DNA of 64,000 nt, from positions 609,768 through 673,767 of the forward strand of contig JBAZWG010000001.1 in NCBI GenBank assembly GCA_041660505.1, given 5' to 3'. Position 1 is the stretch's first letter. Every line of letters begins with the position of its first letter. The notes below the pieces were generated by a model. It ran no database searches, had not been told where the DNA came from, and worked only from the letters and a program-made list of their open reading frames with translations. Shown piece by piece: positions 1 through 64,000 of the stretch. The translations under genes were made by a program, and so were the position numbers. The DNA comes from Minisyncoccota bacterium (GTDB lineage: Bacteria > Patescibacteriota > Minisyncoccia > Phycocordibacterales > JACRKE01).

Positions 1-16
1 CTGTAATTAGGGCTGT

Positions 17-45
17 TTGAGTTTTTCGTGATTTTATAGTATTAT
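17..45 (+). promoter_or_regulatory. sigma70-like promoter TTGAGT-N17-TATTAT upstream of tRNA-Ile
   Basis: -35 TTGAGT at 17-22 and -10 TATTAT at 40-45 with a 17-nt spacer; the tRNA starts about 16 nt downstream. Confidence 0.45.
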
Positions 46-61
46 CATAGTTTGAGAGAAT

Positions 62-134
62 GCGCGTGTAGCTCAGTTGGTAGAGCATTCCGCTGATACC
101 GGAAAGGTCCTTGGTTCGACCCCAAGCACGCGCA
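62..134 (+). tRNA. tRNA-Ile (anticodon GAU)
   Basis: Cloverleaf read by eye: acceptor GCGCGTG/CACGCGC, D-arm GCTC..GAGC, anticodon stem TTCCG/CGGAA with loop CTGATAC (anticodon GAT), T-arm CTTGG-TTCGACC-CCAAG, discriminator A; CCA not fully encoded. Confidence 0.85.
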
Positions 135-138
135 CCGA

Positions 139-1482
139 ATGTATTCTTCAGATTATTTCAAAGGCAAAAAGATCACCGTCATGGGTTTGGGCCTTTTGGG
201 GCGGGGGATTGGTATTACCAAGTTCTTGGCGGAACATGGTGCTTTGCTCACGGTGACAGATTTAAAAACGAAAGAAGAACTTGCCCCGGCTTTGGAGAAA
301 CTTGCAGAGCTCAAAAATATCACCTACGTTCTGGGCGAACATCGGCTTGAAGATTTTAGTAAGGCTGATATGGTTATTCGCGCGCCGAACGCACCGCTCG
401 ATTCTATATATCTTGCCGAAGCCAGAAAAAATAATGTGCCAATAAAAATGGACGCTTCGCTCTTCGCCGAACTCGTGCCCGAAGACGTCACGCTCATTGG
501 TGTGACCGGTACGCGTGGCAAGAGCACGGCCGTCCAGCTCGTTTACGAAATGCTCAAGTTAGCGGGAAAGTCAGTCTATCTCGGTGGCAACGTACGTGAC
601 ACTGCAACATTGCCACTGCTTGATATTGTAAAGTCGGGCGACTATGTTGTACTCGAGCTCGATTCATGGCAGCTCCAAGGCTTCGATGAAGATAAGGTTA
701 GCCCGACTATTGCAGTCTTTACATCATTCTTCCCCGATCATTTGAACTATTATGCCGGTGACATGCAGAGGTACTGGCATGATAAGGCGTCGATATTTCG
801 CCATCAAAAGCCGGGCGATAAGCTTATTGTTAGCACGCAGATACAGACAGAAATGTGGAAGCACGGAGAGAGCAGAAAGCTCGACGCTATCGCCGATGTT
901 GCCAATGTGTCGGACTGGAAAATTAGGATGCGTGGCGAGCATAATAAGTTGAACGTGACACTTGCCCGCGAGACAGCGAAGTTGCTCGGCGTTAACGATG
1001 ATGTCATAAAAAAAGTTGCCGAAAGCTTCGGCGGATTACCAGGCCGGCAGGAGATCGTAGGAGAAGCGAATGAAGTCTTGTATGTGAATGACACGAACGG
1101 TACCTCGCCCGAGGCCGTCATGGCGGCGCTGGAATCGTTCTCTGATTACAAAGGCAAAATAATTTTACTCTGCGGGGGATTCGATAAAGGCTTAGACTAT
1201 CGCGAGCTCGTCGCAAAATTTCCCGAGTATTTGAAAGCATTAATTCTGTTTAAGGGGACGGCGAGTGACAAAATCGAATGGGAGATAGGAGTTGGGAGTT
1301 GGGAGATAGGGAAATTCGTAAACATGAGCACAATGCACGAAGCGTTTGCAAAAGCGCAAGAACTGGCTAAGCCGGGAGATGTAGTACTATTATCGCCTGG
1401 CGCGGCATCGTTTGGCATCTTTAAAAATGAATATGACAGGGGCGATCAGTTTATTGCCGAGGTCAAGGCGGTAAAACCATAA
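139..1482 (+). CDS. murD: UDP-N-acetylmuramoylalanine--D-glutamate ligase
   Basis: N-terminal Rossmann motif KKITVMGLGLLGRG; Mur ligase ATP site GVTGTRGKST; length 447 aa typical of MurD. Confidence 0.88.
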   Translation: MYSSDYFKGKKITVMGLGLLGRGIGITKFLAEHGALLTVTDLKTKEELAPALEKLAELKNITYVLGEHRLEDFSKADMVIRAPNAPLDSIYLAEARKNNVPIKMDASLFAELVPEDVTLIGVTGTRGKSTAVQLVYEMLKLAGKSVYLGGNVRDTATLPLLDIVKSGDYVVLELDSWQLQGFDEDKVSPTIAVFTSFFPDHLNYYAGDMQRYWHDKASIFRHQKPGDKLIVSTQIQTEMWKHGESRKLDAIADVANVSDWKIRMRGEHNKLNVTLARETAKLLGVNDDVIKKVAESFGGLPGRQEIVGEANEVLYVNDTNGTSPEAVMAALESFSDYKGKIILLCGGFDKGLDYRELVAKFPEYLKALILFKGTASDKIEWEIGVGSWEIGKFVNMSTMHEAFAKAQELAKPGDVVLLSPGAASFGIFKNEYDRGDQFIAEVKAVKP

Positions 1483-1524
1483 AAGTGCTATAGTTATTAG
1501 CAATTAACAAATAATAATAAATTT

Positions 1525-1803
1525 ATGACAGAAGGTATCCCAACGGAATCAGCACCAGCCGATTCTATCGAAGAAATATTGAAGAATGATGAATCGTACC
1601 AAAATTCTCTCAAGAGGCTGCAAGAAGTGGGCGTTAATATTACAGAGTTAGTTCAGACGCTTTGTTCATTGGATGCAAGGCAGTTAAGGGATTTGTCCGT
1701 ATATCTTCCTAGTATGATTGAGACTATCGCCAGTGCAAAGAACGCACTTAGACAGAAAGAATTAGAAAAAGACCCTAACTACAAAAAACCCGTTTGGAGG
1801 TAA
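1525..1803 (+). CDS. hypothetical small protein between murD and murC
   Basis: 92-aa ORF with no recognised motif; overlaps the murC start. Confidence 0.35.
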   Translation: MTEGIPTESAPADSIEEILKNDESYQNSLKRLQEVGVNITELVQTLCSLDARQLRDLSVYLPSMIETIASAKNALRQKELEKDPNYKKPVWR

Positions 1804-3053
1804 TGTCTGACATATTACAAAAAGCGAAGCACATTCACTTCGTCGGCATCGGCGGGATTGGCATTTCTGCAATTGCTCGGATGATGCTTGCTGAAGGGCG
1901 GATGGTGACGGGGTCAGATACGCATGCTTCGCATGTCACTGATGAGCTTTCTAAATTAGGGGCGGTTATCACTTTTGACCAGAGTACACAGACTATTCCT
2001 GCCACGACTAATCTGGTTATTTATACCGCGGCGATACCTGTTGCTGACGTGTCATTTTTTGAGGCGATGAAGGCACTGCCTGTTCCTTCACTTTCTTACC
2101 CCGAGGCACTGCGCGAAGTAACCAAAGAGAAGTTTACTATCGCAGTGGCCGGCACTCATGGCAAGACGACGACGACTGCCATGATTGCAAAGGTTATGAT
2201 GGATGCCGGGCTTGACCCCACTGTCATCGTCGGCTCTATACTCCTTGACCATAAAAGCAATTTTATCGCTGGTAAAAGCAAATATCTAGTAGTAGAAGCA
2301 GATGAATATCAGCGCGGATTCTTGAATCTCTCACCGCACATCTTGGTCATAACCAATATCGGTGTTGATCATTTGGATTATTATAAGGATTTAGCAGAAA
2401 TTCAAGCAACGTTTGACGAATTGGTTGCGCGGGTCACACCGGGTGGTCACGTGATAAAACCGGCAGACTGGTCGCTTGTTAATCCGCCAAAACAATTATT
2501 GATTCCCGGTTTGCATAATAGGCAGAACGCGCAGGCCGCGCTTGCCGTTGCGGAGGTATTAGGAATATCGCGAGAAAAGGCTGAAGCATCGCTCGCAAAC
2601 TTCCAAGGTACTTGGCGCAGATTTGAATATAAAGGCACGACCAAAGAAGGAGCATTGGTCTATGACGATTACGCACATAATCCAGACAAAGTCAGAGCGG
2701 CTCTGCAGGGTGCAAGAGAAAAGTTCCCGGATCGGAAAATCATTGCAGTATTCCAACCCCACTTGTATAGCCGAACCAAGTCGCTTCTCCCACAGTTCGC
2801 GGAAAGTTTTAACGATGCTGACGAAGTCTTTCTCGTTCCTATTTACGGCGCTCGCGAGTCTCTTGACCCGACGATTACGGCAGAGATGCTCGCAGAAGCA
2901 TTGCGCATACATCACGAGCGCGTGTTCGTCTTCCCTGATTTCGAAGCGGTGGAAACATATCTCCACACCATACTTACTCCCGAGTGCGTCGTGATGATGA
3001 TTGGTGCCGGAAGTATTACAGAGCTGGCGAGTAAACTTATTGCAGAAAAATAA
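1794..3053 (+). CDS. murC: UDP-N-acetylmuramate--L-alanine ligase
   Basis: HFVGIGGIGISAIA N-terminal motif; GTHGKTTTTAMI P-loop; RBS GGAGG upstream; 419 aa. Confidence 0.88.
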   Translation: MEVMSDILQKAKHIHFVGIGGIGISAIARMMLAEGRMVTGSDTHASHVTDELSKLGAVITFDQSTQTIPATTNLVIYTAAIPVADVSFFEAMKALPVPSLSYPEALREVTKEKFTIAVAGTHGKTTTTAMIAKVMMDAGLDPTVIVGSILLDHKSNFIAGKSKYLVVEADEYQRGFLNLSPHILVITNIGVDHLDYYKDLAEIQATFDELVARVTPGGHVIKPADWSLVNPPKQLLIPGLHNRQNAQAALAVAEVLGISREKAEASLANFQGTWRRFEYKGTTKEGALVYDDYAHNPDKVRAALQGAREKFPDRKIIAVFQPHLYSRTKSLLPQFAESFNDADEVFLVPIYGARESLDPTITAEMLAEALRIHHERVFVFPDFEAVETYLHTILTPECVVMMIGAGSITELASKLIAEK

Positions 3054-3054
3054 T

Positions 3055-3744
3055 ATGGCTACATTATATATAGTCGCCACGCCGATAGGCAATCTCGAAG
3101 ATATCACCCTTCGTGCTATCAGAATTCTAAAAGAAGTCGACACCATTGTCTGCGAAGATACGCGCGTGACGAAAAAGCTTTTAGAAAAATATCTGGACAA
3201 CCCAAAAAGAGTTTTGTCGTTCCATGCCCATAGTGATGAAGGTAAGGTGACAGAGCTTATTACATTACTCACTGAAGGCAAGTCGGTAGCACTCGTAACA
3301 GACGCGGGGACGCCTGGCGTGTCAGACCCGGGTTCACGGCTCGTCTCGGCTGTACGCAAAGAGTTTGGTGATGAAGTGCGTACAGAACCAATTCCCGGCC
3401 CATCGGCAATCACCACGGCACTTTCTGTCGCCGGAATCGAGGCTTCGGCATTTACTTTCCTCGGATTCTTGCCACACAAGAAAGGAAGAGAGACGTTATT
3501 TAACGAAATAAAAAATAGTGAACGCACGATGATATTTTATGAGTCATCTCACAGGATATTGAAGACCATAGAACGACTCGCCGAACTCTTGAGCGAGACG
3601 CGAAAAGTGGTAATTGCCCGCGAACTGACGAAAAAATTCGAAGAAATCATCTCCGGTACGCCGGCAGAGGTGCTCGCGAAGATGAAAGAGACTCCGGACA
3701 GAGAAAGGGGCGAGTTTGTCGTATTGGTCGGTCCTCTGGTATAA
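3055..3744 (+). CDS. rsmI: 16S rRNA 2'-O-methyltransferase RsmI (tetrapyrrole-methylase fold)
   Basis: MATLYIVATPIGNLEDITLRA...VCEDTR is the typical RsmI N-terminus; start moved to the ATG at 3055, 2 nt after the murC stop. Confidence 0.8.
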   Translation: MATLYIVATPIGNLEDITLRAIRILKEVDTIVCEDTRVTKKLLEKYLDNPKRVLSFHAHSDEGKVTELITLLTEGKSVALVTDAGTPGVSDPGSRLVSAVRKEFGDEVRTEPIPGPSAITTALSVAGIEASAFTFLGFLPHKKGRETLFNEIKNSERTMIFYESSHRILKTIERLAELLSETRKVVIARELTKKFEEIISGTPAEVLAKMKETPDRERGEFVVLVGPLV

Positions 3745-3764
3745 TGGCAGAATAATCACTTTGT

Positions 3765-3977
3765 ATGCATAAACTGAACCACATTTGGCAAAATAGACTC
3801 GTGACCATCCTCGGCTTCATTGTCCTTGTATTGCCACTTACCGGCTTCCCGCACAGTTGGACAGATAACTTTTATTTTTTACTCGGCTTAGCTATCGTCA
3901 TCATCTCATTCCAGCTCGGCAGATTCTTGGTCTATGGCGAAGAGCATGGCGAAAATAATGTTAAAGGGAAAAAATAA
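3765..3977 (+). CDS. small two-helix membrane protein (hypothetical)
   Basis: 70-aa ORF with two hydrophobic helices; overlaps the next gene start. Confidence 0.3.
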   Translation: MHKLNHIWQNRLVTILGFIVLVLPLTGFPHSWTDNFYFLLGLAIVIISFQLGRFLVYGEEHGENNVKGKK

Positions 3978-5322
3978 GATACTCGCACTCGCCTTAGCTG
4001 GGCTCTTTGCGGGCTTTGTTCTTATTGGGGGAGCTTCTCGCCTGCCTTTTATCAGCAAATATCTGCAAGCGAGCAGTGTTTACGTACGCGATACACCAGA
4101 GCCGATAGCAATAAAAGTTGCTTCTACAACGCAAGATCAAGCCAAGTTTGCCTTTATCGCGCCGGTAGTTGCATTACACGAGCCGCGGCCGGAAAAATTG
4201 AAGGCGATATATATATCAAGCTGGTCGGCCGGCTCGGCGACACAGATGAAGCGTCTCATCGGCCTTATAGATCGCACAGAAATAAATGCCGTCGTAATAG
4301 ATATTAAAGATGCGACAGGCGAGATCGCCTTCCATGTGAACGATCCGGCGCTTAAGGCGATGGGCACGGAATCCAATCGCATCGGCAATATAGATAGTCT
4401 TATCAAAGAGCTTCATGCTAAAAATATTTACGTCATCGGCCGAGTCTCGACCTTCCAAGACCCGCTCTTCGCCAAGATCCATCCAGAACTTGCGGTCATT
4501 CGCAAAAGCGATGGCAAATTTTGGCGCGATAGGAAAGGTTTAAGCTGGCTTGACGCCGGCGCCAAGAAGACTTGGGACTATATTATTGCAATAGCGAAAG
4601 AATCTTACTCAAGAGGCTTTGACGAAATTAATTTCGATTACATCCGCTTCCCCTCGGATGGGAATATGAAAGATATCGCCTACAGATTTTATGACGAGGC
4701 CAAACTTACTAAACCGGCGCAAATGAAATTATTTTATGAATATCTGCACAATGCGATGCAAGATAGCCCCACCCCCAACCCCTCCCCGAAGGAGAGGGGA
4801 GGAATATTTTCAAGCGACCAAGGTCTCTCCTCAAGGAGCGAAGCGGGAAGAGGTGAGTCCTTGGTCTCCACCGCCATCCCGCACTCCGCCGACCTCTTCG
4901 GTATGACCACAACCGCCGACGATGATATGGGTATCGGCCAGATGCTGACTGACGCGCTCCCATACTTCGACTATATTTGCCCGATGATATATCCATCGCA
5001 TTACGGCCCGGGCATCAACGGTTACAAAAAGCCGGCGCAATATCCGTACGAAATGGTGGCGTATGCCCTTGAAGGCGCTCTTGCTAAAGCCTCCTCGACC
5101 GACAAGTGGCAAGGTGAGTCCTTACCTAAAGGGGAAGGTCTCTCCTTGCCACCAAGCTATAAAAAAATCGTCCCATGGCTCCAAGACTTCGACATGGGCG
5201 CCACCTACGACGCAGGTATGGTAAGAGCCCAAATAAAAGCGACAGAAGACGCCGGCCTAACGAGCTGGTTACTGTGGGATCCTGCAAACAGATACACAGA
5301 GGGGGCTTTGCAGAAGGAATAG
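3934..5322 (+). CDS. putative glycoside-hydrolase-like TIM-barrel protein (GHL/DUF187-like), membrane anchored, with in-frame low-complexity insertions
   Basis: N-terminal TM anchor; motif GFDEINFDYIRFPSDG recalled from GHL-type putative glycosidases; contains the in-frame repeat that encodes SPTPNPSPKERGGIF. Confidence 0.5.
   Translation: MAKSMAKIMLKGKNKILALALAGLFAGFVLIGGASRLPFISKYLQASSVYVRDTPEPIAIKVASTTQDQAKFAFIAPVVALHEPRPEKLKAIYISSWSAGSATQMKRLIGLIDRTEINAVVIDIKDATGEIAFHVNDPALKAMGTESNRIGNIDSLIKELHAKNIYVIGRVSTFQDPLFAKIHPELAVIRKSDGKFWRDRKGLSWLDAGAKKTWDYIIAIAKESYSRGFDEINFDYIRFPSDGNMKDIAYRFYDEAKLTKPAQMKLFYEYLHNAMQDSPTPNPSPKERGGIFSSDQGLSSRSEAGRGESLVSTAIPHSADLFGMTTTADDDMGIGQMLTDALPYFDYICPMIYPSHYGPGINGYKKPAQYPYEMVAYALEGALAKASSTDKWQGESLPKGEGLSLPPSYKKIVPWLQDFDMGATYDAGMVRAQIKATEDAGLTSWLLWDPANRYTEGALQKE
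4771..4803. repeat. GC-rich palindromic element copy (CCCCTCCCCGAAGGAGAGGGG family), in-frame inside a CDS
   Basis: Same core as copies at 18383, 21061, 41002 and 41047; here it encodes PNPSPKERGG. Confidence 0.75.
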
Positions 5323-5405
5323 AAACGAAACAGCCAGCTCCCATGAAAAATCAGGAACTGGCTGTCCGGCTTGATAGGCAAAAAACTTGAGTCGACGGGA
5401 ATCTG

Positions 5406-6953
5406 TCAGACCGTCGACGGATACTTCTGCTCCACGTCTCGATCGTGGAGTTGTTTGATGATTTCTTCGATCGCCCCATACTGCTCGGGTGAGACCGTCG
5501 AGACGTTCGGGGTTATGATCAGGGGCTCCTCGCACGTTTCGTGGTAGCCCCAATCTGGGTGTACCCCGAACTTCTGCTTCAACGACCGGAAGGCCGCCAC
5601 CGTGAACTTCCCGATTATCCATCGGGCAATGTCCTCGATGTTCTGGTTCTTCCGAAAGCTGAACTGCGGGTACTGCGTCGTGAGCTCTAGGATGAAGTCG
5701 CCCGGCGTCCGTGTTCTCGTCTGCCCGAGCTGGCGAGCGCACGACCAGATCTTCGCAATCTTCAAGTTCTGGTCCCTTTTGCCGACCATTCGGCGAATGA
5801 GGACCAGATAGTAGATCCCGATCTGAACAACCCGATTGTACGTCGGGGTGCTGAACGACACACCCTTGTCTTCCGCCACCTGCTTCACCTCGCGGTGCAG
5901 GATCTTGTTCGTGTGGTAGACGTGCTTCCAGTAACGGAAGGTGTCCACCCCGAACATTGTCCTGGCCCGGCCTGCTGCGTGGATGATGCCGTTACAGCAG
6001 GAGAGGAATCCCTCCGGAGTGAAGAAGAGTGCGTGCTTCGTGAGAAGCGCGTGGTTCTGGTCGATATCCCTACAGTTCATGTAGTGGACGATGTCCCAGA
6101 TCTTGAGCTTTTCCACGCCGTCCGCGTCGACGCCGAGCTCGGCCGCAACCACCCAGATGTTCGTCACCTGGGGGCCGCAGACTATGTCCTTGTCGGTGAG
6201 GGGCAGTTCGGCCCAGAGGATTCGCTCAACGAGCCTGATGGAAATGGCTTTCAGTTCCTCTTCCGACAGCCACTCTGGTGGCGGAATAACCCTGAGCACG
6301 ATCAAGTAGACATAGATCTTCAAAAACAGCCTTGCGACTCCTCCTTTGTATCCAGTCTGCTTGACCTTGAAGCGGGCCGTTTCGTCCGATTCTCCCTTCT
6401 TGCGAGTGGGGAAGCGGATGTCGACCACCGCCGTTTCGATCGCCTCCCTCATCTCCTTGTTGGGGATCTGGGGGATGCTGTCGACGACCAGCTTGGTCGG
6501 TACCTCGCGGTACGTTCCAAACTTGATCTCCTCTTCTGGAACGACAACGACAGAGAGCCCCTTGACCTGCTCGATGACCTTCTTGGCGAAGGCCTCTTCA
6601 GGTTTGTCGGTGCTTTCCTCTTCTTCCTCCGAAGGCATCGCCGGCGTCTTCAGGCCGGAGTCGTGTGCCATTTCCCGAAGAAGGTTGAACGAGCAACTCA
6701 TGATCCTTCGGATCTCTTCCTGGATCTCGGTGGGGAGATTGCAGGCCCGCATATCCCGGAGGACAATGCGGATGAGACAGAGAAAGCGTGCGAACAACCC
6801 GAAGGTGTTCCGCGCCTTCTTCATCCCGTCAACGATGATCTCCTTGTACTCGTCAAACTTGTGGACGAGCTTCCAGCGCGTTTCGTCTGGATAGATGTAT
6901 CGTCGTTCCGAGTCCATTTCTACCTGATTAACCTCTGTTTCCGTGGTTCCCAT
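5406..6953 (-). CDS. hypothetical protein (515 aa), GC-rich
   Basis: Long ORF with codon-biased GC-rich composition and no recognised motif; GGGAAC hexamer repeats at its start codon. Confidence 0.6.
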   Translation of the reverse strand: MGTTETEVNQVEMDSERRYIYPDETRWKLVHKFDEYKEIIVDGMKKARNTFGLFARFLCLIRIVLRDMRACNLPTEIQEEIRRIMSCSFNLLREMAHDSGLKTPAMPSEEEEESTDKPEEAFAKKVIEQVKGLSVVVVPEEEIKFGTYREVPTKLVVDSIPQIPNKEMREAIETAVVDIRFPTRKKGESDETARFKVKQTGYKGGVARLFLKIYVYLIVLRVIPPPEWLSEEELKAISIRLVERILWAELPLTDKDIVCGPQVTNIWVVAAELGVDADGVEKLKIWDIVHYMNCRDIDQNHALLTKHALFFTPEGFLSCCNGIIHAAGRARTMFGVDTFRYWKHVYHTNKILHREVKQVAEDKGVSFSTPTYNRVVQIGIYYLVLIRRMVGKRDQNLKIAKIWSCARQLGQTRTRTPGDFILELTTQYPQFSFRKNQNIEDIARWIIGKFTVAAFRSLKQKFGVHPDWGYHETCEEPLIITPNVSTVSPEQYGAIEEIIKQLHDRDVEQKYPSTV

Positions 6954-7090
6954 GGTTCCCTCCTAGGTTCCCGGTTCCCGTTCCCGTATTCCTTTTTTGC
7001 CTATTTATTTGCCAAAGACCGATACACTGCCTATTTTTAGGCTAGGTTGACATGCTAGCATAAATTAGAGCTGTTTCCCAGAGAAATTAT

Positions 7091-7119
7091 TTGCATAATC
7101 GTCAAATTAGTGCTATTAT
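7091..7119 (+). promoter_or_regulatory. promoter TTGCAT-N17-TATTAT (extended TGc -10) for rnc
   Basis: -35 at 7091-7096 and -10 at 7114-7119 preceded by TGC; the RBS GGAAGG precedes the ATG at 7172. Confidence 0.5.
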
Positions 7120-7171
7120 ACAAAGTAATATTCGATTCCAGAAACGCTGTTTGAAAAAAGGAAGGTGATTA

Positions 7172-7870
7172 ATGTCCGAAACCAGAGAAGAGTTGCAGGT
7201 GCGGCTCGGCATCAAGTTCAATAATCCAGAGTTGCTGGCCGAGGCCCTTCGGCACAAGTCAGTCTCGCCACTCGGCAAGAAAAACAAACCGCAACCGCCG
7301 TATGAACGACTCGAATTCTTCGGCGACGCTGTGATTGACTACGTCGTGAGCAAGCGCCTTTTCCGGCGAAGCCCGCCACTGTCTCAAGGGCGCATGACCC
7401 AGGCGTTCACGAGCCTCGCTTCGCGTATGGCGCTTGGTGAGCTGGCAGAGGAAATAGACCTCTTCCCTCACATCGAGTTCTGCCCTGGCTTTGGCGACAA
7501 CATGTCTATCGAGTTGAGACATAATGTCGTCGGGGACGTCTATGAGGCTCTCGTCGGTGCCATCCACGAGGACCAGGGCTTCGAGACTGCTGAGAATTTC
7601 GTCGAACGCACGGCCATGGCGAAACTCGATGAACTGCTCGCCGGCAAGAACCTTCTCGACCACAAGAACCAGCTTTCTCGGTTCTTGCAGGGTCGTCATC
7701 ACAAGAGAGTCTACCCAGAGTACCAGCTCATCGGGCGTAAGTCTGATGGCGTCTACGTCTCTCAAGTGAGTCACGACGGCAAGAACCTCGGCCAAGGCGA
7801 AGGCAAGACCCAGACCGCCTCAGAGCTCAATGCCGCCAAGGAGGCGCTCGAGATTCTCAAGAAGCGGTAG
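7172..7870 (+). CDS. rnc: ribonuclease III
   Basis: RNase III signature ERLEFFGDAV; DVYEALVGAI; C-terminal dsRBD-like region. Confidence 0.85.
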   Translation: MSETREELQVRLGIKFNNPELLAEALRHKSVSPLGKKNKPQPPYERLEFFGDAVIDYVVSKRLFRRSPPLSQGRMTQAFTSLASRMALGELAEEIDLFPHIEFCPGFGDNMSIELRHNVVGDVYEALVGAIHEDQGFETAENFVERTAMAKLDELLAGKNLLDHKNQLSRFLQGRHHKRVYPEYQLIGRKSDGVYVSQVSHDGKNLGQGEGKTQTASELNAAKEALEILKKR

Positions 7871-7957
7871 CGGATTCACATCCGCTCGGAAATCTACACG
7901 ATTCGTTCGTGGGAAAACATCCGGGTGGGTGTTTTCTTTTTCCTATAAAAAAATTAT

Positions 7958-7986
7958 TTGCTGTTAAGTTTTGCCTGTGTTATAAT
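7958..7986 (+). promoter_or_regulatory. promoter TTGCTG-N17-TATAAT
   Basis: Consensus spacing; sits upstream of the small basic ORF, which has RBS GGAAGGAG. Confidence 0.5.
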
Positions 7987-8075
7987 CATGAACTTCGCAA
8001 ACGCGAGGTGCTCAAAGTACGGCACCCGCGTCCGCGGAGTGTTATGTTCTTTGAGCTGAATGGAAGGAGAATGCC

Positions 8076-8294
8076 ATGTCTCTCACTCAACGGGAGTTCA
8101 GGAAGAACCTCGTCAAGGCCAAGAAGGCCAAGAGGATTCGGAAAATCAAGGAGAAGAGGCGCGCTTTGCGCGCTAAGAATGGCCAGCCGTCGCCGAATGG
8201 CGTGAAGCCTGCACGGGTGTCGCTCCCGCACATGAGCGACACCCTGCCTGTGCCGGCGGCCATGTTGGCTCAGCCGGCCCAGTCCGACCAGTGA
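8076..8294 (+). CDS. small Lys/Arg-rich basic protein (hypothetical)
   Basis: 72-aa ORF with a good RBS, followed by a hairpin plus T-run terminator at about 8307-8400. Confidence 0.5.
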   Translation: MSLTQREFRKNLVKAKKAKRIRKIKEKRRALRAKNGQPSPNGVKPARVSLPHMSDTLPVPAAMLAQPAQSDQ

Positions 8295-8306
8295 CCTTCC
8301 TAGTTC

Positions 8307-8400
8307 AGCAGTTCGCACCCCCGGGTGATTTTAATCTCGCGACTCACAGCGCGGGAGAGGGACACCGGGGGTGTTTCTTTTTTCTCCGGAATTTTCAAGA
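8307..8400 (+). terminator. intrinsic terminator (GCACCCCCGGGTG...CACCGGGGGTG plus T-run)
   Basis: Long GC stem followed by TTTCTTTTTTCT. Confidence 0.55.
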
Positions 8401-8546
8401 TTAGTCTTTTTCCGAAATTTGTTTTCTTATTTTTAAAACCGTTAGCGCGTTACTTTTTTTGTGTTAGACTCCGCATGATACAGAGACCAACTACTGAAAC
8501 AGACACGCGCCTTTGAACGGTGCATTTGACAAGGAGGAATGACAGC

Positions 8547-9404
8547 ATGAGCAATGGAACGTTGGTTGATCCAGTGAGTCCAGAAGAGTACCACCGGGCG
8601 AGGCAGAAGTTGCAAGAATTCTTTACCAAGAAGGGTCTCACCTGGGCGGTCGCTCAGCAGAGGCTCTCAATTCTCTCGGCCTGCGAGAACCATCTCTCCA
8701 TCGCGCTCCACGCATTTGCCGGCCAGACCTGGCCACTCCATCAGACGAACCAGATGGAGTTGGAAAAGATGCTCTTGGAGAACCAGGGGTCGACGGGCTA
8801 TTTCTGCGACACGACCTCGTATCGCGAGGAACCGACCCCCAAGAAGGGCAGGCACAACCTGATCTTCCCTATGGTGGAGTTCGAGCTCCCAGGGAACTTC
8901 GAGGTGCTCCTGGCCTTCCTGCAGGATCTCGTCCAGCACCTCGGATTCGTCAAGGCGCCGGCCCCCGTCGTTGACTACCGCGACTACGCCAAGAAGTGCG
9001 GAGTCGAGGAGCTCGGCGATGAACACGAAACCCAACTCTTCCGCGAGCTCGGTCCGGTCGTGATGCTCGTCGACTTCCCGATGAGCACCTCGCCGTTCTG
9101 GAACATGCGGCTCGACGGCGGTCCCGGCGAAAAGATCGCACGAAAGTGCGACGTCATCGTCTGCGGACAGGAGACGATCGGTAGCGCCGAGCGCTCTTGC
9201 GATCCCGAGCAGATGCGGAAGTCCTTCCGTGCAGTCTCTGGTGGAGACTACGCGAGGACGCTCTTCGCACGCTTCTGCAGCGGGCGGGTCCTGGAGGAGT
9301 TGGAAGACTTCCTCTCGCTTCCGTTCTTCCCGCGCTGTGGCGGAGGAATCGGGATGACCCGGCTCATCCGGGCTACACGGATGGTCGGCCTCATTGACAA
9401 GTAG
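8547..9404 (+). CDS. class II aminoacyl-tRNA synthetase catalytic-core paralog (EpmA/AsnA-like, no anticodon-binding domain)
   Basis: Class IIb motif 2 YREEPTPKKGRHNLIFPMVEFEL and motif 3 GGGIGMTRL; about 285 aa, so the catalytic core only; RBS AAGGAGG 8 nt before the ATG at 8547. Confidence 0.65.
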   Translation: MSNGTLVDPVSPEEYHRARQKLQEFFTKKGLTWAVAQQRLSILSACENHLSIALHAFAGQTWPLHQTNQMELEKMLLENQGSTGYFCDTTSYREEPTPKKGRHNLIFPMVEFELPGNFEVLLAFLQDLVQHLGFVKAPAPVVDYRDYAKKCGVEELGDEHETQLFRELGPVVMLVDFPMSTSPFWNMRLDGGPGEKIARKCDVIVCGQETIGSAERSCDPEQMRKSFRAVSGGDYARTLFARFCSGRVLEELEDFLSLPFFPRCGGGIGMTRLIRATRMVGLIDK

Positions 9405-9420
9405 TACGGTCAACCTAGAA

Positions 9421-9455
9421 CCGGCTCCCTTCGTTCGCGAAGGGAGCCGGTTTCG
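9421..9455 (+). terminator. hairpin terminator CCGGCTCCCTTC-GTTCGC-GAAGGGAGCCGG followed by TTTCG
   Basis: Perfect 12-bp stem right after the aaRS-like gene. Confidence 0.55.
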
Positions 9456-9468
9456 CGTCTGCCTAGCA

Positions 9469-9512
9469 TTAGAAGGTTCAACCTTTTTGATGCTTAAGGT
9501 TGAACCTTCTTG
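9469..9512. repeat. AAGGTTCAACCTT / AAGGTTGAACCTT double-palindrome hairpin element (family copy a)
   Basis: Arms AGAAGGTTCAACCTT and AAGGTTGAACCTTCT are perfect reverse complements. Confidence 0.7.
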
Positions 9513-9583
9513 TGCGTTATAAAACGAAAAGGGGATCGCGACCTTGCGGTTGCGACCCCCTTTTGAACCAGATGAAAGCAGGA

Positions 9584-10189
9584 TTACTTCTTGCCCTTGC
9601 CGACGTCCATACTCACGGGGATGTCGGCTTCGCAGAACGAGCACTCCTCCGATGCCCATGAGTCGAGAGTGATGTTCACTAGCGACTCAAGCCTCGGCGC
9701 GCCAATATCGAAAGCGGTGACGCCTCCGCGATTGCAGATAGCGCCCACGCCCACGACCTCGCCGCCGATGGCGCGGACGACCTCGACGACCTTCTTCACC
9801 GAGCCGCCGGTCGTCAGGACATCCTCGACGACGAGCACTGTCTTGCCAGCCACGATCTTGTCGTAACCGCGCTTCACTACGAACCCGCCGTCGGCCGACT
9901 TCTCGGCGTAGACACTCATTGCGTCTGAGTGTACGAGCTCCGAGAGTTGATAGGCCACCCATTGGGAGAGGATGAGCCCGCCCATCGCGGGCCCGACGAC
10001 CACCTGCGGTCGTTCTGCCAAGAAGCGGCCGGCCAGGTACAGGCAGAGCTCGCCCGTCAACCTAGGATGCACGTAAATCGCATCCTTGTTGATGTACCTG
10101 TTGCCGTGCCGGCCACTTGTGTAGACGAAGTGGCCCTCGAGTAAGGCACCCACTGCCTTGATCTTCTCCATGACACTGACTTCTTTCAT
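9584..10189 (-). CDS. pyrE: orotate phosphoribosyltransferase
   Basis: PRTase motif VLVVEDVLTTGGS; start set at MKEVSVMEKIKAV, since the ORF track start is further upstream. Confidence 0.78.
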   Translation of the reverse strand: MKEVSVMEKIKAVGALLEGHFVYTSGRHGNRYINKDAIYVHPRLTGELCLYLAGRFLAERPQVVVGPAMGGLILSQWVAYQLSELVHSDAMSVYAEKSADGGFVVKRGYDKIVAGKTVLVVEDVLTTGGSVKKVVEVVRAIGGEVVGVGAICNRGGVTAFDIGAPRLESLVNITLDSWASEECSFCEADIPVSMDVGKGKK

Positions 10190-10205
10190 GAGACCTCCTT
10201 GCGGG

Positions 10206-11021
10206 TCATGATCGGTATCGGTTGATTGCGTCATGCAGTCGCTGCGTCTCGCGTCGCGCCGCCTCTGCGAAGTTCTGTCCGCCACCGGCGAAGATGATGC
10301 TCCGTGAGGCGGCAATGATCATGCCTTGACCCCGCGAGTCTTTGCCAGCAGCGACGGTCGCTTCGAGATCTCCGCCTTGCGCGCCGATACCCGGGACGAG
10401 GATTGGCATGTCGCCGACAATCTTGCGCACGGCGCGCAGTTCGTCGGGATATGTTGCGCCGACGACCACGGCACAGTTGCCGTTCTCGTTCCATGCGCAT
10501 GCAACGTTCAGGGCGACCACTCGGTAGAGCGGCACGCCGCCGACGAGCAGATTCTGGAATTCGCCGGCGCCGACATTTGACGACCTGCAGACGATTATAC
10601 AACCCTTGTCCTTCTGGGCGAGGAATGGCTCGAGAGCCTCCTTGCCGAAGTAAGGGTTCAGGGTGACGGCGTCGGCGTGCAGGTATCCGAACGCTTGCTC
10701 GACGTAGCCGACATTGGTGTTGCCAATGTCGGCGTACTTGGCGTCCAAGATGATCGGCACCTCGGGGGCGATGGCATTCGCCTCCGAGACGGTGTGATAG
10801 AGCGCGAGGATGCCCTCGATGCCTTGTGCCACGTAGAAGGCCAAATTGACTTTGTACGCGCAGACGAGGTCGCTGGTGTGCTCGATGATGGCGCGGTTGA
10901 ACGCGCGAATCCTATCGAGCTTCGACGGGTACTTGACCTCCGCCGGGATCTTGCCGAGCTCGCTGTCGAGTCCGACGCAGACGCTCTTGCCTTGCTCCCA
11001 CCGAGCCTTGAGCATCTCCAT
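10206..11021 (-). CDS. pyrF: orotidine 5'-phosphate decarboxylase (long type 2 form)
   Basis: ILDAKYADIGNT matches the OMPdecase DxKxxDIxNT motif; about 270 aa from MEMLKAR. Confidence 0.75.
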   Translation of the reverse strand: MEMLKARWEQGKSVCVGLDSELGKIPAEVKYPSKLDRIRAFNRAIIEHTSDLVCAYKVNLAFYVAQGIEGILALYHTVSEANAIAPEVPIILDAKYADIGNTNVGYVEQAFGYLHADAVTLNPYFGKEALEPFLAQKDKGCIIVCRSSNVGAGEFQNLLVGGVPLYRVVALNVACAWNENGNCAVVVGATYPDELRAVRKIVGDMPILVPGIGAQGGDLEATVAAGKDSRGQGMIIAASRSIIFAGGGQNFAEAARRETQRLHDAINRYRS

Positions 11022-11164
11022 GAAGTTTCTGGTCTTCAAATTCTGCCTCGCTTTCACTTGGTTCAATGAACAGTATGAGCCGGACTATCCGGCTCAAAAT
11101 CTCCTTGACACTATCAAAAATATAGTTAGAAATCAAGCTCGAAAATTTGCGGGAAATTATTTTT

Positions 11165-11210
11165 AAAACAAAAACAGGATGCCGGCTACAGAGAGCTTGC
11201 ATCCTGTTCG
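11165..11210 (-). terminator. intrinsic terminator after pyrD (CAGGATGC..GCATCCTG plus TTTTTGTTTT on the minus strand)
   Basis: 8-bp stem, T-run on the minus strand. Confidence 0.5.
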
Positions 11211-11230
11211 AGCGAACATTACCGGACGAG

Positions 11231-12124
11231 TCATTCGTCGGTGAGTTCGCTAAGGATCGATGAGAATATGGTCTCGCCCCGCTCCAGATAAGCGGTGGCG
11301 ATTTGCACGGCCGAGGCACCGGCCAAGATGTACTCGCGCACGCCGGTGCTATGGATAATGCCGCCGACGCCTATGAGTTGCTGGGTGCTCGGCAGGAGCG
11401 CACGCAGTTGCCTGACCTGCCCCAGGCCGATAGGCTTTAGTGCCGGGCCGGCCATGCCCGCGAGTCCTCCGGCTGGAGTGATTCGTGGCGCTTCACCATT
11501 GAGGCCGAAGGCGTTGGGAAAGGTGTTGACGGTTGTGACCGCCTTCACCAACTTCGACTTGCCGATCACCTCCGCCACTTGCGCAAGTTGGAAAGGGTCG
11601 GAGTAAGGCGAAACCTTACACGCGATCTTCGCCTCGGCTCCGACCCACGTTTCTACCTGTCGCAAGATGTTCGCAACAAGCACGGGGTCGAAGCAGGCAA
11701 TCCGCTTCTGCATCCCGCCCTGCCAGACGTTGGGACAGCCGAGGTTGAGCTCGACCATGTCGGCCCCGCCGGCGAAGGCGATCTTAGACATTATCGCGTA
11801 CTCCTCGGCCGAGAAGCCGGCGATACTCACGAAGAGTGGCTTGCCATGCGCATGTGCCTCCGCCACCATCGCGGGCAGTTTGAGCCCATAGTACTCTATC
11901 CCTCTATTCGGCAAGCCGAGAGAGTTTAGCGAGTAATCTGACTCTACCCAGTACACGTTGCCACCGTTGCCTTGACGAGGCTCCATGGTGATAGAGCCGA
12001 CCATGATGGCCGCGGTGGCAGAACGGGCGAGCTGGCTTACCTCCTCCAGCAGCCGGCAGGTACCCGCCGCGTTCATGAGCGGGTGCTCAAGCGGGATACC
12101 GGCGAGCGTAGTTTCAAAGTTCAT
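11231..12124 (-). CDS. pyrD: dihydroorotate dehydrogenase, class 1
   Basis: ELNLGCPN motif and TIM-barrel FMN-binding profile; RBS AAGGAGG before the ATG. Confidence 0.82.
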   Translation of the reverse strand: MNFETTLAGIPLEHPLMNAAGTCRLLEEVSQLARSATAAIMVGSITMEPRQGNGGNVYWVESDYSLNSLGLPNRGIEYYGLKLPAMVAEAHAHGKPLFVSIAGFSAEEYAIMSKIAFAGGADMVELNLGCPNVWQGGMQKRIACFDPVLVANILRQVETWVGAEAKIACKVSPYSDPFQLAQVAEVIGKSKLVKAVTTVNTFPNAFGLNGEAPRITPAGGLAGMAGPALKPIGLGQVRQLRALLPSTQQLIGVGGIIHSTGVREYILAGASAVQIATAYLERGETIFSSILSELTDE

Positions 12125-12217
12125 GTGACCTCCTTAAGGTCTTTTTTTGTGCTCGTTATTCTCTTTATGCTGTATGTAAGTTAACAAATATGACCTGTTT
12201 TATCAACACAAAAAAAC

Positions 12218-12246
12218 TTGCATAAAGACGCAATCTGTGCTATTAT
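12218..12246 (+). promoter_or_regulatory. promoter TTGCAT-N17-TATTAT (gTGcTATTAT extended -10), same architecture as the rnc promoter
   Basis: Exact spacing; followed by a 110-nt leader and RBS GAGGAGGG before the ATG at 12355. Confidence 0.5.
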
Positions 12247-12354
12247 CCATACCAGCTTGCTACCGTCCCTGATTACTTCAGGGTATGTTGCGGGAGCAAA
12301 TGAGACAGAACGCCCCAGAAAAATCTAGAGCGTTTTGTGTTTAGAGGAGGGACA

Positions 12355-12555
12355 ATGTCCTCGGTCTTCCACCCTACGGATCTGCTCGTCTTTCCCGCGC
12401 ATACCGAGCATGCGCGGCTGATTCTGCTCGCAGTTTGCGAGCATGAGGACGAGAAGATCCACTTCGAGGCGGCTCGGGCCGCAGACGTTCCCGTGCTTGT
12501 CGCGCTCTGCGACGTGTACGGGATTCCCCACACGGTCCAGCAGGAGGTGAGGTAA
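12355..12555 (+). CDS. small hypothetical protein, first of a coupled pair
   Basis: RBS plus ATG at 12355; stop overlaps the next ATG (TAAGATG). Confidence 0.4.
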   Translation: MSSVFHPTDLLVFPAHTEHARLILLAVCEHEDEKIHFEAARAADVPVLVALCDVYGIPHTVQQEVR

Positions 12556-12556
12556 G

Positions 12557-12760
12557 ATGGGACGACCCCCTTTCCGCACCACCGGCAGATACAGGTCACC
12601 GGCCGTTCAGCCGGAGAAGCCCATTGGCCGCTTCGGCAACGAGGATCCGCGGATTCTGCTGAACGAGCAGGAGCCGGCGGATCCCGAGGCCCAGCGCCGG
12701 GCCAACGTCCTCATGGGGCGCGACCCGGATGAGAAGGACCCTGGGCCGCCCCTCCTCTGA
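12557..12760 (+). CDS. small hypothetical Pro/Arg-rich protein, second of the coupled pair
   Basis: Tightly coupled to the upstream ORF; followed by an imperfect hairpin plus T-run at about 12790-12840. Confidence 0.4.
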   Translation: MGRPPFRTTGRYRSPAVQPEKPIGRFGNEDPRILLNEQEPADPEAQRRANVLMGRDPDEKDPGPPLL

Positions 12761-12935
12761 CACTCCCGCAACACTCGGTAAAGATCGCCCCGGTTCGCGC
12801 GTACACCATACGCTGCGAGCCGGGGCTTTCGACTTTTTATACACTTTGCGCTAGATATCTTTTATAGTATAGTAAATAGAATATTTATCTGCCTCTACGG
12901 CAGACCGCCGATGAGGCGGTTAATAAGAATAATTT

Positions 12936-13403
12936 ATGAATAATCGCAACATTGCAATTGTCATAGCCATCATCGTCATAATTATCCTCGGATACTTTAT
13001 GTTTTCGAAGAAGGCAGTGACCGCACAGAACGGCTCGGTTGTTACAGTTAATTACGTCGGCTCGCTCCAGAACGGCACCAAGTTCGATGCCTCGGCAGAT
13101 CACGGCGGTCCGCTCACACTTACACTCGGCCCTATTGGTCCGAACGGTGAAGGCTACGTCATCCCGGGTTGGGAAGAGGGACTTATCGGTATGACAGTCG
13201 GAGAGAAGAAGCACCTCGTTATTCCGCCGGAGAAAGCTTACGGCGACAAGCAGATGGGCCCTATCCCGCCGAACTCGACTCTTGTCTTCGATGTAGAAAT
13301 GCTTGATATCCAGCCAGCCGGCCCGAAGCCAGTAGAGCCTCATTTCCCACCGGCACCGGCCTTGGCCCAGCCAGAAACACAGGGCACAACTACAACGCAG
13401 TAG
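12936..13403 (+). CDS. FKBP-type peptidyl-prolyl cis-trans isomerase with N-terminal membrane anchor
   Basis: VTVNYVGSLQNGTKFD...GYVIPGWEEGLIGMTVGEKKHLVIPPEKAYG...LVFDVEMLDI is the canonical FKBP domain. Confidence 0.82.
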   Translation: MNNRNIAIVIAIIVIIILGYFMFSKKAVTAQNGSVVTVNYVGSLQNGTKFDASADHGGPLTLTLGPIGPNGEGYVIPGWEEGLIGMTVGEKKHLVIPPEKAYGDKQMGPIPPNSTLVFDVEMLDIQPAGPKPVEPHFPPAPALAQPETQGTTTTQ

Positions 13404-13423
13404 CCCACTGGCAGAGGTTCGAC

Positions 13424-13449
13424 CTTAGGCATTCAAAAGGTCGAACCTC
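13424..13449. repeat. hairpin element variant GAGGTTCGACCTT...AAGGTCGAACCTC (family copy b)
   Basis: Perfect 13-bp inverted repeat about 85 nt upstream of rpsN. Confidence 0.6.
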
Positions 13450-13532
13450 AAGAATGCATGCCAATACTTGCGTTAAGCCGTATAATTTGATAGTATTTCA
13501 TTCAAGCTCTTACGTAGAGCTTGAATGCTTTT

Positions 13533-13718
13533 ATGGCAAAAACATCAGTAATCGCGCGTTCGAAAAAGACGCCTAAATTCTCGACCAGATTGGTCCGCCG
13601 CTGTTTCCGTTGCGGTCGCAAGCGCGGCTACATGCGCGACTTCGACGTTTGCCGAATTTGCTTCCGCGAGCTAGCGAATGAAGGCATGATCCCGGGCATC
13701 CGGAAGTCAAGCTGGTAA
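13533..13718 (+). CDS. rpsN: 30S ribosomal protein S14 (zinc-binding type Z)
   Basis: MAKTSVIARSKK...CFRCGRKRGYMRDFDVCRICFRELA, CxxC...CxxC, 61 aa. Confidence 0.88.
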   Translation: MAKTSVIARSKKTPKFSTRLVRRCFRCGRKRGYMRDFDVCRICFRELANEGMIPGIRKSSW

Positions 13719-13728
13719 AATAATGACA

Positions 13729-13769
13729 AGAAGGTTCAACCTTTAAGATGCCCAAGGTTGAACCTTCTA
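13729..13769. repeat. AAGGTTCAACCTT double-palindrome hairpin element (family copy c)
   Basis: GAAGGTTCAACCTT-TAAGATGCCC-AAGGTTGAACCTTC; ends about 15 nt before the rpsH start. Confidence 0.7.
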
Positions 13770-13783
13770 GACAAAAATATTTC

Positions 13784-14182
13784 ATGACCATCGACCCATT
13801 AGCAAACATGCTCATCCAGATCAAGAACGGTAGCGTCGCCAAAAAGGAGACGATTACCGTGCCTTTGTCTAACATGAAGTTTGCTGTCGCAGAAGTTCTT
13901 AAGCGCGCCGGATTCGTGAAGGACACAGCCAAGCGCGGCAAGAAAGAGAATCGCTCATTCGAGATTGACTTGGCTTACACAACAGAAGGCGAGCCGAAGG
14001 TCACGGGCGTGGAGCGCATCTCCAAACTTTCGCGCCGAGTCTATGCCGGCGCCGGCGAGATTCGCAACTTGCGCCGAGGTAAGCCTGGTATGATGATACT
14101 CTCGACACCGAATGGTATCCTGACAGCATCGGAGGCCAAGAAAGCGAATGTTGGCGGGGAAGTTTTGTTCGCCATTTGGTAA
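13784..14182 (+). CDS. rpsH: 30S ribosomal protein S8
   Basis: MTIDPLANMLIQIKNG is the S8 N-terminus; the ORF-track start at 13748 lies inside the repeat, so the start was moved to 13784. Confidence 0.88.
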   Translation: MTIDPLANMLIQIKNGSVAKKETITVPLSNMKFAVAEVLKRAGFVKDTAKRGKKENRSFEIDLAYTTEGEPKVTGVERISKLSRRVYAGAGEIRNLRRGKPGMMILSTPNGILTASEAKKANVGGEVLFAIW

Positions 14183-14228
14183 TGGCTCACAGATTTAAAC
14201 ATTTCAAGATTTAAATATTTAAAAACTC

Positions 14229-14765
14229 ATGTCACGCGTCGGCAAACAAATTATCGAAATACCCGCAAAAGTTGAGGTTACGCTCAGCACCGGTACGATG
14301 CGCATCAAAGGACCTTTGGGCGAACTCACCAGAGAATTCAAAGACGACATCGAGATTACAATTGCCGACAAGCAAATTACACTTAAGCCGAAAGTCGAAA
14401 CGATTTTTACCCGCTCGCTCTGGGGCACATACGCCGCACACATCATCAACATGATCAAGGGCGTGACGGAAGGTTACATGAAGAAGATGACGATAGAGGG
14501 TGTCGGCTATAAAGTGGAGCTCAAAGGCACACAGCTCGTCTTCGCTCTCGGATTTTCTCACCCAGTACCGATGGATATCCCTAAGGGCATCAAAGCTGTT
14601 GTAGAGAAGAACGTTTTGACTATTTCCGGACCGGATAAAGATCTGGTCGGATTATTCTCCGCGCAGATTGTGGCGCACAAACCGCCGGAGCCGTACAAGG
14701 GTAAGGGTATAATTTACGCCGGTACTGTCGTCCGCAGGAAGCAGGGGAAGAGGTCTGTTGCTTAA
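14229..14765 (+). CDS. rplF: 50S ribosomal protein L6
   Basis: MSRVGKQIIEIPAKVEV..., two-domain L6 profile, 178 aa. Confidence 0.9.
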   Translation: MSRVGKQIIEIPAKVEVTLSTGTMRIKGPLGELTREFKDDIEITIADKQITLKPKVETIFTRSLWGTYAAHIINMIKGVTEGYMKKMTIEGVGYKVELKGTQLVFALGFSHPVPMDIPKGIKAVVEKNVLTISGPDKDLVGLFSAQIVAHKPPEPYKGKGIIYAGTVVRRKQGKRSVA

Positions 14766-14769
14766 CGGC

Positions 14770-14813
14770 TTAGAAGGTTAAACCTTCTAGATGCCCAAGG
14801 TTTAACCTTCTAA
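14770..14813. repeat. AAGGTTAAACCTT double-palindrome hairpin element (family copy d)
   Basis: TTAGAAGGTTAAACCTTCTAG-ATGCCC-AAGGTTTAACCTTCTAA, perfect 17-bp arms; the 44-mer is identical to copy e. Confidence 0.75.
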
Positions 14814-14826
14814 GACAAGACAAAAC

Positions 14827-15177
14827 ATGAAAACAACAAATTCAAAAAAATTAAAACGAGACCGACGCCACACGAAGATCAGGACGCGCGTTTTTGGTAC
14901 GTCTGCCAAGCCTCGCCTCGCAGTCTTCCGTTCCAACGCTTTCGTCTACGCACAGATTATCGATGATGAGGCGGGCAAGACACTTTTGGCCGCGAGCGAC
15001 CTCAAAATGAAAGATGGGACCAAGCTTGCGCGCGCAGAAAAAGTGGGCGAGACGATAGCTGTGGCTGCCAAGGCGAAGAAAATCGGTACTGTTGTATTTG
15101 ATCGCGGCGGATTCATCTACGCCGGACGCGTTAAGGCTGTTGCCGATGCCGCACGTAAAGGAGGATTGCAATTCTAA
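14827..15177 (+). CDS. rplR: 50S ribosomal protein L18
   Basis: [28 protein letters not shown]... is an L18 profile. Confidence 0.9.
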
Positions 15178-15213
15178 AGTTGAAAGTCAAAAGTATAAAG
15201 TTCATAAAGTAAA

Positions 15214-15879
15214 ATGGAAGACACTACAAAAAAAACAGAATCAGCAGTTCCTACGCCGAAGCCAGCCGGTAGCCCGATTTACGTACCCAAGGAGCCTTCA
15301 AGAAGCTATCAAGGACAAGGCGGCCCGCGCAATTCGAGCGGTCCTCGCACGGGAGGTGCTCCGGGGGGAGGTCAAGGAGGCTTCGGCGGACAGCGCGGAG
15401 GTCCGCGCGGTCAAGGTGGCCGAGGCGGAGACAGGCGTGCACCGCGCACACCTTCGGAATACGATCAGAAAATTTTGAACATTCGCCGTGTGGCGCGTGT
15501 TGTGGCCGGTGGCCGTCGCTTCACTTTCTCTGTCGCTATGGTGCTCGGCAACCGCAAGGGTTCTGTCGGCGTCGGTGTCGGCAAGGCGGGAGATACGACC
15601 TTGGCTATCGACAAAGCTTCGCGTGTTGCCAAGAAGCACATGATCAAGCTCAACCTGACGAAGGACAAATCCATCGCTCACGAAATCACCGAGAAATACT
15701 CAAGCGCGACAGTAATGCTCCGCCCGGCCAAGGGTAAGGGGCTTGTTGCCGGCAGTGCTGTGCGCTCTGTGCTCGAGCTCGGCGGTGTAACAGACACGAC
15801 AGCGAAGATTCTTTCACCGTCGAAGAACAAATTGAACATCGCGCAAGCGACGATAAAGGCACTGAACAAACTCAAATAA
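15214..15879 (+). CDS. rpsE: 30S ribosomal protein S5 with Gly/Arg-rich N-terminal extension
   Basis: Conserved S5 core ILNIRRVARVVAGGRRFTFSVAMVLGN...; unusual about 80-aa GGRGG/GQRGG low-complexity N-terminus. Confidence 0.9.
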   Translation: MEDTTKKTESAVPTPKPAGSPIYVPKEPSRSYQGQGGPRNSSGPRTGGAPGGGQGGFGGQRGGPRGQGGRGGDRRAPRTPSEYDQKILNIRRVARVVAGGRRFTFSVAMVLGNRKGSVGVGVGKAGDTTLAIDKASRVAKKHMIKLNLTKDKSIAHEITEKYSSATVMLRPAKGKGLVAGSAVRSVLELGGVTDTTAKILSPSKNKLNIAQATIKALNKLK

Positions 15880-15888
15880 TTTTAACGA

Positions 15889-15933
15889 CTTAGAAGGTTA
15901 AACCTTCTAGATGCCCAAGGTTTAACCTTCTAA
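15889..15933. repeat. AAGGTTAAACCTT double-palindrome hairpin element (family copy e, identical to copy d)
   Basis: Identical 44-mer and nearly identical downstream spacer CTAAGACAA(G/A)ACAAAACATG. Confidence 0.75.
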
Positions 15934-15942
15934 GACAAAAAC

Positions 15943-16374
15943 ATGCAATCCCACGAACTCAAGCGCAAACATCCGAATAAACGAACCAAGCTCGTTGGCC
16001 GTGGCAGTAAGCGCGGTAAGACGTCCGGTCGCGGTACCAAAGGCCAGAACGCCCGCGCCGGTCACAAAAAACGCCCCGAAATTCGCGAGCGTATCAAGAA
16101 GATTCCTAAACTCCGCGGTTATCGCTGGAACGGTGCTATTATGGACAAGGCGATTGTCATTAATGTCGGCGACCTGAACAAGTTCGAGGCCGGCGCCGAG
16201 GTTACCCCGCGCACGCTCGTGAAGAAGCATCTCATCAATATGCCGAAGGATGCGCGCATGATTGTGAAGATTCTTGGCGGAGGCGAAATCAAGCTTGCCT
16301 ACAAAGTTTCTCACTGCTTCGTCTCGAAGAGTGCAAAAGAGAAGATTGAGAAAGCGGGAGGAACAGTGAAATAA
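15943..16374 (+). CDS. rplO: 50S ribosomal protein L15
   Basis: KRTKLVGRGSKRGKTSGRGTKGQNARAG is the L15 N-terminus; it follows S5 directly, so no L30 gene is present. Confidence 0.9.
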   Translation: MQSHELKRKHPNKRTKLVGRGSKRGKTSGRGTKGQNARAGHKKRPEIRERIKKIPKLRGYRWNGAIMDKAIVINVGDLNKFEAGAEVTPRTLVKKHLINMPKDARMIVKILGGGEIKLAYKVSHCFVSKSAKEKIEKAGGTVK

Positions 16375-16434
16375 TGAACTCGGAAGCCTTGCTTCTGAGA
16401 ACAAGACCCGGAAGCGAGGCTTCCAAGTACAAAA

Positions 16435-17706
16435 ATGGACAAATTCATAGAAAAACTCAAAGTTGTTTTCGGAGATAAGAACCTGCGCAACCGGGTCTAT
16501 TTCGTTCTCGGCGCGCTTATTATCTTCCGCTTCCTTTCATCTATTCCCATTGCGGGCGTTGATAAACTCAAGCTCGATCAATTGCTGACAGGCAATCAAT
16601 TCCTCGGCTTCTTGAACATTTTCTCCGGCGGCGGGCTCTCGACCCTTTCTATTGTCATGCTCGGAGTCGGCCCCTATATCACCGGCTCTATTATAATGCA
16701 GCTCCTTACTATCATCTTCCCCAAGCTTAAGGAGATGTATCAAGAGGATGGCGAAGCTGGCAGAAAGAAGTTCGTTCAATATTCACGTCTCCTCACCGTG
16801 CCTCTGGCAATCTTCCAGGGCTTCGGACTTTTATTTTTACTTCGCCAATCAGGCGTCGTTGTGGCCGACACTGTCTTCGATCAGATGGTTAACATCATCG
16901 TCGTCACTGGCGGCTCTGTCCTCGTGATGTGGATAGGCGAGCTTATGACCGAATATGGCATAGGCAACGGTACGTCTATAATAATCTTCGCAGGTATCAT
17001 TGCACAGATGCCGTCGACTATCGGCCAGATGTTCGCCTCGTTTACTGTGGCGCAGATCCCGACCTATCTCGTATTTCTCGTAGTCTCCATCATCATCATC
17101 GCCGGTGTAGTAATAATTACAGAAGCAGAGCGCCCAGTGCCAGTGACTTATGCCAAGCGTGTGCGCGGGGCCAAGATGTACGGCGGTGTTTCGACGTATC
17201 TGCCGATACGCTTGAATCAGGCAGGCGTCATGCCGATAATTTTCGCGCTCTCGCTCTTGCTTTTGCCCCAGATGATAGCGACATTCCTCCTCGGCCTGCA
17301 TCAGTCAACTTTGCAGGCGATAGGAACATTCCTTCGCGACTTGGTGGCGAACCAGCTTTACTATGCGATCTTCTATTTCCTTCTCGTTTTTCTCTTCACT
17401 TACTTCTATACGGCCATCACCTTCGACCCAGACAATATCGCGACAAACTTACAGAAGAACGGCGCCTTCATCCCCGGTGTTCGCCCCGGCAAGCCGACGG
17501 CCGAGCACTTATCCCGTATTCTCGTGCGCGTGACCTTTGTCGGCGCATTATTCCTTGGTATAATCGCAGTGTTACCTCTGGGCATCAGATCTATTACCGG
17601 CATCACCGCGTTATCTATCGGCGGTACCTCGCTCCTCATCGTTGTGTCCGTGGTGCTTGATCTCATTAAGCAGATGAACGCGCAGATCTCGATGAGAGAG
17701 TACTAA
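16435..17706 (+). CDS. secY: preprotein translocase subunit SecY
   Basis: 10-TM profile, 423 aa, canonical position after rplO. Confidence 0.9.
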   Translation: MDKFIEKLKVVFGDKNLRNRVYFVLGALIIFRFLSSIPIAGVDKLKLDQLLTGNQFLGFLNIFSGGGLSTLSIVMLGVGPYITGSIIMQLLTIIFPKLKEMYQEDGEAGRKKFVQYSRLLTVPLAIFQGFGLLFLLRQSGVVVADTVFDQMVNIIVVTGGSVLVMWIGELMTEYGIGNGTSIIIFAGIIAQMPSTIGQMFASFTVAQIPTYLVFLVVSIIIIAGVVIITEAERPVPVTYAKRVRGAKMYGGVSTYLPIRLNQAGVMPIIFALSLLLLPQMIATFLLGLHQSTLQAIGTFLRDLVANQLYYAIFYFLLVFLFTYFYTAITFDPDNIATNLQKNGAFIPGVRPGKPTAEHLSRILVRVTFVGALFLGIIAVLPLGIRSITGITALSIGGTSLLIVVSVVLDLIKQMNAQISMREY

Positions 17707-17719
17707 AGAATCAAGCGAA

Positions 17720-17756
17720 AAGGTTCAACCTTAAGTATCAAAAAGGTTGAACCTTA
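17720..17756. repeat. AAGGTTCAACCTT double-palindrome hairpin element (family copy f)
   Basis: AAGGTTCAACCTT-AAGTATCAAA-AAGGTTGAACCTT between secY and adk. Confidence 0.7.
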
Positions 17757-17781
17757 GAATTCCGCTTGATACAATATTCAC

Positions 17782-18378
17782 ATGCAACTCAAAACCGTCA
17801 TCTTCATGGGTCGCTCCGGTTCCGGTAAGGGGACGCAGGCGAAGTTGCTTGTCGATGAACTCGTCCTAAAAGGCGTGAACGTTAACGACATAATGAACGT
17901 CTCATCCGGGGAACTCTTCCGCGCTTTTGCTAAGGATGGCGGTTATACTCAAGACAAGATTCGCGCCGTAATGGCGGCGGGCAATCGCGTCCCGGACTTC
18001 CTCGCTGTGCGCCTCTGGGGTAATTGGCTGGTGCAGACATATCGCCCGAGTTTGAATATTATTTTGGACGGCACCCCGCGCTCGCACGCCGAGGCGCGCA
18101 TGCTCGAGAACGCCCTCGTTTTTTATGAACGCAACCCGATAGAGATCGTCAATATCAAAGTGTCTAACGAGTGGTCTATAGAACGCTTATCGGCGCGCAA
18201 ACGCTTGGACGATTCATCCCTTGATACCATCAAGCATCGCCTCGCTTTTTATGAAGACGATGTGCTCGAGGCGATAGATTATTATCGCGGATCGCCCAAA
18301 GTCCGCTTCTCTGAGATTAACGGCGAACAGACGATAGAAGAGGTGCATAAAGATGTCTCAAAGGCGGTATTTGGATAA
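17782..18378 (+). CDS. adk: adenylate kinase, short form lacking a zinc LID
   Basis: P-loop GRSGSGKGTQA; NIILDGTPRS; 198 aa; canonical position after secY. Confidence 0.82.
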   Translation: MQLKTVIFMGRSGSGKGTQAKLLVDELVLKGVNVNDIMNVSSGELFRAFAKDGGYTQDKIRAVMAAGNRVPDFLAVRLWGNWLVQTYRPSLNIILDGTPRSHAEARMLENALVFYERNPIEIVNIKVSNEWSIERLSARKRLDDSSLDTIKHRLAFYEDDVLEAIDYYRGSPKVRFSEINGEQTIEEVHKDVSKAVFG

Positions 18379-18382
18379 GGCG

Positions 18383-18418
18383 CAACCCCTCCCTCGCCCT
18401 CCCCGAAGGAGAGGGAAA
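18383..18418. repeat. GC-rich palindromic element copy (CCCTCCCTCGCCCTCCCCGAAGGAGAGGG), intergenic adk/map
   Basis: Same core CCCTCCCCGAAGGAGAGGG as the in-frame copies. Confidence 0.75.
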
Positions 18419-18422
18419 ATTC

Positions 18423-19184
18423 ATGTCGTATATCAAATCTTCACAAGAAATAGAGATTTTGCGAGAAGGCGGGCGGAGGCTCGCTCTTGTGCTTAAAGAG
18501 GTTGCAGCCGCAACGAAGGCCGGAGTGATGCCGAAAGAGCTTGATGCGCTTGCAGAGAAATTAATTCGTGCGGGCGGTGATGAGCCGGCATTTTTAAACT
18601 ATCAGCCCGACATGGCGCGCATACCATTCCCTGCGACATTATGTGTATCGGTAAACGACGCCGTTGTGCACGGTATTCCGGGCGAGACTCCGCTCGTGAA
18701 CGGCGACATCGTCGGTCTCGACCTCGGGCTCAAACACCGAGGGCTTTTTACCGATGCCGCGGTCACTGTCGCTATCGGTAAAATCAGTAAAGAAGCAAAA
18801 GAGCTTATGAAAATCACGCGTGAAGCATTAGAGCTCGGCATCAATGAAGCTAGAGCCGGCAATTACACTGGCGACATTGGCTACGTCATCGAACGTCATG
18901 TTGCACCGCATCACTATGGTATTGTGCGCGAACTATCGGGCCACGGTGTCGGCCATGAGATTCATGAAGAGCCGTACATTCCCAATTATGGCAAAAGGGG
19001 AGAAGGCATGAAATTAAAAGCGGGCATGGTCATTGCGATTGAGCCGATGATAAACCTTGGTAGTGGCGATATCCGACTTGCAAAAGACAAATTCACCTAC
19101 GCGACCAAAGACGGTTCTCTCTCCGCCCACTTCGAGCACACGCTGGTCATCACCGACGGCGCACCCGAAGTTCTCACGCGTTAA
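18423..19184 (+). CDS. map: methionine aminopeptidase type I
   Basis: Pita-bread fold metal ligands at VHGIP, GDIVGLD, HGVGHEIHE and IEPM; 253 aa. Confidence 0.9.
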   Translation: MSYIKSSQEIEILREGGRRLALVLKEVAAATKAGVMPKELDALAEKLIRAGGDEPAFLNYQPDMARIPFPATLCVSVNDAVVHGIPGETPLVNGDIVGLDLGLKHRGLFTDAAVTVAIGKISKEAKELMKITREALELGINEARAGNYTGDIGYVIERHVAPHHYGIVRELSGHGVGHEIHEEPYIPNYGKRGEGMKLKAGMVIAIEPMINLGSGDIRLAKDKFTYATKDGSLSAHFEHTLVITDGAPEVLTR

Positions 19185-19205
19185 AATTCCCGAGGCCTCG
19201 GGGAA

Positions 19206-21512
19206 CTATAATGAACCGCCGCCGGAATCTGACGTTGGGTCGAAGTATTCGTATTCGGCTGTGGCGGTGCTGGTGCCGACTGCATTGGCCATATAGCCAC
19301 GTACCCAATACTCCACATCTACCGGATGTGTGAAGTCTATATACTGCCAGTCATCGGCGGGGTCTCCCCATATTGGCTCGGTTGCAAGCGGGAGAAAGGT
19401 TGGTCCATTAGGCCCCTCTGTGCTGTATCTAAGTTCCGCATAAGTGAGAGGATTACTACCGATTTCTGGCGACGCGAAGAGTCTATCGCCACGATGCATA
19501 ATCCCGGCATCGTCTTCGTAAGAGAAATAATAAATATCTGTAGGGGCGTTAGGGACTACACCGGGTATCATTGCGATCACATTGGACGCGGTACTCGTCC
19601 CGGCGTTGTTTATTGCGAAAACTTTGAACGAATATTGCGTGCCGTTCGCGAGTTCGGTTATGAGATAACCTGTTGTGGTGCCTGTGCCGTCAACAAGAAT
19701 GTCATCATTGCTCGTGAACCCATCTGTGCTCTTGTGAATTTCGTAATCCGTTAATTCTCCGCCGTCATCCGCTGGTGCTGACCAAGCGAGCGAAGCGCTT
19801 GCGTTGCCCCGTGTGGCGGTTAAACTTTGCGGCGCGCTTGGTGCGACTATCGGGCTTACCGGTGTTGCTGTCACAATGTCTGACGCCGAGCTCGTGCCCG
19901 CGCGATTGATAGCAAAAATTTTGAAATAATAAGCCGTACTATTTGTGAGCCCGGCGACGAGCGTACTTGTGGCGATACTGACACCGTCATCAAGTGTTGT
20001 ATCCGTTTCAGAAAAATTATCGGTGCTCTCGTGAATTTCGTAATCGGTAATCGGAGCATCGGTAACTTCAGTCGGAGAGAGCCATGAGAGTAATACAGTC
20101 GCATCACCGGCAACAGCGAGCGGCGAGAGCGGCGCGCTAGACGTTGCATATGTCGGATCCGGTTCGGGTTCGGGCTCTGATGGCGGAGGTTTAACCTCCG
20201 CAATAGGGACGCCGGTACCGCCACCGCCGAAACCGGGCGAGAGAATTTGAAATACGCTCGTTATCGAGGCTGTCGGTTTTGGCAATTCTGCTTTCGGCGC
20301 CTCTGTCTTCACGGCAGGAGGTGCCGGTTCCACCGGCTTTTTCGGCATCGCACGTAACTCTGCGTGCTGTTCGCGCAGACCGATCGCGCGGTCTTGCAGA
20401 CTTTGTATCTGGCGCACGAGAGCGTCGGTTTCTGCTTGAGTCAGTGTGCGCGGCGGTTGCGGGGCGGGTGCTACTTGGACGATAGCTTTCGGCGTCAGAC
20501 CCGTCACGAACATCGTTTCTTTATGCGGTATAGGAATAATGATAGGCGTCGGTTTGCCGAGTATCGCGATAGTGAAGGCGGAAGCAACTGTGTAGAGCGC
20601 CCCGCCAACCCCCTTTGCTATTGCCGATGTTGTGGTTATTACTGCATTCGCGCTGTCACCGACGGTCTTCATGCCTAAGTTGGCCAGAGGGTCCGCGACA
20701 ACGAAAACGAGGCTCTGGACTTTATGCACGAGCGAGAGTTCCGGTGGGTCGATGCACTTTTTGTCTGGTGCTTGCACATCGTTCGGCTTTAATTTATCCA
20801 AGGACTTCTGAATGGCCGAGACGATTTCTGCTCCGCGATATTTGAGATAGACAGTGGCGAAGCCGTGGCCGGTCTCGTCCCTCTCAAACTCGAGATCGAT
20901 GTGCGTGTTGGGCGCCATTATAGTACGTGAAAGGGTAGAATTGACGATGCCTGCGATGACTTTATCGGTGTCGGAGGTGAGCCATTGCCCTCCGCCGGCT
21001 ACGCGGGATGACGGCGTGGCAACACTGTACACGCCAATGGACTGTGGCGGAACATCCGGCCCCTCCCCAGCCCTCCCCGAAGGAGAGGGAGATGATGCCG
21101 TAACTTTGTCATAAAAGCTGTTGGCATAAAAATTGCCCTGTGAATGGGCAACGAGGAGGAGCTTTTGCGTTGTTACTTTCTGACTCGCGGAGTTCAGTAT
21201 CTCCGTCAAGTCATAATCGCTCACGACCTCGTCGTCAAAGTACTTCTGATTTGCGGCATCCAAAATATCCTTAACCCCGGCAAGGTTGGTGTCGTTGAGG
21301 AGATATTGATAATCCAGACGTTCGTTTTTATAAGAAAGACCTAGAGTATCCCTAAGTGCTTTCATGTTTACTCTAGCTCCAGCGTCGTCTGTAAAAACAC
21401 CGTTGACGGTTGCTACAGTGTATCCATCTTTCGTGCATTGGGTAACTACCGAGGCAAGAACAAAATTTGGTAGTAAACAGATACCTAAGATTAAGCCTGT
21501 TTTAACATTCAT
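19206..21512 (-). CDS. secreted alpha/beta-hydrolase (lipase/esterase-like) with two C-terminal fibronectin type III domains
   Basis: Signal peptide MNVKTGLILGICLL; nucleophile elbow LLLVAHSQGNF (GxSxG type); two Fn3-like repeats (LxWSAPADDGGELTDYEIH...YSFKVFAIN); start set at the internal Met with the signal peptide. Confidence 0.6.
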   Translation of the reverse strand: MNVKTGLILGICLLPNFVLASVVTQCTKDGYTVATVNGVFTDDAGARVNMKALRDTLGLSYKNERLDYQYLLNDTNLAGVKDILDAANQKYFDDEVVSDYDLTEILNSASQKVTTQKLLLVAHSQGNFYANSFYDKVTASSPSPSGRAGEGPDVPPQSIGVYSVATPSSRVAGGGQWLTSDTDKVIAGIVNSTLSRTIMAPNTHIDLEFERDETGHGFATVYLKYRGAEIVSAIQKSLDKLKPNDVQAPDKKCIDPPELSLVHKVQSLVFVVADPLANLGMKTVGDSANAVITTTSAIAKGVGGALYTVASAFTIAILGKPTPIIIPIPHKETMFVTGLTPKAIVQVAPAPQPPRTLTQAETDALVRQIQSLQDRAIGLREQHAELRAMPKKPVEPAPPAVKTEAPKAELPKPTASITSVFQILSPGFGGGGTGVPIAEVKPPPSEPEPEPDPTYATSSAPLSPLAVAGDATVLLSWLSPTEVTDAPITDYEIHESTDNFSETDTTLDDGVSIATSTLVAGLTNSTAYYFKIFAINRAGTSSASDIVTATPVSPIVAPSAPQSLTATRGNASASLAWSAPADDGGELTDYEIHKSTDGFTSNDDILVDGTGTTTGYLITELANGTQYSFKVFAINNAGTSTASNVIAMIPGVVPNAPTDIYYFSYEDDAGIMHRGDRLFASPEIGSNPLTYAELRYSTEGPNGPTFLPLATEPIWGDPADDWQYIDFTHPVDVEYWVRGYMANAVGTSTATAEYEYFDPTSDSGGGSL
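21061..21092. repeat. GC-rich palindromic element copy, in-frame in the minus-strand hydrolase gene
   Basis: CCCTCCCCAGCCCTCCCCGAAGGAGAGGGA; its reverse-complement reading frame gives SPSPSGRAGEGP in the protein. Confidence 0.75.
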
Positions 21513-21513
21513 T

Positions 21514-22122
21514 TTAGTTAGGCAGTGTGGTTGGTTGTATGTCACACCCACCGTCAGATGGCCCCCCGCTTTGTAAATTATTGTTGATAAGGTCTTTAAG
21601 ATATTTAGTTCTTGCTGTTGAGTTAAGCTGAAGTTTTTCAACAAAGCTTCTGTATTTATTTACATCAGCAATAAATTTTGTCATATCGGATCGCGAACTA
21701 AGACTCCACAAACATACATCTGCGTGGCCTTCTAAATCCTCAATTGTCGCCGAAACTGTTCCTCCGTTCACAAGCTGTAGCGTCATTTCGGTTTGTAATG
21801 CTAAGGCATACTGAAGAAGTGGAGAACGTATCTTGGCACTATCGGGATAGGTTTGGAATATTGCCAGTTCGACGTCGTCGCGGATGCCGTTTTTGTTGGC
21901 GTCTACGCCAGCAATAGTTGCATCCGGCGAGGCGGGGACAGGCGGCAAATTTTTACCCATTACATCATTCAGTGTAAGCTTGGTCGCATGGATGCGCGCA
22001 ACTTGCACGGCTGTCTGCTTGGCTCGTTCGAGCACGTACATTCTGTAGAAGACCAACACCGCGAACAGCACAAAAATAACCGTCCCCGCTCGGGAAAGGT
22101 AAGTTGTAAGAGATTTTTTCAT
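21514..22122 (-). CDS. membrane-anchored hypothetical protein
   Basis: N-terminal TM helix; ORF abuts the downstream hydrolase gene (operon). Confidence 0.5.
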   Translation of the reverse strand: MKKSLTTYLSRAGTVIFVLFAVLVFYRMYVLERAKQTAVQVARIHATKLTLNDVMGKNLPPVPASPDATIAGVDANKNGIRDDVELAIFQTYPDSAKIRSPLLQYALALQTEMTLQLVNGGTVSATIEDLEGHADVCLWSLSSRSDMTKFIADVNKYRSFVEKLQLNSTARTKYLKDLINNNLQSGGPSDGGCDIQPTTLPN

Positions 22123-22169
22123 TTGCCGACACTATATACCTTTCATTCGATTTGCGCCACATTTTTATG

Positions 22170-22550
22170 CACCATAAAAGAGAACAAGCCCCGGAGTCTT
22201 GGGAGACTGGGGGCTTGTTCAGGTTGACGACGAATCTGATCATTCCAAGTTGGAGTGTCACCCGCCGAAGAGAAGAGAGAAGGCTTGCTAGCGTTCCTCC
22301 TCCTGTTTGCAGGCAGTGTTCTCGCTCTAACCGGTCGTTTCAAGTGCCAAGAACGACCGGGCTCACGTGTCGCCATGACGGGCGATTACACTGTTGACAC
22401 TAGAACTCGGCCAGCAACCATCCTATTCTACTTCCGACCGCAATGGCTCGCTCAACGAGCACGCGCGGCGGTGGGGAGGGTGTTTTTTGCTGGTCTTATG
22501 ACCATGCCCTGTTACGGGCAGATTCGTCTATTTCCTGAAAGAACGTAACC
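22170..22550 (-). ncRNA. candidate structured ncRNA (about 380 nt, unidentified)
   Basis: Minus-strand promoter-like TTTGAC-N16-TATAAT at about 22558-22585; minus-strand intrinsic terminator (11-bp GC stem 22182-22220 plus TCTCTTTT); 10-bp long-range closing helix GACGAAUCUG/CAGAUUCGUC; several internal hairpins; no credible ORF; a 530-bp non-coding gap in an otherwise compact region. Confidence 0.35.
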
Positions 22551-22595
22551 CGAAGATATTATACCCAAATTAACGTTCGGTCAAATCGCTTTTTG

Positions 22596-22606
22596 TGCTA
22601 TTATAT
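22596..22606 (+). promoter_or_regulatory. extended -10 element gTGcTATTAT for the downstream plus-strand operon
   Basis: Same TGcTATTAT motif as the promoters at 7111 and 12238. Confidence 0.35.
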
Positions 22607-22854
22607 CCCCAGAATTTATTTATATATTAAGTACAAGTAATAATAAGAATAATATGTCAGAAGAAAATATGCCGGAGCCGGAGTTGGAGATAGTGCCGGA
22701 GCCCGAAAAAACACAAGTCCCTGCGCCCGTTATCTTCCCGGACATAGTGCCCAAAACAGACGAGCCGGAAAAGCCGACGATACACTAAATATTCTTAGCC
22801 TCGTTGTCCACTGTTTTATTTTGCGCGGCATACTCGGCGTTATATAATACAGGG

Positions 22855-23214
22855 ATGGAAGGCTCACCGAAGCTCTATAAAGAGTCGCGCCCGTGGGGGA
22901 ACTTCGAACGCTTCACCCTGAACGAACCGACGACAGTCAAGATAATCACGGTTAACCCCGATGAGGCCTTTAGTTTGCAAACACATGATCATCGCAACGA
23001 ATTCTGGCGCGTGCTTAATGGCTCCGGCTTGGTGCAGATAGGGGAGGCGGAGCATGAGGCGCAGGAAGGCGATTCTTTCCTCATCAAGGCGCACGAGAAG
23101 CACCGCGCAACGGCCGGTACGAACGGGCTGGTTATGCTGGAAATTGCCTTCGGCGAGTTCGATGAAAAAGATCTTACTCGAATAGAAGATCGTTATGGGC
23201 GCGCTCAACAATAA
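22855..23214 (+). CDS. cupin-fold protein, mannose-6-phosphate isomerase type II (ManC C-terminal) like
   Basis: WGNFERF...VKIITVNPDEAFSLQTHDHRNEFWRVLNGSG...EGDSFLI...HEKHR cupin motifs with His ligands. Confidence 0.62.
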   Translation: MEGSPKLYKESRPWGNFERFTLNEPTTVKIITVNPDEAFSLQTHDHRNEFWRVLNGSGLVQIGEAEHEAQEGDSFLIKAHEKHRATAGTNGLVMLEIAFGEFDEKDLTRIEDRYGRAQQ

Positions 23215-24316
23215 TCCTAATAATTTTTGGCCGGTCGTTTTATTCTTCCTCGCGATATTCGCCTTAGCCTTTTTCTATCATTGGCTCACACGCAAGAAAA
23301 TTTCGGCGCCGGTCATACTCCTTCGCTTGCCCGAGAATCCCATCCTCTCGCCCGTCAAAGAACATTGGTGGGAGTCAGAGGCGGTCTTCAATCCCGCAGC
23401 GTTCGTGGATGACGGCAAAGTACACCTCTTCTATCGCGCCTTGGGCCGTGATGGCATTTCGCGCATTGGCTACGCCTGGAGTACGGACGGCTTGCACTTC
23501 GAGCGTTTGTCATACCCCGTATTCTCTGCCGAGAACGTGCAGGAAGTGAAGAGCCACTTCCCCTACACCTCGCCGGTGCGCTTGTCCTATGACACGGTCA
23601 ACAATCCATCCGGTGGCGGCTGGGGAGGCTTAGAAGACCCGCGGGCTATAAAGATTGACGGCCGTATTTACCTTACCTTCAACGCTTTCAACGGCTGGGA
23701 GTCGATGCGCGTCGGCTTGACCTCGATAAGCGAAGAAGATTTTAAAAATAAGAATTGGAACTGGCGCAAGTTCGTCTACCTTACCGACGAACGCAACAAG
23801 AATTGGATGTTCTTCCCCGATAAAATTAACGACAAGTTCGCGCTCCTCCACAGTATCTACAGCGAGAATGGCGAACGCGTCCAGATTAAATATCTTGATA
23901 GCTTGCATATTCACGGCCCGCTCCAGAATCTCAAGTCCGCCGACCCGCACAGGCTTAAGGACCAGAAGATAGCCTGGCACTATCGCATCCGCAGTGCCGG
24001 CACGCCGCCGTTGCGCACCAAGTACGGCTGGCTGGTCTTGTACCACGCAATGGATCCGAATGAGCCGAGCCGGTACAAAGTCGGCGCCCTGCTCCTCGAC
24101 CTCGCTTCGCCCACCAAGGTCATCGCGCGGAGCGACCATCCTATCCTCGAGCCGGACATGTGGTACGAGAACGATTGGAAGCCGGGGATAGTCTACGCCT
24201 CCGGTGCTGTAGTTCTCGGTGAAGATCTCATGGTCTACTACGGCGGCGGTGACAAATATGTCGCCGGCGCAAAAGTGAATTTGGAGTTGCTTATCAAGAG
24301 CCTAATGCGACAGTAG
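23195..24316 (+). CDS. GH130-family glycoside phosphorylase-like protein (DUF377), N-terminal TM anchor
   Basis: NPA..YRALG.DG.SRIGYA.S.DG motif and C-terminal VYYGGGD; five-bladed propeller family signature. Confidence 0.68.
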   Translation: MGALNNNPNNFWPVVLFFLAIFALAFFYHWLTRKKISAPVILLRLPENPILSPVKEHWWESEAVFNPAAFVDDGKVHLFYRALGRDGISRIGYAWSTDGLHFERLSYPVFSAENVQEVKSHFPYTSPVRLSYDTVNNPSGGGWGGLEDPRAIKIDGRIYLTFNAFNGWESMRVGLTSISEEDFKNKNWNWRKFVYLTDERNKNWMFFPDKINDKFALLHSIYSENGERVQIKYLDSLHIHGPLQNLKSADPHRLKDQKIAWHYRIRSAGTPPLRTKYGWLVLYHAMDPNEPSRYKVGALLLDLASPTKVIARSDHPILEPDMWYENDWKPGIVYASGAVVLGEDLMVYYGGGDKYVAGAKVNLELLIKSLMRQ

Positions 24317-24380
24317 TTCTCGCCTAGGCCGGTCTGTCATACGGCGGCCTTTTTTGCTATACTGTCGTCGTCAGAATTAT

Positions 24381-25154
24381 ATGAAAAAGTGGGAAATAGT
24401 CGTGGAAAAGTTTCTTGATGAATGGCGGGACAAGCCGGAGGTTTTAGGCGCTATTGTCGGAGGCAGTCATGCGGTGGGGAATGAGACGGACCTTTCGGAC
24501 ATTGATCTTCAGGTGGTTTTGAAAAACGATATTCCGTGGAGAGACCGAGGGCTTACATGCATCGATGGAATTATTATTGAATATTTCCTTGTACCTATAG
24601 GAAACTATAAAATCTATTCCGAGCAGGGAATCAACAGAGACCAGATCAAAGTAGATGCCAGAATATTTTCGACCGGAAAGGTTGTATTAGACAAAGACGG
24701 CAGTATGGCAGAACTGGTCAAAGAAGCTTATGAGAAATTGAAGAAAGAATTTCCCGTCTATCCGGACGAGGCAAAAGCCTTGATGCAAAAACACCTTTGG
24801 GACACGCATGATCATTTGGAAGAATACACTAAATATCCCTCACCGATGTTCGGTATCCTATACGGCATTTTACTGAATGATATTCTAGAATTCTACGCGC
24901 GAGTTACTCGCACGGAAAGATTGCCTTTAGAAAGAGCCCATAAATTGATTACAAATGAAGTCTATAGAGAAAGATATGGATTCCCAAGAGTATCAGACAA
25001 AAAATTCGAGACACTTCTACTGTCGGCGATAGAAAAGCAAGATTTCGCAAATATTGATGCGCTCTATACCTATGCCCAAGAACTCGGTGGGGGCTTCGAC
25101 CAGTGTAATTGGTATTTAAGACGGAAATCACTGGTGCAAGTGGTGAATAAATAA
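24381..25154 (+). CDS. Pol-beta-type nucleotidyltransferase domain protein (ANT/KNTase-like fold)
   Basis: LGAIVGGSHAVGNETDLSDIDLQVV is the GS...D.D nucleotidyltransferase motif. Confidence 0.58.
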   Translation: MKKWEIVVEKFLDEWRDKPEVLGAIVGGSHAVGNETDLSDIDLQVVLKNDIPWRDRGLTCIDGIIIEYFLVPIGNYKIYSEQGINRDQIKVDARIFSTGKVVLDKDGSMAELVKEAYEKLKKEFPVYPDEAKALMQKHLWDTHDHLEEYTKYPSPMFGILYGILLNDILEFYARVTRTERLPLERAHKLITNEVYRERYGFPRVSDKKFETLLLSAIEKQDFANIDALYTYAQELGGGFDQCNWYLRRKSLVQVVNK

Positions 25155-25176
25155 TAATGATTGATATTGCGCCGGA

Positions 25177-26112
25177 TTGCTAGTATTATGTCTGATATTC
25201 ATGTCTTGGTTACTCATTGCCCTTATTGGGCCTATACTCTACGCTGTCGCTAATCATATCGATAAGCATGTTATCGAGCGATACTTGAAGGGAGGGGTCG
25301 CAGGCGCACTTATAATATTTTCATCCCTCTTCAGTATCGTGGCGTTGCCGGTGCTTACTTACTTCGAGCCGTCGGTACTTGATGTTACTCTTTTGCAGGG
25401 GGTTTACCTTGCTCTGAACGGCATGCTCGTCGTGTTTGCCTTCCTCGCTTATTTCTACGCGCTCACTTATGATGAAGCATCATATGTTGTCCCATGGTAT
25501 CAGACCATACCGATCTTCGGATTCATTCTCGGCTATTTTATATTAGGCGAGAAAATTTCCCAGACTCAAGCTCTGGCGTCCGCATTCATTCTCGCCGGTG
25601 CAATAATTCTATCGCTCGACTTCGGCGGCAAAAAGATGCACTTTAAACGCGAGGTTGCTTTCCTTATGCTCGGCGCCTCGCTACTTTATGCAATCAATGG
25701 AGTTGTATTTAAAGTTATTGCAACCGACGCCGGTTTCTGGGTCAGCGTATTCTGGGGGCTCGTGGGCAAAGTTATCCTTGGCTTCGCCTTCCTCGCCTTC
25801 ATTCCCTCATATCGCAATCAATATTTATACTTGTTACGACATAGCGGTTTGACAGTACTGGGCTTTAATTCTTTAAGCGAATTTCTCTCGATGATTGCAG
25901 AAGCGGCCATGCAATATGTGACCCTGCTTGTACCCGTCGGGATAGCGCTTCTTGCCAACTCGTTCCAGCCATTCTTCGTTCTTATTATCGGTAGTCTCAT
26001 CGCATTCTTCTGGCCGAGCAAAGAGGCCGAATCGCTCCGAGCCGGCAAAATGACCCAAAAAGTTGTAGGCATAGCCATTATGGTCCTGGGGAGCTATCTG
26101 ATCGGGGTATAA
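25177..26112 (+). CDS. DMT/EamA-like multi-TM transporter
   Basis: About 10 predicted TM helices in a two-fold repeat architecture. Confidence 0.5.
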   Translation: MLVLCLIFMSWLLIALIGPILYAVANHIDKHVIERYLKGGVAGALIIFSSLFSIVALPVLTYFEPSVLDVTLLQGVYLALNGMLVVFAFLAYFYALTYDEASYVVPWYQTIPIFGFILGYFILGEKISQTQALASAFILAGAIILSLDFGGKKMHFKREVAFLMLGASLLYAINGVVFKVIATDAGFWVSVFWGLVGKVILGFAFLAFIPSYRNQYLYLLRHSGLTVLGFNSLSEFLSMIAEAAMQYVTLLVPVGIALLANSFQPFFVLIIGSLIAFFWPSKEAESLRAGKMTQKVVGIAIMVLGSYLIGV

Positions 26113-26160
26113 AAGATTTTATTTGCGATGATTTTTAAATCCTAGTATACTGTCCTCACT

Positions 26161-26550
26161 ATGCATTTTGGCGAACATCTGATGATTGACGGTTATGGTG
26201 GCGACACGGAACTTTTGAATTCCGAGGCACTCGTCCGTAAAATTCTGACAGAATTACCAGTGCAGTTAGGGATGCAAACTTTGGCGGCACCCGTAATAAT
26301 TTCTGCTCCCGACAACGATAAAAAAGACCCCGGTGGCTGGAGCGGCTTCGTCGTTATTGCCGAGAGTCATGTGAGTATTCATACTTTTCCCAAGCGCGGT
26401 TTCGTCAGTATCGATGTGTACACCTGTAGGAATGGACTCGATATTGAAACTATCAAAGCCTATTTCACCGGCTCATTCGCGCTCGCCGAACTCGAGACCA
26501 ACTTCGTCTTACGCGGTAAGAAGTATCCGCAACAAAACATTCATGCATGA
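26161..26550 (+). CDS. speH: S-adenosylmethionine decarboxylase proenzyme (small pyruvoyl type)
   Basis: Self-cleavage motif AESHVSIHTFPK...SIDVYTCRNG matches ESHxxIHTWPE...FTCG; 129 aa. Confidence 0.78.
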   Translation: MHFGEHLMIDGYGGDTELLNSEALVRKILTELPVQLGMQTLAAPVIISAPDNDKKDPGGWSGFVVIAESHVSIHTFPKRGFVSIDVYTCRNGLDIETIKAYFTGSFALAELETNFVLRGKKYPQQNIHA

Positions 26551-27479
26551 CAGAGCTTCCAGCCTTTCCCGAATTTAAGCAGATAGAGCTGGCAGACCGA
26601 TCGTCGGTAGAAAAACTGACAGAAAAATTTCCGCCATATTCAGACTTTCATTTCTCCAGTTTGTATTCTTGGGACATCAACAAAAAAATGGGATTATCCG
26701 TGCTGAACGGCAATCTGGTGGTTTTGTTCAATGATTATATTTCCGGAAGTTTTTTCCTGACATTTATTGGAGATTCAAAGATTTCTGAAACAGCCTCCAT
26801 ACTGCTAGATTTTTCAAAACAGAATGGTTATGAAAGCTCCCTAAAACTTATTCCCGAAGAAATGGCAAAAGTATTGTCGGAAACAGGATTCTCTGTAGAG
26901 CCCGATGCCGGAGCTCATGATTACATCTATTCGATTGAACGTCTCGCAAACATGGAAGAATGGAGTAAGAGCACACAAAAGAAGCAGATCAGAAAATTTA
27001 TGGATACGAACCCTCAGTACTCCGCTCGGATATTACCCACTAAGGAATTAGACAAACGAGAATACCTCGAACTTTTTAAACAATGGGCAACCAACAAAAA
27101 TCTCCTTGATCACACGGAGTTGAACGAGTATAAAGCCTTTAGCCGGCTTCTGGCCGAAAACAATGGCGATGTTGAAATGTTGTCTATATATAGCGACGAG
27201 TCGTGTAAAAAAATGATCGGATTTACATCGTTTGAAACGATATCCGATGACTACGCCATAGCGCATTTTTCTAAAGCCGATATTAAGCATCACGCCGCAA
27301 TTTACTGCGTTTTGATATGGGAAGAGGCGAAATATCTTCAGAAAAAGGGTATAAAGCACTACAATTGGGAACAGGACCTGGATATACCTGGACTACGCAC
27401 TTTCAAAATGTCCTACAAGCCGGAATTTTTCTTAAAGCAGTACACGGTGAGTTTACCTGTGTTGTCGTCACAATCGTAG
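26547..27479 (+). CDS. hypothetical 310-aa protein translationally coupled to speH; AT-rich; not spermidine synthase
   Basis: ATGA overlap with the speH stop; no SpeE GGGDGG motif. Confidence 0.55.
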   Translation: MTELPAFPEFKQIELADRSSVEKLTEKFPPYSDFHFSSLYSWDINKKMGLSVLNGNLVVLFNDYISGSFFLTFIGDSKISETASILLDFSKQNGYESSLKLIPEEMAKVLSETGFSVEPDAGAHDYIYSIERLANMEEWSKSTQKKQIRKFMDTNPQYSARILPTKELDKREYLELFKQWATNKNLLDHTELNEYKAFSRLLAENNGDVEMLSIYSDESCKKMIGFTSFETISDDYAIAHFSKADIKHHAAIYCVLIWEEAKYLQKKGIKHYNWEQDLDIPGLRTFKMSYKPEFFLKQYTVSLPVLSSQS

Positions 27480-27504
27480 CCAACCTCGTATTAAATAGCC
27501 CCAA

Positions 27505-28617
27505 ATGATAATCATTGACCTGAAATTTCTTGTTAGAAAACGAGCGAATTTATTTTTTCTTATCGACAATCTCTCTTTTCCTATTGATTCAATGCACCGA
27601 GATTACAACCGTGAGTGGCTGGAGCTTTTCGGACAACTGTCGGATAGCGAGAATAATGCGCTCGAAAAATACAGGTTGTTTAAAAAGTCTATCTGGGACA
27701 GAGGGGGAGGCAAACTACTTACTCGTTTTGAATCTGCCTTTTATCAATTTTCAGAATTAGACCTGAGAGAAGAAAAATTATTACTAAATATTCTTACCGA
27801 AGAAGAGTCTGGCGAATTAGATAAAATCTTTAGCTATTTTCAAGGCAGGTTTGAACTAATGTGGGAAAATTATTGTCGGATTCTCTCGAATAATCTTATC
27901 TTTCTTGAAAACGATTTTGCTTCCGTTCAACAAGTGTTTAGTGAGACACTCTCTGTAATTGGCGGGTTGTATGGGGTTAATAATTTTAACGATCGAATCG
28001 AAGTCTTTCTTATGATGCGACCGGCCACCGGGTTTTCCGGAGGGAGAATGATTAGCCGAAAGCCCCCTATAGTAATGATCGAGAGCGGGATTTCTAAACC
28101 ACAAGATCTTGACCAAATAAATCATCTGCGGCTATTACTTTTTCATGAGCTCACTCACGCCTGTTTTGAAAACGAACGTTTTTTAAAATTTCTCGGTGAA
28201 TATATCGAAAAGAAAACTCCACTCACTCACTTTCTTGAGAAATACCCCTCAACAAAGACTCCAGCTTTGGCCACCCGCCGAGCAATGCGAGAAATGATTA
28301 TTAACTCCATTGAATATAGTACGTACGTTCGAGGTCGGCTTGAACAAGGTTGTGAGATAAATTCCAATAATGGGGAAACTATTCTGAACGAAATTCGAAA
28401 CAAAAAATCTTTTAAACTCGCGAAAGGCACCCAAGAGAAACGCTCTATTATTTTGACCAGCGGAGAGGATACTTACCGGTATGTCGCGTGGAAGCTAGAA
28501 GGAATTGTGCGACCATATCTTGATAATAAAAAGCGCATAGATGATGAATTCTTAGACGGTGTTTATGATGTCTTAAAAGCATTTCCGGATAACCTTCTTG
28601 ATGATTTGAAATTGTGA
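27505..28617 (+). CDS. hypothetical protein with HExxH motif (LLFHELTHACF), possible metallopeptidase
   Basis: Single HELTH motif; AT-rich; converges on the rSAM gene end. Confidence 0.5.
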   Translation: MIIIDLKFLVRKRANLFFLIDNLSFPIDSMHRDYNREWLELFGQLSDSENNALEKYRLFKKSIWDRGGGKLLTRFESAFYQFSELDLREEKLLLNILTEEESGELDKIFSYFQGRFELMWENYCRILSNNLIFLENDFASVQQVFSETLSVIGGLYGVNNFNDRIEVFLMMRPATGFSGGRMISRKPPIVMIESGISKPQDLDQINHLRLLLFHELTHACFENERFLKFLGEYIEKKTPLTHFLEKYPSTKTPALATRRAMREMIINSIEYSTYVRGRLEQGCEINSNNGETILNEIRNKKSFKLAKGTQEKRSIILTSGEDTYRYVAWKLEGIVRPYLDNKKRIDDEFLDGVYDVLKAFPDNLLDDLKL

Positions 28618-28674
28618 ACAAAAAGGCTGGCTCCCTAGAAACCCAGGAACCAGCCAAACTCCTCATCCTTTCTG

Positions 28675-29931
28675 TTAGTGATCAAGGATGTGTCTAAGGA
28701 GGTTCTTCGAAAATTCCCTGATTGCTTCGCATCGATAGCTCCTCTCTTTCCAGAAAGCTTCTGGTGAGACTTCGGCTTTATTGGCAGGGCAGTCTCCCTT
28801 ACAACCAAATTGAGCGAAGCAGTTCTGGCAGTCGGGAATACTCCTGACATTGAATTGCCGGAGGTGTCTGTATCGGTCTGCATCGAACACGAAAGCCTGT
28901 TGTTTTGGATCGTACTGTCCGAAACAAAATAGCAAAGCAGCGTCGTTTGCGCCCACACCGGCCATTCTATGGCAGGAAACAACTCGGCCGTCATAGGTGA
29001 TTGTGAAGTTCTTGCCAGCGGCTCCACAAAAAGCGCTACCCGTTGTCCGCCACGCCTGTGCAAGCGATGTTCTTATGCTAACGTTCAACGTTTTGGCAAC
29101 TTCAGACGCCTCAGTGAATTTCCCTAAGAATAGGGAGTCCACTGGTGGTTGAGCAAGCGGATTGACTTTCGCTCTCCCCATCGCGAAAAGTGGTTCGTAG
29201 GTTTGGACGCAACCAGGGAATCGTTCCCCGAAAAATCTCACCATTTCAGTCAGACGGTGAACGCTTGCTGCGGAAATGGTGGAACGGAACCTTAGTTTGT
29301 GCGGTGCAATCTGATAGATTTCCGTTGCCGCATCGAACACGCGGTCGAAACTCTTGCCCCGTTGCGCATCGTGGATATCCTTGGGCCCATCCACGGATAG
29401 TAGTATGTTGTCCATGTTCTCGGCGAGCCACCTGGCCTTTTGAGACGACATACAACCGTTGGTAGTGATTCCTGCCGAGCTCTCGAGACCCTGTTCTGAC
29501 GCTTGCGCGTGGAGGTACTGTACCGCTCCGACCAAGGTAGTCCAAGGTAGTGTCGGTTCACCGCCGAACATCCATGCACCGACCTTGCGCTTTCCTGAGT
29601 CTCTCGCAGATTTTATGAGATGGTCGACAGTAGCTCGGACAACCTCAGTCGGCATCGTTATGGTTTCTGTCGGCCGCGGGACGTAACCTCCAAAGCAGTA
29701 GATGCACCCAAGCTTGCACTGGTTAGTGAGCATCAAGGTTGCACCCGTAAAGAGGTAGTTCGGTTCTTCCGCTACCTCTTTTTGTATCGTCGAAGTCGGG
29801 GCGGTTACAAAATCTGGGATTGTTTCTGCAACATTCGCTTCGACCCGATACACCTTTCGCATTGTGGGAACGTAAATAATGACGCTATCTCCGTCTTGAA
29901 TCTTGAAGAGTCGGTGTTGAACAAGTTCCAT
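28675..29931 (-). CDS. radical SAM enzyme with C-terminal SPASM domain (RiPP peptide maturase-like)
   Basis: CxxxCxxC at LTNQCKLGCIYCFG; SPASM CX2CX5CX3C at CQNCFAQFGCKGDC plus flanking Cys; about 65-aa N-terminal extension; RBS ACGGAGG 6 nt before the ATG. Confidence 0.85.
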   Translation of the reverse strand: MELVQHRLFKIQDGDSVIIYVPTMRKVYRVEANVAETIPDFVTAPTSTIQKEVAEEPNYLFTGATLMLTNQCKLGCIYCFGGYVPRPTETITMPTEVVRATVDHLIKSARDSGKRKVGAWMFGGEPTLPWTTLVGAVQYLHAQASEQGLESSAGITTNGCMSSQKARWLAENMDNILLSVDGPKDIHDAQRGKSFDRVFDAATEIYQIAPHKLRFRSTISAASVHRLTEMVRFFGERFPGCVQTYEPLFAMGRAKVNPLAQPPVDSLFLGKFTEASEVAKTLNVSIRTSLAQAWRTTGSAFCGAAGKNFTITYDGRVVSCHRMAGVGANDAALLFCFGQYDPKQQAFVFDADRYRHLRQFNVRSIPDCQNCFAQFGCKGDCPANKAEVSPEAFWKERSYRCEAIREFSKNLLRHILDH

Positions 29932-29951
29932 GGATAACCTCCGTTATTATG

Positions 29952-29988
29952 GATCGAGGGTGGAAGCTATACGCTTCCACCCTCGATC
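29952..29988 (-). promoter_or_regulatory. perfect 16-bp stem-loop (GATCGAGGGTGGAAGC-TATA-CGCTTCCACCCTCGATC) between precursor ORF and maturase
   Basis: No U-run on the transcribed strand, so more likely an attenuator or processing/stability hairpin than a full terminator. Confidence 0.6.
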
Positions 29989-30014
29989 TTCTTCGAGTCA
30001 ACGACAGTTAGTTG

Positions 30015-30161
30015 TTACTCGCCGCAGCTGTCTCCATCTCCCCAGCAACCGTCTTGGTCCGAGTCGCATGCACTGCAACTTCGTGACGTGTCGGATGGAA
30101 GCGATGCGCTTGCGCAGGCAAGCCCTTCCAGCTGCTCCAGGGTCAAAGTCGGCTCTCTCAT
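30015..30161 (-). CDS. unannotated 48-aa Cys/Asp-rich RiPP precursor peptide candidate (ranthipeptide/SCIFF-like)
   Basis: Minus strand reads CGAAAGGAGGTGCCTATG...TAA. It translates to MREPTLTLEQLEGLACASASLPSDTSRSCSACDSDQDGCWGDGDSCGE. RBS AAGGAGG lies 5 nt upstream. Five Cys with nearby Asp/Ser/Thr at the C-terminus, helical acidic leader. Below the 60-aa ORF-track cut-off. Confidence 0.6.
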   Translation of the reverse strand: MREPTLTLEQLEGLACASASLPSDTSRSCSACDSDQDGCWGDGDSCGE

Positions 30162-30200
30162 AGGCACCTCCTTTCGTTGTCGAAGATCATTGTCAAGCTG

Positions 30201-30231
30201 ATTCTACCCCCCCCCTATTGCAATTTGTCAA
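30201..30231 (-). promoter_or_regulatory. promoter for the precursor peptide: TTGACA-N19-TAGAAT with a G9 (C9 on plus) tract in the spacer
   Basis: Reverse complement of plus 30201-30231; C9 run at 30207-30215; the 19-nt spacer is suboptimal; direct repeats TTGTCAAG at 30190-30197 and 30225-30232. Confidence 0.45.
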
Positions 30232-30419
30232 GTCCTTCGACTGAGCGAATTCCAAAGTGATTCCAAAACCTTAACTGTTAGACGGGCATGTACACCCGGA
30301 TACTTACTAACCTACGCCATTGGGGATATATAGTCGATTTACCAACTTCTCTCTGTTAGGTTCTTGTGATACGATTAGTGTATGGATAGAATCTCAAAAG
30401 TGTTACTGGGTGCGATAGT

Positions 30420-31373
30420 ATGCCTAGTTGTATCTTCGGTATTATATTCATTTTATTCGACAGTCGTTCGACAAGATTTTCAGGTGAGCGACACGACTCC
30501 CGCAACCGAATAATTACATATATTCCCATGCAATCAGATCAAAATCAATATTGGTCAATGACAGAAGGTGTCTTTAACTGTCTCATTGACACCGAGCGAA
30601 CCGAAGCCTTTCAAAAAGCTATACGAAATACGGTAAAAAGGGGTGATATTGTTGTCGATCTCGGGTCTGGCTCCGGGGTCATGGCTATGTTCGCCGCCGA
30701 CGCAGGTGCGGCAAAGGTATACGCCGTTGAAATAGATTTGCGCAATATAAAAACGCTCCGAGATACGTTTGCAAAAAATGGATATGCAGACGTGATTACA
30801 GTTATCGAGGGGGATGCCACAAGTGTTGTGTTGCCAGAAAAAGTTGATGTGATTATCGCAGAGATGGTTGCGACTGGCCTGATTGAAGAACTACAAATTC
30901 CAGCGATGAATAATGCGCTCATGTATAAAAAGGAGAGAACACGCGTTGTTCTAAGCCGAATTGATAACTATATTGATCTCGTTTTTAATAATCCTGTATT
31001 TTATAATCACACGTTCAATATCTTCCGTTACGAATATCCGGACATCGAGCAGCTACGATCAAATAGTTTTTCTGACAGGATTATATATTCTTCTATAGAC
31101 TTCAACCATGTATGCAGTGAGAGGAATGTGGATGCAACATACGAAGTCTCGATTACTAACGACGGGGTGATTAATGCGCTCAGAATAAGCACCGACACTT
31201 TTTTTGCTGACAATTCAACACTTGGTCCTACCTATGCCTACGCATATCCGTTAATTCTCCCCATCCCCGAATCCAAGGTTAAAAAAGGAGATATTTTTTC
31301 GGTAAAAGTGTCCTACGAGCTCTGCGGAGGTTTCGATGGGTTCTCATACTCGGTAACTAAAAAAAATGTTTAG
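30420..31373 (+). CDS. PRMT-like class I SAM-dependent methyltransferase
   Basis: DTERTEAFQKAI...DIVVDLGSGSGVMAMFAADAGAAKVYAVE (motif I and post-I) and VDVIIAEMV match the protein arginine methyltransferase family pattern; alternative start at 30528; stop overlaps the HK start. Confidence 0.6.
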   Translation: MPSCIFGIIFILFDSRSTRFSGERHDSRNRIITYIPMQSDQNQYWSMTEGVFNCLIDTERTEAFQKAIRNTVKRGDIVVDLGSGSGVMAMFAADAGAAKVYAVEIDLRNIKTLRDTFAKNGYADVITVIEGDATSVVLPEKVDVIIAEMVATGLIEELQIPAMNNALMYKKERTRVVLSRIDNYIDLVFNNPVFYNHTFNIFRYEYPDIEQLRSNSFSDRIIYSSIDFNHVCSERNVDATYEVSITNDGVINALRISTDTFFADNSTLGPTYAYAYPLILPIPESKVKKGDIFSVKVSYELCGGFDGFSYSVTKKNV

Positions 31374-33075
31374 CAACTACTATTGCCCGGGAAATCTCTC
31401 CGTGCTCGGGGCCTTTGATTTCAGTTATGCCCCCACGCTCATTTTTTATGCTTACATACCAATAATTCTTGTCTCGATATTTTTCGGATTATTGCTTATT
31501 TTCAGAGATAAGTTTTCTATTCAGGGAAAGCTTATCTTTCTGCTTTCACTCTTCTTTTCGTTTTGGAATCTTAATGTTATTGCCGAGTGGATAACCGTCC
31601 CCGTCAACCTAAATCATTTTTTTTGGCAACTAACCATGCTGTTTGAGATGCCGATTCCGCTACTCGCGATATACCTCACTCTTGTTTTTATCTACAAAAA
31701 GGATATTTCGAGCAAGTTAAAAATATTACTGACTATATTTTTCCTGCCGGTCCCACTGCTTCTGGCGACCGTCTATAATATCGGCGTATTTGATGTGCAA
31801 AATTGTCAGCCAGCAGTCGGTTGGTTAACGTATTACGTCTATGCGATCGAGATTTTTTCCATTCTATGGATTGTTATAGCCGCGTATAGAAAATACCAGA
31901 TCGAATCAAGCCCCTCCGAAAAAAAACAAATTCTTCTGATGGTTTCTGGTATATCACTATTTCTCCTTACCTTTTCTTTGTCGAATATTCTCGGCGAGTG
32001 GACTCAATTTTATCAAATCAACCTTATCGGTCCTATTGGTATGGTGGTGTTTCTGGCGCTCATGACTTACCTTATCGTCAAGTTCAAGACCTTCAATATC
32101 AAGCTTATTGGTACACAGGCTTTGGTGTGGGCGCTTATTATACTTATCGGGTCGGAGTTTTTCTTCATCCAAACAAACGTCAATAGAATTCTCACTGCCG
32201 TTACCCTTGTAATATCGGCTTGGATGGGTCTCATAATTGTGAGAAGCGTAAAGAAGGAAATTGAGGCTCGTGAGATTATCGAAGGTATGGCGAAGAAACT
32301 TGAGGGGGTTAACACCGAGCTCGAGGGTGCCAATGCCAAGCTCAAGGTACTTGACCAACAGAAGTCGGAGTTTGTCTCTATTGCTTCGCATCAGTTGCGG
32401 TCGCCGCTCACAGTCATTAAGGGCTATTTATCCATGATGATCGAGGGCGAGCCGGAGTTGGCCGACCTTAAGGCGGGGACTATCACGCCGAAGGGGGTGG
32501 AGGTCATGAACACGATGTTCCAATCGACCAACCGCTTGGCGCATATTATTGAAGACTTCTTGAACGTCTCGCGCATCGAGCAGGGCAAGATGAAATACGA
32601 GATGAGCGACTTCGACATCCGCCAGATGGCGCGGGAAGTGGTGGGTGAATTCCAAGCCGAGGTGGGCGAGAGGAAACTGACGCTTATCTGCACCGACAAG
32701 TCGCCAAACGCGAGCTATATGGTCTACGCCGACGCGGGCAAGCTCCGCCAAGTCATCGGCAATATTATTGACAACTCTATCAAGTACACGCCGCAGGGCG
32801 GGATCACTGTCTATCTTGAACGTCTGGCGGATAGTACTAGACTTTCGGTGAAGGACACCGGCATCGGCATCTCGGCCGAGAACCTTAAGAATTTGTTCCA
32901 GAAGTTCTCTCGCGCATCGAACGGCGGTAAGGTCAACGTGACAGGATCCGGCCTCGGCCTCTTCGTCGCTGTCGAAATTATGAAGGCGCATAAAGGCAAG
33001 CTGTGGGCAGAGTCGGATGGAGAAGGCAAGGGCTCAACTTTCGTGATAGAACTTCCAATTAAAAAACGGAATTAA
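31366..33075 (+). CDS. sensor histidine kinase with about 8-TM N-terminal membrane sensor domain; no response regulator adjacent
   Basis: H-box SIASHQLRSPLTVIKGY; HATPase_c N/G boxes (IIDNSIKYT, GSGLGLFVAVEIM); start overlaps the MTase stop. Confidence 0.85.
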   Translation: MFSNYYCPGNLSVLGAFDFSYAPTLIFYAYIPIILVSIFFGLLLIFRDKFSIQGKLIFLLSLFFSFWNLNVIAEWITVPVNLNHFFWQLTMLFEMPIPLLAIYLTLVFIYKKDISSKLKILLTIFFLPVPLLLATVYNIGVFDVQNCQPAVGWLTYYVYAIEIFSILWIVIAAYRKYQIESSPSEKKQILLMVSGISLFLLTFSLSNILGEWTQFYQINLIGPIGMVVFLALMTYLIVKFKTFNIKLIGTQALVWALIILIGSEFFFIQTNVNRILTAVTLVISAWMGLIIVRSVKKEIEAREIIEGMAKKLEGVNTELEGANAKLKVLDQQKSEFVSIASHQLRSPLTVIKGYLSMMIEGEPELADLKAGTITPKGVEVMNTMFQSTNRLAHIIEDFLNVSRIEQGKMKYEMSDFDIRQMAREVVGEFQAEVGERKLTLICTDKSPNASYMVYADAGKLRQVIGNIIDNSIKYTPQGGITVYLERLADSTRLSVKDTGIGISAENLKNLFQKFSRASNGGKVNVTGSGLGLFVAVEIMKAHKGKLWAESDGEGKGSTFVIELPIKKRN

Positions 33076-33135
33076 AGAATTTGAGAATTAAAGAATCATT
33101 CCAAAATTCATAAATTCTAAGATTCCGTCCAAATT

Positions 33136-35052
33136 ATGTATATCATCAAGCGCAGCACGCACAATCCGCTCATTGCACCATTGAATGACAAGCAGTGGGA
33201 GTCGCGCGCGACATTCAACCCTTGCCCCGTCCGGCAAGGCAAGACGACGCACATGCTCTATCGCGCCTTGAGCCGGCCGGATGCCTTGCGCGAGCCCGAA
33301 GGCTTATCAACGATCGGCAAGGCAATCACAATGGACGGTGAACACTTCCAGGCGCGCAGGGCGTTCATCGTGCCGGAGCAGCCGTGGGAGAAGTATGGCT
33401 GTGAAGACCCGCGCGTTACATTCTTCGAGGGGAATTATGTGACGTTCTATACTGCTCTGGGTGGGATGCCCTTTGGCCCCGGCAATATCAAGGTGGCAGT
33501 GGCGCTGTCTAAAGATATGGAGCGCATCGACGAGAAGCATCTGGTCACACCCTTTAATGCCAAGGCGATGGTGCTCTTCCCCGAGCGAGTCGGCGGCAAG
33601 GTTACGGCAATATTCAGCGCGCACACCGATGAGCCACCGGTCAAGACTGTAATCGTCCAGGCCGACAAGCTCGAAGACTTTTGGGATTTGAAATTTTGGG
33701 AAAAGTGGCACGCGGAAATTGACGAGCACATCGTTAATCCTTTGCGCTTCAGCCACGACCATATCGAGGTTGGGGCGCCGCCATTGCGTACCAAAGACGG
33801 CTGGCTCTTGTTCTATTCTTATATCCAGAATTATTTCGGCGGAGGGGAGCGCGTCTTCGGCATCGAGGCATTACTCCTCGACTTCGATGACCCGCGCCAG
33901 ATAGTCGGCCGGACGAAGGGGCCGATCATGGTGCCGGAAGAAACTTACGAGAAGTACGGCATGGTGCCGAACATCGTCTTCCCCACGGGCGCGCTCCTGA
34001 ACACGAACGGCCGCGTGGATATTTATTACGGTGCGGCGGATACTGTCTGTGCGCGAGCCTCGTTAAGTTTACAAGATTTACTCAGCGCTATGGTGCCGGA
34101 ACGGCGCGCCCAACTCGCCGTGCGCGCGAAGGAGAATCCGATTCTTAAACCTGCTGAGGGCCACTCGTGGGAAAGCAAAGCGGTCTTCAACCCCGGGGCT
34201 ATCGAGATAGACGACACTATCTATTTGCTTTACCGCGCGATGGGTAACGATAATAATTCTGTTCTCGGCTATGCATCGACCAAAAATGGCGTGAAGATAA
34301 CAGAGCGTCTGGATCAGCCAGCCTATGTCCCGCGTGAAGACTTCGAGAAGAAAAGGGGTGGCAATACCTCGGGCTGTGAGGACCCGCGCCTGACCAGAAT
34401 AGACAATACAATTTACTTGGCTTACACGGCGTTCAACGGCGTCGACCCATGGCACGCGGCACTCTCCTCGATATCCGTAAAAGATTTCTTGGCCAAGCGC
34501 TGGGATATGTGGGAGAAGCCTCAACGTGTTACTCCGCCCCAGATACAGGATAAAGACGCCTGCCTTCTGCCAGAGAAAGTTGCTGATCAATACATGATCT
34601 TCCATCGCATCGATCCGATGATTTGCGCCGACTTTGTTGACTCTCTCGACTTCGCTAAGACTCCGCTCACGCGTTGTATCGAGATAATGGGGCCGCGGCC
34701 GGGTATGTGGGATAGCGCTAAGATCGGTATCGCCGGCCCGCCTATAAAGACAGATGCCGGCTGGCTTTTGCTCTATCACGGCGTGTCCAAGACCTCTACA
34801 TACAGACTCGGTGCTGTACTATTGGACTTGAAGAATCCCTCGATAGTGCTCTCGCGCTCTGTGGACACTATCTTCGAACCGCTTGAGGAGTACGAGCGCG
34901 TCGGCCAAGTACGCAATGCTGTGTTCTCGTGCGGGGCGGTGTTGCGCGGCAAGACCATCTATGTGTATTATGGCGGGGCGGATACGGTCGTGGGCGTAGC
35001 GAAGATAGCACTCGACAAGTTGCTCAAAATCCTGGCGCCGAAGAATTTATAA
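33136..35052 (+). CDS. tandem-duplicated GH130-family (DUF377) glycoside phosphorylase-like protein
   Basis: Two copies of the NP...YRA.G.D..S..G.A.S.DG ... YYGGAD pattern in a 638-aa protein. Confidence 0.7.
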   Translation: MYIIKRSTHNPLIAPLNDKQWESRATFNPCPVRQGKTTHMLYRALSRPDALREPEGLSTIGKAITMDGEHFQARRAFIVPEQPWEKYGCEDPRVTFFEGNYVTFYTALGGMPFGPGNIKVAVALSKDMERIDEKHLVTPFNAKAMVLFPERVGGKVTAIFSAHTDEPPVKTVIVQADKLEDFWDLKFWEKWHAEIDEHIVNPLRFSHDHIEVGAPPLRTKDGWLLFYSYIQNYFGGGERVFGIEALLLDFDDPRQIVGRTKGPIMVPEETYEKYGMVPNIVFPTGALLNTNGRVDIYYGAADTVCARASLSLQDLLSAMVPERRAQLAVRAKENPILKPAEGHSWESKAVFNPGAIEIDDTIYLLYRAMGNDNNSVLGYASTKNGVKITERLDQPAYVPREDFEKKRGGNTSGCEDPRLTRIDNTIYLAYTAFNGVDPWHAALSSISVKDFLAKRWDMWEKPQRVTPPQIQDKDACLLPEKVADQYMIFHRIDPMICADFVDSLDFAKTPLTRCIEIMGPRPGMWDSAKIGIAGPPIKTDAGWLLLYHGVSKTSTYRLGAVLLDLKNPSIVLSRSVDTIFEPLEEYERVGQVRNAVFSCGAVLRGKTIYVYYGGADTVVGVAKIALDKLLKILAPKNL

Positions 35053-35059
35053 AACACAC

Positions 35060-35806
35060 ATGAATATACCGAAGCTCGTCGCTTTCGACCTCGACGGCAC
35101 CATTGCACCAAGTAAACATCAGACGGAGGCCGACATGGGCTTGCTTCTCGCGAGCTTGCTGGCGAAGTTGCCTGTCGCTATAATGTCCGGCGCTTCGTTC
35201 CATCAGTTCGAACGGCAATTTTTGCCAGCCTTACCGGTTGACGCAAATTTTTCCAATTTATATTTATTCCCAACGAACGCGGCGGCCTGCTATGTGTACA
35301 AAGACGGCAAATGGCAGGAGCAATATAACGAGAAGTTTACCGATATTGAGCGTGAGAAAATTATGAATGCACTGAATGAGGCGATGACAGAAACTAATTT
35401 CCAATCTTTCGTGCCGCAAACTTGGGGTGAGCAGATAGAAGATCGCGGGGCGCAGATTACTCTCTCTGCCCTGGGCCAGCAAGCACCGCTTGAGGAGAAG
35501 CAGAAGTGGGACCCGACACGAGAGAAGCGCCAGCCGCTCTATGATTTGCTTTGTGAAAAATTACCTGATTTCTCCATCGGTTTGAACGCCACGACCTCAA
35601 TAGATATTACGAAGAAGGGGGTGAACAAAGGCTACGGTGTGCTCAAGCTCGCAGAACTGACGAAAATTCCCGTAGGCGAGATGCTCTATGTTGGCGACGC
35701 ACTCGGCCCGGGCGGTAACGATGCGATAGTTATCCCAACATGTATCCAGACGTATGCAGTAGCTGACCCGGAAGATACAAAAAAGTTTATTAAAAGCATA
35801 ATTTAA
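35060..35806 (+). CDS. HAD-superfamily IIB hydrolase (PMM/Cof-like)
   Basis: Motif I FDLDGTI; C-terminal GDALGPGGNDA. Confidence 0.68.
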   Translation: MNIPKLVAFDLDGTIAPSKHQTEADMGLLLASLLAKLPVAIMSGASFHQFERQFLPALPVDANFSNLYLFPTNAAACYVYKDGKWQEQYNEKFTDIEREKIMNALNEAMTETNFQSFVPQTWGEQIEDRGAQITLSALGQQAPLEEKQKWDPTREKRQPLYDLLCEKLPDFSIGLNATTSIDITKKGVNKGYGVLKLAELTKIPVGEMLYVGDALGPGGNDAIVIPTCIQTYAVADPEDTKKFIKSII

Positions 35807-35817
35807 TTTTTATTATC

Positions 35818-35997
35818 ATGACCGCGAATATTTTAAACGACGGGGAAGAGGATGTGCTCTCTGACGAGGCGGAGGAGGAGCTGACAGAGCTTATGGACGA
35901 ATATAGCATTGACCGCGATAGAGCTTTGCGCGTAAAGAAGCTGATGGATCGCGAAGGTCTTGACTCCGACAAAGCCATTGAAGCTCTGGAGGACTAA
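35818..35997 (+). CDS. small acidic helical protein (59 aa, unlisted ORF)
   Basis: ATG at 35818; its stop TAA overlaps the next ATG (TAATG). Confidence 0.3.
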   Translation: MTANILNDGEEDVLSDEAEEELTELMDEYSIDRDRALRVKKLMDREGLDSDKAIEALED

Positions 35998-36386
35998 TGT
36001 TCTGGCGGATTATCCGAAGAAGATTGCGCCGGCGGCCGAAACGGCGGAAAGGTTCGACCAAGCACTATATAGCCCACAAGGAAAATGCTCGAGCGCTCGT
36101 GCATGAACGCTTAGCGCATTTTAATACGCGCTATAGTTTTGCGATCGGCCGAGTGGCGATACGCAACCAGAAGAGCCGATGGGGAAGCTGTTCGAAGAAA
36201 GGAAACTTAAATTTTAATTACAGAATTGTCTTGTTGCCGGCGCATCTCGCCGATTATGTGATTGTCCATGAGCTTTGCCACATCGGTGAGTTCAATCATT
36301 CACGCAAATTCTGGGTGCTCGTCGCGCAAGCCGCGCCCGATTGGCGGCGACACAGAGCGGAGCTTAAACGAGTGCGTTTGAAATAA
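35997..36386 (+). CDS. YgjP/DUF45-like HExxH metal-dependent hydrolase, short form with Arg-rich N-terminus
   Basis: VIVHELCHIGEFNHSRKFW matches the DUF45 HELxH..NHS..FW signature; only about 129 aa. Confidence 0.55.
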   Translation: MFWRIIRRRLRRRPKRRKGSTKHYIAHKENARALVHERLAHFNTRYSFAIGRVAIRNQKSRWGSCSKKGNLNFNYRIVLLPAHLADYVIVHELCHIGEFNHSRKFWVLVAQAAPDWRRHRAELKRVRLK

Positions 36387-36417
36387 TTATGCAAATAATG
36401 CTATTATTGCAAAACAT

Positions 36418-37116
36418 ATGAGCATCCAATCAAAAGCCTATCTTTTAATTCTCGCTTGTATCGTCGGCGCGGGAATTTATTTTCTCCAAGAACCGCCAAA
36501 GGAGACTATTGCCGGCGACCAAGTTGCCCAAGTGTCGGCCATATCTCCTACACCAGATGCAAACGCATCAGCAACGACCACTAATCAAGAACAAATAACA
36601 CAAAATAATCAAGAAAGTAATAAAGAAAAAGTCATGACCAAAGCAACATTAGAGACGAATTACGGGGAGATAGTTATAGAATTCCTGCCAGCGCAGGCGC
36701 CGAACACGGTCGCGAACTTCATTAAGCTGGCAGGGGCCGGCTTCTACGACGGCACACGCTTCCACCGCGTCATGAAAGATTTCATGATCCAGGGTGGCGA
36801 CCCATTAAGCAAAGACGAGGCTCAGGCATCACGTTGGGGGACGGGCGGCCCGAACTATACCTTCGCCGACGAGATAAGCGCAAGCAACCACGATGTCGCC
36901 GGTACGATAGCGATGGCGAACGCCGGACCGAACACGAACGGCAGTCAGTTCTTCATTAACACCGCAGATAATAATTATCTGGACGGCAAGCATACTGTCT
37001 TCGGCAAAGTGACGGCCGGCATGGACGTTGTCGACGCAATCCAGAATGTGGAAGTCGACGACATCTCAAGTAGGCCGGTGAAAAGTGTGACTATAGAAAA
37101 AGTCGTGTTACAATAG
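36418..37116 (+). CDS. cyclophilin-type peptidyl-prolyl isomerase with N-terminal membrane anchor
   Basis: FHRVMKDFMIQGGDP...HDVAGTIAMANAGPNTNGSQFFINT. Confidence 0.85.
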   Translation: MSIQSKAYLLILACIVGAGIYFLQEPPKETIAGDQVAQVSAISPTPDANASATTTNQEQITQNNQESNKEKVMTKATLETNYGEIVIEFLPAQAPNTVANFIKLAGAGFYDGTRFHRVMKDFMIQGGDPLSKDEAQASRWGTGGPNYTFADEISASNHDVAGTIAMANAGPNTNGSQFFINTADNNYLDGKHTVFGKVTAGMDVVDAIQNVEVDDISSRPVKSVTIEKVVLQ

Positions 37117-37284
37117 TAGTGTTATTAAAGCCGACGTTTCAGTCGGCTCCCCGACCAGAGCGTCGGGGCTAAAAACTAATACAATGGCAAAAGGTAACAA
37201 CCGCCAGCAGAAGAACAAGAAGAAGCCGAAGGCTGACAAGAAAAAATAGTCCAGAAGAAATAAATTTTGTGCTAGACTAGCCTG

Positions 37285-38919
37285 ATGACACAGTCACAGG
37301 CGTTGGATATTTTAAAGACCGGAGCGAACGTGTTCCTCACAGGCGAGCCGGGCGCGGGCAAGACTCATACTATCAACGAGTACATCTGGTATCTGCGCAG
37401 TCGCGGGATAGAGACGGCCGTAACGGCTTCGACCGGCATTGCCGCGACGCATCTATCCGGCATGACGATACACTCATGGAGCGGTATAGGCATCAAGCCG
37501 AAACTTTCGCAGTATGATTTGGACAAACTCACAACCAATGAGTATTTGGTAAAGAGAATTGCGCGGGCGAAGGTCTTGATTATCGATGAAGTGTCGATGC
37601 TCGGGCCGGACACAGTGACGATGGTGGATCAAGTCTGTCGCGAGATACGGATGTCGGGTGAGCCCTTCGGCGGGTTGCAAGTGATATTTGTGGGTGATTT
37701 CTTCCAATTACCGCCAGTCGTTAAAGAAATGCCCAAAGCAAAAGCAGACGAATTTTCACAAGAAATACTTTTTGACGAGATGTCCGAGGTCTCGCCTCGG
37801 ACAGATAGATTTGCTTACTCTTCTCCCGCATGGCAATCAGCTAACGTGATTACTTGCTATTTAACAGAGCAACATCGGCAGGATGATAACGATTTTCTAG
37901 AGCTACTTTCGGCGATACGGCATAACGAATTTACCGAAGATCATTTATTACATCTCGTAAAGCGCAAAGTTGATAGAGAGAAGATTCCGGCCGGGATCCC
38001 CAAATTATATTCGCACAATGTGAATGTCGACGCCGTGAACGACGGCACGCTTAAGAAAATAGAGGGCGATGAGAAGGTGTACGTGATGCAGACAGAGGGT
38101 AAAGAATGGCTTGTGGAGGCGCTTAAACGCGGTTGCCTATCGCCGGAGAAACTCGTGCTCAAGATCGGTGCTGAAGTGATGTTCACAAAAAATAAACCTA
38201 AAGATGGTTTCGTGAACGGCACACAGGGCGTGGTCGAGAAATTTTCCGAATTTACGAACAATCCGATTGTAAAAACGAAATCAGGCCAGCGTATCGAAGT
38301 TGAGCCGATGATGGGCTGGTCTATCGAGGAGAACGGCAAGGTCAAGGCGAGCTTGACCCAGTTACCTTTACGTCTGGCTTGGGCTATCACGGTGCACAAG
38401 AGCCAAGGTATGAGTATGGACGCGGCGGTCATGGACTTGGGCCAAGTCTTCGAATACGGCCAAGGGTACGTGGCGCTCTCTAGGGTGCGCCGGCTCGCCG
38501 GCGTGCACCTCCTCGGCTGGAACGAGCGCGCCTTCCAAGTTCACCCCGAAGTGCTGGCGCAAGACGAAGTTTTCCGCGCGTCGTCGGACGAAGCGGAAGA
38601 AGCCTTCACTAAACTAACGGCCGAAGAGCTCAAGAAGATGCACGATAACTTTATCATCTCATGCGGCGGAAAGGTGAATCGAAAGTTGAAAGTAGAAAGT
38701 AGAAAGTTGAAAGGGAATACCAAAACGAATACAGGCAAACTGGCAGAAATTAGAGAGAAGCATACCAATGCTTATAGACCGTGGGACAAGGCGCAAGAGA
38801 AGATGCTCAAAGAACTTTTCGAAAGTGAAGTGAAGATAAGCGCGATAGCAAAGCAACTTGGCCGCAAGCCGGGCGCCATCAGAATGCGGCTGGAGAGGTT
38901 GGGGCTGATTTCGAAATAA
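37285..38919 (+). CDS. Pif1/RecD-family SF1 helicase with C-terminal HTH-like tail
   Basis: Walker A GEPGAGKTH; LIIDEVSML; motif VI WAITVHKSQGMSMD; C-terminal basic helix-turn-helix-like segment. Confidence 0.75.
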   Translation: MTQSQALDILKTGANVFLTGEPGAGKTHTINEYIWYLRSRGIETAVTASTGIAATHLSGMTIHSWSGIGIKPKLSQYDLDKLTTNEYLVKRIARAKVLIIDEVSMLGPDTVTMVDQVCREIRMSGEPFGGLQVIFVGDFFQLPPVVKEMPKAKADEFSQEILFDEMSEVSPRTDRFAYSSPAWQSANVITCYLTEQHRQDDNDFLELLSAIRHNEFTEDHLLHLVKRKVDREKIPAGIPKLYSHNVNVDAVNDGTLKKIEGDEKVYVMQTEGKEWLVEALKRGCLSPEKLVLKIGAEVMFTKNKPKDGFVNGTQGVVEKFSEFTNNPIVKTKSGQRIEVEPMMGWSIEENGKVKASLTQLPLRLAWAITVHKSQGMSMDAAVMDLGQVFEYGQGYVALSRVRRLAGVHLLGWNERAFQVHPEVLAQDEVFRASSDEAEEAFTKLTAEELKKMHDNFIISCGGKVNRKLKVESRKLKGNTKTNTGKLAEIREKHTNAYRPWDKAQEKMLKELFESEVKISAIAKQLGRKPGAIRMRLERLGLISK

Positions 38920-38929
38920 TGATATACTG

Positions 38930-39847
38930 GTGACTATGATAAATGCTTTTGTCGGCCATATACGGCGTAATATTATTGTTCTCGCGCTTATCCTCGTTGT
39001 CGGCGGGTTTGTCGCGTATCAATATACGCAGATCAATAGCTTGACCGGCAAGCTTGCCTCGCTCCAGACGCAGGTCGCCTCGACGACAGCCGAGCAAACA
39101 CAGAAGGCCGACGAACTCGCGCAGGGTATCTCGGGTCTGACATCACAAACGGCCGGGCTGTCGAACACCCTTAATAACGCCCAGCAAAATATCGACGCGG
39201 TCAAGTCGCAAGTCGGTGGCGTGGCGCAGACTGTCGGCGGTTTACAGAAGCTTGCAACGATTGACCCGCAGCTGCTGAAAAAATATTCCAAAGTTTATTT
39301 CTTGAACGACAACTACACACCGGCGCATCTCTATGGTGTCCCCAATGACTATCTCTACAGCAATAAAAAGCCCGAGCAGTACATCGTCGAGGCGTGGCCA
39401 TTCCTCAAAGTGATGCTCGACACGGCGAAGGCGAACGGCATCACCATCTATATCAACTCCGCGTATCGTTCATTTGCCGAGCAGAAGTTGCTCAAGTCAA
39501 CTTACAAGGTGGTCTACGGTGCCGGCACGGCCAACTCGTTCTCGGCCGACCAAGGATATTCCGAACATCAGCTCGGCACGGCGGTAGACCTCATTATGCC
39601 GGGCTCGGCCGGCGTGCTCGAGGGATTCGACAAGACGCCCGGTTATCAGTGGATGGTGGCGAACGCGTACCGCTTCGGTTTCGAATTGTCGTATCCTAAG
39701 GGTAATCAATATTATGTCTCCGAGCCATGGCACTGGCGCTTCGTCGGCGTCAAACTCGCGACCTATTTGCACGACAATAACAAGAATTTCTATGATATAG
39801 ACCAGCGCGACATCGACCCGTACCTGATTAATATTTTTGATAATTAA
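38930..39847 (+). CDS. VanY-type D,D-carboxypeptidase (peptidase M15B) with TM anchor and coiled-coil linker
   Basis: SAYRSFAEQ...SEHQLGTAVDL...EPWHWRFVG are LAS-metallopeptidase zinc ligand motifs. Confidence 0.75.
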   Translation: MTMINAFVGHIRRNIIVLALILVVGGFVAYQYTQINSLTGKLASLQTQVASTTAEQTQKADELAQGISGLTSQTAGLSNTLNNAQQNIDAVKSQVGGVAQTVGGLQKLATIDPQLLKKYSKVYFLNDNYTPAHLYGVPNDYLYSNKKPEQYIVEAWPFLKVMLDTAKANGITIYINSAYRSFAEQKLLKSTYKVVYGAGTANSFSADQGYSEHQLGTAVDLIMPGSAGVLEGFDKTPGYQWMVANAYRFGFELSYPKGNQYYVSEPWHWRFVGVKLATYLHDNNKNFYDIDQRDIDPYLINIFDN

Positions 39848-39865
39848 TTTAATAACAATATTATT

Positions 39866-40783
39866 ATGAAAAATTGGATAATTGGCATTCTTGTTCTTGT
39901 TGTTGTCGGGGGTATCGGATATTTCTTAATGACCAACGGGTCAAAGAGTTCTGAACCTGTAAATCAGGAGCAGGCAACGAGCACAACCGGTGCGCAGACA
40001 GCGACAACTACAACAACAACGGCGGCACAAGAAAATTCAGGGCAGACTGTCATCGGTAAGTCGGTCGAAGGGCGCGATATCATTGCGTATCACTTCGGCA
40101 CGGGCCCTGAAGAAATTCTTTTGATCGGTGGCATCCACGGCGGGTATGAATGGAATACTACCTACCTTGCAAATACACTCGTTGATTACTTTCCGAAAAA
40201 CTCGAAGTTGATTCCTGGTAATCTAAATATCACAATTATCCCGACAATGAACATAGATGGCTTCGCTAAGATTGCTGATGGTCAATACCTTGGCGACGCC
40301 CCGATTTTCACTGCGGCCTCCTCCGCGCAGCTTACTGAGGCTCGCTTTAACGCCAATACCGTCGACTTGAACCGCAACTTCGATTGTAACTGGCAAGCAT
40401 CCGGCGTTTGGCAGAATAAGAAAGTTAGCGGTGGCAGTGCGCCGTTCTCCGAACCGGAAAGTCAGGCTATTAAGAATTATATCGAAGCAAATCACCCGAA
40501 AGCAGTTGTCGTCTATTACAGCGCGGCAGGTGGGGTGTACTCGTCGAGTTGTGGTAACGGTATTTTACCCGAAACCAAGGCTCTCACCTCACTTTACGCT
40601 AAAGCATCCGGCTATAAAGCCTACGACAAGTTCGATGCCTACCAAACATCTGGCGACATGGTCGACTGGCTGGCGAAAATAAATATTCCGGCAATCAGTG
40701 TTTTGCTCACTAATCACACTGATATTGAACTTGATAAAAATCTCGCGGGAGTGAAAGCTGTTTTCGCAAAATACGCGAAATAA
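39866..40783 (+). CDS. M14-family zinc carboxypeptidase-like protein (paralog A)
   Basis: GGIHGGYEW (HxxE-like) and VDLNRNF motifs; TM anchor plus Thr-rich linker. Confidence 0.62.
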   Translation: MKNWIIGILVLVVVGGIGYFLMTNGSKSSEPVNQEQATSTTGAQTATTTTTTAAQENSGQTVIGKSVEGRDIIAYHFGTGPEEILLIGGIHGGYEWNTTYLANTLVDYFPKNSKLIPGNLNITIIPTMNIDGFAKIADGQYLGDAPIFTAASSAQLTEARFNANTVDLNRNFDCNWQASGVWQNKKVSGGSAPFSEPESQAIKNYIEANHPKAVVVYYSAAGGVYSSSCGNGILPETKALTSLYAKASGYKAYDKFDAYQTSGDMVDWLAKINIPAISVLLTNHTDIELDKNLAGVKAVFAKYAK

Positions 40784-40786
40784 GTA

Positions 40787-41746
40787 ATGACGAAGATTTT
40801 CCCACGGTGGGTCGTTATCACGATTATTGCAGTAGTGGCGCTTGGCCTAGGCTTCTCTGTTGTCGCATTATTACAAAAACAACCAACGCCGGCGCCGAAC
40901 CCTGTCGCGCAAAAAGTTGAAAAGGCAAATCCCGAACGCAAAGTCATTGGCAAGTCTGTCGAAGGTCGTGATATCGAGGCGTTTACTTACCGTTCAAACC
41001 TCACCCCTGACCCCTCTCCGAAGGAGAGGGGAGGAATCAGTATTTCCCCCTCCCTTTCGGGGAGGGGGCCGGGGGGTGAGGTGCTTCTCTTCGTCGGCGG
41101 TATCCACGGCGGGTACGAATGGAATAGCGTCGTGCTCGCTTATGACTTGATGGACTACCTCGTCGCAAATCCAGACGCAATTCCCGCGAACGTGCATGTT
41201 ACTGTGATTCCGAACGCCAACCCCGATGGCGTCTTCAAGGTCATCGGCAAAGAAGGGCGCTTCACAATTGCCGATGTGCCGGCTACTGGTGATCAAAGTA
41301 TCGGCCGTTTGAACGCTGACGGCGTAGACTTGAACAGGAACTTCAATTGTAAGTGGAGCCCGAAGGGAGTGTGGAAGGGTAAGTCTGTCGGCACCGGCAC
41401 CGGTCCTTTCTCGGAGCCGGAGGCGATGGCGCTCCGCAATTATATTTTAGAGAACAAGCCCAACGTCGCAGTTTTCTATCACAGTCAGGCCAACGCTGTT
41501 TACGCATCGCAGTGTGAGAAAGGCATCTTGCCAGAGACAACGAACATCATGAACACCTACGCCAAAGCGTCGGGTTACAAGGCCGTCCCGACCTTCGACA
41601 GCTACGCGGTCACGGGCGCGTCGGAGGATTGGCTCGCGTCGCAAAACATTCCCGCGATTACCGTAGAATTATCCTCGCATAAAAAAGTCGAATGGGAGAA
41701 AAATCTGCTTGGCATCACGGCAATCATCGATTATTATAGAAGGTAA
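40787..41746 (+). CDS. M14-family zinc carboxypeptidase-like protein (paralog B) carrying in-frame palindromic insertions
   Basis: Same motifs as paralog A. Where paralog A has GTGPEE, paralog B has RSNLTPDPSPKERGGISISPSLSGRGPGGEV, encoded by two palindromic elements. Confidence 0.62.
   Translation: MTKIFPRWVVITIIAVVALGLGFSVVALLQKQPTPAPNPVAQKVEKANPERKVIGKSVEGRDIEAFTYRSNLTPDPSPKERGGISISPSLSGRGPGGEVLLFVGGIHGGYEWNSVVLAYDLMDYLVANPDAIPANVHVTVIPNANPDGVFKVIGKEGRFTIADVPATGDQSIGRLNADGVDLNRNFNCKWSPKGVWKGKSVGTGTGPFSEPEAMALRNYILENKPNVAVFYHSQANAVYASQCEKGILPETTNIMNTYAKASGYKAVPTFDSYAVTGASEDWLASQNIPAITVELSSHKKVEWEKNLLGITAIIDYYRR
41002..41068. repeat. two tandem, oppositely oriented GC-rich palindromic elements (CCCCTCTCCGAAGGAGAGGGG and CCCTCCCTTTCGGGGAGGG), in-frame
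   Basis: Each is a perfect hairpin; the insertion is absent from the adjacent paralog. Confidence 0.8.
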
Positions 41747-41755
41747 GTTGCGACC

Positions 41756-43597
41756 ATGAACCCCGCGAAAATCTTCGACCAGCCAATGCGCGAATACGTC
41801 ATCATTGTGGCGGTTTTTATTGCGCTCACTTTTAACTTTTTCGTGCCCGGCACACAAATGTTTCTCATAATCGCGGCGGCTATCGGTGGCATACCTACCG
41901 CAGTGGCGGGCTTGCGCGGATTTTTAAAACTTTCCATCACCATCGAAGCTTTCAACTTGGTCGCGCTTGTTATTTCGTTTATGACCGGGGAGTATCAATC
42001 GGCGGCGTTCATTGTACTTATGCTCTCCTTCGCCAGTTTGCTCGAGTGGCGCACGCAGTCGCGGACGCGTAACGCGGTGGCCGAACTTCTCGCTCTCAAG
42101 CCACGCACGGCGACCGTCGAACATGATGGTGCGACAAGTGAAGTCGAGGCAGACACGCTCAAAGAGGGCGACATATTCATCCTCATGGCTGGCGCGCGCG
42201 TACCGGCAGACGGCGTTATTGTGCAAGGCAGTGTCTTCGTTAATGAAGCATCGGTAACCGGCGAATCGGTGCCGATAGTTAAGGATATTGGCGAATCGGT
42301 GCTCTCCGGCACATTGGGCGACTCCGGTGCCGCCAAAGTGCGCGTTACCCACATCGGCAAGGAGTCTACGCTCGAGCGTATGGCGGTACTTATCGAAGAG
42401 GCGCTTAAACATAAATCCAAGACCGAGCGATTGGCTGACAGGTTTGCCACAATATTTTTACCCGTCGTTTTGTTGCTTGGCGCGGGGACTTACTACTTCA
42501 CCCACAACTTGATGATGGTGGCCTCAATCTTTCTCGTCGCTTGCGCTGATGATATGGCGGTGGCGATACCCTTGGCGGTTAGCGCGGCCATCGGTTCGGC
42601 AGCCAAGCGCGGAGTGGTCGTCAAAGGCGGGGAATGGCTCGACGCCTTGAGCCGAGTGAAGACAGTGGTGCTCGACAAAACAGGAACTCTCACCTACGGC
42701 AGCTTCAACGTCAGCACGGTTGCCATCGAGCCCGGCGTTAATGAAAAAGAATTTTGGACGCTCGTCGCCTCGGCGGAGAGATATTCCGAACATCCGGTCG
42801 CCCGCGCAATATTCAAAGAGGCGAAGGAGTGGGTGGAGAAGGTGCCGGACTACAGCGAACTCAAAACAATCAAAGGTTGCGGAGTCACGGCGAAGGTGCA
42901 CGGACATGATGTGGCCGTGGGCGACGAAGGAATCTTAGAACTTTCGAAAGTCGTGAATGAAGACCGGGCGCGCACCGCGCTCGATGTCCTGGCGAAGAAA
43001 GCGGAGACTGCTGCCATCGTCGTCATTGATGGCAAATTCGCCGGGAGCTTCGGTATCTCGGATATGCCTAAGCCCGAAGCGCGTTTAAGCATCGACGCTC
43101 TGCGCCAAGCGGGTGTGGCGCACGTGGTGATGTTTACCGGTGACAACACGGCGGTGGCGAATGCGATGGCAGACGCTATGGGTATTACGGAAGTATCGTC
43201 GGCGATGTCACCCGCGGATAAATTAAATAAACTGGAATCTTTGCCAGGGCCTGTGGCGATGGTAGGCGACGGTATCAATGATGCACCCGCTTTGGCTCGC
43301 TCGGATGTCGGCATTGCCATGGGTATCGGCGGGACGGCAGTCTCCGTCGAGGCGGCGGACATCGTGGTGATGACAGATAACCTCTCGCGCATAAGTGAGA
43401 TGATCGCCTTGGGTCGACGGACGCGATCGGTCGTGCACTGGGACGTTATAATCTGGGCGGTGACGAATGTCATCGGCTTCGTTTTAGTATTTACCGGTGT
43501 GCTCGGCCCAGCTCTCGCGGCATTCTATAATTTTATCACCGACTTCCTCCCGCTTATCAACTCCGCGCGATTATTTAGAGAAAAATCTAATGTATAA
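41756..43597 (+). CDS. P-type ATPase (cation transporting; specificity unclear, no canonical CPC motif)
   Basis: DKTGTLT phosphorylation motif; MVGDGINDAPAL hinge; 613 aa; TM6 reads ACADD rather than CPC. Confidence 0.78.
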   Translation: MNPAKIFDQPMREYVIIVAVFIALTFNFFVPGTQMFLIIAAAIGGIPTAVAGLRGFLKLSITIEAFNLVALVISFMTGEYQSAAFIVLMLSFASLLEWRTQSRTRNAVAELLALKPRTATVEHDGATSEVEADTLKEGDIFILMAGARVPADGVIVQGSVFVNEASVTGESVPIVKDIGESVLSGTLGDSGAAKVRVTHIGKESTLERMAVLIEEALKHKSKTERLADRFATIFLPVVLLLGAGTYYFTHNLMMVASIFLVACADDMAVAIPLAVSAAIGSAAKRGVVVKGGEWLDALSRVKTVVLDKTGTLTYGSFNVSTVAIEPGVNEKEFWTLVASAERYSEHPVARAIFKEAKEWVEKVPDYSELKTIKGCGVTAKVHGHDVAVGDEGILELSKVVNEDRARTALDVLAKKAETAAIVVIDGKFAGSFGISDMPKPEARLSIDALRQAGVAHVVMFTGDNTAVANAMADAMGITEVSSAMSPADKLNKLESLPGPVAMVGDGINDAPALARSDVGIAMGIGGTAVSVEAADIVVMTDNLSRISEMIALGRRTRSVVHWDVIIWAVTNVIGFVLVFTGVLGPALAAFYNFITDFLPLINSARLFREKSNV

Positions 43598-43606
43598 TTT
43601 ATTTTT

Positions 43607-44323
43607 ATGCGCACAGTAATTTTCGATATCGAGACAATCGGCGAGGAGTACGGCAAAATGGATGAGTCAACACAGGAGCTTATCACGGCTTCGCTCAAAA
43701 AGTCGGCGGCGAGCGACGAAGAGTACGAGGCCGAGTTGGAACAGCTTAAAGACGGCTTGGGCTTCTCACCCCTTACCGGCGAAATTGTTGCCATCGGCGT
43801 GCATGATTTGGAACTGGAAAAAGGCGTCGTCTATTTTAATCCTGGAACTGGCCCGGCGAAAAATGATACAGAAGGCGCCTATCAGCTCAAACCGATGAAC
43901 GAAAAAGAAATGCTCGAGGCGTTCTGGGACGGTCTCAAGCAATATGACGTCATCGTTGGCTTCAATAGTCGTGCCTTCGATGGGCCATTCATGATGATTC
44001 GTTCACTCGTGCACGGCGTCAGGCCAAGCAAAGATATTTTAGCAGGCAGATATTTGTACCAGCAATTTAAGTCCGGCATCACGCACATCGACCTGATGGA
44101 CCAGCTCTCGTTCTACGGTGCCTCGCGCTTCAAGGGTAGCAGCTTGCATATGTTCTGCAGAGCGTTAGGCGTCGAGAGCCCAAAGGTAGGCGGTGTCACC
44201 GGCGACGACGTGACTGGCCTCTTCAAAGCCGGCAAATCTTTAGATATCGCCCGTTATAACACCAGAGACATCAAAGCCACGGCAGAATTATATAAAAAGT
44301 GGCGAGATACAATCGCGTTTTGA
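43607..44323 (+). CDS. DEDDy-type 3'-5' exonuclease (RNase H-like fold, PolB-exo-like)
   Basis: Exo I FDIETIG, Exo II GFNSRAFD, Exo III YNTRDIKATAELY. Confidence 0.62.
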   Translation: MRTVIFDIETIGEEYGKMDESTQELITASLKKSAASDEEYEAELEQLKDGLGFSPLTGEIVAIGVHDLELEKGVVYFNPGTGPAKNDTEGAYQLKPMNEKEMLEAFWDGLKQYDVIVGFNSRAFDGPFMMIRSLVHGVRPSKDILAGRYLYQQFKSGITHIDLMDQLSFYGASRFKGSSLHMFCRALGVESPKVGGVTGDDVTGLFKAGKSLDIARYNTRDIKATAELYKKWRDTIAF

Positions 44324-44369
44324 TTTTTCGACATTTTCTGCTAGAGTGAGCGTTCTCTATTAAATAATT

Positions 44370-45452
44370 TTGAACATTATGGCGACTCTAGGATTCCCTG
44401 TTTTTAAGACTAAAAAGAGTGGCGGTGAGAAGAAATACGACCTTGGCGATCCGAAGGGGCGTCAGAAATACTTCGAGTTCAAGGCAGGGAAGGAGATTAA
44501 GGACTTGCGCAAATTTTTGAAGAAGAACACCTTCGTCGCCTTCATGATGGGCAAGAAGAACTCGGGCAAGGGGACTTACACCAAGCTCTTCGGCGAGCAA
44601 GTCGGCCATGAACACATCTTGCATTTATCTGTCGGCGATGTCGTCCGCGATGCGCACAAAGAACTCGCTTCACCGGCGAAGAAGAAAGCGCTCGTGAAGT
44701 GGCTGAAAGAAAATTATCGCGGTATGATGCCACTTACAACCGCCGTTGATGCGCTCGAAGGCCGCAGTACGACGACGCTCGTGCCGACCGAACTTATCTT
44801 GGCTCTCGTCGAACGCGCGATAGACTTGCAAGGCAAAAAGAAAGCGGTCTTTATTGACGGCTTCCCCCGCGGGCTCGACCAAATTTCCTACGCGCTCTAC
44901 TTCCGTCACATTATGGGCTACCGCGACGACCCGGACTTCTTCGTCTTCATCGATGTGCCGACATCCGTCATCGCCGCACGCATGGACGGCCGAGTCATCT
45001 GCCCAATCTGTCACGTACCTCGCCATCCGCGACTCATGCGCACCAAGGAGATTGGATATGATACCGCAAAAAAAGAATTTTATCTGAAGTGTGACAACTC
45101 GTCCTGCAAAGGCGCGCGCATGGGTGCGAAGGAGGGTGACACACTCGGCATGGAAGCTATTAAAGGCCGGCTCGCGACCGATGAAAAAATTATGCGCGAC
45201 CTACTTGTCTTGGAAGGTGTACCGAAGTTGTCTGTCAGGAACACCGTACCGGTCACCGATGCGAAGAAGATGGTGGACGATTACGAAATAACACCAGGCT
45301 ACGAATATTCGCTTGACGCAAGTGGCAAAGTTGTGGTCGGAGAAGTACCTTGGACTGTCAAAGATGATGAGGGAATCGACTCATTTAGCCTCCTGCCGGC
45401 CGCGCCGGTGCTCGCTCTTATCAAGCAGATACACGCTATTTTGGGATTATAA
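44370..45452 (+). CDS. adenylate-kinase-family protein, long form with Cys4 zinc LID and N/C extensions
   Basis: P-loop GKKNSGKGTYT; IDGFPRGLDQ; LID with CPICHVPRHP...CDNSSC; 360 aa. Confidence 0.68.
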   Translation: MNIMATLGFPVFKTKKSGGEKKYDLGDPKGRQKYFEFKAGKEIKDLRKFLKKNTFVAFMMGKKNSGKGTYTKLFGEQVGHEHILHLSVGDVVRDAHKELASPAKKKALVKWLKENYRGMMPLTTAVDALEGRSTTTLVPTELILALVERAIDLQGKKKAVFIDGFPRGLDQISYALYFRHIMGYRDDPDFFVFIDVPTSVIAARMDGRVICPICHVPRHPRLMRTKEIGYDTAKKEFYLKCDNSSCKGARMGAKEGDTLGMEAIKGRLATDEKIMRDLLVLEGVPKLSVRNTVPVTDAKKMVDDYEITPGYEYSLDASGKVVVGEVPWTVKDDEGIDSFSLLPAAPVLALIKQIHAILGL

Positions 45453-45560
45453 ATTCCGCTGGGGAAAACTTGTGAATAAGTGCTGGATAACTTCTGTATA
45501 ACTTGGGGATGGATTAGCGCTACCGTGGCTAACATTTCTGTGGTCTGATTTGACACACAT

Positions 45561-45588
45561 TTGACACGCGCCGTGCCGGGTCTACAAT
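45561..45588 (+). promoter_or_regulatory. strong sigma70-like promoter TTGACA-N16-TACAAT in the adk2/RNase-J-like intergenic region
   Basis: Consensus -35 at 45561-45566 (a second TTGACA at 45550) and -10 at 45583-45588. Confidence 0.5.
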
Positions 45589-45595
45589 GGAGGCA

Positions 45596-45762
45596 GATCG
45601 TAAAGCTGCGTTGACTAGCATAAACATATTCAGGGAGCTCGCCAGTTGCACTGCGCCTTGGCGCATCGCACAGAGCACCCACTTAGAATTTCTAGTACAA
45701 TGTAACTTGACGGTTCAACCCTAGACACAAACCTTCGCTCCGGCGGGGTTTGTGTTTTTTCA
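45596..45762 (+). ncRNA. candidate about 165-nt sRNA or cis-acting leader/attenuator upstream of the beta-CASP ribonuclease gene
   Basis: Bounded by the promoter above and an intrinsic terminator (ACACAAACC...GGTTTGTGT plus TTTTTT at 45726-45762); internal hairpins (GCGCC-TT-GGCGC extended); no ORF. Confidence 0.35.
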
Positions 45763-45797
45763 GTTTGTTTCGTTCGTTTCTGTGGTATAATTATTTT

Positions 45798-47168
45798 ATG
45801 CAAAAGAAAAAAGCGACAATTTATTTTCACTCCGGAGCGGGGACAGTGACGGGCGCGAACTTTCGATTGGTAGGTGACGAAGGGACACAAATACTTTTAG
45901 ACTGCGGGATGTTACAAGGCTCGAAAGTGGCAGACGACAAGAACTGGGACCCGTTCCCATATGAGCCGAAGGATATAACCGCGCTCTTTGTCAGCCATCC
46001 GCACATCGACCACGTTGGCCGTATCGCGCGCCTCGTGCGCATGGGCTTTACCGGCACTATTTATTCGACCGCACCATGCAAGGATATCGGCCTCCTTTTA
46101 CTCGAAGATAGCTTGGGCGTCATTGAGAAAGAATGCGTTCATGATTGCAGATTAGAGCCTCTCTACGCCATAGAAGACGTGAAGAAAGCCGAGACGATGT
46201 GGAAGACTCTTGACTATCATCAGACTGTAAAAGTTGGGGATTATAATGTTCTATTTCGCGATGCCGGCCATGTGCTCGGCTCCGCCATGACGGAGGTGGA
46301 ATGTAACGGTACGAAGCTTCTCTACACTGGTGATCTCGGCAATTCGCCGTCGCCCATCATGCACGACACCGAGATAGTGAAAGATGCTACGTACCTCATC
46401 ATGGAGAGCACTTACGGCAATCGCAATCACGAGCACAAAGAAGAACGAGCAGAAAAATTAAAAGAGATAATACAGAGTACCATCAACTTGGGGGGCACTC
46501 TCATGATACCGGCCTTCTCTGTCGAGCGCACACAAGAGTTGCTTTATGAAGTGAACGAGATGTTCCGAGATAAAAAGCTCGCACCAGTCACGACCTATCT
46601 GGATTCTCCCCTCGCGATAAAGGTGACGGCGGTATATGAGAAGTATAAGAATATGTTTAACGACCAAGCGCGGGCAGATATTCTTAAGGGCGATATCTTT
46701 AAATTCCCCGGTCTCAAGATGACGATGACAACCGACGAGTCGCGCGCCATTTTGCATGACACTCGTCCCAAGATAATCATTGCCGGTTCCGGCATGAGCA
46801 ACGGCGGGCGCATCATCCATCATGAACGCATTTATCTGCCCGACCCGAAGAACACACTTCTTCTTGTGAGTTATCAGTCTGCCGGGACACTTGGCCGTGT
46901 GATCCAAGACGGCGCCAAGGGCGTGCGTATATTGGGCGAGATGGTACCCGTGCGAGCTCAAGTCGTCTCTCTCCCGGGCTATTCTGCACACAAAGATTCC
47001 GACGGGCTCTTCAACTTCGTTGAGCAGTGCGACGGCAATTTGCAAAAAGTGTTCGTCGCACTTGGCGAGCCGGCCTCGGCGCTATTCATGGTCCAACGTA
47101 TTCGCGATTATCTCGGCTATCAAGCCTACGCACCGTCAGCAGGAGAAAAAGCCGAATTAGAATTTTAA
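45798..47168 (+). CDS. metallo-beta-lactamase/beta-CASP ribonuclease (RNase J-like)
   Basis: SHPHIDHVG (HxHxDH) plus beta-CASP profile; extended -10 TGGTATAAT immediately upstream suggests a near-leaderless start. Confidence 0.72.
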   Translation: MQKKKATIYFHSGAGTVTGANFRLVGDEGTQILLDCGMLQGSKVADDKNWDPFPYEPKDITALFVSHPHIDHVGRIARLVRMGFTGTIYSTAPCKDIGLLLLEDSLGVIEKECVHDCRLEPLYAIEDVKKAETMWKTLDYHQTVKVGDYNVLFRDAGHVLGSAMTEVECNGTKLLYTGDLGNSPSPIMHDTEIVKDATYLIMESTYGNRNHEHKEERAEKLKEIIQSTINLGGTLMIPAFSVERTQELLYEVNEMFRDKKLAPVTTYLDSPLAIKVTAVYEKYKNMFNDQARADILKGDIFKFPGLKMTMTTDESRAILHDTRPKIIIAGSGMSNGGRIIHHERIYLPDPKNTLLLVSYQSAGTLGRVIQDGAKGVRILGEMVPVRAQVVSLPGYSAHKDSDGLFNFVEQCDGNLQKVFVALGEPASALFMVQRIRDYLGYQAYAPSAGEKAELEF

Positions 47169-47235
47169 AAACTACCTGCCCGCCAAAGCCTGAGCTTCAG
47201 GCGATGGCAGGCGGGAAAACTACCAACTAAAAACT

Positions 47236-47874
47236 ATGGAAAAAACTCCTCCCGCCTCCAAGCATATTCACGAGAAGATCAAGATAGCCATCTCCGGCGC
47301 GGCCAAAACCGACTTCCTCCCGCAAGGTGTGCTTGATAGTGTTGAAATAGTGGGTGGCGAGATAGCACGCCAAGGCGCCATCATGATTTCTGGCGCTACG
47401 ACGGGTATCCCGCTCTGGGCGGCCAAGGGGTGCAAAGACGCTGGCGGTTTCTCGATAGGCATCTCGCCGGCCTTCAACGAGGCGGAGCATGTTGATTATT
47501 ACGGTTTGCCTTTAGACTATCTAGACTTAACAATTTACACTGGCCTCGGCTATCCCGGCCGCGACATCCTGATGATACGTACAGCGGACGCCATAGTCAT
47601 CGGCCCCGGCCGCGTGGGAACCCTGCACGAGTTTACCGTCGCCTTCGAAGATAATAAACCGATAGGCATTTTGACAAGCTCGGAATGGGAGACGGACGAC
47701 ATCATCAAGCTCATCATTGAGAAAAGCCATCGCGCCGAAGATAATAAAAAAGTGATCTATGATGCCGACCCCAAGAAGCTGGTCAAGCGTCTCATCGATC
47801 TCATAAAGATAGACAAAGCCGCCGTTCATGAGCCTGTCCCCGGCGCCTCCACCCAACCCGCGAAAGGGATGTAA
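47236..47874 (+). CDS. LOG/TIGR00725-family Rossmann-fold protein
   Basis: SGATTGIPLWAAKG and GPGRVGTLHEF resemble LOG family motifs. Confidence 0.55.
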   Translation: MEKTPPASKHIHEKIKIAISGAAKTDFLPQGVLDSVEIVGGEIARQGAIMISGATTGIPLWAAKGCKDAGGFSIGISPAFNEAEHVDYYGLPLDYLDLTIYTGLGYPGRDILMIRTADAIVIGPGRVGTLHEFTVAFEDNKPIGILTSSEWETDDIIKLIIEKSHRAEDNKKVIYDADPKKLVKRLIDLIKIDKAAVHEPVPGASTQPAKGM

Positions 47875-47949
47875 ATTTCTAACGGGACTTATCCCCAATA
47901 TTCTTGAAAAAACGTTTCTAGCGAAGCGTTTTTTTAGTACAATATAACC

Positions 47950-50900
47950 ATGGATTTATTAAAGCAACTCGCGGTGCTTGGGGCTTCGCTCTTGGCCTCT
48001 CTACCTGTTGTACCGACTGTGAATAATCCGCTTCCGACACGTACTGTGCAGGCGCCCGTCCTGACCGCCAGTGTCGTCCCGCCGGTCTACACACCGCCAG
48101 CGCCGGTGATTAACCCCGCACCCGCTCCTGCTCTTTCTCCTACTCTTGCGCCGGTTGCTCCGCTCGCGGCTGTTACCGTATTCAATCCGCTAAATTCTCT
48201 GTCGAAAAATCTCTCGGCCTTACAAAAGGCGATGAACCTTCTCACTTCCACTCTGGCGAAGCAGAAGACAATCACAAAGACTACTATTATTGCGAAAAGT
48301 CCGAGCACTATTTCCCAATACGATTTCCAAACCCAACTCAACCAGCTCGAGAATAAACTGACGGCGCAGATATTCGCCAACTCCAGATCAAGCAGTCTGC
48401 AGACGACTGCTATTTATCAGACCATCGGCCAGGCCACCAGAATAGACGCTTTGAACAGCGTTGATATTTCGGGCAGTACTATCACGAGCTCAAGCATTAC
48501 AGGCTATCTGCCTACCGGCGGAGGCAGTCTCTCCGGGTTATTGTCTGCACCGTACGCAAGTACTACAATGATTACCGCCGAGACAGCCTCGACCACCAAT
48601 CTCACAGTTTCGGGTTCAGCAACTTCAACATTCGCAAACGGCATCAGTATCGCAAGCGGTTGTTACAAATTGCCTGATGGTTCGTGCGCCGGCAGTGGGG
48701 GCTCATCCGCATCATCTACAATATTCTCTGTGGCGAACAGATTGTGGGTAGGCGGTACTGCCACCACGACCATCGATTCAACCGGGCTTCTGACCACACC
48801 AAATCTGCTCGCAACCGGTTCCACCACCCTCCAGAATTTCACCGCTGTTAATTCGACGACTACCAACGCGACTACGACGAATATGTATTCGTCTTCGCTC
48901 GTTGCGGGCAACGCAACAAGTACCAGCTTCTTCGCTACCAATTTCTGGGCCACGACCGCTTCCACCACCAATCTTACAGTTTCCGCCACCACCACCACTT
49001 CCGCCCTCGCCATCACCGGTAACTCTACCTCGACCGGCGCGAATGGTATTAATCTCTCGGCCGGATGCTTTGCGGTCAACGGCACTTGCGTTGGCGGGGG
49101 AGGTAGTGCAACGCCTGCCGGCTCCACGGGTCAGATACAATTTAACACCGCAGACGCTCTTGATGCTACATCGTCTCTGGTCTGGGACAACACGAACGGC
49201 CGTTTCGGCATCGGCACATCATCTCCGCTTCACGGCCTAGACGTAAACTACCGCACCACAGCCTTGAACTCCACAAACGATGGCGCGCTCGACGCTTGGA
49301 GGACGAATGGAACGGTCCTACCGAGCATAATCGAAGGGCATAGTGTGGTTGTGGCGAATGGTTATATATATTCGATTGGTGGCACTAATAATACCGACGT
49401 CATTTACGCCAAACTCAATAGTGATGGCAGTGTTGGGGTTTGGAGTACTACAACATTTTTACCGGAAGCGTTTTTAAACGGTGGTTCGGTCGTCGCAAAC
49501 GGATACATCTATATAATAGATGGCACTGGCTCTGGTAACACCTATTATTCTAAGATTAACGGAGATGGCACACTTGGCGCGTGGAATGCGACGACCGTTC
49601 AGTCGGCAGGTAAATATGGTGTTTCTGCGGTATCGGTCAATGGTTATATTTTCGCCTTCGGTGGGTCTGATGCGATCTACTCGGCTAAAATAAATGGCGA
49701 CGGCACTGTTGGAGCATGGGCGACCGGAGTAAATCTTCTGCCAGAGCCAATATCTTATCAAACATTCGTTACTGCAAACGGTTATATTTATGCTATTGGT
49801 GGTTGTGGAGATGTAAACTGTTCCTCGAATAAAGTTTATTACGCCAAGGCGAACAGTGATGGCACGACCGGCGCGTGGGCTACGGCAAGCGACTTGCCCG
49901 ACACCGCAGATGGGTCTACAGCCGTTGTTGTTAACGGCTATCTATATGTCATGGGCGGGTATAGTGATATTGTCGGTACACCAGTGAGTACTGTGTACCG
50001 AGCAAAATTGAATGCCGGTGGCAGTGTCGGTGCGTGGAGTGTCGACACATCTATGCCAGGCACTTCCTACTACGGCGCTTCGGTTACTGCCAATGGATAC
50101 ATATATACTCTCGGAGGAGAAGACGTGGCATTCAATGCCGTCGACACCATATTCTACACCTCCACCGCTCGTACGCAGATTGCTGGGGCACTTGATTTGA
50201 TAGGTCTCTCTGCCGCTTCAAGTACTCTGGCAGACGCAGGACTTGCGGCAAGCTCTATTTATGCCGGAGACATCTTCAGCACACACGACCTCTCTGTCGC
50301 CGGTAACACCTCGCTTTGGAACGGACTCTCGGTAAACGGCGTCAGCGCTATGGCTTCGACCTCTGTTACGGCGCTTACTGTTTCCGGCGCGGGCAACGGC
50401 GCTACCACTCAATGTTTGCAGGTTGATTCTGCGGGTGTCGTCTCCGGTTCAGGCAATATCTGCGGTGCCGGTACATTTATATTCAATCCGGTGCAGAACT
50501 TCGGTGTTAATGTCAACTCGACGTCAACTCCAATGTGGCTGACAGCCGGGATAATGGCATCGTCTACATCCTATTTTGGAGATGTTTCTGCCGCATACGC
50601 AACCTCATCCCATCTGGCTCTCACCAATGTCACCGATGGGCTCTCTTGGTTCCCGGACTCCAACAATCGTGCGCACCTTTCTCGCGACGGCCTCGGCACC
50701 ATGAATTTCGATTTCTTTGAGTCTTTGGTCAGAATTGGCACTATCGGGGGTGCATATCCATTGGTTCTCAAGACTAACGATACGGAAGCATTGCGCATCG
50801 ATAGCTCCCAGAATATCGGCATCGGCGGTGCGCCGTCGGCAGATAAATTAAGAGTTGTTGGCAACGAGACGGTAACCGGCATTTTGACAGTCTCCGGCGG

Positions 50901-53184
50901 AGCCGCTATAGGAACTGTTACCTCCGGTACATGGAACGGAACTGCTGTAAGTTACGCGAATGGTGGTACAGGTCAGACAAGCTGGACCAAGGGCCAGCTC
51001 CTCTATGCAAGCGCCGATAATGTACTCGACAAACTTGATATAGGGAGCTCGGGCAAGGTGCTTACCGCCTCCGTTGCCGGCGTGCCGGTGTGGGCGGACG
51101 GCATTGCTGGCGGGGATGCTATCGGCGGCGGTTGGTCTACGACAACAGATAATCTAATCGCTTATCCGACAGATCCGGGTGAAGTTATAGTTGTCGGCAA
51201 CTCCGGTACGTCTACGCTCGGCACCGACCTTAGTGCCAGATTTGAATTGTTTGGCGGGTTAGCGCTATTCCATAAAAATATAATAATGACCGACAGTGCG
51301 ATGATTGGTATTGGTACTTCCTCGCCCTACGCTCCTCTTTCTGTCTTGGGTCAGATAGTTTCATCATACTTCACCGCGACCACATCTACGGCTTCATTGT
51401 TCCCGTACGCGAGTACGACCATGTTCACCTTTGTAACAGCTTCGACCACCAACCTTGTTGTGTCAGGCACGGCGACCACAACCGGTCTCGCTGTTATCGG
51501 CAACGCCACCTCCACGTTCGCAAACGGCATCGATTTGGCTGCCGGATGTCTTCTTATGAACGGCGAATGTTTCGTCGGTGGAGCCACCCCAGCGGGCGTA
51601 TCCGGCAACATCCAATTTAATTCCAGTAATGCCCTGGCGGCAAATTCTAATCTGACATGGAATAATACTGCCGGCATGCTCGGTATCGGTACCTCTACTC
51701 CATATGCTGCGCTCTCTGTTTGGGGCAACTCTACGACGACGGGCCGAGCCTTCGAGATATCGGACAGCGCATCCACCACTATTTTCTCCGTTGATAATTC
51801 CGGCACGACCACCATCAGCTTTTTGAATGTCGGTGCCGCTAGCTTCGAGGAAGATGCCGGCGCGGTTTCGTGGATAAATATGCCGACCTCGACGACCACG
51901 GCAAATATCCAGCTCTCATATTCTGCACAGATAGCGGATACAGACCTGCTCACGGTGTTTGCGAGCACGACCGTGACGGCTGGCTCGCCAACCAACTATA
52001 AGATTGTCGTTGGCACAACTTCGCCTGACATTCTGGGTATAAACAACAACGAAACCACACCTCTCATTGTGAGCAATGGCGGGCTGTGTATTGGATTCGG
52101 CAGTACCGATTGTGCGCGAGCGCTTACGGCGGGGGATATCTATTACAACAGCGCACATGCGAGTTATGGTGACGTCGCGGAGCGATATCCTTCGATGGGG
52201 AGCCCTGTGGCCGGAGAGATTGTCTCTCTTGACCCACTGCATCCCGCCTTTGTCGAGCGCGCGTCTAAGACCGCCAGTACCACACTACTTGGTATCGTGA
52301 CAACAGCGCCCGGCATGGTTCTAGGTGGAAGGGATCTCGATACGAGCGGTGCTTCGACAACCGTCGGCGTAGCACTTTCCGGTCGCGTACCGACGAAGGT
52401 TAATCTTGAAGGCGGAGAGATTAAGATTGGCGACTACATAACTTTATCATCAGTAGCGGGCGTGGGTATGAAGGCGACAACTTCCGGTCAGACTGTCGGT
52501 ATCGCGCTAGAAAATTATAACGGTAACGGTGGCAGTGATATTGGTAAAATCTTGGTATTCGTCAATCTCGGCTATCAGAAGCTTTCGCCTAATCTTGCCG
52601 ATGGCAACTTGGACCTCGCCGGCCAAGCTATCACGAATGTTTCTAAGCTCACTTCAGTATCAGGCAATTGGAGTTTGGACGAGAACGGTAAACTTGTAAT
52701 AAAAGATTTGACTGTTGGCTCATCAGCACGGCCGGCCGGCGTGACGCTCTTCGATAAAGCTACCGGCGCCGCTTACTGCTTCTATATAATGAACGGTGCG
52801 CCGGCGACTGCCTCTGGAGATTGCGCCACAGCGAATATTTCCAATTCTAATTCGACTCCGGCAGTTGAGCCTACTGCTTCGGGTACGTCATCTGCCGACA
52901 CATCCGCCTCATCGGCGGACAATGAGGCTCCGGTTGTTACGATAACAGGTCTTAATCCTTCAACGATAGACGTAGGTTCAAGCTACAGCGATATGGGGGC
53001 GACAGTCACAGACAATGTAGATCACAATCTCGGCATAATTACAACGGGCGATCAGATAGACACCAGTATATTGGGCGCACATGAAGTTATGTATAATGCC
53101 ACGGACTCGGCGGGGAATAAAGCAATAGAGCAGATACGAACGGTAAACGTAATAGATCCAAATGCAACTACAACCACACCATGA
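47950..53184 (+). CDS. giant secreted/surface protein (1744 aa) with Kelch-like beta-propeller, internal Thr/Ser-rich repeat modules and C-terminal Ig-like (DUF5011-like) domain
   Basis: Signal/TM N-terminus; six NGYIY.(I/M)GG blades; three copies of the TNLTVSG.ATSTFANGI.LA.GC module; C-terminal LNPSTIDVGSSYSDMGATVTDNVD. Confidence 0.75.
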   Translation: MDLLKQLAVLGASLLASLPVVPTVNNPLPTRTVQAPVLTASVVPPVYTPPAPVINPAPAPALSPTLAPVAPLAAVTVFNPLNSLSKNLSALQKAMNLLTSTLAKQKTITKTTIIAKSPSTISQYDFQTQLNQLENKLTAQIFANSRSSSLQTTAIYQTIGQATRIDALNSVDISGSTITSSSITGYLPTGGGSLSGLLSAPYASTTMITAETASTTNLTVSGSATSTFANGISIASGCYKLPDGSCAGSGGSSASSTIFSVANRLWVGGTATTTIDSTGLLTTPNLLATGSTTLQNFTAVNSTTTNATTTNMYSSSLVAGNATSTSFFATNFWATTASTTNLTVSATTTTSALAITGNSTSTGANGINLSAGCFAVNGTCVGGGGSATPAGSTGQIQFNTADALDATSSLVWDNTNGRFGIGTSSPLHGLDVNYRTTALNSTNDGALDAWRTNGTVLPSIIEGHSVVVANGYIYSIGGTNNTDVIYAKLNSDGSVGVWSTTTFLPEAFLNGGSVVANGYIYIIDGTGSGNTYYSKINGDGTLGAWNATTVQSAGKYGVSAVSVNGYIFAFGGSDAIYSAKINGDGTVGAWATGVNLLPEPISYQTFVTANGYIYAIGGCGDVNCSSNKVYYAKANSDGTTGAWATASDLPDTADGSTAVVVNGYLYVMGGYSDIVGTPVSTVYRAKLNAGGSVGAWSVDTSMPGTSYYGASVTANGYIYTLGGEDVAFNAVDTIFYTSTARTQIAGALDLIGLSAASSTLADAGLAASSIYAGDIFSTHDLSVAGNTSLWNGLSVNGVSAMASTSVTALTVSGAGNGATTQCLQVDSAGVVSGSGNICGAGTFIFNPVQNFGVNVNSTSTPMWLTAGIMASSTSYFGDVSAAYATSSHLALTNVTDGLSWFPDSNNRAHLSRDGLGTMNFDFFESLVRIGTIGGAYPLVLKTNDTEALRIDSSQNIGIGGAPSADKLRVVGNETVTGILTVSGGAAIGTVTSGTWNGTAVSYANGGTGQTSWTKGQLLYASADNVLDKLDIGSSGKVLTASVAGVPVWADGIAGGDAIGGGWSTTTDNLIAYPTDPGEVIVVGNSGTSTLGTDLSARFELFGGLALFHKNIIMTDSAMIGIGTSSPYAPLSVLGQIVSSYFTATTSTASLFPYASTTMFTFVTASTTNLVVSGTATTTGLAVIGNATSTFANGIDLAAGCLLMNGECFVGGATPAGVSGNIQFNSSNALAANSNLTWNNTAGMLGIGTSTPYAALSVWGNSTTTGRAFEISDSASTTIFSVDNSGTTTISFLNVGAASFEEDAGAVSWINMPTSTTTANIQLSYSAQIADTDLLTVFASTTVTAGSPTNYKIVVGTTSPDILGINNNETTPLIVSNGGLCIGFGSTDCARALTAGDIYYNSAHASYGDVAERYPSMGSPVAGEIVSLDPLHPAFVERASKTASTTLLGIVTTAPGMVLGGRDLDTSGASTTVGVALSGRVPTKVNLEGGEIKIGDYITLSSVAGVGMKATTSGQTVGIALENYNGNGGSDIGKILVFVNLGYQKLSPNLADGNLDLAGQAITNVSKLTSVSGNWSLDENGKLVIKDLTVGSSARPAGVTLFDKATGAAYCFYIMNGAPATASGDCATANISNSNSTPAVEPTASGTSSADTSASSADNEAPVVTITGLNPSTIDVGSSYSDMGATVTDNVDHNLGIITTGDQIDTSILGAHEVMYNATDSAGNKAIEQIRTVNVIDPNATTTTP

Positions 53185-54665
53185 GACTCAAACTGGCAAT
53201 TTTTCTCCCCCTTGTTTTCATGGCCTTGCCCGCTCACGCCGCATTTGTTATTTCACCTACGCTGGGCAACATCACCAGTGGGCTTGTTGGCTGGTGGACA
53301 TTCGACTCAAGGGACATAACGAGTGGTACTGTCACGAACCGAGGAAGTCTTGGTGGAACCGGCACTCGTGTTGGCGGCACGGCTGGGGTGGGAAAGATTG
53401 CACAGGCTTTGAGTTTCGATGGTTCGACCGGTTACGTGGACGTCGGTAATAGTGGTAGTTACGATGCGGGTGCAAACTGGACGGTATCATCGTGGTTCAC
53501 AAATACGCAAAGTTCTTCAGAGGAGCGATATATTGCAACTAAATACAATGGCCAACAGGCATGGTTTATTGGTACAAAAATAGATGGTTTTGCGGGAATT
53601 GGTTGTGAGGTTAGGTCCGGTTCTCCGGAGACTTTTACATACGCAATCGATAGTAGTAGCGAATATAGGGACTCAAAATGGCATTTCGTCGCCTGTACCA
53701 AATCGGGAACTACAGTCAAGATTTACATAGATGGCATATTGAAAAACTCATCGACCAACGCAAGTCTCGGTAGTTCCAACACCGGAACGCGAGAGGCTGT
53801 CATCGGTGGCGTTGATACGGGTAGTCCCAGCGCAAGCTGGCTCGGCAAAATAGATGATACGCGAATTTATAATCGCGCACTCTCCGAGAGTGAGGTTTAT
53901 ACATTATATCGATATGGAAGCGCAAAAATAGTTATTAACTCTGTGGCCGCCATGGGTCAAACAGCAAGTGCGAAAATCACAACTAATTCTTCACAGATTT
54001 CACAGCCGAATAATCTAAAAACCGGATTGATAGGTTACTGGACGTTCGACGGCAAAGATATGACGGCAACGGCGGCGCTGGACAAAAGCGGCAATAACAA
54101 TACAGCAATAGCGACAGGATCCCTTCTGCCTATCGCAGGAAAGATCGGTCAGGCAATGAAGCTCGATGGGTCAACAAATTGTTTTACGGTAACTCAGACA
54201 GCCTCATTAAACAGCTTCAGCAGTCAAACAATATCAGCTTGGATTAAACCTACGAGTGTGATTGCCAGTAAAAATTTCGTATATAAGGTTCATACAGACG
54301 GCAATGTTATGTATGTATTATGGCGAAATGGTTCTAGTTGGAAGTATTCGGTTGCCCCTGTTGATACTCAATATGACGCTGTTGCTACAGGTAAAGCCAT
54401 CTTAAATAAATGGTCTCATGTCGTAGGCGTTTATGACGGCTCTAATATTTATATTTACATTGATGGTATAGCTATAGGATCGCCCGTAGCGGTAACAGGG
54501 ACAGTCGATACGGGAACTGCCAAAAATCTCGCAATCGGTGGCAACTCTGCAGTCGCCGCGTGCCCAGCTAGTTCATCAGCTAATGGAATAATAGATGACG
54601 TCCGCATCTACAACCGCGCACTGTCGGCAAACGAAATATATCAGCTCTATCGGTTGGGTAAATAG
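53181..54665 (+). CDS. secreted protein with two LamG-like (Laminin_G_3) jelly-roll domains
   Basis: Signal peptide; twice the hallmark GKIDD(T/V)RIYNRALS..E(V/I)Y; ATGA overlap with the giant gene stop. Confidence 0.75.
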   Translation: MRLKLAIFLPLVFMALPAHAAFVISPTLGNITSGLVGWWTFDSRDITSGTVTNRGSLGGTGTRVGGTAGVGKIAQALSFDGSTGYVDVGNSGSYDAGANWTVSSWFTNTQSSSEERYIATKYNGQQAWFIGTKIDGFAGIGCEVRSGSPETFTYAIDSSSEYRDSKWHFVACTKSGTTVKIYIDGILKNSSTNASLGSSNTGTREAVIGGVDTGSPSASWLGKIDDTRIYNRALSESEVYTLYRYGSAKIVINSVAAMGQTASAKITTNSSQISQPNNLKTGLIGYWTFDGKDMTATAALDKSGNNNTAIATGSLLPIAGKIGQAMKLDGSTNCFTVTQTASLNSFSSQTISAWIKPTSVIASKNFVYKVHTDGNVMYVLWRNGSSWKYSVAPVDTQYDAVATGKAILNKWSHVVGVYDGSNIYIYIDGIAIGSPVAVTGTVDTGTAKNLAIGGNSAVAACPASSSANGIIDDVRIYNRALSANEIYQLYRLGK

Positions 54666-54673
54666 CAGAATTA

Positions 54674-55543
54674 TTAAAACCAGCTTCTGATTTCCTGCAT
54701 CTGCTGTTTGTACTGATACGATGGCGACTCGGCCGGTGTTTCTAATAAAAGAGGAATAAATCCGCCGGTTTTTTTATTCAAGAGCTCGATGAAGTTTTTC
54801 AATCCTTTTTTACCAATTTCGCCTCGATCTATATCTGCATGTCTGTCGAGCCTGGAGCCGCACGGGTTTTTAGAATCGTTAAAGTGCGCGCAGGCCAGAT
54901 GTTCCAGCCCGACTGTTTTATCGAATAAATCCAGTGCTTCGCTGGCAGATTTTTCATTCGTCCAATCATAGCCGGCGGCGAATGAATGTTCGGTGTCCAG
55001 GCAGGCTTTGAGATGTTTAGACCTATGATGCTTCAGAATATTCTTGAATATCGTGCCGTAATCTTCAAACGCAAAGCCGATTTCTGTGCCTTGGCCGGCG
55101 GTGTTTTCTAATATCAAATCTACTTTAAGTTTTTCGGCTGTAGGCAAGATACTCGCAATTTGTTTCTCGAAATTTTCTCGCGCCACAGCCGGATCCTGAC
55201 CAACCGTCTTACCCATGTGAAGGACGACACCGTTTAATCCACAGGCCGAGGCGATGGCCAAATCTTCCTCCAAGAGTTGGAACTGATAAGAATCGCGAGG
55301 CTGTTTCTTGGCGAAATTTAAAAGATACGAGGCATGCAATACGCCGTACGTAAGTGGGCTAGTCTTGAAGTAGGCGAGAGCCTCGGCCGCTTCTGATTTA
55401 AATTCGCCCTTAAGTTTTCCCGAGCGAGGACTCTTGCCGAACATGTGTAGGGCAGTGGCACCATCGGCCACGGCACTCTCAAAAGCGCCCTTGTACCCCC
55501 CGCCGGCGATAGAATAAAAAGCACCAAGTGGGTTCTGAAGCAT
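54674..55543 (-). CDS. nfo: endonuclease IV (AP endonuclease, TIM-barrel)
   Basis: ILENTAGQGTE, CLDTEH and HFNDSKNP motifs. Confidence 0.85.
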   Translation of the reverse strand: MLQNPLGAFYSIAGGGYKGAFESAVADGATALHMFGKSPRSGKLKGEFKSEAAEALAYFKTSPLTYGVLHASYLLNFAKKQPRDSYQFQLLEEDLAIASACGLNGVVLHMGKTVGQDPAVARENFEKQIASILPTAEKLKVDLILENTAGQGTEIGFAFEDYGTIFKNILKHHRSKHLKACLDTEHSFAAGYDWTNEKSASEALDLFDKTVGLEHLACAHFNDSKNPCGSRLDRHADIDRGEIGKKGLKNFIELLNKKTGGFIPLLLETPAESPSYQYKQQMQEIRSWF

Positions 55544-55718
55544 GCAATTACTATAACATATTGATTAAAAGAGGCGAGCGAAATTTAAAGTTGCTATCAA
55601 AAACCGGCTGTGATAGAATACCAATGTGCTTGTGGGGCGTCAGCCCTGTTCGGCTAATACATAAGCTGAAGGCAGGCACAACAAAGATACTCCGTAACAA
55701 CGGGGTGTTTTTGTTTTT

Positions 55719-56204
55719 TTAATCCTCGTCCGGATGCCCCTTCATTGTCGTAAAAAACTTTGTGTCGCGATACCTATTTGTGACCCATGCTGGAACGATA
55801 CTCCAGAAATGAGGAAGTCCATTGTCGCCAACCCTTCTAATTATAACCTTGATTTTTCTACCGTCGATTATCGCAATAATTCCCCAATAATGTACCGATT
55901 TTGTTTTTTGGATTCGTGCTTTATGACTTTTGACCGAGAATTCCTGTACAGTTTCCTCGAACTCTTGATAGGTAGTAGAAAGGCCAATTAACTTTATTGC
56001 CAATGGTAGCAGCTTAAACCGAAGTATTTGAGACGGACGCTCTCTTTCGGTTCGATGATTTTTGAACAAAATATGATTGAACCCTTCTGACGGAAGGTGA
56101 ATTTCCTTATTGAGAGCAGGAGAAAATACAATATGAACGTTTCTGTAATAGTTAAATGCGTTTTCCTTCAGTTTGGCATAGTTCAACAGGTCGTCCATGC
56201 TCAT
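55719..56204 (-). CDS. hypothetical protein
   Basis: 161-aa ORF with no recognised motif. Confidence 0.4.
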   Translation of the reverse strand: MSMDDLLNYAKLKENAFNYYRNVHIVFSPALNKEIHLPSEGFNHILFKNHRTERERPSQILRFKLLPLAIKLIGLSTTYQEFEETVQEFSVKSHKARIQKTKSVHYWGIIAIIDGRKIKVIIRRVGDNGLPHFWSIVPAWVTNRYRDTKFFTTMKGHPDED

Positions 56205-56248
56205 ATTTTAACACGAACACAACAAAAAAGCCCTTGATTTAGTGCCCT

Positions 56249-56270
56249 TTGCATTTGTCCCTTCTCCTTC
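56249..56270. repeat. variant palindromic hairpin CCTTCTCC-TTCG-GAGAAGG downstream of rplT (terminator-like)
   Basis: Perfect 8-bp stem; on the minus strand it is followed by GGGCTTTTTTG. Confidence 0.5.
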
Positions 56271-56296
56271 GGAGAAGGCCAGGATGAGGTGGTATC

Positions 56297-56650
56297 TTAA
56301 ATCCCTGAAATTGCCAATTGCGCCACGGCTTCGAATACCTTCGGATAGTCTGCGGCTAAGGTGGCGAGGACTTTGCGGTCGAGTTCTACGTTCTTCTTTT
56401 TGAGGTTGCCCATCAGCTTGCTGAAGGAGATGCCGTGTTTCTTCGATTCTGCGCCGATCTTGGTCTGGAAGAGCGCGCGCATATCACGCTTCTTGTCGCG
56501 GCGATGGCCGAAGGCGTATTGGTAGGCGTGAGCGAGGGCCTCCTTGGCAGCGGCCTCCTTCTTGGAGCGGCCGAAGCGATAACCCTTTACCTGCTTGAGT
56601 ACGTTTCTGCGGCGCTTCTGCGCGTTTAGTCCTTTCTTGATTCTGGCCAT
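56297..56650 (-). CDS. rplT: 50S ribosomal protein L20
   Basis: MARIKKGLNAQKRRRNVLKQVKGYRF is the L20 profile. Confidence 0.9.
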   Translation of the reverse strand: MARIKKGLNAQKRRRNVLKQVKGYRFGRSKKEAAAKEALAHAYQYAFGHRRDKKRDMRALFQTKIGAESKKHGISFSKLMGNLKKKNVELDRKVLATLAADYPKVFEAVAQLAISGI

Positions 56651-56713
56651 ATCTTTAGTTTAAAAATTAAATATCAAAAATCAAAATTTGAACTTTGATT
56701 TTTTATTTTTGAT

Positions 56714-56899
56714 TTATGGAAGTACGAGGTAGCTCGATAATTCCTTGCGGCGCACTTCGAGCTCGACTCCGCGCTTGTTGCGAAGCTGTTTCGAACGGCT
56801 CTCTTTGGCATTAAAGTGATTTTGCCCGGGCTTGCGACCGATGACCTTGCCGTTCTTGGTCACGCGGAAGCGCTTGGACATTGATTTCTTTGTTTTCAT
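56714..56899 (-). CDS. rpmI: 50S ribosomal protein L35
   Basis: MKTKKSMSKRFRVTKNGKVIGRKPGQNH is the L35 profile. Confidence 0.85.
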   Translation of the reverse strand: MKTKKSMSKRFRVTKNGKVIGRKPGQNHFNAKESRSKQLRNKRGVELEVRRKELSSYLVLP

Positions 56900-56901
56900 G
56901 A

Positions 56902-57423
56902 TTATTGTTTTTCTATAGTTACTGCTAAACCCTTCATACTTTTCTTTATCGGGTCAGTGACCTTGAACGGCTCGGTGATAAGAACCAGAATTCGTTCCAA
57001 ACGCTCCTTCAAGAAGTTGAACTCCATATATTTGGAACGGCCCTTGAGGAAGAGCTCGATGTGAACTTTGTGCCCTTCCTTCAGGAACTTGGAGGCGTTC
57101 TTGGCCTTGAGCTCTAGGTCGTGGTCGCCGGTGCCCACCTTCACTTGGAGCATCTTGAGCTCCGAGACATGGGCGTTCGCCTTGGCCACCTTCTGCTTCT
57201 TGTTTTCGAGGTACTGATACTTGCCGAAGTCCATGATCTTCGCCACCGGGGGTACGGCGGTCGGGGAGATCTCGATCAGGTCTAAGCCCTGCTCCTTCGC
57301 GACTCTTAGCGCCTCGCTTATGGAGATAACGCCCAAATTTTGACCATCACCCATAACAACCCGTAATTCGGGCGCGGTAATCTGGTTATTTATGCGTATT
57401 TTCTTATAGAACAAGGTAGGCAA
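56902..57423 (-). CDS. infC: translation initiation factor IF-3
   Basis: INNQITAPELRVV...GVISISEALRVAKEQGLDLIEISP is the IF3 N- and C-domain profile; start codon uncertain, since infC often uses non-ATG starts. Confidence 0.82.
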   Translation of the reverse strand: MPTLFYKKIRINNQITAPELRVVMGDGQNLGVISISEALRVAKEQGLDLIEISPTAVPPVAKIMDFGKYQYLENKKQKVAKANAHVSELKMLQVKVGTGDHDLELKAKNASKFLKEGHKVHIELFLKGRSKYMEFNFLKERLERILVLITEPFKVTDPIKKSMKGLAVTIEKQ

Positions 57424-57474
57424 ATAATAGTACAGAATGGGGGAAAAAGCAAGCGGGCGAGGCTTATTTGGGCT

Positions 57475-58203
57475 CTATGCTCTTAGCTTGGGGCGTATCA
57501 TAAATAGTCTGCGTGTTGCGTTCTCATAATACGCATCGTCGCGCCCATGACTTGCCTTTGGCTCAACCATGATACTCGGTTTAAAGCCGAGACCCTCTTT
57601 TACAACATTCGTGATAAGTGCCGTAGATTCATCATGTACCTTTTGGTATGAGTTGCCGGTATGAGGCGATATGCCCGGTAAATATGAACCGGAAAATATT
57701 ACGGCGTCTATTGTCCCCGGCTCGCAACGCTCTTTTATTTCTGTCAGGCTGTTTGATAGGTCTGCGATAAATTTATTTTTATTCTCGTCGCTCTTCAAAA
57801 AGAATGTCGGGTTTTGATGGGTTAGGAATGAAATATCGACGCCGAGCTCTTTGTCTTGGCCGGTTACAACGAGCCCGGTGCAGTCGGCGTATTCTTTCGA
57901 CAGCTTATCCCGTCCGTCGACAGGGGAGATGACATAACTTTTCTCGCCGGCATTCTTGATACGCTTTTCTGTCAGTTTCTTCGGGTCGGCATAGAAGCTT
58001 AGTTCTATAAGTTTATTTTCTCTTTCCGCAAGTTCTGTCCGTATAACATTTTCAACCATATTAGATAGGTGCAATGTCGGTCCAGGCTGTTCTTTATAAT
58101 CCCACCAATCGCCAAGGCAAGCCATGATAGGTTTAATATCAGGATTCAGATGTTCCAGCCCGGGACGCTTCTCTGTTTCTGTAGAAATGTTTTCACTAGT
58201 CAT
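57475..58203 (-). CDS. hypothetical protein
   Basis: ORF with start set at MTSENIST; no motif recognised. Confidence 0.45.
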   Translation of the reverse strand: MTSENISTETEKRPGLEHLNPDIKPIMACLGDWWDYKEQPGPTLHLSNMVENVIRTELAERENKLIELSFYADPKKLTEKRIKNAGEKSYVISPVDGRDKLSKEYADCTGLVVTGQDKELGVDISFLTHQNPTFFLKSDENKNKFIADLSNSLTEIKERCEPGTIDAVIFSGSYLPGISPHTGNSYQKVHDESTALITNVVKEGLGFKPSIMVEPKASHGRDDAYYENATRRLFMIRPKLRA

Positions 58204-58256
58204 ATTCAGTATTATAACAGAGCAAGGAAGCACCAAAAAGCAATTTCGAAATCAGT

Positions 58257-58285
58257 TTGACTTAGAGTCAACAGCATGGTATAGT
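58257..58285 (+). promoter_or_regulatory. promoter TTGACT-N17-TATAGT
   Basis: Upstream of the GC-rich ORF; RBS AAGGAGG at 58317-58323. Confidence 0.5.
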
Positions 58286-58322
58286 ATAACCGACTAAGAA
58301 CTTTGACAGACAGGGAAAGGAG

Positions 58323-59363
58323 GTGAGAAATTTGTCTGTTTCGGTCGAAATCCTGCAGGGTGCACACCAGCACATCCTGCCAGCCGGTATGCTCAAGCTG
58401 ATCCGCGTACTGTTGCGGATAGCTGGCTACCGCGGGCGGTGGTTTGTAATGCACGGCCCGGCCATCACCGGTACCCACCACACGCAAGGTGTACGGGTGA
58501 AGGAGGAGTTGGCACCGGACACAGTGGGCACCGTGGAGCTGGATTGCCAGCCTGGCGACAATAAGTCCAGGCGGACTATGTGGCTCCACATCCAGAACGG
58601 CTATCGAAAGGAGGAGGTGATAGCCAAACTCAAGGCGGCAACCGCGAAGCTGCGCTGGCCACCTACCAAAAACAAGAAGCGAAAGAAGCTAATACCCAAG
58701 GTTTCTTTCGCGGAATTTCTGGCGCGTGCAGTGCCGGAACAAGGAGGACATACCATGGAAGATCCCAACAAAACCGGCGTCCCAACGCCGGAGGCACCGA
58801 ACACAACCGAGGGCGAGACCGGCAACAAGCCGGCCAGGCCCAAGTACCAGGGTAGCCCTGCCGACGACCCGGTGTGGGTCAAGCGAGCAGTCGAGGCTTT
58901 CTTGAAGGCAACTGCCGGGGAGAAGGTGATCAAGGCGAATCTCCTCGGGAAGTTTCTCGGGAGAGAAGTGGATCGGTGGTCGTCCCGGACCGTCAAGGCC
59001 CTCGTGAACAGAGGGTACTTGGTTCGGGTCCACGCGCACGGTGACCCAAAGAAGGCTGTGGTCGCCTACGAGGTCACAGATAAGGCGCTCGCGCTCGTGC
59101 GCGGCGTCGAGCCGGAGAAGGATGACGCAACCAAGCGCCGGCTCGAGCGCCTCGCCAAACTTGAGGAGAAGGCGAGACCCATTCTCGAGCTCGAGAAGGA
59201 GCTCGTTGTCGCCGAGGATGAGATTTCGCGCCTAGAGTGTGAGTTGCCCGCGGCCATGTATGTGGCCGAAAAAATCAAGAAGCGCCTCTCGGAGCAGGAA
59301 GACGAGGCGAAGCAGGCGCGCGAGCTCCTGCGGGTCCTCGATGGCAAGGACGACAAGAGCTAG
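58323..59363 (+). CDS. hypothetical GC-rich protein with C-terminal coiled coil
   Basis: Start is GTG at 58323 or TTG at 58332 after RBS AAGGAGG; followed by hairpin CCCACCCCGAC-GAAGT-GTCGGGGTGGG. Confidence 0.5.
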   Translation: MRNLSVSVEILQGAHQHILPAGMLKLIRVLLRIAGYRGRWFVMHGPAITGTHHTQGVRVKEELAPDTVGTVELDCQPGDNKSRRTMWLHIQNGYRKEEVIAKLKAATAKLRWPPTKNKKRKKLIPKVSFAEFLARAVPEQGGHTMEDPNKTGVPTPEAPNTTEGETGNKPARPKYQGSPADDPVWVKRAVEAFLKATAGEKVIKANLLGKFLGREVDRWSSRTVKALVNRGYLVRVHAHGDPKKAVVAYEVTDKALALVRGVEPEKDDATKRRLERLAKLEEKARPILELEKELVVAEDEISRLECELPAAMYVAEKIKKRLSEQEDEAKQARELLRVLDGKDDKS

Positions 59364-59375
59364 CCTTTCCCCGTG

Positions 59376-59404
59376 TGCCCACCCCGACGAAGTGTCGGGG
59401 TGGG
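59376..59404 (+). terminator. hairpin CCCACCCCGACGAAGTGTCGGGGTGGGCGAGG
   Basis: 11-bp perfect stem; near-identical to the element at 60843. Confidence 0.5.
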
Positions 59405-59699
59405 CGAGGCAAGCGAGTGAGAGCCTGATAGATTAAGAACCTATCTTAATCTCGCTCAAATAACAAAACAGATCACGCAAAATACGTGGTCTTTTTTGTT
59501 TCTAATATACATCATTTCTGTGCTATAGCAGAGCGGTGATGTATGTGTCGGAGGCGAGACCTCGGACAATAAAGAGATTCTGAAACTGGTTTAATCAGGT
59601 CGACATTTGGCCATAAATATGGTAGATGTAAAGGCCGTACTCGCTGTTTTGACATAATAATACTGACTGAAACTATTTAACATAAAACACTACAGAGCT

Positions 59700-60824
59700 T
59701 TGCTCGAAAGGGGACTCATCATGGACTTTACGCTTCAGGAAAAAGATGGTCTGCCGGTTTTGCTCGCAGTCATGAAGATTGTCCGGATGGTTCTCTCGAT
59801 GCTCCCCGGAATTTTCGGGGAGTTCTTCATCGAGCCGGCAGGAGACAAGCGGGTAGAGAAGGACACGCCTGATATGTCCGTCGCCCAGTACGTCCCGGGT
59901 GTCGTCTATATCAAGGTTGTGGTCAGCCGACCCACGACTGGCAAGAGGCTTTACACCAGCCGGCTCTATTTGCCAGCCGGCATGGAAACCTATAATTTCC
60001 TTGCCGTATGCAAGGCGATTATCGACTTCATGTTGAAAGCCAAACCGCCACCACCAGACCTGTGCATTAAGAAGATCGAGGTGGAACCACTGCCTCTGAT
60101 GGCGGAGGTTAAACCTCCGACGGACGCGGAAGATCCAGAAGAGAAAGACCTTCTGGCTGGTCTAGAACATCCGGCCGACAAGGTCGAGATTCCGACTCCT
60201 GTCCCCGCGCCCGCAACCGAGCCAGCTCCGGTCATGATGGCGGAGGTTAAACCTCCGCCAATCGACCTCGGTATCCCGCTCGAGGAGATCGAGGCGCAGT
60301 TCGCGCCGGATATTCCCGAGATTGTCGTGGAGCCGGAGGTTGAGTTGCTGCCGATGTTAGAAGTGGCGGAGGAGCCGGCAGAGCCGAGGGCGCTCACACC
60401 GACGGAACGCCTTGCCCTAGTAGCACGAGGCGAAACGGAGAAGGCACAGGCGGCAACGCCTCCACCGCCAAAGCCGACGAAGGTTGACTTAGGCCTCCGG
60501 CTCAAGAGATGGTTCGGAAGCGAGGATAACTTCGCCTCCGTTTCTCTCATGATGGCGGCGCTCGTGAGGGAGGCGGGGTATTCCGACCACGTGCTGAAGT
60601 ATGGTGTGGAGGATTTCCCCAAGGCTTCCACCCTCGAGCGGCAGGAGATTGAAATCCTTGGCCGCAACGAGTGGAGTGCCGAAGTCGATCTCCACCTTCG
60701 GATTGGTGGGAAATTGGTCAACTTCAAGACGAAGCTCAACTTCGGCAAGCCCCAGCGCGGGGAGCGGATGTTTCGCAATCTGCAAACTGCGGCGCGCCGA
60801 CTCAACAAGTACTTTCGCCGATAG
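59700..60824 (+). CDS. hypothetical GC-rich Pro/Glu-rich protein
   Basis: 374-aa ORF with a central PEPEV low-complexity region; followed by the same hairpin family. Confidence 0.5.
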   Translation: MLERGLIMDFTLQEKDGLPVLLAVMKIVRMVLSMLPGIFGEFFIEPAGDKRVEKDTPDMSVAQYVPGVVYIKVVVSRPTTGKRLYTSRLYLPAGMETYNFLAVCKAIIDFMLKAKPPPPDLCIKKIEVEPLPLMAEVKPPTDAEDPEEKDLLAGLEHPADKVEIPTPVPAPATEPAPVMMAEVKPPPIDLGIPLEEIEAQFAPDIPEIVVEPEVELLPMLEVAEEPAEPRALTPTERLALVARGETEKAQAATPPPPKPTKVDLGLRLKRWFGSEDNFASVSLMMAALVREAGYSDHVLKYGVEDFPKASTLERQEIEILGRNEWSAEVDLHLRIGGKLVNFKTKLNFGKPQRGERMFRNLQTAARRLNKYFRR

Positions 60825-60842
60825 AGGTGGGTCAGTCAGAGC

Positions 60843-60871
60843 GCCCGCCCCGACGCAGTGTCGGGGCGGGC
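60843..60871 (+). terminator. hairpin CCCGCCCCGACGCAGTGTCGGGGCGGGCGAGG (paralogous to 59376)
   Basis: Same stem-loop with two compensatory changes. Confidence 0.5.
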
Positions 60872-61048
60872 GAGGTCAAGAGAACAGTCTGAATGTAGCC
60901 AAGGAGAGACCTCCGCTCGAAACCGGAGGACTCACCTTCGCTTCAAAATAATTCGGGCTGTTTTTTTAGTTTATACTCCAAAGAAACAACATCTCGTTTT
61001 CCAGAAATTCTAAATAAATAAGCGGTCGCTGATTAATTTAGACAAACA

Positions 61049-61840
61049 CTAGCCGCCGAAGGTCATGAAGTTGGCGCTTTCATATTTGCGTACGCCGTAC
61101 TTGAAAATATTTATTGATAGGAAGAACCAGAATATTGATAGTGTAAAAAGTAAAATTATTTTATCCGGCGTGAAGTTCCTAATCGCCTCAATAGGTAAGG
61201 CGCCGACCAGTAGTGACGGAATAATAAATGTGTAAACGAATCGCATCCCGCCTTGGAACGCTCCGCCATGGAATAATGTCGGTGTCATAAAGAGCTCGAA
61301 GAGTCCGGTCGTAACAGTATTCGCATCGACGAAGAAGAAGCTGAAGGAGTATACAGTAACCACAGCAGAGAAGAACACAAGTGTTGAAATAATTATAAGC
61401 GGTATCGCCAACAGGATTTGGAAAACAGAGGCATGAATTAAAAAGGCATAGGCAATAAGTCCGACAATGCCGAAGGTCAGATCGCCGAGCGCAGAAGCGC
61501 CGAAGGCCGACGTGGCTATTCGCAATAGTAAATTTTTTGGCGAGAGCATAAATCGATCGAATGAGCCGGACGACACATAGTCAGCAAGTTTGCGCAGACC
61601 GCCACAGGCAGAAAATACGATACCGTAACTGATTGCCAAGAACCCTTGCATGCCGATTATGTCTGACGCTGTCCATCCGCCGATGATACCGACAGATTTA
61701 ACGAAGAATACCCAGAGAATAATGAAGGCGATATTATTAAGCGCCATGCCGATGACGTTCATAAGGAAGCTGGTGCGAAGTTCCGCACTGCTCTGGATAT
61801 TCTTCTTTATTGCATATAAGGCGAATTTAAGTTCATTCAT
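61049..61840 (-). CDS. ABC-2-type transporter permease
   Basis: Six TM helices, 263 aa, operonic with the ATPase. Confidence 0.62.
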   Translation of the reverse strand: MNELKFALYAIKKNIQSSAELRTSFLMNVIGMALNNIAFIILWVFFVKSVGIIGGWTASDIIGMQGFLAISYGIVFSACGGLRKLADYVSSGSFDRFMLSPKNLLLRIATSAFGASALGDLTFGIVGLIAYAFLIHASVFQILLAIPLIIISTLVFFSAVVTVYSFSFFFVDANTVTTGLFELFMTPTLFHGGAFQGGMRFVYTFIIPSLLVGALPIEAIRNFTPDKIILLFTLSIFWFFLSINIFKYGVRKYESANFMTFGG

Positions 61841-61849
61841 ATTTTTATT

Positions 61850-62650
61850 CTAACCGCCGTTTACAGAAACATTAACTTTTGCTTTATTGAACATAAAATA
61901 TACAGCGATAGACAGCACGATTATCCAGACAGCCTGAATGCTTAACAGTCTCGGCCAATCGGTTTGCCACGTTGCGTAGACGGTGTGAGTGATAAAGAAT
62001 GAAGCGCCGAATGGGCTGTATGTGGCGAGCTTCTGCATAAATTCCGGGAAGAGGGCGACAGGGAGGTATGACCCGCCCAGTATCATCACGGCTTTGTTTA
62101 CTATCCAAAAGACCGGTACAACATCCTCTATCCAGAAGGCCAAAAGCCCGACGACAGAGTAAATGAGGATATTAAGGACAGTGCAGAATAGAAGCGTGAT
62201 GACAAGCGTTGGCAAGAAGATATTTACAGTCATTGTGTCAGGGATGCCGATGAGGAGAGCCAGAATTATTGTAGAAAGTATTGTGATGAAGGCGAATGAA
62301 TACAAGCCGGCGCCGATTTGCCACCATATTCTGTATGAGAGATACGAAATGGGTTTAGAAAGCAAAACCTCAACGTTGCCGGATTGGACGTCTTGCATAA
62401 TTAGCCGAGCGATATCGCGCAGACGGAAGACAGAGAAGGTGAAGTAGAAAAAGATGCTCCACGCGGCGTAGGAGAATGGTATGCCTTTTATTATTCCGCC
62501 ATTAAGTTTGTAGACGTACCAATACAAGCCAAGTAAGACTCCGCAACGCGCCACCATCGTCATAGTATCTATTGCCAACCGGCCCGGGTATTGGATGTGG
62601 TCTCTGACTTGCGTCGTAATTATTTTATTGGCCAGCCTTATCGCTTTCAT
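61850..62650 (-). CDS. ABC-2-type transporter permease (second)
   Basis: Six TM helices, 266 aa; overlaps the ATPase gene end. Confidence 0.62.
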   Translation of the reverse strand: MKAIRLANKIITTQVRDHIQYPGRLAIDTMTMVARCGVLLGLYWYVYKLNGGIIKGIPFSYAAWSIFFYFTFSVFRLRDIARLIMQDVQSGNVEVLLSKPISYLSYRIWWQIGAGLYSFAFITILSTIILALLIGIPDTMTVNIFLPTLVITLLFCTVLNILIYSVVGLLAFWIEDVVPVFWIVNKAVMILGGSYLPVALFPEFMQKLATYSPFGASFFITHTVYATWQTDWPRLLSIQAVWIIVLSIAVYFMFNKAKVNVSVNGG

Positions 62651-63623
62651 AGATGTGTCTGATTACCGCCTCAAGGTCGGCGTTGTTCACGTCGATGTCC
62701 TCAACTTCGAACAGGTCGAGCAATTTACGGAGAGCGTTTTTTACCGAAATTTTATTTATATCTACGATGACGGAAATTTTATTCACGTCTTTAGAGGCGT
62801 AGCGTATGCCATCCGGCAGTTCGGGGAAGTTCCGGAAATGTTCATCGGCGATAAGGTCGATGTATTTCTCGTAAACGAAGGCCTTGGCCAGTTCATTAGT
62901 CGGCAAGTTCTTGATTATCACGCCATGATTGATGATGATGGTCCTGTCGCAGAGAGTTTCGACATCACCGACATCGTGCGAGGTTAGGAATATTGTCGTT
63001 TTCTCTTCTTTATTTATCTTAAGAAGCAAATCGCGCAGAGATTTCTTGGCCACCACGTCGAGGCCGATGGTTGGCTCGTCGAGCAGAATTATCTTAGGCT
63101 TATGGATGAGGGCGGCTGCGACTTCTGCCCGCATACGCTGGCCGAGCGATAATTTCCTAACCGGTTGAGTGGCAAACGAGCCTAGGTCGAATATTCCGAC
63201 CAATTCTTCAATCCGCTTTTTTATTTCCGTATCGGTCATGTCGTACATCACGCCAAAGAATTCGAACGAGTCTGTGATGGGCAAGTTGGGCAGGAGTTGT
63301 GAACGCTGGCCGAAGACAGTACCTATCTGATAAGCGAGTTTCTTTCTGTCCTTTGCTGGGTCAAGGCCTAAGACGCTTATTTCTCCCGCAGTTGGGTATA
63401 ATATGCCCGTAAGCATTTTAATCGTAGTGGACTTGCCTGCGCCGTTCGGGCCGATAAAGGCCACTCGCTCGCCGCTTTTGACCGAGAGGGAGATGTTGTC
63501 CACGGCTATTATCTCTTTGGTCACGGGCGCAAAGAGGTTTCTGACCCATCCACGAGAAGAGTCTCTGGCCGAAAAGGCGAACTTTTTCGTCAGATTAGTA
63601 ACAGTTATCGAATTGGATTTCAT
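62625..63623 (-). CDS. ABC transporter ATP-binding protein
   Basis: Walker A GPNGAGKSTT; ABC signature LSLGQRMRAE; Walker B ILLDEPTIGLD. Confidence 0.85.
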   Translation of the reverse strand: MKSNSITVTNLTKKFAFSARDSSRGWVRNLFAPVTKEIIAVDNISLSVKSGERVAFIGPNGAGKSTTIKMLTGILYPTAGEISVLGLDPAKDRKKLAYQIGTVFGQRSQLLPNLPITDSFEFFGVMYDMTDTEIKKRIEELVGIFDLGSFATQPVRKLSLGQRMRAEVAAALIHKPKIILLDEPTIGLDVVAKKSLRDLLLKINKEEKTTIFLTSHDVGDVETLCDRTIIINHGVIIKNLPTNELAKAFVYEKYIDLIADEHFRNFPELPDGIRYASKDVNKISVIVDINKISVKNALRKLLDLFEVEDIDVNNADLEAVIRHIYESDKAGQ

Positions 63624-63649
63624 GCCAAATTAGTATACACTAATTCAGT

Positions 63650-64000
63650 ATGTTTACCGAAATCCGCAACAAGAAGGCCCACTTTAACTACGATATCCTC
63701 GAGAAATTTGAGGCGGGGATAGAGCTTTTTGGATTTGAAGTAAAATCAGTGAAAGGCGGGCACGGGAGCTTGGAGGGAACACGCGTTATTATTCGTGATA
63801 ATGAGGCATATCTAATAGGCGTAAATATTCCGCCGTATCAGACGGGCAACACGCCGGCTGGGTATGACCCAACGCGCACGCGCAAGCTTTTACTGACTAA
63901 GAAGGAAATTAAAGAGCTGATTGGTAAGGGCGAACAGGCAGGCTTGACTATCGTGCCACTGGCGTTGTATAATAAGAGCGGACGGATCAAAGTAAGCATT
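63650..64000 (+). CDS. smpB: SsrA-binding protein SmpB (partial, runs off the window)
   Basis: Unlisted ORF MFTEIRNKKAHFNYDILEKFEAGIELFGFEVKSVKGG...RKLLLTKKEI matches the SmpB profile. Confidence 0.78.
   Translation, partial: MFTEIRNKKAHFNYDILEKFEAGIELFGFEVKSVKGGHGSLEGTRVIIRDNEAYLIGVNIPPYQTGNTPAGYDPTRTRKLLLTKKEIKELIGKGEQAGLTIVPLALYNKSGRIKVSI

Follow-up and report, generated by a model that had tools for sequence, protein, structure and literature searches.

We identified an uninterrupted run of nine G residues (C9 on the plus strand) inside the spacer of the candidate promoter of a radical SAM peptide operon on the 719,008-bp contig of a "Candidatus Paceibacterota" MAG from an uncultured, ultrasmall CPR bacterium. 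Tentatively, and with a confidence that falls a little short of even, we read it by analogy with known systems as a hypermutable spacer tract that may vary expression of the operon. Throughout, the window is the whole stretch of that contig that was analyzed (64 kb; 64,000 nt). G/C homopolymers of at least 8 residues slip during replication, and sigma-70 holoenzymes are sensitive to spacer length. In the proposed mechanism, the tract, which makes up half the spacer of a sigma-70-type promoter of the precursor and maturase genes, would be prone to slippage. With nine G residues the spacer measures 19 nt and exceeds that of related operons by 2–3 nt, for which reason low expression is predicted for the majority allele that was sequenced. 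Each G added or lost in replication would shift the spacer by 1 nt, and by analogy with the meningococcal porA gene the G8 (18 nt) and G7 (17 nt) alleles would express precursor and maturase alike at increasingly high levels. The outcome would be heritable, reversible, graded or ON/OFF peptide production, in a population composed of producers and non-producers. We infer the steps that lead from a tract in the spacer to expression that varies and then to variation that is used; they presuppose an active promoter, a CPR RNA polymerase that is spacer-sensitive like other sigma-70 holoenzymes, a useful rate of slippage, and a benefit to the organism. The wider claim, that a CPR member employs slipped-strand phase variation so that production of peptide and maturase is stochastic, heritable and reversible and only a subpopulation pays for it or is exposed, we consider unlikely at present.

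The candidate promoter and its nine-G tract

Read in order on the minus strand, the sequence ahead of the precursor gene is GGA-CTTGACAA-ATTGCAATA-GGGGGGGGG-TAGAAT-CAG-CTTGACAA-TGATCTTCGACAACG-AAAGGAGG-TGCCT-ATG (Table 1), with a predicted start site at the G at 30194 (7 nt past the -10 hexamer) and a distance of 39 nt from the TAGAAT promoter to the precursor ATG. When spacers of 15–20 nt were allowed, TTGACA-19-TAGAAT was the one site in this upstream region that scored at least 9/12, and alternative precursor promoters were rejected on this ground. In the whole window, only one further site likewise pairs a perfect TTGACA with a -10 hexamer matching the consensus in at least 5/6 positions. 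An extended -10 (TGn) is absent, positions -14 to -16 being G residues only. The assignment of this promoter to the precursor gene is supported by its being the sole candidate and by the fit of the promoters of homologous cassettes. The run exceeds the length of about 7–8 uninterrupted G/C residues from which tracts of the slippage type begin, and by sequence it lies between the two hexamers, -35 and -10, of the candidate promoter of the gene that it would regulate, the start site being a prediction. A first-pass annotation of this DNA had placed the C9/G9 run correctly, and its claim that this is the only good promoter for the peptide gene was borne out, relatives also having near-consensus promoters ahead of their precursor genes. 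Its arithmetic, whereby loss of one or two G residues would bring the spacer to the optimum, holds as well (18 nt and 17 nt, compared with 16–17 nt in relatives). Of its further proposal, a phase-variation switch, the anatomy stands (a tract of at least 7–8 residues between -35 and -10, as in porA), and the switching itself is the tentative reading given above.

Table 1. Positions of features at the peptide locus of the window and at homologous loci (L numbers; positions are those of each locus).
Feature	Position	Strand	Remark
-35 hexamer TTGACA, perfect consensus	30226-30231	-	plus strand reads TGTCAA
Promoter spacer, 19 nt, AATTGCAATA followed by G9	30207-30225	-	direct read
Rest of spacer beside C9, TATTGCAATT	30216-30225	+	direct read
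Uninterrupted G9 tract (C9 on plus strand)	30207-30215	-	abuts -10; direct read
-10 hexamer TAGAAT, 5/6 consensus	30201-30206	-	plus strand reads ATTCTA
CTTGACAA, copy 1 (TTGTCAAG on plus strand)	30225-30232	-	the -35 plus one base on each side
CTTGACAA, copy 2 (TTGTCAAG on plus strand)	30190-30197	-	spans predicted start site 30194
Ribosome-binding site AAAGGAGG	30167-30174	-	5 nt before ATG (30161)
Precursor peptide, 48 aa, Cys/Asp-rich, MREPTLTLEQLEGLA...DGCWGDGDSCGE	30015-30161	-	unannotated in all sources
Perfect 16-bp hairpin, 5-nt loop	29952-29988	-	separates precursor gene from maturase gene; not followed by a T-run
Radical SAM/SPASM peptide maturase, 418 aa	28675-29931	-	Pfam, NCBIfam
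Convergent 370-aa protein, invariant HExxH	27505-28617	+	own transcription unit; no Pfam/NCBIfam match
Precursor, L002	247-408		
Precursor, L004	3497-3646		
Precursor, L009	214-405		
Precursor, L010	421-576		
Precursor, L014	1800-1949		
Precursor, L015	39-197		
HExxH homologue, L002	1757-2896		
HExxH homologue, L004	5020-5982		
HExxH homologue, L007	5351-6457		
HExxH homologue, L009	1781-2854		
HExxH homologue, L012	3075-4097		
Promoter TTGACA-16-TACAAT, L004/5			upstream of precursor
Promoter TTGACA-17-TATAAT, L007			upstream of maturase; no recognisable precursor gene between
Promoter CTTGACAAATT...-17-GATAAT, L010/11			upstream of precursor; extended -35 common to L010 and L011
Promoter TTGAAA-16-TACACT, L002/3			upstream of precursor
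Promoter TTGCAT-16-TATACT, L014			upstream of precursor

Two other roles for these elements were considered and rejected. The second TTGACA, within the downstream CTTGACAA copy, has no usable -10 after it, and the C9 run does not serve a divergent promoter, the sole plus-strand candidate (30364-30392) lying about 150 nt off. On that side the start of the divergent methyltransferase gene differs between sources (NCBI: 317 aa, ATG at 30420; JGI: 281 aa, ATG at 30528), and its start region, 30382-30527, is overlapped both by the promoter-like site at 30364-30392 and by an ORF (30382-30513) whose 43-aa product would have a hydrophobic helix. Elsewhere in the window, the region 45460-45600 contains two TTGACA hexamers 11 nt apart (45550 and 45561), preceded at 45460-45510 by a tandem repeat of 11/22 nt. 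The second hexamer is part of a TTGACA-16-TACAAT site, and about 160 nt downstream of this site lies a beta-CASP/RNase J-like gene (45750-47168).

The peptide operon and its homologous cassettes

The full sequence of the precursor is MREPTLTLEQLEGLACASASLPSDTSRSCSACDSDQDGCWGDGDSCGE, and this exact sequence was absent from a collection of 15 billion proteins. In the maturase, PF04055 (39.6 bits) and PF13186 (22.4 bits) scored above cut-off, as did the SPASM model TIGR04085 (37.2 vs. 27). Its top NCBIfam matches were the PapB ranthipeptide, SCIFF and CcpM maturases, all far under their cut-offs (PapB: 108.9 vs. 340 bits). Thus the locus has the Radical_SAM and SPASM domains and the adjacent short precursor with a conserved leader and a Cys-rich core that are expected of a RiPP operon, and its maturase scores below the curated level for any named family (PapB, SCIFF, CcpM and others). 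Since no promoter of the maturase's own was seen between the precursor and maturase genes, the G9 promoter presumably co-transcribes both. The operon is intact and has strong ribosome-binding sites; therefore the locus is not decaying. The hairpin between the two genes probably acts as an attenuator or stabiliser that sets the precursor-to-enzyme ratio. The convergent HExxH protein is plausibly a leader peptidase, a putative assignment made because HExxH is conserved beside the maturase and because a homologous cassette (L010) has a Peptidase_M16 gene. Compared with PapB/SCIFF-type rSAM/SPASM RiPP operons (ranthipeptides), the layout is alike, with a short Cys/Asp-rich precursor followed by a hairpin and then an rSAM/SPASM maturase, whereas the maturase of the window lies far below the family cut-offs, its precursor matches no family, and the HExxH protein encoded by its partner gene is unclassified.

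The maturase family is small, with 21 proteins at E ≤ 1e-10, none of which is 69%–100% identical to that of the window. When the single rSAM protein was searched in metagenome and genome collections, there were pattern matches and no tblastn-confirmed relative. We compared the loci of ten relatives, of which seven have a recognisable upstream precursor (L002/3, L004/5, L008, L009, L010/11, L014 and L015). The five loci with a readable promoter, including L007, where it lies upstream of the maturase, all have spacers of 16–17 nt, and G/C runs of at least 5 are absent from these five spacers. The spacer of the window exceeds this family norm by 2–3 nt, and the excess sits in the G run. At L009 the spacer is ambiguous (best score TTGACA-15-AATTAT), L008 has no clear sigma-70-type site, and the sequence of L015 ends before its promoter. 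The distance from promoter to start codon in homologous cassettes ranges from 37 to ~120 nt. As judged from these comparisons, these genes are evidently served in these bacteria by sigma-70-type promoters of ordinary spacing.

The precursors of the family are 48–63 aa long, and those of the window and six relatives (n = 7) share an acidic leader motif of the (L)xELE type and a Cys/Asp-rich core, with the core motif DGC[FWC]GDxxSC[GS][ED] in 5/7. These precursors, each next to an rSAM/SPASM maturase whose scores stay under all NCBIfam maturase cut-offs, may represent an undescribed RiPP family. A hairpin between precursor and maturase is also found in the cassettes of L002, L004, L009, L010, L014 and L015; a short T-run comes after it in L002, L004 and L015, and none does in L009, L010 and L014. 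An HExxH protein of 320–380 aa, in which the motif HExxH(A)xF is invariant, adjoins the maturase in five other cassettes, and in L010 the Peptidase_M16 gene follows the maturase in its place; these proteins are likely a new leader-peptidase family. GC content over 27000-32000 of the window is patchy (flanking genes 0.39–0.44; maturase 0.52). Gene neighbourhoods of the homologous cassettes are unrelated to one another, which suggests that the cassette moves horizontally. In L002, a second strong ribosome-binding-site-like sequence, AAAGAAAGGAGGTG (148-165), lies between the promoter and the precursor gene, ~100 nt ahead of the latter, and could mark another small ORF.

Tract statistics, tract length and alternative explanations

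The tract is the sole G/C run longer than 6 in the window, where runs of lengths 1 to 6 number 18703, 4950, 847, 201, 40 and 5, lengths 7 and 8 do not occur, and length 9 occurs once. Extrapolation of the run-length decay (0.185 per base) gave an expectation of 0.047 runs of at least 9 per window, and analytic Markov models of orders 1–5 gave 0.006–0.28. The tract is thus a real outlier for the sequence of the window. In addition, prokaryotes generally under-represent poly-G/C runs (PMC2831843). Scaled to the whole 719-kb genome, ~0.5 such runs are expected by chance, so that at this scale the excess is not overwhelming. This last number favours the explanation that we regard as a real, if on the whole doubtful, alternative to a hypermutable tract, namely that the run is incidental to a fixed weak promoter, left by drift or past slippage, with constant low transcription and with any slippage rare and of no consequence. 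The location of the run adds weight against chance, as the lone long G/C run of the window falls exactly, and whole, within the 19-nt spacer of one of its two best promoters, and it accounts for the 2–3 nt by which that spacer exceeds the family norm. Homopolymers of such length are, moreover, intrinsically unstable in every bacterium tested (PMC3639595; PMC8355987).

In favour of an incidental tract, the run is a one-off, none of the homologous cassettes having one. No notable di- to penta-nucleotide array and no contingency-type repeat other than G9 was found in the window, including its large fn3, Kelch and LamG surface-protein genes, so that further contingency loci, a usual companion of such switches if not strictly a defining one, are missing from these 64 kb. 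No mismatch-repair gene was found among the window ORFs scanned. In other CPR loci (68 kb) there were four G/C runs of 7–8 and none of 9; these shorter runs appear to have no obvious switch role. Three of them (L006, at 1804, 7528 and 8040) lie within ORFs of ordinary genes, which again favours an incidental tract, and the fourth, a C8 in L007 (3553-3560), is intergenic, between a tRNA gene and the maturase promoter. Promoters with 19-nt spacers keep some activity, and the G residues at -14 to -16 may help slightly. If the tract does not vary, the locus would simply have a weak promoter with an odd spacer.

The data at hand on tract length come from one population, in which no variation was observed (G9 in 2/2 assemblies), a further point in favour of an incidental tract. 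Proteins of this organism were found on one MAG contig only (NCBI and JGI copies), in addition to a 16-kb Logan contig (L001; SRR18595301). The latter matches 22675-35931 of the window with 0 mismatches in 13,257 nt and has the same G9 and A8/T8 runs, so that the length of the tract is confirmed by a second assembler for the same single population; being 100% identical over 13 kb, this contig was rejected as independent evidence on variation. The k=31 Logan contig passes unbroken through the tract, so that a balanced mixture of alleles is absent, and any minority length allele would have been collapsed in that assembly. A scan of metagenome and genome contigs with the flanks GACAAATTGCAATA-N{3,20}-TAGAATCAGC gave zero matches and missed the source genome itself too. 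Protein clusters gave no strain variants, all members being on the one 719-kb contig: the rSAM protein, the HExxH protein and the kinase each form a cluster of one, and the methyltransferase cluster has two members, which represent one gene whose start is called differently by NCBI (317 aa) and JGI (281 aa).

A different kind of control, by a protein that binds the CTTGACAA copies at the -35 and the start site (perhaps with a flanking inverted repeat, GTCGAAG 30179-30185 / CTTCGAC 30235-30241) as operators and to which the G tract would be mere spacer between them, we judge improbable; it is not exclusive of the other explanations. The first-pass annotation had reported two TTGTCAAG copies 35 nt apart, at the -35 and the predicted start site, and had remarked that they look like regulator-binding sites. 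The copies are there as described: their starts are 35 nt apart, these are the only two sites of the 8-mer in the window on both strands (128 kb), and it is typical of repressors to sit over the -35 and the start site. Their interpretation as binding sites did not hold up. In dinucleotide-preserving shuffles of the 366-nt intergenic region, 17% contained some 8-mer direct repeat within 50 nt, and the TTGTCAAG pair is for this reason at chance level and not significant; the 7-nt inverted repeat is likewise at chance (67% of shuffles). Relatives keep only the -35 itself (CTTGACA) of the TTGTCAAG/CTTGACAA repeat, and a spacing of 35 nt is a non-integral number of helical turns. By Pfam, the immediate flanking genes code for a methyltransferase, an orphan 7TM histidine kinase, a GH130 protein and an LPG_synthase_C (lysyl-PG-synthase-like) protein, with no response regulator or HTH protein among them, and no DNA-binding regulator is conserved in the homologous cassettes. 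Neither a conserved repeat beyond chance nor a cognate regulator among the immediate neighbours scanned was therefore found, as would be expected of an operator. A 35-nt tandem duplication as the source of the pair was also rejected, only the 8-mer being common to both places.

Slightly less probable still is a true promoter elsewhere, or one for another sigma factor, with the tract outside any functional spacer. The start site used here is predicted, promoter rules for CPR bacteria are without experimental basis, and the intergenic region is long (366 nt), all of which would leave room for this explanation. Against it, the minus strand holds no other site of at least 9/12, the promoter of L004/5 lies at a near-equal distance from its start codon (37 nt vs. 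39 nt), other cassettes too have TTGACA-type promoters upstream of the precursor, and an Rfam search of the intergenic region at E ≤ 1 returned no match. An assembly or sequencing error that conceals a real G7 or G8 tract and an ordinary promoter is very improbable, since, even though some technologies err most often at homopolymers, two different assemblers both gave G9 without a single difference in the shared sequence, A8/T8 runs included, and the long ORFs of the window are unbroken.

Comparison with known promoter-spacer switches

Promoter switches based on spacer repeats include the poly-C tract of Neisseria meningitidis opc, the poly-C tract of Bordetella fim and the poly-A tract of Mycoplasma hyorhinis vlp. 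To these can be added the TA repeats that act as a promoter switch in H. influenzae hifA/hifB (van Ham 1993, as cited in PMC5084427). All of them resemble the tract of the window in that a simple repeat in or beside the core promoter sets the spacing of its elements, and all differ from it in controlling surface structures. The fim tract further differs in lying between an activator site and the -10, and in hif one repeat is common to two divergent promoters that overlap, whereas the divergent candidate of the window lies about 150 nt from the G tract. The closest parallel is N. meningitidis porA, where a poly-G tract lies between -35 and -10 and expression is high with 11G, 2-fold lower with 10G and 13-fold lower with 9G (PMC3639595). 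As in the window, the porA tract lies in the spacer, and one-base steps there alter the spacer and grade expression (11G > 10G > 9G) with no protein factor needed. The length variation of porA and its effect have been shown experimentally, whereas the window offers one allele only; the porA switch acts on a surface antigen in a host-adapted pathogen, and the target in the window is a RiPP operon of an uncultured CPR bacterium; the porA genome has many other contingency loci, unlike the surroundings of the window tract; and the window tract is too long rather than too short. Membership in the porA/opc type, as a switch like those known and maybe a new member of the kind, is plausible from the sequence arrangement.

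Both the host (Paceibacterota) and the target (a RiPP operon) are unusual for such a switch. Our searches of the open-access literature turned up no account of repeat-mediated promoter phase variation in CPR/Patescibacteria, the nearest related item being a hypervariable coding repeat in a Gracilibacterium (PMC6851277), and no RiPP operon under promoter-spacer repeat control in the same literature. If the proposal of a hypermutable spacer tract is true, this would be, as far as the open-access literature goes, the first contingency locus in Patescibacteria and the first RiPP operon under a promoter-spacer repeat. If the tract varies, a CPR genome of ~0.7 Mb with few regulators would use a mutation-based switch to diversify how a secreted or signalling peptide is expressed, which would bear on how episymbionts handle costly products and host interactions. 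A RiPP cluster could then be genetically 'off' in the sequenced majority allele, a warning to genome miners, and deletion of two G residues would be an engineering hint for heterologous expression.

With respect to the product, the nearest parallel is in the Neisseria nap island, whose bacteriocin-like peptides can be phase-variable through homopolymers inside ORFs (PMC11798529). These are likewise small secreted-peptide genes inferred to be phase-variable via homopolymers, which has been interpreted as bet-hedging where the product is costly or dangerous; they differ from the window operon in that their tracts lie within ORFs (frameshift ON/OFF) and not in a promoter spacer, and in that the peptides are unmodified.

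Follow-up and report, generated by a model that had tools for sequence, protein, structure and literature searches.

A conserved Patescibacteria cassette encoding a small membrane protein, a PRMT-fold methyltransferase and a polytopic histidine kinase

Gene layout and base composition of the locus

The window (the whole 64-kb stretch of DNA analysed) contains an ORF with class-I methyltransferase motifs, here termed MT, followed by a histidine kinase ORF at 31366–33075. A small gene upstream of MT, termed c2, was overlooked in the preliminary description of this DNA. The features of the region are listed below in window coordinates.

26547–27479, + strand: LPG_synthase_C-like gene of aminoacyl-transferase fold (LPGsynC-like; Pfam PF09924, 75 bits)
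27505–30167, both strands: lineage-specific block outside the cassette, with orf370 (+), an rSAM-SPASM maturase (−) and a precursor (−)
30168–30381, no strand: 214 bp of intergenic DNA separating c2 from the divergent precursor gene
30382–30513, + strand: c2, the first cassette gene, a 43-aa single-pass membrane protein with MDRISK, one TM segment and then FYSTVVRQDFQV; matched by the c2 HMM
30528–31373, + strand: MT, a PRMT-fold SAM-dependent methyltransferase of 281 aa, with Rossmann domain, beta-barrel and an invariant double-E loop
31366–31373, + strand: 8-nt overlap of the MT stop and the kinase start, ATGTTTAG, read directly from the sequence
31366–32250, + strand: kinase sensor domain, nine TM helices, N-out/C-in; marginal HisKA_7TM match
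32251–33075, + strand: kinase transmitter, with coiled-coil linker, HisKA (Pfam, 54.2 bits, cut-off 26.9) and HATPase_c (Pfam, 92.2 bits, cut-off 26.4)

The MT stop codon (TAG, 31371–31373) lies beyond the kinase ATG at 31366, so that the overlap noticed earlier is genuine, and its 8 nt couple translation of the two genes. The gap between c2 and the MT start is 14 nt. MT had previously been started at 30420; all 23 of 23 aligned homologues begin at 30528, which is the true start, and the 36-codon upstream extension overlaps the c2 gene in another frame. Given the corrected start and the presence of c2, the divergent region shared with the precursor gene is therefore 214 bp and not the 360 bp formerly given. 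This region presumably holds the cassette promoter. A consensus promoter scan of it returned six sites against 5.3 expected from shuffled sequence, and thus no promoter was assigned; in the promoter and terminator consensus scans alike, sites were no more numerous than in shuffled sequence. The annotation gains a corrected start codon and a missed small gene, and the RiPP cluster is set apart from its neighbours.

The GC content is 0.417 in MT, 0.399 in the sensor half of the kinase gene and 0.531 in its catalytic half, with a window mean of 0.503. The claim that both genes are AT-rich compared with their neighbours holds for MT and the sensor half, but not for the catalytic half, and the upstream LPGsynC-like gene (0.407) and orf370 (0.387) are equally AT-rich. 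Low GC3 in the sensor half is evident in seven of seven orthologous kinase genes examined, the window gene among them; it is thus a property of the gene, and a foreign origin of the AT-rich 5′ part was rejected. The compositional outlier is the rSAM/precursor pair (0.51 and 0.60, respectively).

Properties of the three cassette proteins

MT is a PRMT-fold enzyme. Its SAM motif I (VVDLGSGSG) and post-I acidic residue (KVYAVE) correspond in alignments to those of PRMT7, CARM1 and PRMT1, confirming the pattern recognized in the preliminary description, and G46, G48, G50 and E68 are invariant across 24 homologues. The double-E loop of PRMTs consists of two Glu approximately nine residues apart that clamp the guanidinium group. 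In MT this loop is AEMVATGLIEEL, with E112, E120 and E121 invariant, and HMMER alignments place E112 and E121 on the first and second Glu, respectively, of the PRMT7/CARM1 loops. The C-terminal beta-barrel is packed on the Rossmann domain as in PRMTs, and the entire two-domain architecture, including the peptide-binding beta-barrel, has been kept. MT groups with PRMTs and not with small-molecule O-methyltransferases; grouping with the latter had been named as part of what would refute the first interpretation. It contains no TM segment and is predicted to be cytoplasmic.

The arginine pocket of PRMTs is completed by the THW loop (Thr-His-Trp or a close variant). The hhalign alignment of MT with human PRMT1 ends before this loop; extended by eye, it leads to the F/Y-A-Y of FAYSYP (A237, Y238), which contains no His or Trp and is nearly invariant among MT homologues. 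The dimerization-arm segment is approximately 18 residues shorter (two gaps) than in PRMT1, is mostly irregular in the structural model and carries an invariant RYEYP motif. Since the THW loop is not recognizably conserved and the arm is shorter, arginine specificity is not assured.

PRMT-like proteins had been considered uncommon in bacteria but prove not to be particularly rare among prokaryotes: at least 166 relatives were confirmed in species-representative genomes of many phyla, and 244 clusters were obtained at 50 % identity (E ≤ 1e-30). No MT–kinase fusion occurs in the 150 top-scoring representatives found with the MT profile; the fusion partners in this set are LPG_synthase_C-like, CxxCxxCC and NNMT-like domains and a Cys-motif domain without a Pfam match, which may be radical-SAM-like. 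NCBI and JGI name MT homologues '50S ribosomal protein L11 methyltransferase' or 'predicted RNA methylase', and the top Pfam match of MT is PrmA (49 bits). Neither name fits. Membership in PrmA, the ribosomal protein L11 methyltransferase, requires the equivalog score together with an L11-binding N-terminal domain, and was rejected for MT at 46.7 bits against an equivalog cut-off of 183.

The kinase contains nine hydrophobic segments, oriented N-out/C-in by the positive-inside rule, and the AF2 model of the sensor likewise has nine helices (pLDDT 90.6); the protein is thus multi-pass as first described, with nine helices in place of about eight. The predicted sensor fold resembles GPCR 7TM bundles, and an extracytoplasmic beta-hairpin between TM4 and TM5 carries the invariant C147. 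HisKA_7TM (PF16927) gives a marginal match to the window kinase over profile positions 5–222 of 224, and several orthologues have a precomputed PF16927 match. H342 lies in SHQLRSPL and the N, G1, F and G2 boxes are intact; invariant in 25 orthologues are H342, N466/D469/N470, D497-G499-G501, F511/F514 and G527-G531 (G527xGLGL). By these motifs the protein is a HisKA-class sensor histidine kinase. The orthologue alignment shows the sensor domain to be conserved across the phylum, and the sensor and kinase halves are conserved to a similar degree in most orthologue comparisons.

The kinase had been called an orphan, and within the 64-kb window this proved correct: tblastn with CheY, PhoB, NarL and two Campbellbacteria receivers returned no response regulator, and a REC HMM search with filters off (--max) gave a best E value of 1.3. 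There is no classical two-component operon with an adjacent response regulator in the window. Receiver proteins are encoded near the kinase in five relatives, a REC-REC gene directly following the kinase only in L001 and lying 2–4 kb away in L002, L004, L081 and L092.

The single TM segment of c2 spans residues 7–23. The c2 HMM matches the window gene with an E value of 2.4e-17 and finds c2 at 18 of 23 kinase loci, each time on the strand of the kinase and upstream of it, with zero matches in loci lacking the kinase. The N-terminus reads MDKKSK, MDKRSK or MDRISK, without an invariant Arg, and approximately six residues are predicted to be cytoplasmic. The N-terminal part is conserved and the C-terminal tail variable; a juxtamembrane motif, FYKxxIxxDF, is conserved across lineages, and in its long forms c2 has an ectodomain rich in Cys.

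Conservation of the cassette and of its neighbours

A kinase gene follows MT in 15 of the 20 close MT loci (MT at least 46 % identical), and in 12 orthologous loci, window included, the gap between the two is −8 to +15 nt. The MAGs concerned are labelled Moraniibacteriota, Paceibacterota, Campbellbacteria and Saccharibacteria. The coupling of a methyltransferase to a polytopic histidine kinase, proposed originally for this one locus, is thus kept across Patescibacteria, in which c2, MT and the kinase form a tight operon and a three-gene cassette. The remaining five close MT loci have no kinase nearby, and MT homologues of other phyla (at most 37 % identical) have no such kinase alongside. Kinase genes near distant non-Patescibacteria PRMT-like genes were seen at 5 of approximately 140 loci, which a rough estimate places at chance level, and were therefore not counted as linkage. 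Of ten loci picked via the kinase alone, six have no adjacent methyltransferase, and MT is thus an accessory, not an obligate, partner. No kinase alignment columns track the presence of the methyltransferase, in a comparison of low power (16 linked against 6 unlinked sequences).

Small genomes of such bacteria keep much of their gene order, and some adjacency may be inherited and not functional. The flanking AdoMetDC, GARS-like ATP-grasp and EamA genes are also syntenic. Additionally, genes for AdoMet decarboxylase, Orn/Arg decarboxylase and a probable deoxyhypusine-synthase-like protein (a putative assignment from sequence reading) recur in the neighbourhood.

Replacement of MT beside orthologous kinases is apparent at several loci. 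SET-domain methyltransferase genes lie next to the kinase at three of them: L164, where the gene overlaps the kinase start by 4 nt, the P0234 locus, and L169, where one gene intervenes. To our knowledge, SET-domain enzymes are known only as protein lysine methyltransferases. In L168 the gene upstream of the kinase is a PRMT-like paralogue (32 % identical), and in L084 MT and the kinase are separated by an inserted GAMT homologue. In a rough kinase tree, the kinases linked to SET genes are spread over at least two clades, and one of these is sister to the PRMT-linked kinases. Because the slot upstream of the kinase holds a paralogous PRMT-like, a SET-domain or an additional GAMT-homologue gene, an Arg/Lys methyltransferase working with the receptor kinase is suggested; it is chiefly the non-orthologous displacement, by the paralogous PRMT-like or SET-domain gene, that points to a role as a protein Arg/Lys methyltransferase.

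The block separating c2 from the LPGsynC-like gene is of a different nature. Its orf370 contains HExxH, and the best NCBIfam match of its PapB-like rSAM-SPASM maturase is PapB, below cut-off. The precursor is rich in Cys and Asp and probably starts at an ATG at 30161; it has Arg at position 2 of the product started there and in DTSRSC. The rSAM and precursor genes carry GGAGG Shine–Dalgarno sites, which the other compared genes lack. In the closest relative, L084, the LPGsynC-like gene, c2 and MT are adjacent, with no rSAM/precursor block between them. This absence and the difference in GC and Shine–Dalgarno usage show the block to be an insertion in the window lineage, independent of the cassette.

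Proposed function, alternatives and comparison with known systems

The preferred reading, with about an even chance of being right, sees in the region a single copy of an ancient signalling cassette of Patescibacteria (c2, PRMT-fold MT, nine-TM HisKA-type kinase), transcribed and translated as a unit, in which MT methylates a pathway protein. The kinase and c2 would form a membrane sensor for a phylum-wide signal, with c2 as an accessory subunit, much as other sensor kinases are modulated by small membrane proteins. MT, in the cytoplasm, would methylate basic residues (Arg, possibly Lys) of one of three candidate targets: the kinase, c2 at its Lys/Arg-rich cytoplasmic N-terminus, or an unlinked response regulator. 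Methylation may set or adapt signalling output, loosely like CheR acting on chemoreceptors. The cognate response regulator would be encoded elsewhere, and in relatives is probably a REC-REC or single-REC protein.

Peptide sensing could account for the locus in two ways. The preliminary description linked the two operons through their shared control region and pointed to the kinase as a sensor of the peptide. In this model of a functional divergon, rSAM-modified peptide and kinase would form a loop of quorum or autoinduction type, the peptide may also be tailored by the PRMT-like enzyme, and control of both operons would lie in the divergent region. The operons are indeed adjacent and divergent, the precursor contains Arg, and the closest bacterial relatives of PRMTs are placed in peptide secondary-metabolite operons as peptide methylases in a published analysis (Aravind and co-workers, summarized in PMC3417536). 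Additionally, of 24 loci, four have a RiPP-type rSAM gene (SPASM or PqqD) no more than about 5 kb from the kinase, namely the window, L004 (which also has a possible Cys-rich ORF of 54 aa), the P0234 locus and L170; this is somewhat above expectation by a rough estimate of a 3 % base rate. However, these genes occupy non-orthologous positions in differing orientations. The suggested check of co-occurrence found an rSAM gene beside MT in only 2 of the 20 close MT loci, the window and L004, with rSAM and precursor missing from the other 18; the L004 rSAM is 23 % identical to that of the window and differently positioned, and L092, a close relative of L004, has none. The cassette of L084 is intact without the block, MT and kinase are kept across the phylum without rSAM, the GC and Shine–Dalgarno usage of the rSAM and precursor genes is unlike that of the cassette, and the evenly conserved sensor half is unlike that of pheromone receptors. 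Since the rSAM and peptide genes are a later insertion, the kinase is probably not the sensor of that peptide and should not be read as such, and since the sensor is conserved across the phylum, a common signal is indicated in place of a lineage-specific peptide. The divergon is thus quite unlikely, and classification as a peptide-pheromone or RiPP-sensing kinase module was rejected. In an Agr-like autocrine circuit, c2 itself would be a membrane-targeted pro-peptide, modified by MT, with its acidic C-terminal tail or ectodomain released or displayed and read by the GPCR-fold sensor. The order of small peptide, modifying enzyme and polytopic receptor kinase, the variable c2 tail beside a conserved N-terminal part, the tandem c2–MT units of L003 (order c2-MT_B, c2-MT_A, kinase) and the 'peptide methylase' designation in the same text would agree with this. 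Yet MT is cytoplasmic while just some six c2 residues are predicted to be so, the cassette has no conserved protease or exporter, neither FYKxxIxxDF nor the sensor domain co-diversifies, both being conserved from lineage to lineage, and a Cys-rich ectodomain is typical of a stable membrane-anchored protein; such a circuit is very improbable.

The LPGsynC-like gene bears on the substrate of MT. It is probably linked to the cassette and parted from c2 in the window by the inserted block: it adjoins c2 and/or MT in L084, L089, L003 and L168, is divergent to a 34 %-identical MT in L097, and in P0290 is fused to a PRMT-like MT, the C-terminal domain being homologous over its full length to the window gene and 27.6 % identical to it over 322 aa (E 5e-32). 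Fusion and synteny point to a possible non-protein substrate, whereby MT and the aminoacyl-transferase would act on a non-protein or aminoacylated compound, e.g. a Lys/Arg lipid head group (N-methylation) or a small guanidino/amino compound, and the kinase with c2 would monitor the resulting envelope state. The L084 GAMT homologue (E 6e-46) belongs with a small-molecule enzyme, guanidinoacetate N-methyltransferase, and the recurring decarboxylase and deoxyhypusine-synthase-like genes would also be in keeping with this. However, only 5 of the 23 kinase loci for which DNA was available contain the LPGsynC-like gene, the SET-domain fold of protein lysine methyltransferases replaces MT in three loci, the peptide-binding beta-barrel is retained, and the polyamine genes may merely be inherited synteny, all of which makes this reading rather unlikely. 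An absence of any functional link, with MT a housekeeping methyltransferase sharing an inherited operon position with the kinase, is of similarly low probability. The public L11 methyltransferase and RNA methylase names, the PrmA match, the syntenic outer flanks and the genomes with the kinase and no MT, or with MT and no kinase nearby, speak for it. Against it stand the low PrmA equivalog score, the start–stop spacing, which lineages with differing outer flanks have retained, and the repeated takeover of the MT slot by methyltransferases of unrelated fold, which is hard to explain by drift.

Returning to the signalling cassette, a bolder form of it is more doubtful than the cassette itself. 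In this form Patescibacteria hard-wire a GPCR-like 7TM-sensor histidine kinase to an interchangeable PRMT-fold or SET-domain methyltransferase, which tunes signalling by methylating Arg/Lys in a member of the receptor complex, be it the kinase, c2 or the regulator. If true, bacteria would possess a signalling circuit based on Arg/Lys methylation that is separate from chemotaxis, and protein-directed PRMT and SET enzymes could plausibly descend from such a setting. We know of no cellular role assigned to bacterial PRMT-fold proteins. The conserved PRMT/SET–kinase–c2 operon offers a concrete context in which to look for Arg/Lys methylation in bacterial signalling. The bacteria that carry it belong to a superphylum whose members have small genomes and are largely uncultured, and the operon also bears on the origin of eukaryotic PRMTs. 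A literature search returned nothing specific on bacterial PRMT–kinase or SET–kinase modules or on PRMTs in Patescibacteria, only PMC3417536 and PMC5847659 being relevant.

Eukaryotic type I–III PRMTs (PRMT1/3/6, CARM1, PRMT7) share with MT the Rossmann SAM-binding domain and C-terminal beta-barrel, motif I, the post-I acidic residue, the N-terminal hhxDxxRT motif (CLIDTERT in MT) and the double-E loop with two Glu nine residues apart. MT differs in being only 16–23 % identical in sequence, in its 281-aa length without N-terminal extensions, in the shorter arm with its family-specific RYEYP, in the apparent replacement of the THW loop by F/Y-A-Y (read by eye, beyond the hhalign range), and in being bacterial and operon-encoded beside a sensor kinase. 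The 'peptide methylases' of secondary-metabolite operons, as portrayed in PMC3417536, belong to the same bacterial PRMT radiation, and the window MT likewise adjoins an rSAM peptide-modification pair. However, this pair is not co-conserved with MT, and the genes linked to the MT clade encode a sensor kinase and a small membrane protein, not NRPS, dioxygenase or amine oxidase.

HisKA_7TM kinases, a described family of unknown ligand (PMC5847659), resemble the window kinase in having an N-terminal polytopic sensor fused directly to HisKA and HATPase_c; the window kinase has two extra TM helices after the 7TM core and a beta-hairpin with an invariant Cys, and scores just under the Pfam cut-off (28.1 against 28.6 bits). 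As to the membrane partner, c2 compares with MgrB and SafA, small membrane-protein modulators of the sensor kinase PhoQ. In both cases a one-TM protein of fewer than 70 aa is encoded with a sensor kinase and presumably acts on it. There is no sequence relation, and c2 differs in lying upstream in the same operon, in its conservation across the whole superphylum and in its long, Cys-rich forms. Agr quorum sensing (AgrD/AgrB/AgrC/AgrA) similarly unites in one operon the genes for a small peptide, for a modifying enzyme and for a polytopic receptor histidine kinase, whereas the cassette has no AgrB-like membrane protease, adjacent response regulator, HPK10-type kinase or peptide–sensor co-diversification.

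Chemotaxis adaptation involves CheR, a chemoreceptor and the CheA kinase. The cassette differs from it in that receptor and kinase are one polypeptide and no demethylase is evident, and Pfam and NCBIfam detected no MCP, CheA/CheW, CheB or CheR-family domains in the cassette proteins; membership in this class was thus rejected in favour of a functional analogy. CheR O-methylates glutamate and has a different accessory domain, whereas the PRMT-fold MT would N-methylate basic residues. As a working analogy, the two systems would share a dedicated SAM-dependent protein methyltransferase whose gene is tied to a pathway of membrane receptor and histidine kinase.

Gene structure and composition of the cassette

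The plus-strand region 30382-33075 is a conserved, uncharacterised cassette of three genes rather than two; no description of this combination of c2, PRMT-fold methyltransferase (MT) and nine-transmembrane (9-TM) kinase was found in the searchable literature.

30382-30513, + strand: c2, ORF of 43 aa with a single hydrophobic segment, MDRISKVLLGAIVCLVVSSVLYSFYSTVVRQDFQVSDTTPATE
30528-31373, + strand: MT, 281 aa, start ATG at 30528, stop TAG
31366-33075, + strand: histidine kinase, 569 aa, start ATG at 31366, overlapped by the MT stop

The preliminary description had started MT at 30420, yet the resulting 36-codon extension is not conserved and overlaps the c2 ORF in another frame. All 23 aligned homologues (23/23) begin at the residue equivalent to ATG 30528, with xxxYWSMTEGVFNCLID, which leaves a spacing of 14 nt between the end of c2 and MT. 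Because c2 occupies 30382-30513, upstream of the corrected MT start, the control region that lies between the cassette and the divergently oriented precursor gene measures 214 bp (30168-30381) and not the 360 bp claimed. The proposed overlap of the MT stop with the kinase start is borne out and amounts to 8 nt (TAG ending at 31373, ATG at 31366). Thus, once the start codon is corrected and the missed gene c2 added, the original observation is largely right.

HisKA and HATPase_c domains are clear in the kinase, and all catalytic boxes are invariant across 25 orthologues. The kinase had been described as polytopic with about eight helices; it is indeed multi-pass, but there are nine hydrophobic segments in its first 300 residues, and the alternating basic loops fit an N-out/C-in topology. 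An AF2 model of the sensor half, built with 38 orthologues (pLDDT 90.6), likewise has nine helices; in addition, the N-terminus, which bears a nearly invariant C7, and the TM4-TM5 hairpin, which bears an invariant C147, together make up a small beta-sheet on the extracytoplasmic side. No receiver domain was detectable throughout the 64-kb window, in agreement with the reported lack of a nearby partner response regulator.

Both MT and the kinase had also been regarded as AT-rich compared with their neighbours. This holds for MT (GC 0.417) and the kinase sensor half (0.399) but not for the catalytic half (0.531), and the native genes upstream of the cassette are as AT-rich as MT and the sensor half. 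Low GC3 in the sensor half is shared by all seven orthologous kinase genes examined, the window's included, and is therefore uninformative on origin. Elsewhere, GC at positions 9000-11000 is 0.60, compared with 0.50 for the window as a whole. On either side of the region lies a GH130 (beta-1,4-mannooligosaccharide phosphorylase family) gene, at 23195-24316 and 33136-35052; the protein encoded by the latter is of double length (638 aa), with two matched stretches.

Partners of the kinase across Patescibacteria

Species-representative genomes and metagenome contigs were scanned for MT homologues with at least 46 % identity to the window MT and enough flanking DNA, which gave 20 distinct loci. 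An orthologous kinase lies downstream of MT in 15 of these, full length and 35-79 % identical in either half, and the gap between the two genes is -8 to +15 nt in 12 of the 15. One gene intervenes in locus L084, and two, c2 among them, in L091. The MAGs behind the kinase-bearing loci carry the labels Moraniibacteriota, Paceibacterota, Campbellbacteria (complete genome CP064977) and Saccharibacteria. No such kinase accompanies the MT homologues of other phyla, which are at most 37 % identical. The closest relative is L084, with identities to the window of 73 % for AdoMetDC, 65 % for the LPG_synthase_C-like gene, 62 % for MT and 60 % for the kinase. Its intervening gene (L084:2404-3117) has no Pfam match and is a clear homologue of guanidinoacetate N-methyltransferase (GAMT; E 5.6e-46 against rat GAMT 1xcj). 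The L084 operon contains a second guanidino-directed methyltransferase besides the PRMT-like MT.

Ten further look-ups were selected through the kinase alone. A paralogous PRMT-like gene (32 % identical to the window MT) lies directly upstream of the kinase in one, L168, three carry a SET-domain gene, of lysine-methyltransferase fold, and in the remaining six no methyltransferase is present upstream of the kinase.

L164:4483-5004: SET-domain gene, upstream, overlapping the kinase start by 4 nt
L169:3633-4190: SET-domain gene, upstream of the kinase with one unknown gene in between
P0234 locus: SET-domain gene, directly upstream of the kinase

The SET proteins of L164 and L169 are 40 % identical to each other, and in a rough neighbour-joining tree the SET-linked kinases are split between two positions, one of them sister to the PRMT-like-linked kinases. 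The slot just upstream of the kinase is thus repeatedly taken by methyltransferases of unrelated fold whose targets are basic side chains. This repeated filling is the strongest argument, albeit an indirect one, that MT works with the kinase and would act on Arg/Lys.

An unannotated, Pfam-less family of ~255-285 aa is also encoded directly upstream of the kinase or c2, and its L021 and L172 members share the motif ILYLARHIATPNFETLRF.

L021:8719-9573: Pfam-less family member
L169:4237-5001: Pfam-less family member
L170:4222-4992: Pfam-less family member
L172:3976-4791: Pfam-less family member

An HMM was built from the conserved part of c2 (MDKKSKIL, a hydrophobic stretch, then TFYKTIILKDFEV). 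It finds c2 in 18 of the 23 kinase loci with DNA, always upstream and on the same strand as the kinase, and in no examined locus lacking the kinase; c2 accordingly accompanies the kinase more faithfully than any other partner gene. It directly precedes MT in the window, L084, L003, L081, L089, L021 and L007, and directly precedes the kinase where MT is absent (L167, L171 and L172), while L003 has a tandem pair of c2-MT units followed by the kinase. Long forms with a Cys-rich acidic ectodomain occur in L001, L004, L021, L165 and L169. The product of c2 is most simply read as a putative membrane accessory subunit.

The kinase family has a wide distribution in Patescibacteria; the best 120 matches are full length and 41-60 % identical. 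Between the window kinase and its closest relatives (P0122/L084 and P0124), identity reaches 78-88 % in the catalytic half but only 32-46 % in the sensor half, which suggests fast divergence or sensor exchange in this sub-clade.

The adjacent rSAM-precursor pair

LPG_synthase_C-like, c2 and MT genes are adjacent in L084, whereas in the window 2.9 kb separates the first from c2 and holds the following genes.

27505-28617: orf370, no Pfam or NCBIfam family, HExxH motif (FHELTHA)
28675-30167, - strand: PapB-like rSAM-SPASM gene and Cys/Asp-rich precursor

The best NCBIfam match of the rSAM is the PapB ranthipeptide maturase at 108.9 bits (cut-off 340). The precursor, whose core has C-x2/3-D motifs, most likely starts at ATG 30161, 6 nt after AGGAGG. 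GC is 0.51 in the rSAM and 0.60 in the precursor, against ~0.40-0.42 in the cassette genes, and both have strong GGAGG Shine-Dalgarno sites, found at no other listed gene in 23-39 kb. Given the L084 arrangement, the deviant GC and these sites, the pair looks like a lineage-specific insertion. Beside it, orf370 could encode a metalloprotease for the rSAM-modified peptide.

RiPP-type rSAM genes occur near the kinase in 4 of 24 loci (the window, L004, L170 and the P0234 locus), and their positions and orientations differ among the four. A PqqD-rSAM lies divergently upstream of the kinase in the P0234 locus, and the rSAM of L170 is 4.5 kb upstream. In L004 a possible Cys-rich ORF directly follows the kinase and precedes the radical SAM gene; L092, a close relative of L004, has neither.

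L004, 12754-12918: possible Cys-rich ORF, 54 aa, …KCCYTSCMRC…
L004, 12951-14366: radical SAM gene, 471 aa, 23 % identical to the window rSAM-SPASM, Pfam Radical_SAM and Fer4_12 only

This recurrence is read as a possible insertion hotspot or weak association rather than as evidence of peptide sensing. The suggestion that the kinase senses the adjacent RiPP is not supported: the pair looks inserted, L084 lacks it, and conservation of the sensor domain across the phylum argues against a lineage-specific ligand.

Fold and possible substrate of the methyltransferase

Against Pfam, MT gives only generic class-I matches (PrmA on top at 49 bits, and a weak PRMT5 match), and all NCBIfam models stay far below their cut-offs (PrmA 46.7 bits against 183). 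However, the 60 best matches of a profile of 24 homologues to all PDB sequences are exclusively protein arginine methyltransferases, led by PRMT7 (1e-29) and CARM1 (2e-23) and including PRMT6, PRMT8, PRMT3 and PRMT1. In the AF2 model (pLDDT 89.8, pTM 0.86) a Rossmann domain leads into an all-beta domain, and the model's 50 best Foldseek matches (50/50) are PRMTs, at TM ~0.8 and full length. The assignment of MT as PRMT-like was therefore right. By contrast, the statement that such proteins are uncommon in bacteria was overstated, as many phyla contain more distant relatives; in Patescibacteria, judged from sequence matches, the family has many members (the best 120 of 310 matches are 48-63 % identical and ~280 aa long). 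Three representatives from the MT profile (P0267, P0273 and P0245) have PRMT-like domains fused either to a CxxCxxCC domain (PF03692) or to a C-terminal Cys-motif domain, the latter C-x10-C-x2-C and possibly radical-SAM-like.

Methylation of an aminoacylated lipid, or of a small guanidino or amino compound, is also allowed. P0290 (636 aa), one MT-profile representative, fuses a PRMT-like and an LPG_synthase_C-like domain, the latter matching window 26547-27479 over its full length (27.6 % over 322 aa, E 5e-32), and this fusion suggests a functional link between MT and its LPG_synthase_C-like neighbour. In five more loci (L084, L089, L003, L168 and L097) such a gene adjoins c2 or MT, the GAMT-like gene is present in L084, and polyamine-related neighbours recur. 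However, LPG_synthase_C-like genes occur in a minority of loci only, SET enzymes occupy the same slot as MT, and the whole PRMT peptide-binding architecture is kept; a lipid or small-compound substrate is for these reasons ranked below protein methylation. The favoured reading, drawn from gene context, is that Arg/Lys methylation by MT would tune the receptor-kinase complex.

Motif I, the post-I Glu, an N-terminal D..RT motif and the double-E loop (E112, E120, E121) are invariant in the MT family, and two glutamates of this loop align with those of PRMT7 and CARM1. Compared with eukaryotic PRMTs, the family is small (281 aa), its dimerisation-arm segment is ~18 residues shorter and has a family-specific RYEYP motif, and, in an alignment by eye, an invariant F/Y-A-Y stands in place of a recognisable THW loop. 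In view of these differences MT is described as a PRMT-fold enzyme, for which arginine specificity is likely.

Follow-up and report, generated by a model that had tools for sequence, protein, structure and literature searches.

BoxC-type repeats inserted in frame into genes of a Paceibacterota genome

Short G/C-rich palindromic segments lie in frame in unrelated genes of a Paceibacterota (CPR) genome, and the question is whether they are inserted elements, to which repeat family they belong and how they came to be there. Our analysis covers a window of 64 kb (the whole stretch of DNA that was analysed) out of a 719-kb genome, and any genome-wide copy number is therefore an extrapolation from this portion. 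A candidate family is that of the BoxC/PIT/TM repeats, which have been known since the 1990s and were regarded as oddities of the intergenic DNA of enterobacteria and cyanobacteria. BoxC and PIT were reportedly described by Bachellier et al. in the 1990s and by Hoyne and Maher in 2000 and 2002.

Six copies of a three-block repeat

The core CCCTCYCCGAAGGRGAGGG was matched with three or fewer mismatches at positions 4780, 18397, 21071, 41012, 41048 and 56260, whereas only 0.04 matches are expected in 64 kb from dinucleotide shuffles. The six-copy repeat proposed in the preliminary description, including a variant placed at 56249, is thus real, with positions that need shifting by a few bases. 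The consensus extends about 14 nt 5′ of the core (CCTCACCCC-N3) and a few nucleotides 3′ of it, and the G/C-rich repeat unit measures 33–42 nt (typically ~35 nt). An HMM search of the window (nhmmer profile trained on 132 foreign copies) and a finder of the three-block architecture each recovered the same six units and none besides, with stems of 8–10 nt in the latter; the finder gave ~0.75 weak matches on the mononucleotide-shuffled window. When degenerate or additional copies were sought in the window with the nhmmer profile and relaxed regular expressions, none appeared past these six. The units are spread over 52 kb and include one inverted pair:

4767..4805, minus strand: TM unit 1, in frame in the DUF4015 gene; on the plus strand CCCCACCCC-CAA-CCCCTCCCC-GAA-GGAGAGGGG-AGGAAT (pattern search, HMM, three-block finder)
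18384..18422, minus strand: TM unit 2, intergenic, adk–map spacer (pattern search, three-block finder)
21058..21096, minus strand: TM unit 3, single unit; in mRNA sense CCCTCTCC-TTC-GGGGAGGG-CTG-GGGAGGGG, peptide SPSPSGRAGEG (pattern search, HMM, three-block finder)
40999..41037, minus strand: TM unit 4, left-hand member of the pair; plus-strand reading CCTCACCCC-TGA-CCCCTCTCC-GAA-GGAGAGGGG(AGGAAT), that is, C-mirror block, C-stem and G-stem (pattern search, HMM, three-block finder)
41045..41082, plus strand: TM unit 5, right-hand member of the pair, oppositely oriented; CCCCCTCCC-TTTC-GGGGAGGGGG-CCG-GGGGGTGAGG (pattern search, HMM, three-block finder)
40999..41082, no strand: composite inverted pair of 84 nt, mirror blocks outward, ~8-nt spacer
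56253..56294, plus strand: TM unit 6, variant, intergenic; CCTTCTCC-TTC-GGAGAAGG-CCA-GGATGAGG, beginning 2 nt past the rplT stop (pattern search, three-block finder)

Each unit is laid out as a C-stem, a complementary G-stem and a mirror G-block. The repeat had been likened to selfish hairpin repeats; it is indeed palindromic and dispersed, but not a plain hairpin, because its 5′ arm mirrors the stem and varies together with it. In a de-duplicated set of copies from 183 sources (182 foreign loci and the window), mirror and stem carry T/T in 129 cases and C/C in 18, with one discordant (P = 3×10−22, Fisher's exact test, the copies not being phylogenetically independent). All three blocks of unit 6 bear a matching change, so that the mirror/triplex register is kept. 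Since the three-block register covaries, some structure-dependent constraint exists, and the mirror covariation may be taken as indirect support for triplex folding of the units, a family trait that is judged on the single strand in vitro by CD and NMR; it could alternatively be a trace of two or three subfamilies. In a nearest-neighbour hairpin computation, the 92-nt stretch 40995–41086 folds into one long hairpin both as RNA (−67.5 kcal/mol, z −6.8) and as DNA (−32.6 kcal/mol, z −5.8). Pairs predominate at the 182 foreign loci, where 51 are inverted with mirror blocks outward, 11 are inverted with mirror blocks inward and 38 are direct, with spacers of 4–160 nt; the arrangement seen in the M14 insert is the most frequent one elsewhere.

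Insertions into three genes and copies in two spacers

Four of the six units (1, 3, 4 and 5) lie within ORFs and keep the frame, as had been claimed, and their hosts are three genes encoding a DUF4015 hydrolase, a lipase-like/FN3 protein and an M14 peptidase; the remaining two (2 and 6) are intergenic. The features concerned are as follows:

3934..5322, plus strand: DUF4015 putative glycoside hydrolase (NCBI start 3958), host of unit 1
4820..4866, no strand: mini-hairpin pair, the rest of the 35-residue DUF4015 insert
19206..21512, minus strand: secreted lipase-like (AHSQGN motif) and FN3-repeat protein, host of unit 3
39866..40783, plus strand: neighbouring paralog M14a, loop GTGPEE, no insert
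40787..41746, plus strand: M14 metallopeptidase, M14b of the conserved VanY–M14a–M14b cluster, host of units 4 and 5

The M14 locus had been reported to gain about 26 residues from two opposite copies where the adjacent paralog has a short GTGPEE loop. A BLASTP alignment of M14a with M14b (40% identity) bears this out with a 23-residue gap at the insert, and the segment is 63 aa long against 38 in most of 119 homologs, a gain of ~25 residues in place of a 4-residue beta-turn (YTYGxGxT..). Unit 4 codes for LTPDPSPKERGG and unit 5 for SPSLSGRGPGGE, and together the units encode LTPDPSPKERGG..SPSLSGRGPGGEV. How the inserted loop sits in the protein, a point raised with the earlier account, can be seen in the AF2 model of M14b: the insert (~residues 70–97) has a pLDDT of 56–67 against a whole-protein mean of 90 and lies between two confident strands (62–69 and 98–103). 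A syntenic VanY–M14a–M14b ortholog is without the TM pair. A permissive Rfam scan of the M14 insert returned generic hairpins only (miRNA precursors, mraW), all of them sub-threshold, and a known RNA family was thus ruled out for it. At gathering thresholds, a single tRNA passed in the whole window and no Rfam family covered the repeats.

In the lipase-like domain, the segment measures 46 aa where the ortholog median is 36, and the ~10 residues gained from unit 3 are placed after the nucleophile helix. The DUF4015 protein aligns over 364 residues to 313 positions of the Pfam model, and its segment of 60 aa against a median of 25 in orthologs corresponds to an insert of ~35 residues, in which unit 1 encodes SPTPNPSPKERGG / TPNPSPKERGG. 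The rest of this insert consists of the mini-hairpins AAGG-TCTCT-CCTC .. AGG-TGAGT-CCTT within the stem GACCAAGG/CCTTGGTC. It is probably a different small palindromic element, judging from a relative at 5105–5150 and another in the ortholog P0122, and the recurrence of identical 9-mers at these two places also led us to reject a decayed second TM unit.

Orthologs of all three host genes, at up to 60–65% identity and including syntenic ones, are without the inserted segments, which are therefore insertions. The comparison reaches relatives whose best non-self matches have 60–66% protein identity. In none of the three genes is the segment shared by all orthologs, and the syntenic relatives are free of the family, so the earlier view of inserted elements instead of ancestral low-complexity sequence holds. 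No copy was found in 870 kb of M14-anchored CPR loci or in ~54 kb from the closest relatives; this lack of copies in ~925 kb of related CPR DNA points to a lineage-specific invasion. Moreover, identical element DNA is translated in three different frames in the window, spacers hold copies too, and all six frames are used by intragenic copies family-wide. At the level of sequence comparison, it is the DNA rather than the peptide that is the conserved part of the element.

Both intergenic copies had been placed where terminators are expected, a claim that did not survive. A T tail was sought at units 2 and 6 and is absent at both, and a terminator role was rejected because neither shows a stem followed by such a tail. 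Unit 2 fills almost the whole of the 44-nt adk–map spacer inside a ribosomal-protein operon, where its G-stem GGAGAGGG stops 7 nt upstream of the map start codon ATG and provides the sole Shine-Dalgarno-like sequence. According to the account in PMC4666352, PIT elements act in E. coli neither as promoters nor as terminators (Hoyne & Maher 2002).

Family membership and spread across phyla

The TM rule calls for a pyrimidine stem, a complementary purine stem and a mirroring purine block (in which T may stand for A), with short loops between them (PMC4666352). Judged by this architecture, the repeats in the window are members of the BoxC / PIT / "intrastrand triplex motif" (TM) family. They share with E. 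coli TMECO the C-stem, the G-stem and the mirror G-block, with a loop 1 of 3–6 nt and a loop 2 of 3 nt; the blocks are near-identical (GGAGAGGG in the window, GGGGTGAGG in E. coli), the units align with TMECO (PMC4666352 Table 1), and unit 5 shares its loop 2, CCG, with E. coli type B. Both are multi-copy, dispersed, often arranged in inverted pairs and without terminator features. However, the strict TMECO pattern CCCTCNCCC-N3-6-GGGNGAGGG-N3-GGGNGAGGG (PMC4666352) has no match in the window with up to three substitutions, and two copies fit at four and three at five. This makes the window repeats a sister variant and not TMECO sensu stricto, and unlike TMECO they have stems of 8–10 nt in a shifted register, with TTC/GAA as loop 1. 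The mirror blocks of the window pair point outward, whereas those of E. coli pair 1+2 point inward. The E. coli copies are "always located intergenically" (PMC4666352), whereas most of the window copies are intragenic and their host is a CPR bacterium. Because 4 of the 6 window units and 33 of 132 foreign copies are intragenic, intergenic location looks like a trait of E. coli and not of the family.

The family is also widespread. An exact 19-mer with the same CCTCACCCC arm occurs at at least 120 loci in other phyla and in 62 viral stretches, and among the matches listed the core is found in Bacteroidota, Ignavibacteria, Desulfobacteraceae and viral contigs. About a quarter of the foreign copies (the 33 of 132 above) are deep in long ORFs, genuine genes such as MetH, LeuRS and ValRS among them, and all nine such copies examined with Pfam gave matches to protein families. 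The preliminary description held that nothing comparable was described for CPR-like genomes, and our literature search for such repeats in CPR genomes likewise found no describing paper; the family itself is neither CPR-specific nor new, its core being widespread in other phyla. A literature search for the core sequence or the peptide PSPKERG also found no paper. The kind of element is already known, and its behaviour and host are new.

A resemblance to Rickettsia palindromic elements (RPEs), reportedly described by Ogata et al. in 2000, had been suggested, and it stands for behaviour: both are palindromes in frame in unrelated housekeeping genes, tolerated at surface positions, and both also occupy spacers. 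RPEs are ~100–150 bp long and form ten families, each with a conserved peptide, in Rickettsia and relatives (PMC10969869). Membership in them does not stand, because the window units are 33–42 nt (84 nt for the pair), G/C-rich, mirror-structured, read in six frames family-wide, distributed across phyla and hosted by Paceibacterota. REP/REPIN sequences, which RAYT transposases (IS200/IS605-like TnpA) mobilize, are likewise short G/C-rich hairpins with lineage-specific copy number, whose inverted doublets fold into one long hairpin, and the doublet as likely mobile unit is a common trait. However, they bear a GTAG or CGTC tag at one hairpin end (PMC3733652), which was sought beside all six window copies and found at none, and REPs are extragenic by definition and have no third mirror block, unlike the window repeats. 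Bacterial MITEs (ERIC, Coxiella QMITE1, Anabaena MITEs, pneumococcal BOX) are non-autonomous, are also palindromic with terminal inverted repeats, and can reside in ORFs and add peptides, with in-frame fusions on record (reviews PMC10969869, PMC3184786). Terminal inverted repeats and small size are both present in the M14 pair, but no target-site duplication is visible in the flanks of any window copy, and the window repeats have no known cognate IS transposase; the DUF559 nuclease considered below belongs to no transposase family.

Origin and possible mobility of the repeats

We consider it probable, at roughly 0.7, that TM repeats entered this Paceibacterota lineage from outside, multiplied, and survived where they did little harm. 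Two inverted units with outward mirror blocks would make up a MITE-like palindrome, which would have spread by a transposition-like or homing-like process, and selection would then have filtered the insertion sites, leaving copies in short spacers or at tolerant coding sites. Survival in a coding site would demand a length that is a multiple of three, no stop codon in frame and a surface loop, and the G/P/S/E/R-rich peptides would be by-products without a function of their own.

Host-selected structural signals kept site by site (mRNA stabilizer, pause or termination signal, translation regulator, recombination hotspot) are an unlikely alternative, although the M14 pair forms a very stable hairpin, map has no Shine-Dalgarno-like sequence other than the one in the adk–map unit, which could also mask it, covariation shows the three-block register to be conserved, and in E. 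coli an association of TM loci with local variability of the genome has been described (PMC4666352). The orthologous genes and spacers of relatives manage without the repeats, the copies sit in unrelated genes and three frames without a T tail, and the reported inactivity of PIT elements as promoters or terminators in E. coli also speaks against such signals. In addition, RNA cannot adopt a purine-motif triplex (Semerad & Maher 1994, as related in PMC4666352), and the conserved mirror block thus argues for a role at the DNA level tied to propagation.

Slightly less likely still is an origin of the palindromes on the spot, through slippage or template switching where loop-coding DNA is fragile, with no pre-formed mobile DNA. 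This would fit the lack of visible target-site duplications, the different palindromes at the M14 loop of other lineages (GGCGGAGGTTCAACCTCCGCC in L287; CTGCCTGCGCAGGCAG in L123, L125 and L188), the TM-like unit at the same loop in L121, and the further inserts that homologs carry at the lipase-domain site. However, separate origins cannot account for units of 33–39 nt that fit a consensus common to other phyla, including an asymmetric C/A position identical in three window copies, and selection that tolerates insertions only in a loop would lead one just as well to expect its repeated use. Ancestral Pro/Gly/Ser-rich low-complexity linkers kept at the protein level are very improbable, for although the peptides resemble many linkers in their richness in P, S, G, E and R, they are missing from nearly all orthologs and their DNA recurs in spacers and other frames. 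An artefact of assembly or binning, such as chimeric reads that derive from Bacteroidota in the same sample (frequent habitat partners of CPR bacteria, in which the identical core is abundant), can be dismissed with similar assurance, because the intragenic copies keep the CPR gene frame on both sides, six lie on one 719-kb contig, and the identical insert-bearing M14 protein occurs on an independent Logan contig assembled from another run.

No transposase-like family, RAYT included, was detected by Pfam on 19 window ORFs, and Holder et al. (2015, PMC4666352) saw no connection between TMECO and the mobile elements known from E. coli. In other phyla, TM pairs with spacers of 365–390 nt enclose the Pfam domain DUF559 and lie in frame in MetH and LeuRS, and in E. 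coli, BoxC unit 9 (PMC4666352 Table 1) is 168 nt beyond the stop of ycjD, a DUF559 gene. Seven of 20 loci picked solely for DUF559 have a TM unit within 200 nt by the strict finder, where a background of ~1 match per 100 kb leads to a rough estimate of ~0.2 such loci; the rest mostly bear inverted G/C hairpin repeats. TM peptides occur in 3 of 120 DUF559 proteins, an insensitive test because gene callers start the ORF past the repeat, and some DUF559 proteins carry the misnomer "methionine synthase/leucyl-tRNA synthetase". A tblastn search for DUF559 in the 64-kb window found none, a literature search tying DUF559 to mobility found no paper, and TM pairs enclosing DUF559, the candidate autonomous form, were seen solely in other phyla. 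The association is correlative, and DUF559, a Vsr-like PD-(D/E)XK endonuclease, is a candidate only for the mobilizing enzyme; it could alternatively be cargo landing in TM pairs instead of their mover. It is accordingly a tentative idea, which we regard as possible but rather doubtful, that a mobile element spanning several phyla has TM/BoxC units as its terminal inverted repeats and, in its autonomous form, carries DUF559 between these ends. The autonomous form and short derivatives would then settle in frame in essential genes (MetH, LeuRS, ValRS, peptidases), a nuclease or copying step would recognize the mirror, triplex-forming architecture, and the Paceibacterota genome would be a recent recipient through phage or uptake of host DNA.

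A BoxC-type family has thus made its way into a reduced CPR genome, where it reshapes protein loops in frame as RPEs do. The CPR case is an instance of a wider, seemingly undescribed pattern, with intragenic copies (some of them in essential genes) and DUF559-enclosing pairs in other phyla. For annotation, such inserts account for the recurrent PSPKERG, LSFGEGxGVR and PSPSER peptides and for some mis-named small proteins; for evolution, they give streamlined proteomes new surface loops and mark the flow of DNA into CPR bacteria. Should the link with DUF559 be true, BoxC would gain a mobilizing enzyme after ~30 years without a known origin, and its spread would become directly testable.

A three-block repeat of the BoxC family

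The 19-mer CCCTCYCCGAAGGRGAGGG, with up to 3 mismatches allowed, occurs at six sites in the window (4780, 18397, 21071, 41012, 41048 and 56260), against a mean of 0.04 matches in dinucleotide-preserving shuffles, and the same six units, with no others, are recovered by a profile HMM trained on 132 foreign copies. The dispersed palindromic element claimed in the preliminary description is therefore real, and four of its units lie within ORFs and keep the reading frame:

4767-4805, unit 1, in the DUF4015 hydrolase gene 3934-5322, in frame (TPNPSPKERGG)
18384-18422, unit 2, filling the 44-nt spacer between adk and map in the ribosomal-protein/secY operon
21058-21096, unit 3, in the minus-strand secreted lipase-like/FN3 gene 19206-21512, in frame (SPSPSGRAGEG)
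40999-41037 and 41045-41082, units 4 and 5, in the M14 peptidase gene 40787-41746, in frame (LTPDPSPKERGG plus SPSLSGRGPGGE)
56253-56294, unit 6, starting 2 nt past the rplT stop

The unit is more than a plain hairpin. The repeat extends past the hairpin to a C-rich arm (CCTCACCCC or CCCCACCCC, read from the flanks) 3-5 nt upstream, and two window copies have GAGGAAT downstream in common. On the G-rich strand a unit has five parts: a C-stem CCCCTCTCC, a loop TTC, a G-stem GGAGAGGGG, a 3-nt second loop (TCA, CCG, TTG, CGA, CTG or CCA) and a second G-block GGGGTGAGG, which mirrors the G-stem. A literature match to this block (Holder et al. 2015; PMC4666352) identified the family, and the architecture is that of the G/C-rich "intrastrand triplex motif" (TM, TMECO) of that paper. 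TM were first named BoxC and later PIT elements (Hoyne and Maher 2000, 2002, as cited in PMC4666352). The TMECO consensus is CCCTCNCCC-N3-6-GGGNGAGGG-N3-GGGNGAGGG, with TTA (type A) or CCG (type B) as loop 2; 3610 TM occur in 262 proteobacterial genomes, frequently as inverted pairs and in E. coli always intergenically, and they are associated with local genome variability, have no link to known mobile elements, and as single strands form a triplex in vitro, with none seen in vivo (PMC4666352). They also lack promoter or terminator activity (PMC4666352). The window units align well to TMECO units, but none passes a strict TMECO regular expression (at least 4 substitutions are required), so they are a sister variant.

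A finder that encodes only the three-block rule recovers the six window copies and nothing else in the window; shuffled windows give about 0.75 weak matches. After de-duplication, copies remain from 183 sources (the window and 182 foreign loci); in these phylogenetically non-independent data the variable base of the stem is matched at its mirror position in 147 of 148 cases (T/T 129, C/C 18; P = 3e-22, Fisher's exact test), and window copy 6 has changed jointly in all three blocks (CCTTCTCC / GGAGAAGG / GGATGAGG). The mirror block thus appears to be under constraint.

Units 4 and 5 (40999-41082) are inverted, about 8 nt apart and with their mirror blocks on the outside, and the 92 nt at 40995-41086 fold into one long hairpin (RNA -67.5 kcal/mol, z -6.8; DNA -32.6 kcal/mol, z -5.8). 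Outward inverted pairs are also the commonest arrangement in the 182 foreign loci (330 units; 51 outward pairs against 38 direct and 11 inward; most spacers measure 4-160 nt); therefore the M14 pair represents the standard composite form of the family, comparable to a MITE or REPIN.

The intergenic copies had been placed at expected terminator positions, which is not supported: units 2 and 6 have no T tail and both fail a terminator scan. The G-stem of unit 2 ends 7 nt upstream of the map start codon. That the six copies are signals selected by the host is unlikely.

Insertion into coding genes

The comparison of the insert-bearing M14 peptidase (M14b) with its adjacent insert-free paralog (M14a) stands, though at only 40% identity, and orthologs provide the better test. 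M14b has 25 extra residues where most of 119 homologs carry a 4-residue turn (YTYGxGxTHL), the loop is short in 93 of 110 additional metagenome M14 genes, and in the nearest relative (65% identity) the ortholog in the conserved, syntenic VanY-M14a-M14b cluster is without the TM pair. Similarly, the DUF4015 protein has a 60-residue segment against a median of 25, and the lipase-like domain one of 46 residues where the median of 149 representatives is 36. The segments, which on the refuting view would be common to all orthologs, are not so shared in any of the three genes and are therefore insertions. In the AlphaFold model of the M14 protein, which has the standard carboxypeptidase/MpaA fold (mean pLDDT 90), the insert (pLDDT 56-67) is flanked by two confident strands and is predicted to be a surface loop, for which low pLDDT is expected.

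The palindromes might instead have arisen in place, because the same loops are occupied by other palindromes in other lineages: the M14 loop holds GGCGGAGGTTCAACCTCCGCC in the syntenic ortholog, CTGCCTGCGCAGGCAG in others and a TM-like unit in a further ortholog (L121), and different inserts are found at the lipase-domain site too. Such reuse is equally compatible with selection tolerating insertions at those loops only, and an origin in place, which we consider slightly less likely still than host signals, cannot account for window copies that are identical to a consensus shared between phyla. It is highly improbable that the segments are ancestral linkers, given their absence from nearly all orthologs, or assembly artefacts, because the insert-bearing M14 protein is also present in an independently made Logan assembly, so that a one-off error of assembly is ruled out.

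In three loci (L123, L125 and L188) CTGCCTGCGCAGGCAG encodes LPAQAG. In L121 (66% identical) loop 2 is itself a small hairpin, and the unit encodes RVPTLSLGEGRAEGRGGAG. The lipase-domain homologs P0363 and P0386 carry ..PDIGRSDVLENIRTS.. and ..TPSSRGLDTSPLKRGRGG.., respectively, at the unit 3 site, which look like translated further palindromic repeats.

Distribution and association with DUF559

The exact core occurs at no fewer than, that is at least, 120 loci in a species-representative genome collection; the matches listed are mostly from Bacteroidota, with some from Ignavibacteria, Desulfobacteraceae, Moduliflexus and others, and nearly all listed loci have the CCTCACCCC arm. It is also found in 62 viral-contig stretches, many copies being present in some. 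Several IMG/VR contigs (L261, L266, L224 and L227; 3300028586_000777, 3300022936_000189 and others) bear many TM copies, up to six in 1.1 kb, and TM-rich viral contigs are possible vehicles for spread between phyla. Around M14 orthologs on 80 CPR contigs (870 kb in all), an HMM and relaxed regular expressions detected no member of this sequence family; there the architecture finder gave background level, with three strong matches all of other sequence, one of them an intergenic inverted pair in L190. The closest relatives, which are syntenic, also lack TM copies in about 54 kb. Six copies in 64 kb versus none in about 925 kb of relatives indicate lineage-specific gain. Such TM-architecture units of different sequence in other CPR contigs lie at L190 6509-6630 and L130 11875-11909 (e.g. 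CCTCCCTCTT-GGTGT-AAGAGGGAGG-AAA-GGAGGGAGTT); the L190 pair occupies the spacer that separates a 133-aa ORF from an Obg-like GTPase gene (both assigned by eye).

Among the 132 foreign copies, 33 lie at least 60 codons deep within long ORFs, in all six frames, and all nine host ORFs submitted to Pfam match protein families (one weakly). Hosts include MetH, LeuRS, ValRS, adenylate cyclase, an ICM/MeaB fusion, a DNA methylase, a Mu-type portal and a PolX-like protein. In-frame residence is therefore a general property of the TM family and not a CPR peculiarity, and it is unmentioned in PMC4666352 and in two MITE reviews.

At five loci a DUF559 domain of about 110 residues lies in frame within MetH or LeuRS, accompanied by a TM unit or pair (Pfam E = 2e-37 and 2e-32 for two of them), and both TM pairs with 365-390-nt spacers are DUF559-carrying cases. 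Such inserts of DUF559, a Vsr-like endonuclease, in methionine synthase or leucyl-tRNA synthetase (L065 3959-4392, L023 3090-3544, L026, L114, L024 and L280; Bacteroidota and others) have inverted TM units at both sides (LTPNPSPKERG ... PLSxGEGxGVR). Loci chosen for DUF559 show the association as well. In E. coli K-12 (NC_000913.3) a BoxC/TMECO unit at 1351205-1351239, unit 9 of Holder's table, lies 168 nt beyond the stop of ycjD, a minus-strand DUF559 gene (1351407-1351760). Inverted TM-like or G/C-hairpin repeats also bracket DUF559 ORFs of viral contigs and of genomes that include Flavobacterium and Prevotella; on small viral or prophage IMG/VR contigs (L204-L216) the repeats are about 60-70 nt long and consist of a hairpin and G-tracts (e.g. 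CCGCCCCCTATGGGGGCGG..GGTGGGGGCAAGGGGGTGAGC). With the strict finder, 7 of 20 DUF559-selected loci have a TM unit within 200 nt, against roughly 0.2 expected from a background of about one match per 100 kb. DUF559 proteins of 130 residues bear database names such as "methionine synthase/leucyl-tRNA synthetase", which suggests that TM/DUF559 insertions are frequent. In the searchable literature we found no description of the association or of the DUF559 inserts in MetH/LeuRS. The 64-kb window holds no DUF559 gene.

Other repeats and a proposed mechanism

The window also contains:

9471-9510, 13412-13451, 13729-13768, 14772-14811, 15892-15931 and 17718-17757, six copies of a 40-nt palindrome, AGAAGGTTCAACCTT-N10-AAGGTTGAACCTTCT
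20175-20200, 60094-60119 and 60232-60260, three coding copies of a 21-nt perfect palindrome, GGCGGAGGTT(T/C)AACCTCCGCC
4820-4866 and 5105-5150, mini-hairpin pairs (AAGG-TCTCT-CCTY + RAGG-TGAGT-CCTT) within 8-bp outer stems
59377-59409 and 60843-60875, two 33-nt G/C hairpins, GCCCRCCCCGACGMAGTGTCGGGGYGGGCGAGG, 91% identical, either side of the Pfam-less ORF 59700-60824
37285-38919, Pif1-like helicase gene directly upstream of the VanY-M14a-M14b cluster

The 40-nt palindromes, all apparently in short spacers of the ribosomal-protein/secY region, have no sequence relation to TM units. The 21-nt palindrome seems to be a second palindromic element that resides inside genes of this lineage: its peptide is AEVKPPP in the lipase/FN3 protein and MAEVKPP at both sites in ORF 59700-60824, and read in another frame (GGGSTSA; L287, ~9020-9045) it occupies the same M14b loop in the nearest relative's syntenic ortholog. 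Each mini-hairpin pair adds about 16 residues to the DUF4015 protein, and a 60% identical ortholog (P0122) has GGAGG-TGAGT-CCTCC..GGAGG-TCTCT-CCTC at the first site (L201); the pairs may be a third small element, older than the adjoining TM insertion. Pif1 enzymes unwind G-rich non-B DNA.

The reading with the best support is an invasion of this Paceibacterota lineage by a selfish, MITE-like element of the BoxC/TM family. Copies would survive only where selection permits, in short spacers and surface loops, and intragenic copies would be kept only if their length and frame leave the ORF open. The analysis shows the family architecture, insertion against orthologs, lineage specificity, position in loops and variable peptide frames, whereas the way TM units are copied is inferred: no target-site duplication is seen at the window copies, nor any donor-recipient pair or empty allele in the sequences compared. 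Conservation of the mirror block suggests that propagation requires a structure at the DNA level, because triplexes of the purine motif are not formed by RNA (Semerad and Maher 1994, as cited in PMC4666352). DUF559 is, by association, the sole candidate mobilizing enzyme.

In-frame palindromic insertion, for which the preliminary description had drawn the parallel to RPE, is already known from RPE, ERIC, QMITE1 and others (PMC10969869; PMC3184786) and is likewise found in the window TM units. The kind of element is itself known; what is new is its CPR host, the intragenic behavior of the TM family, the anatomy of the outward pair and a possible link to DUF559.
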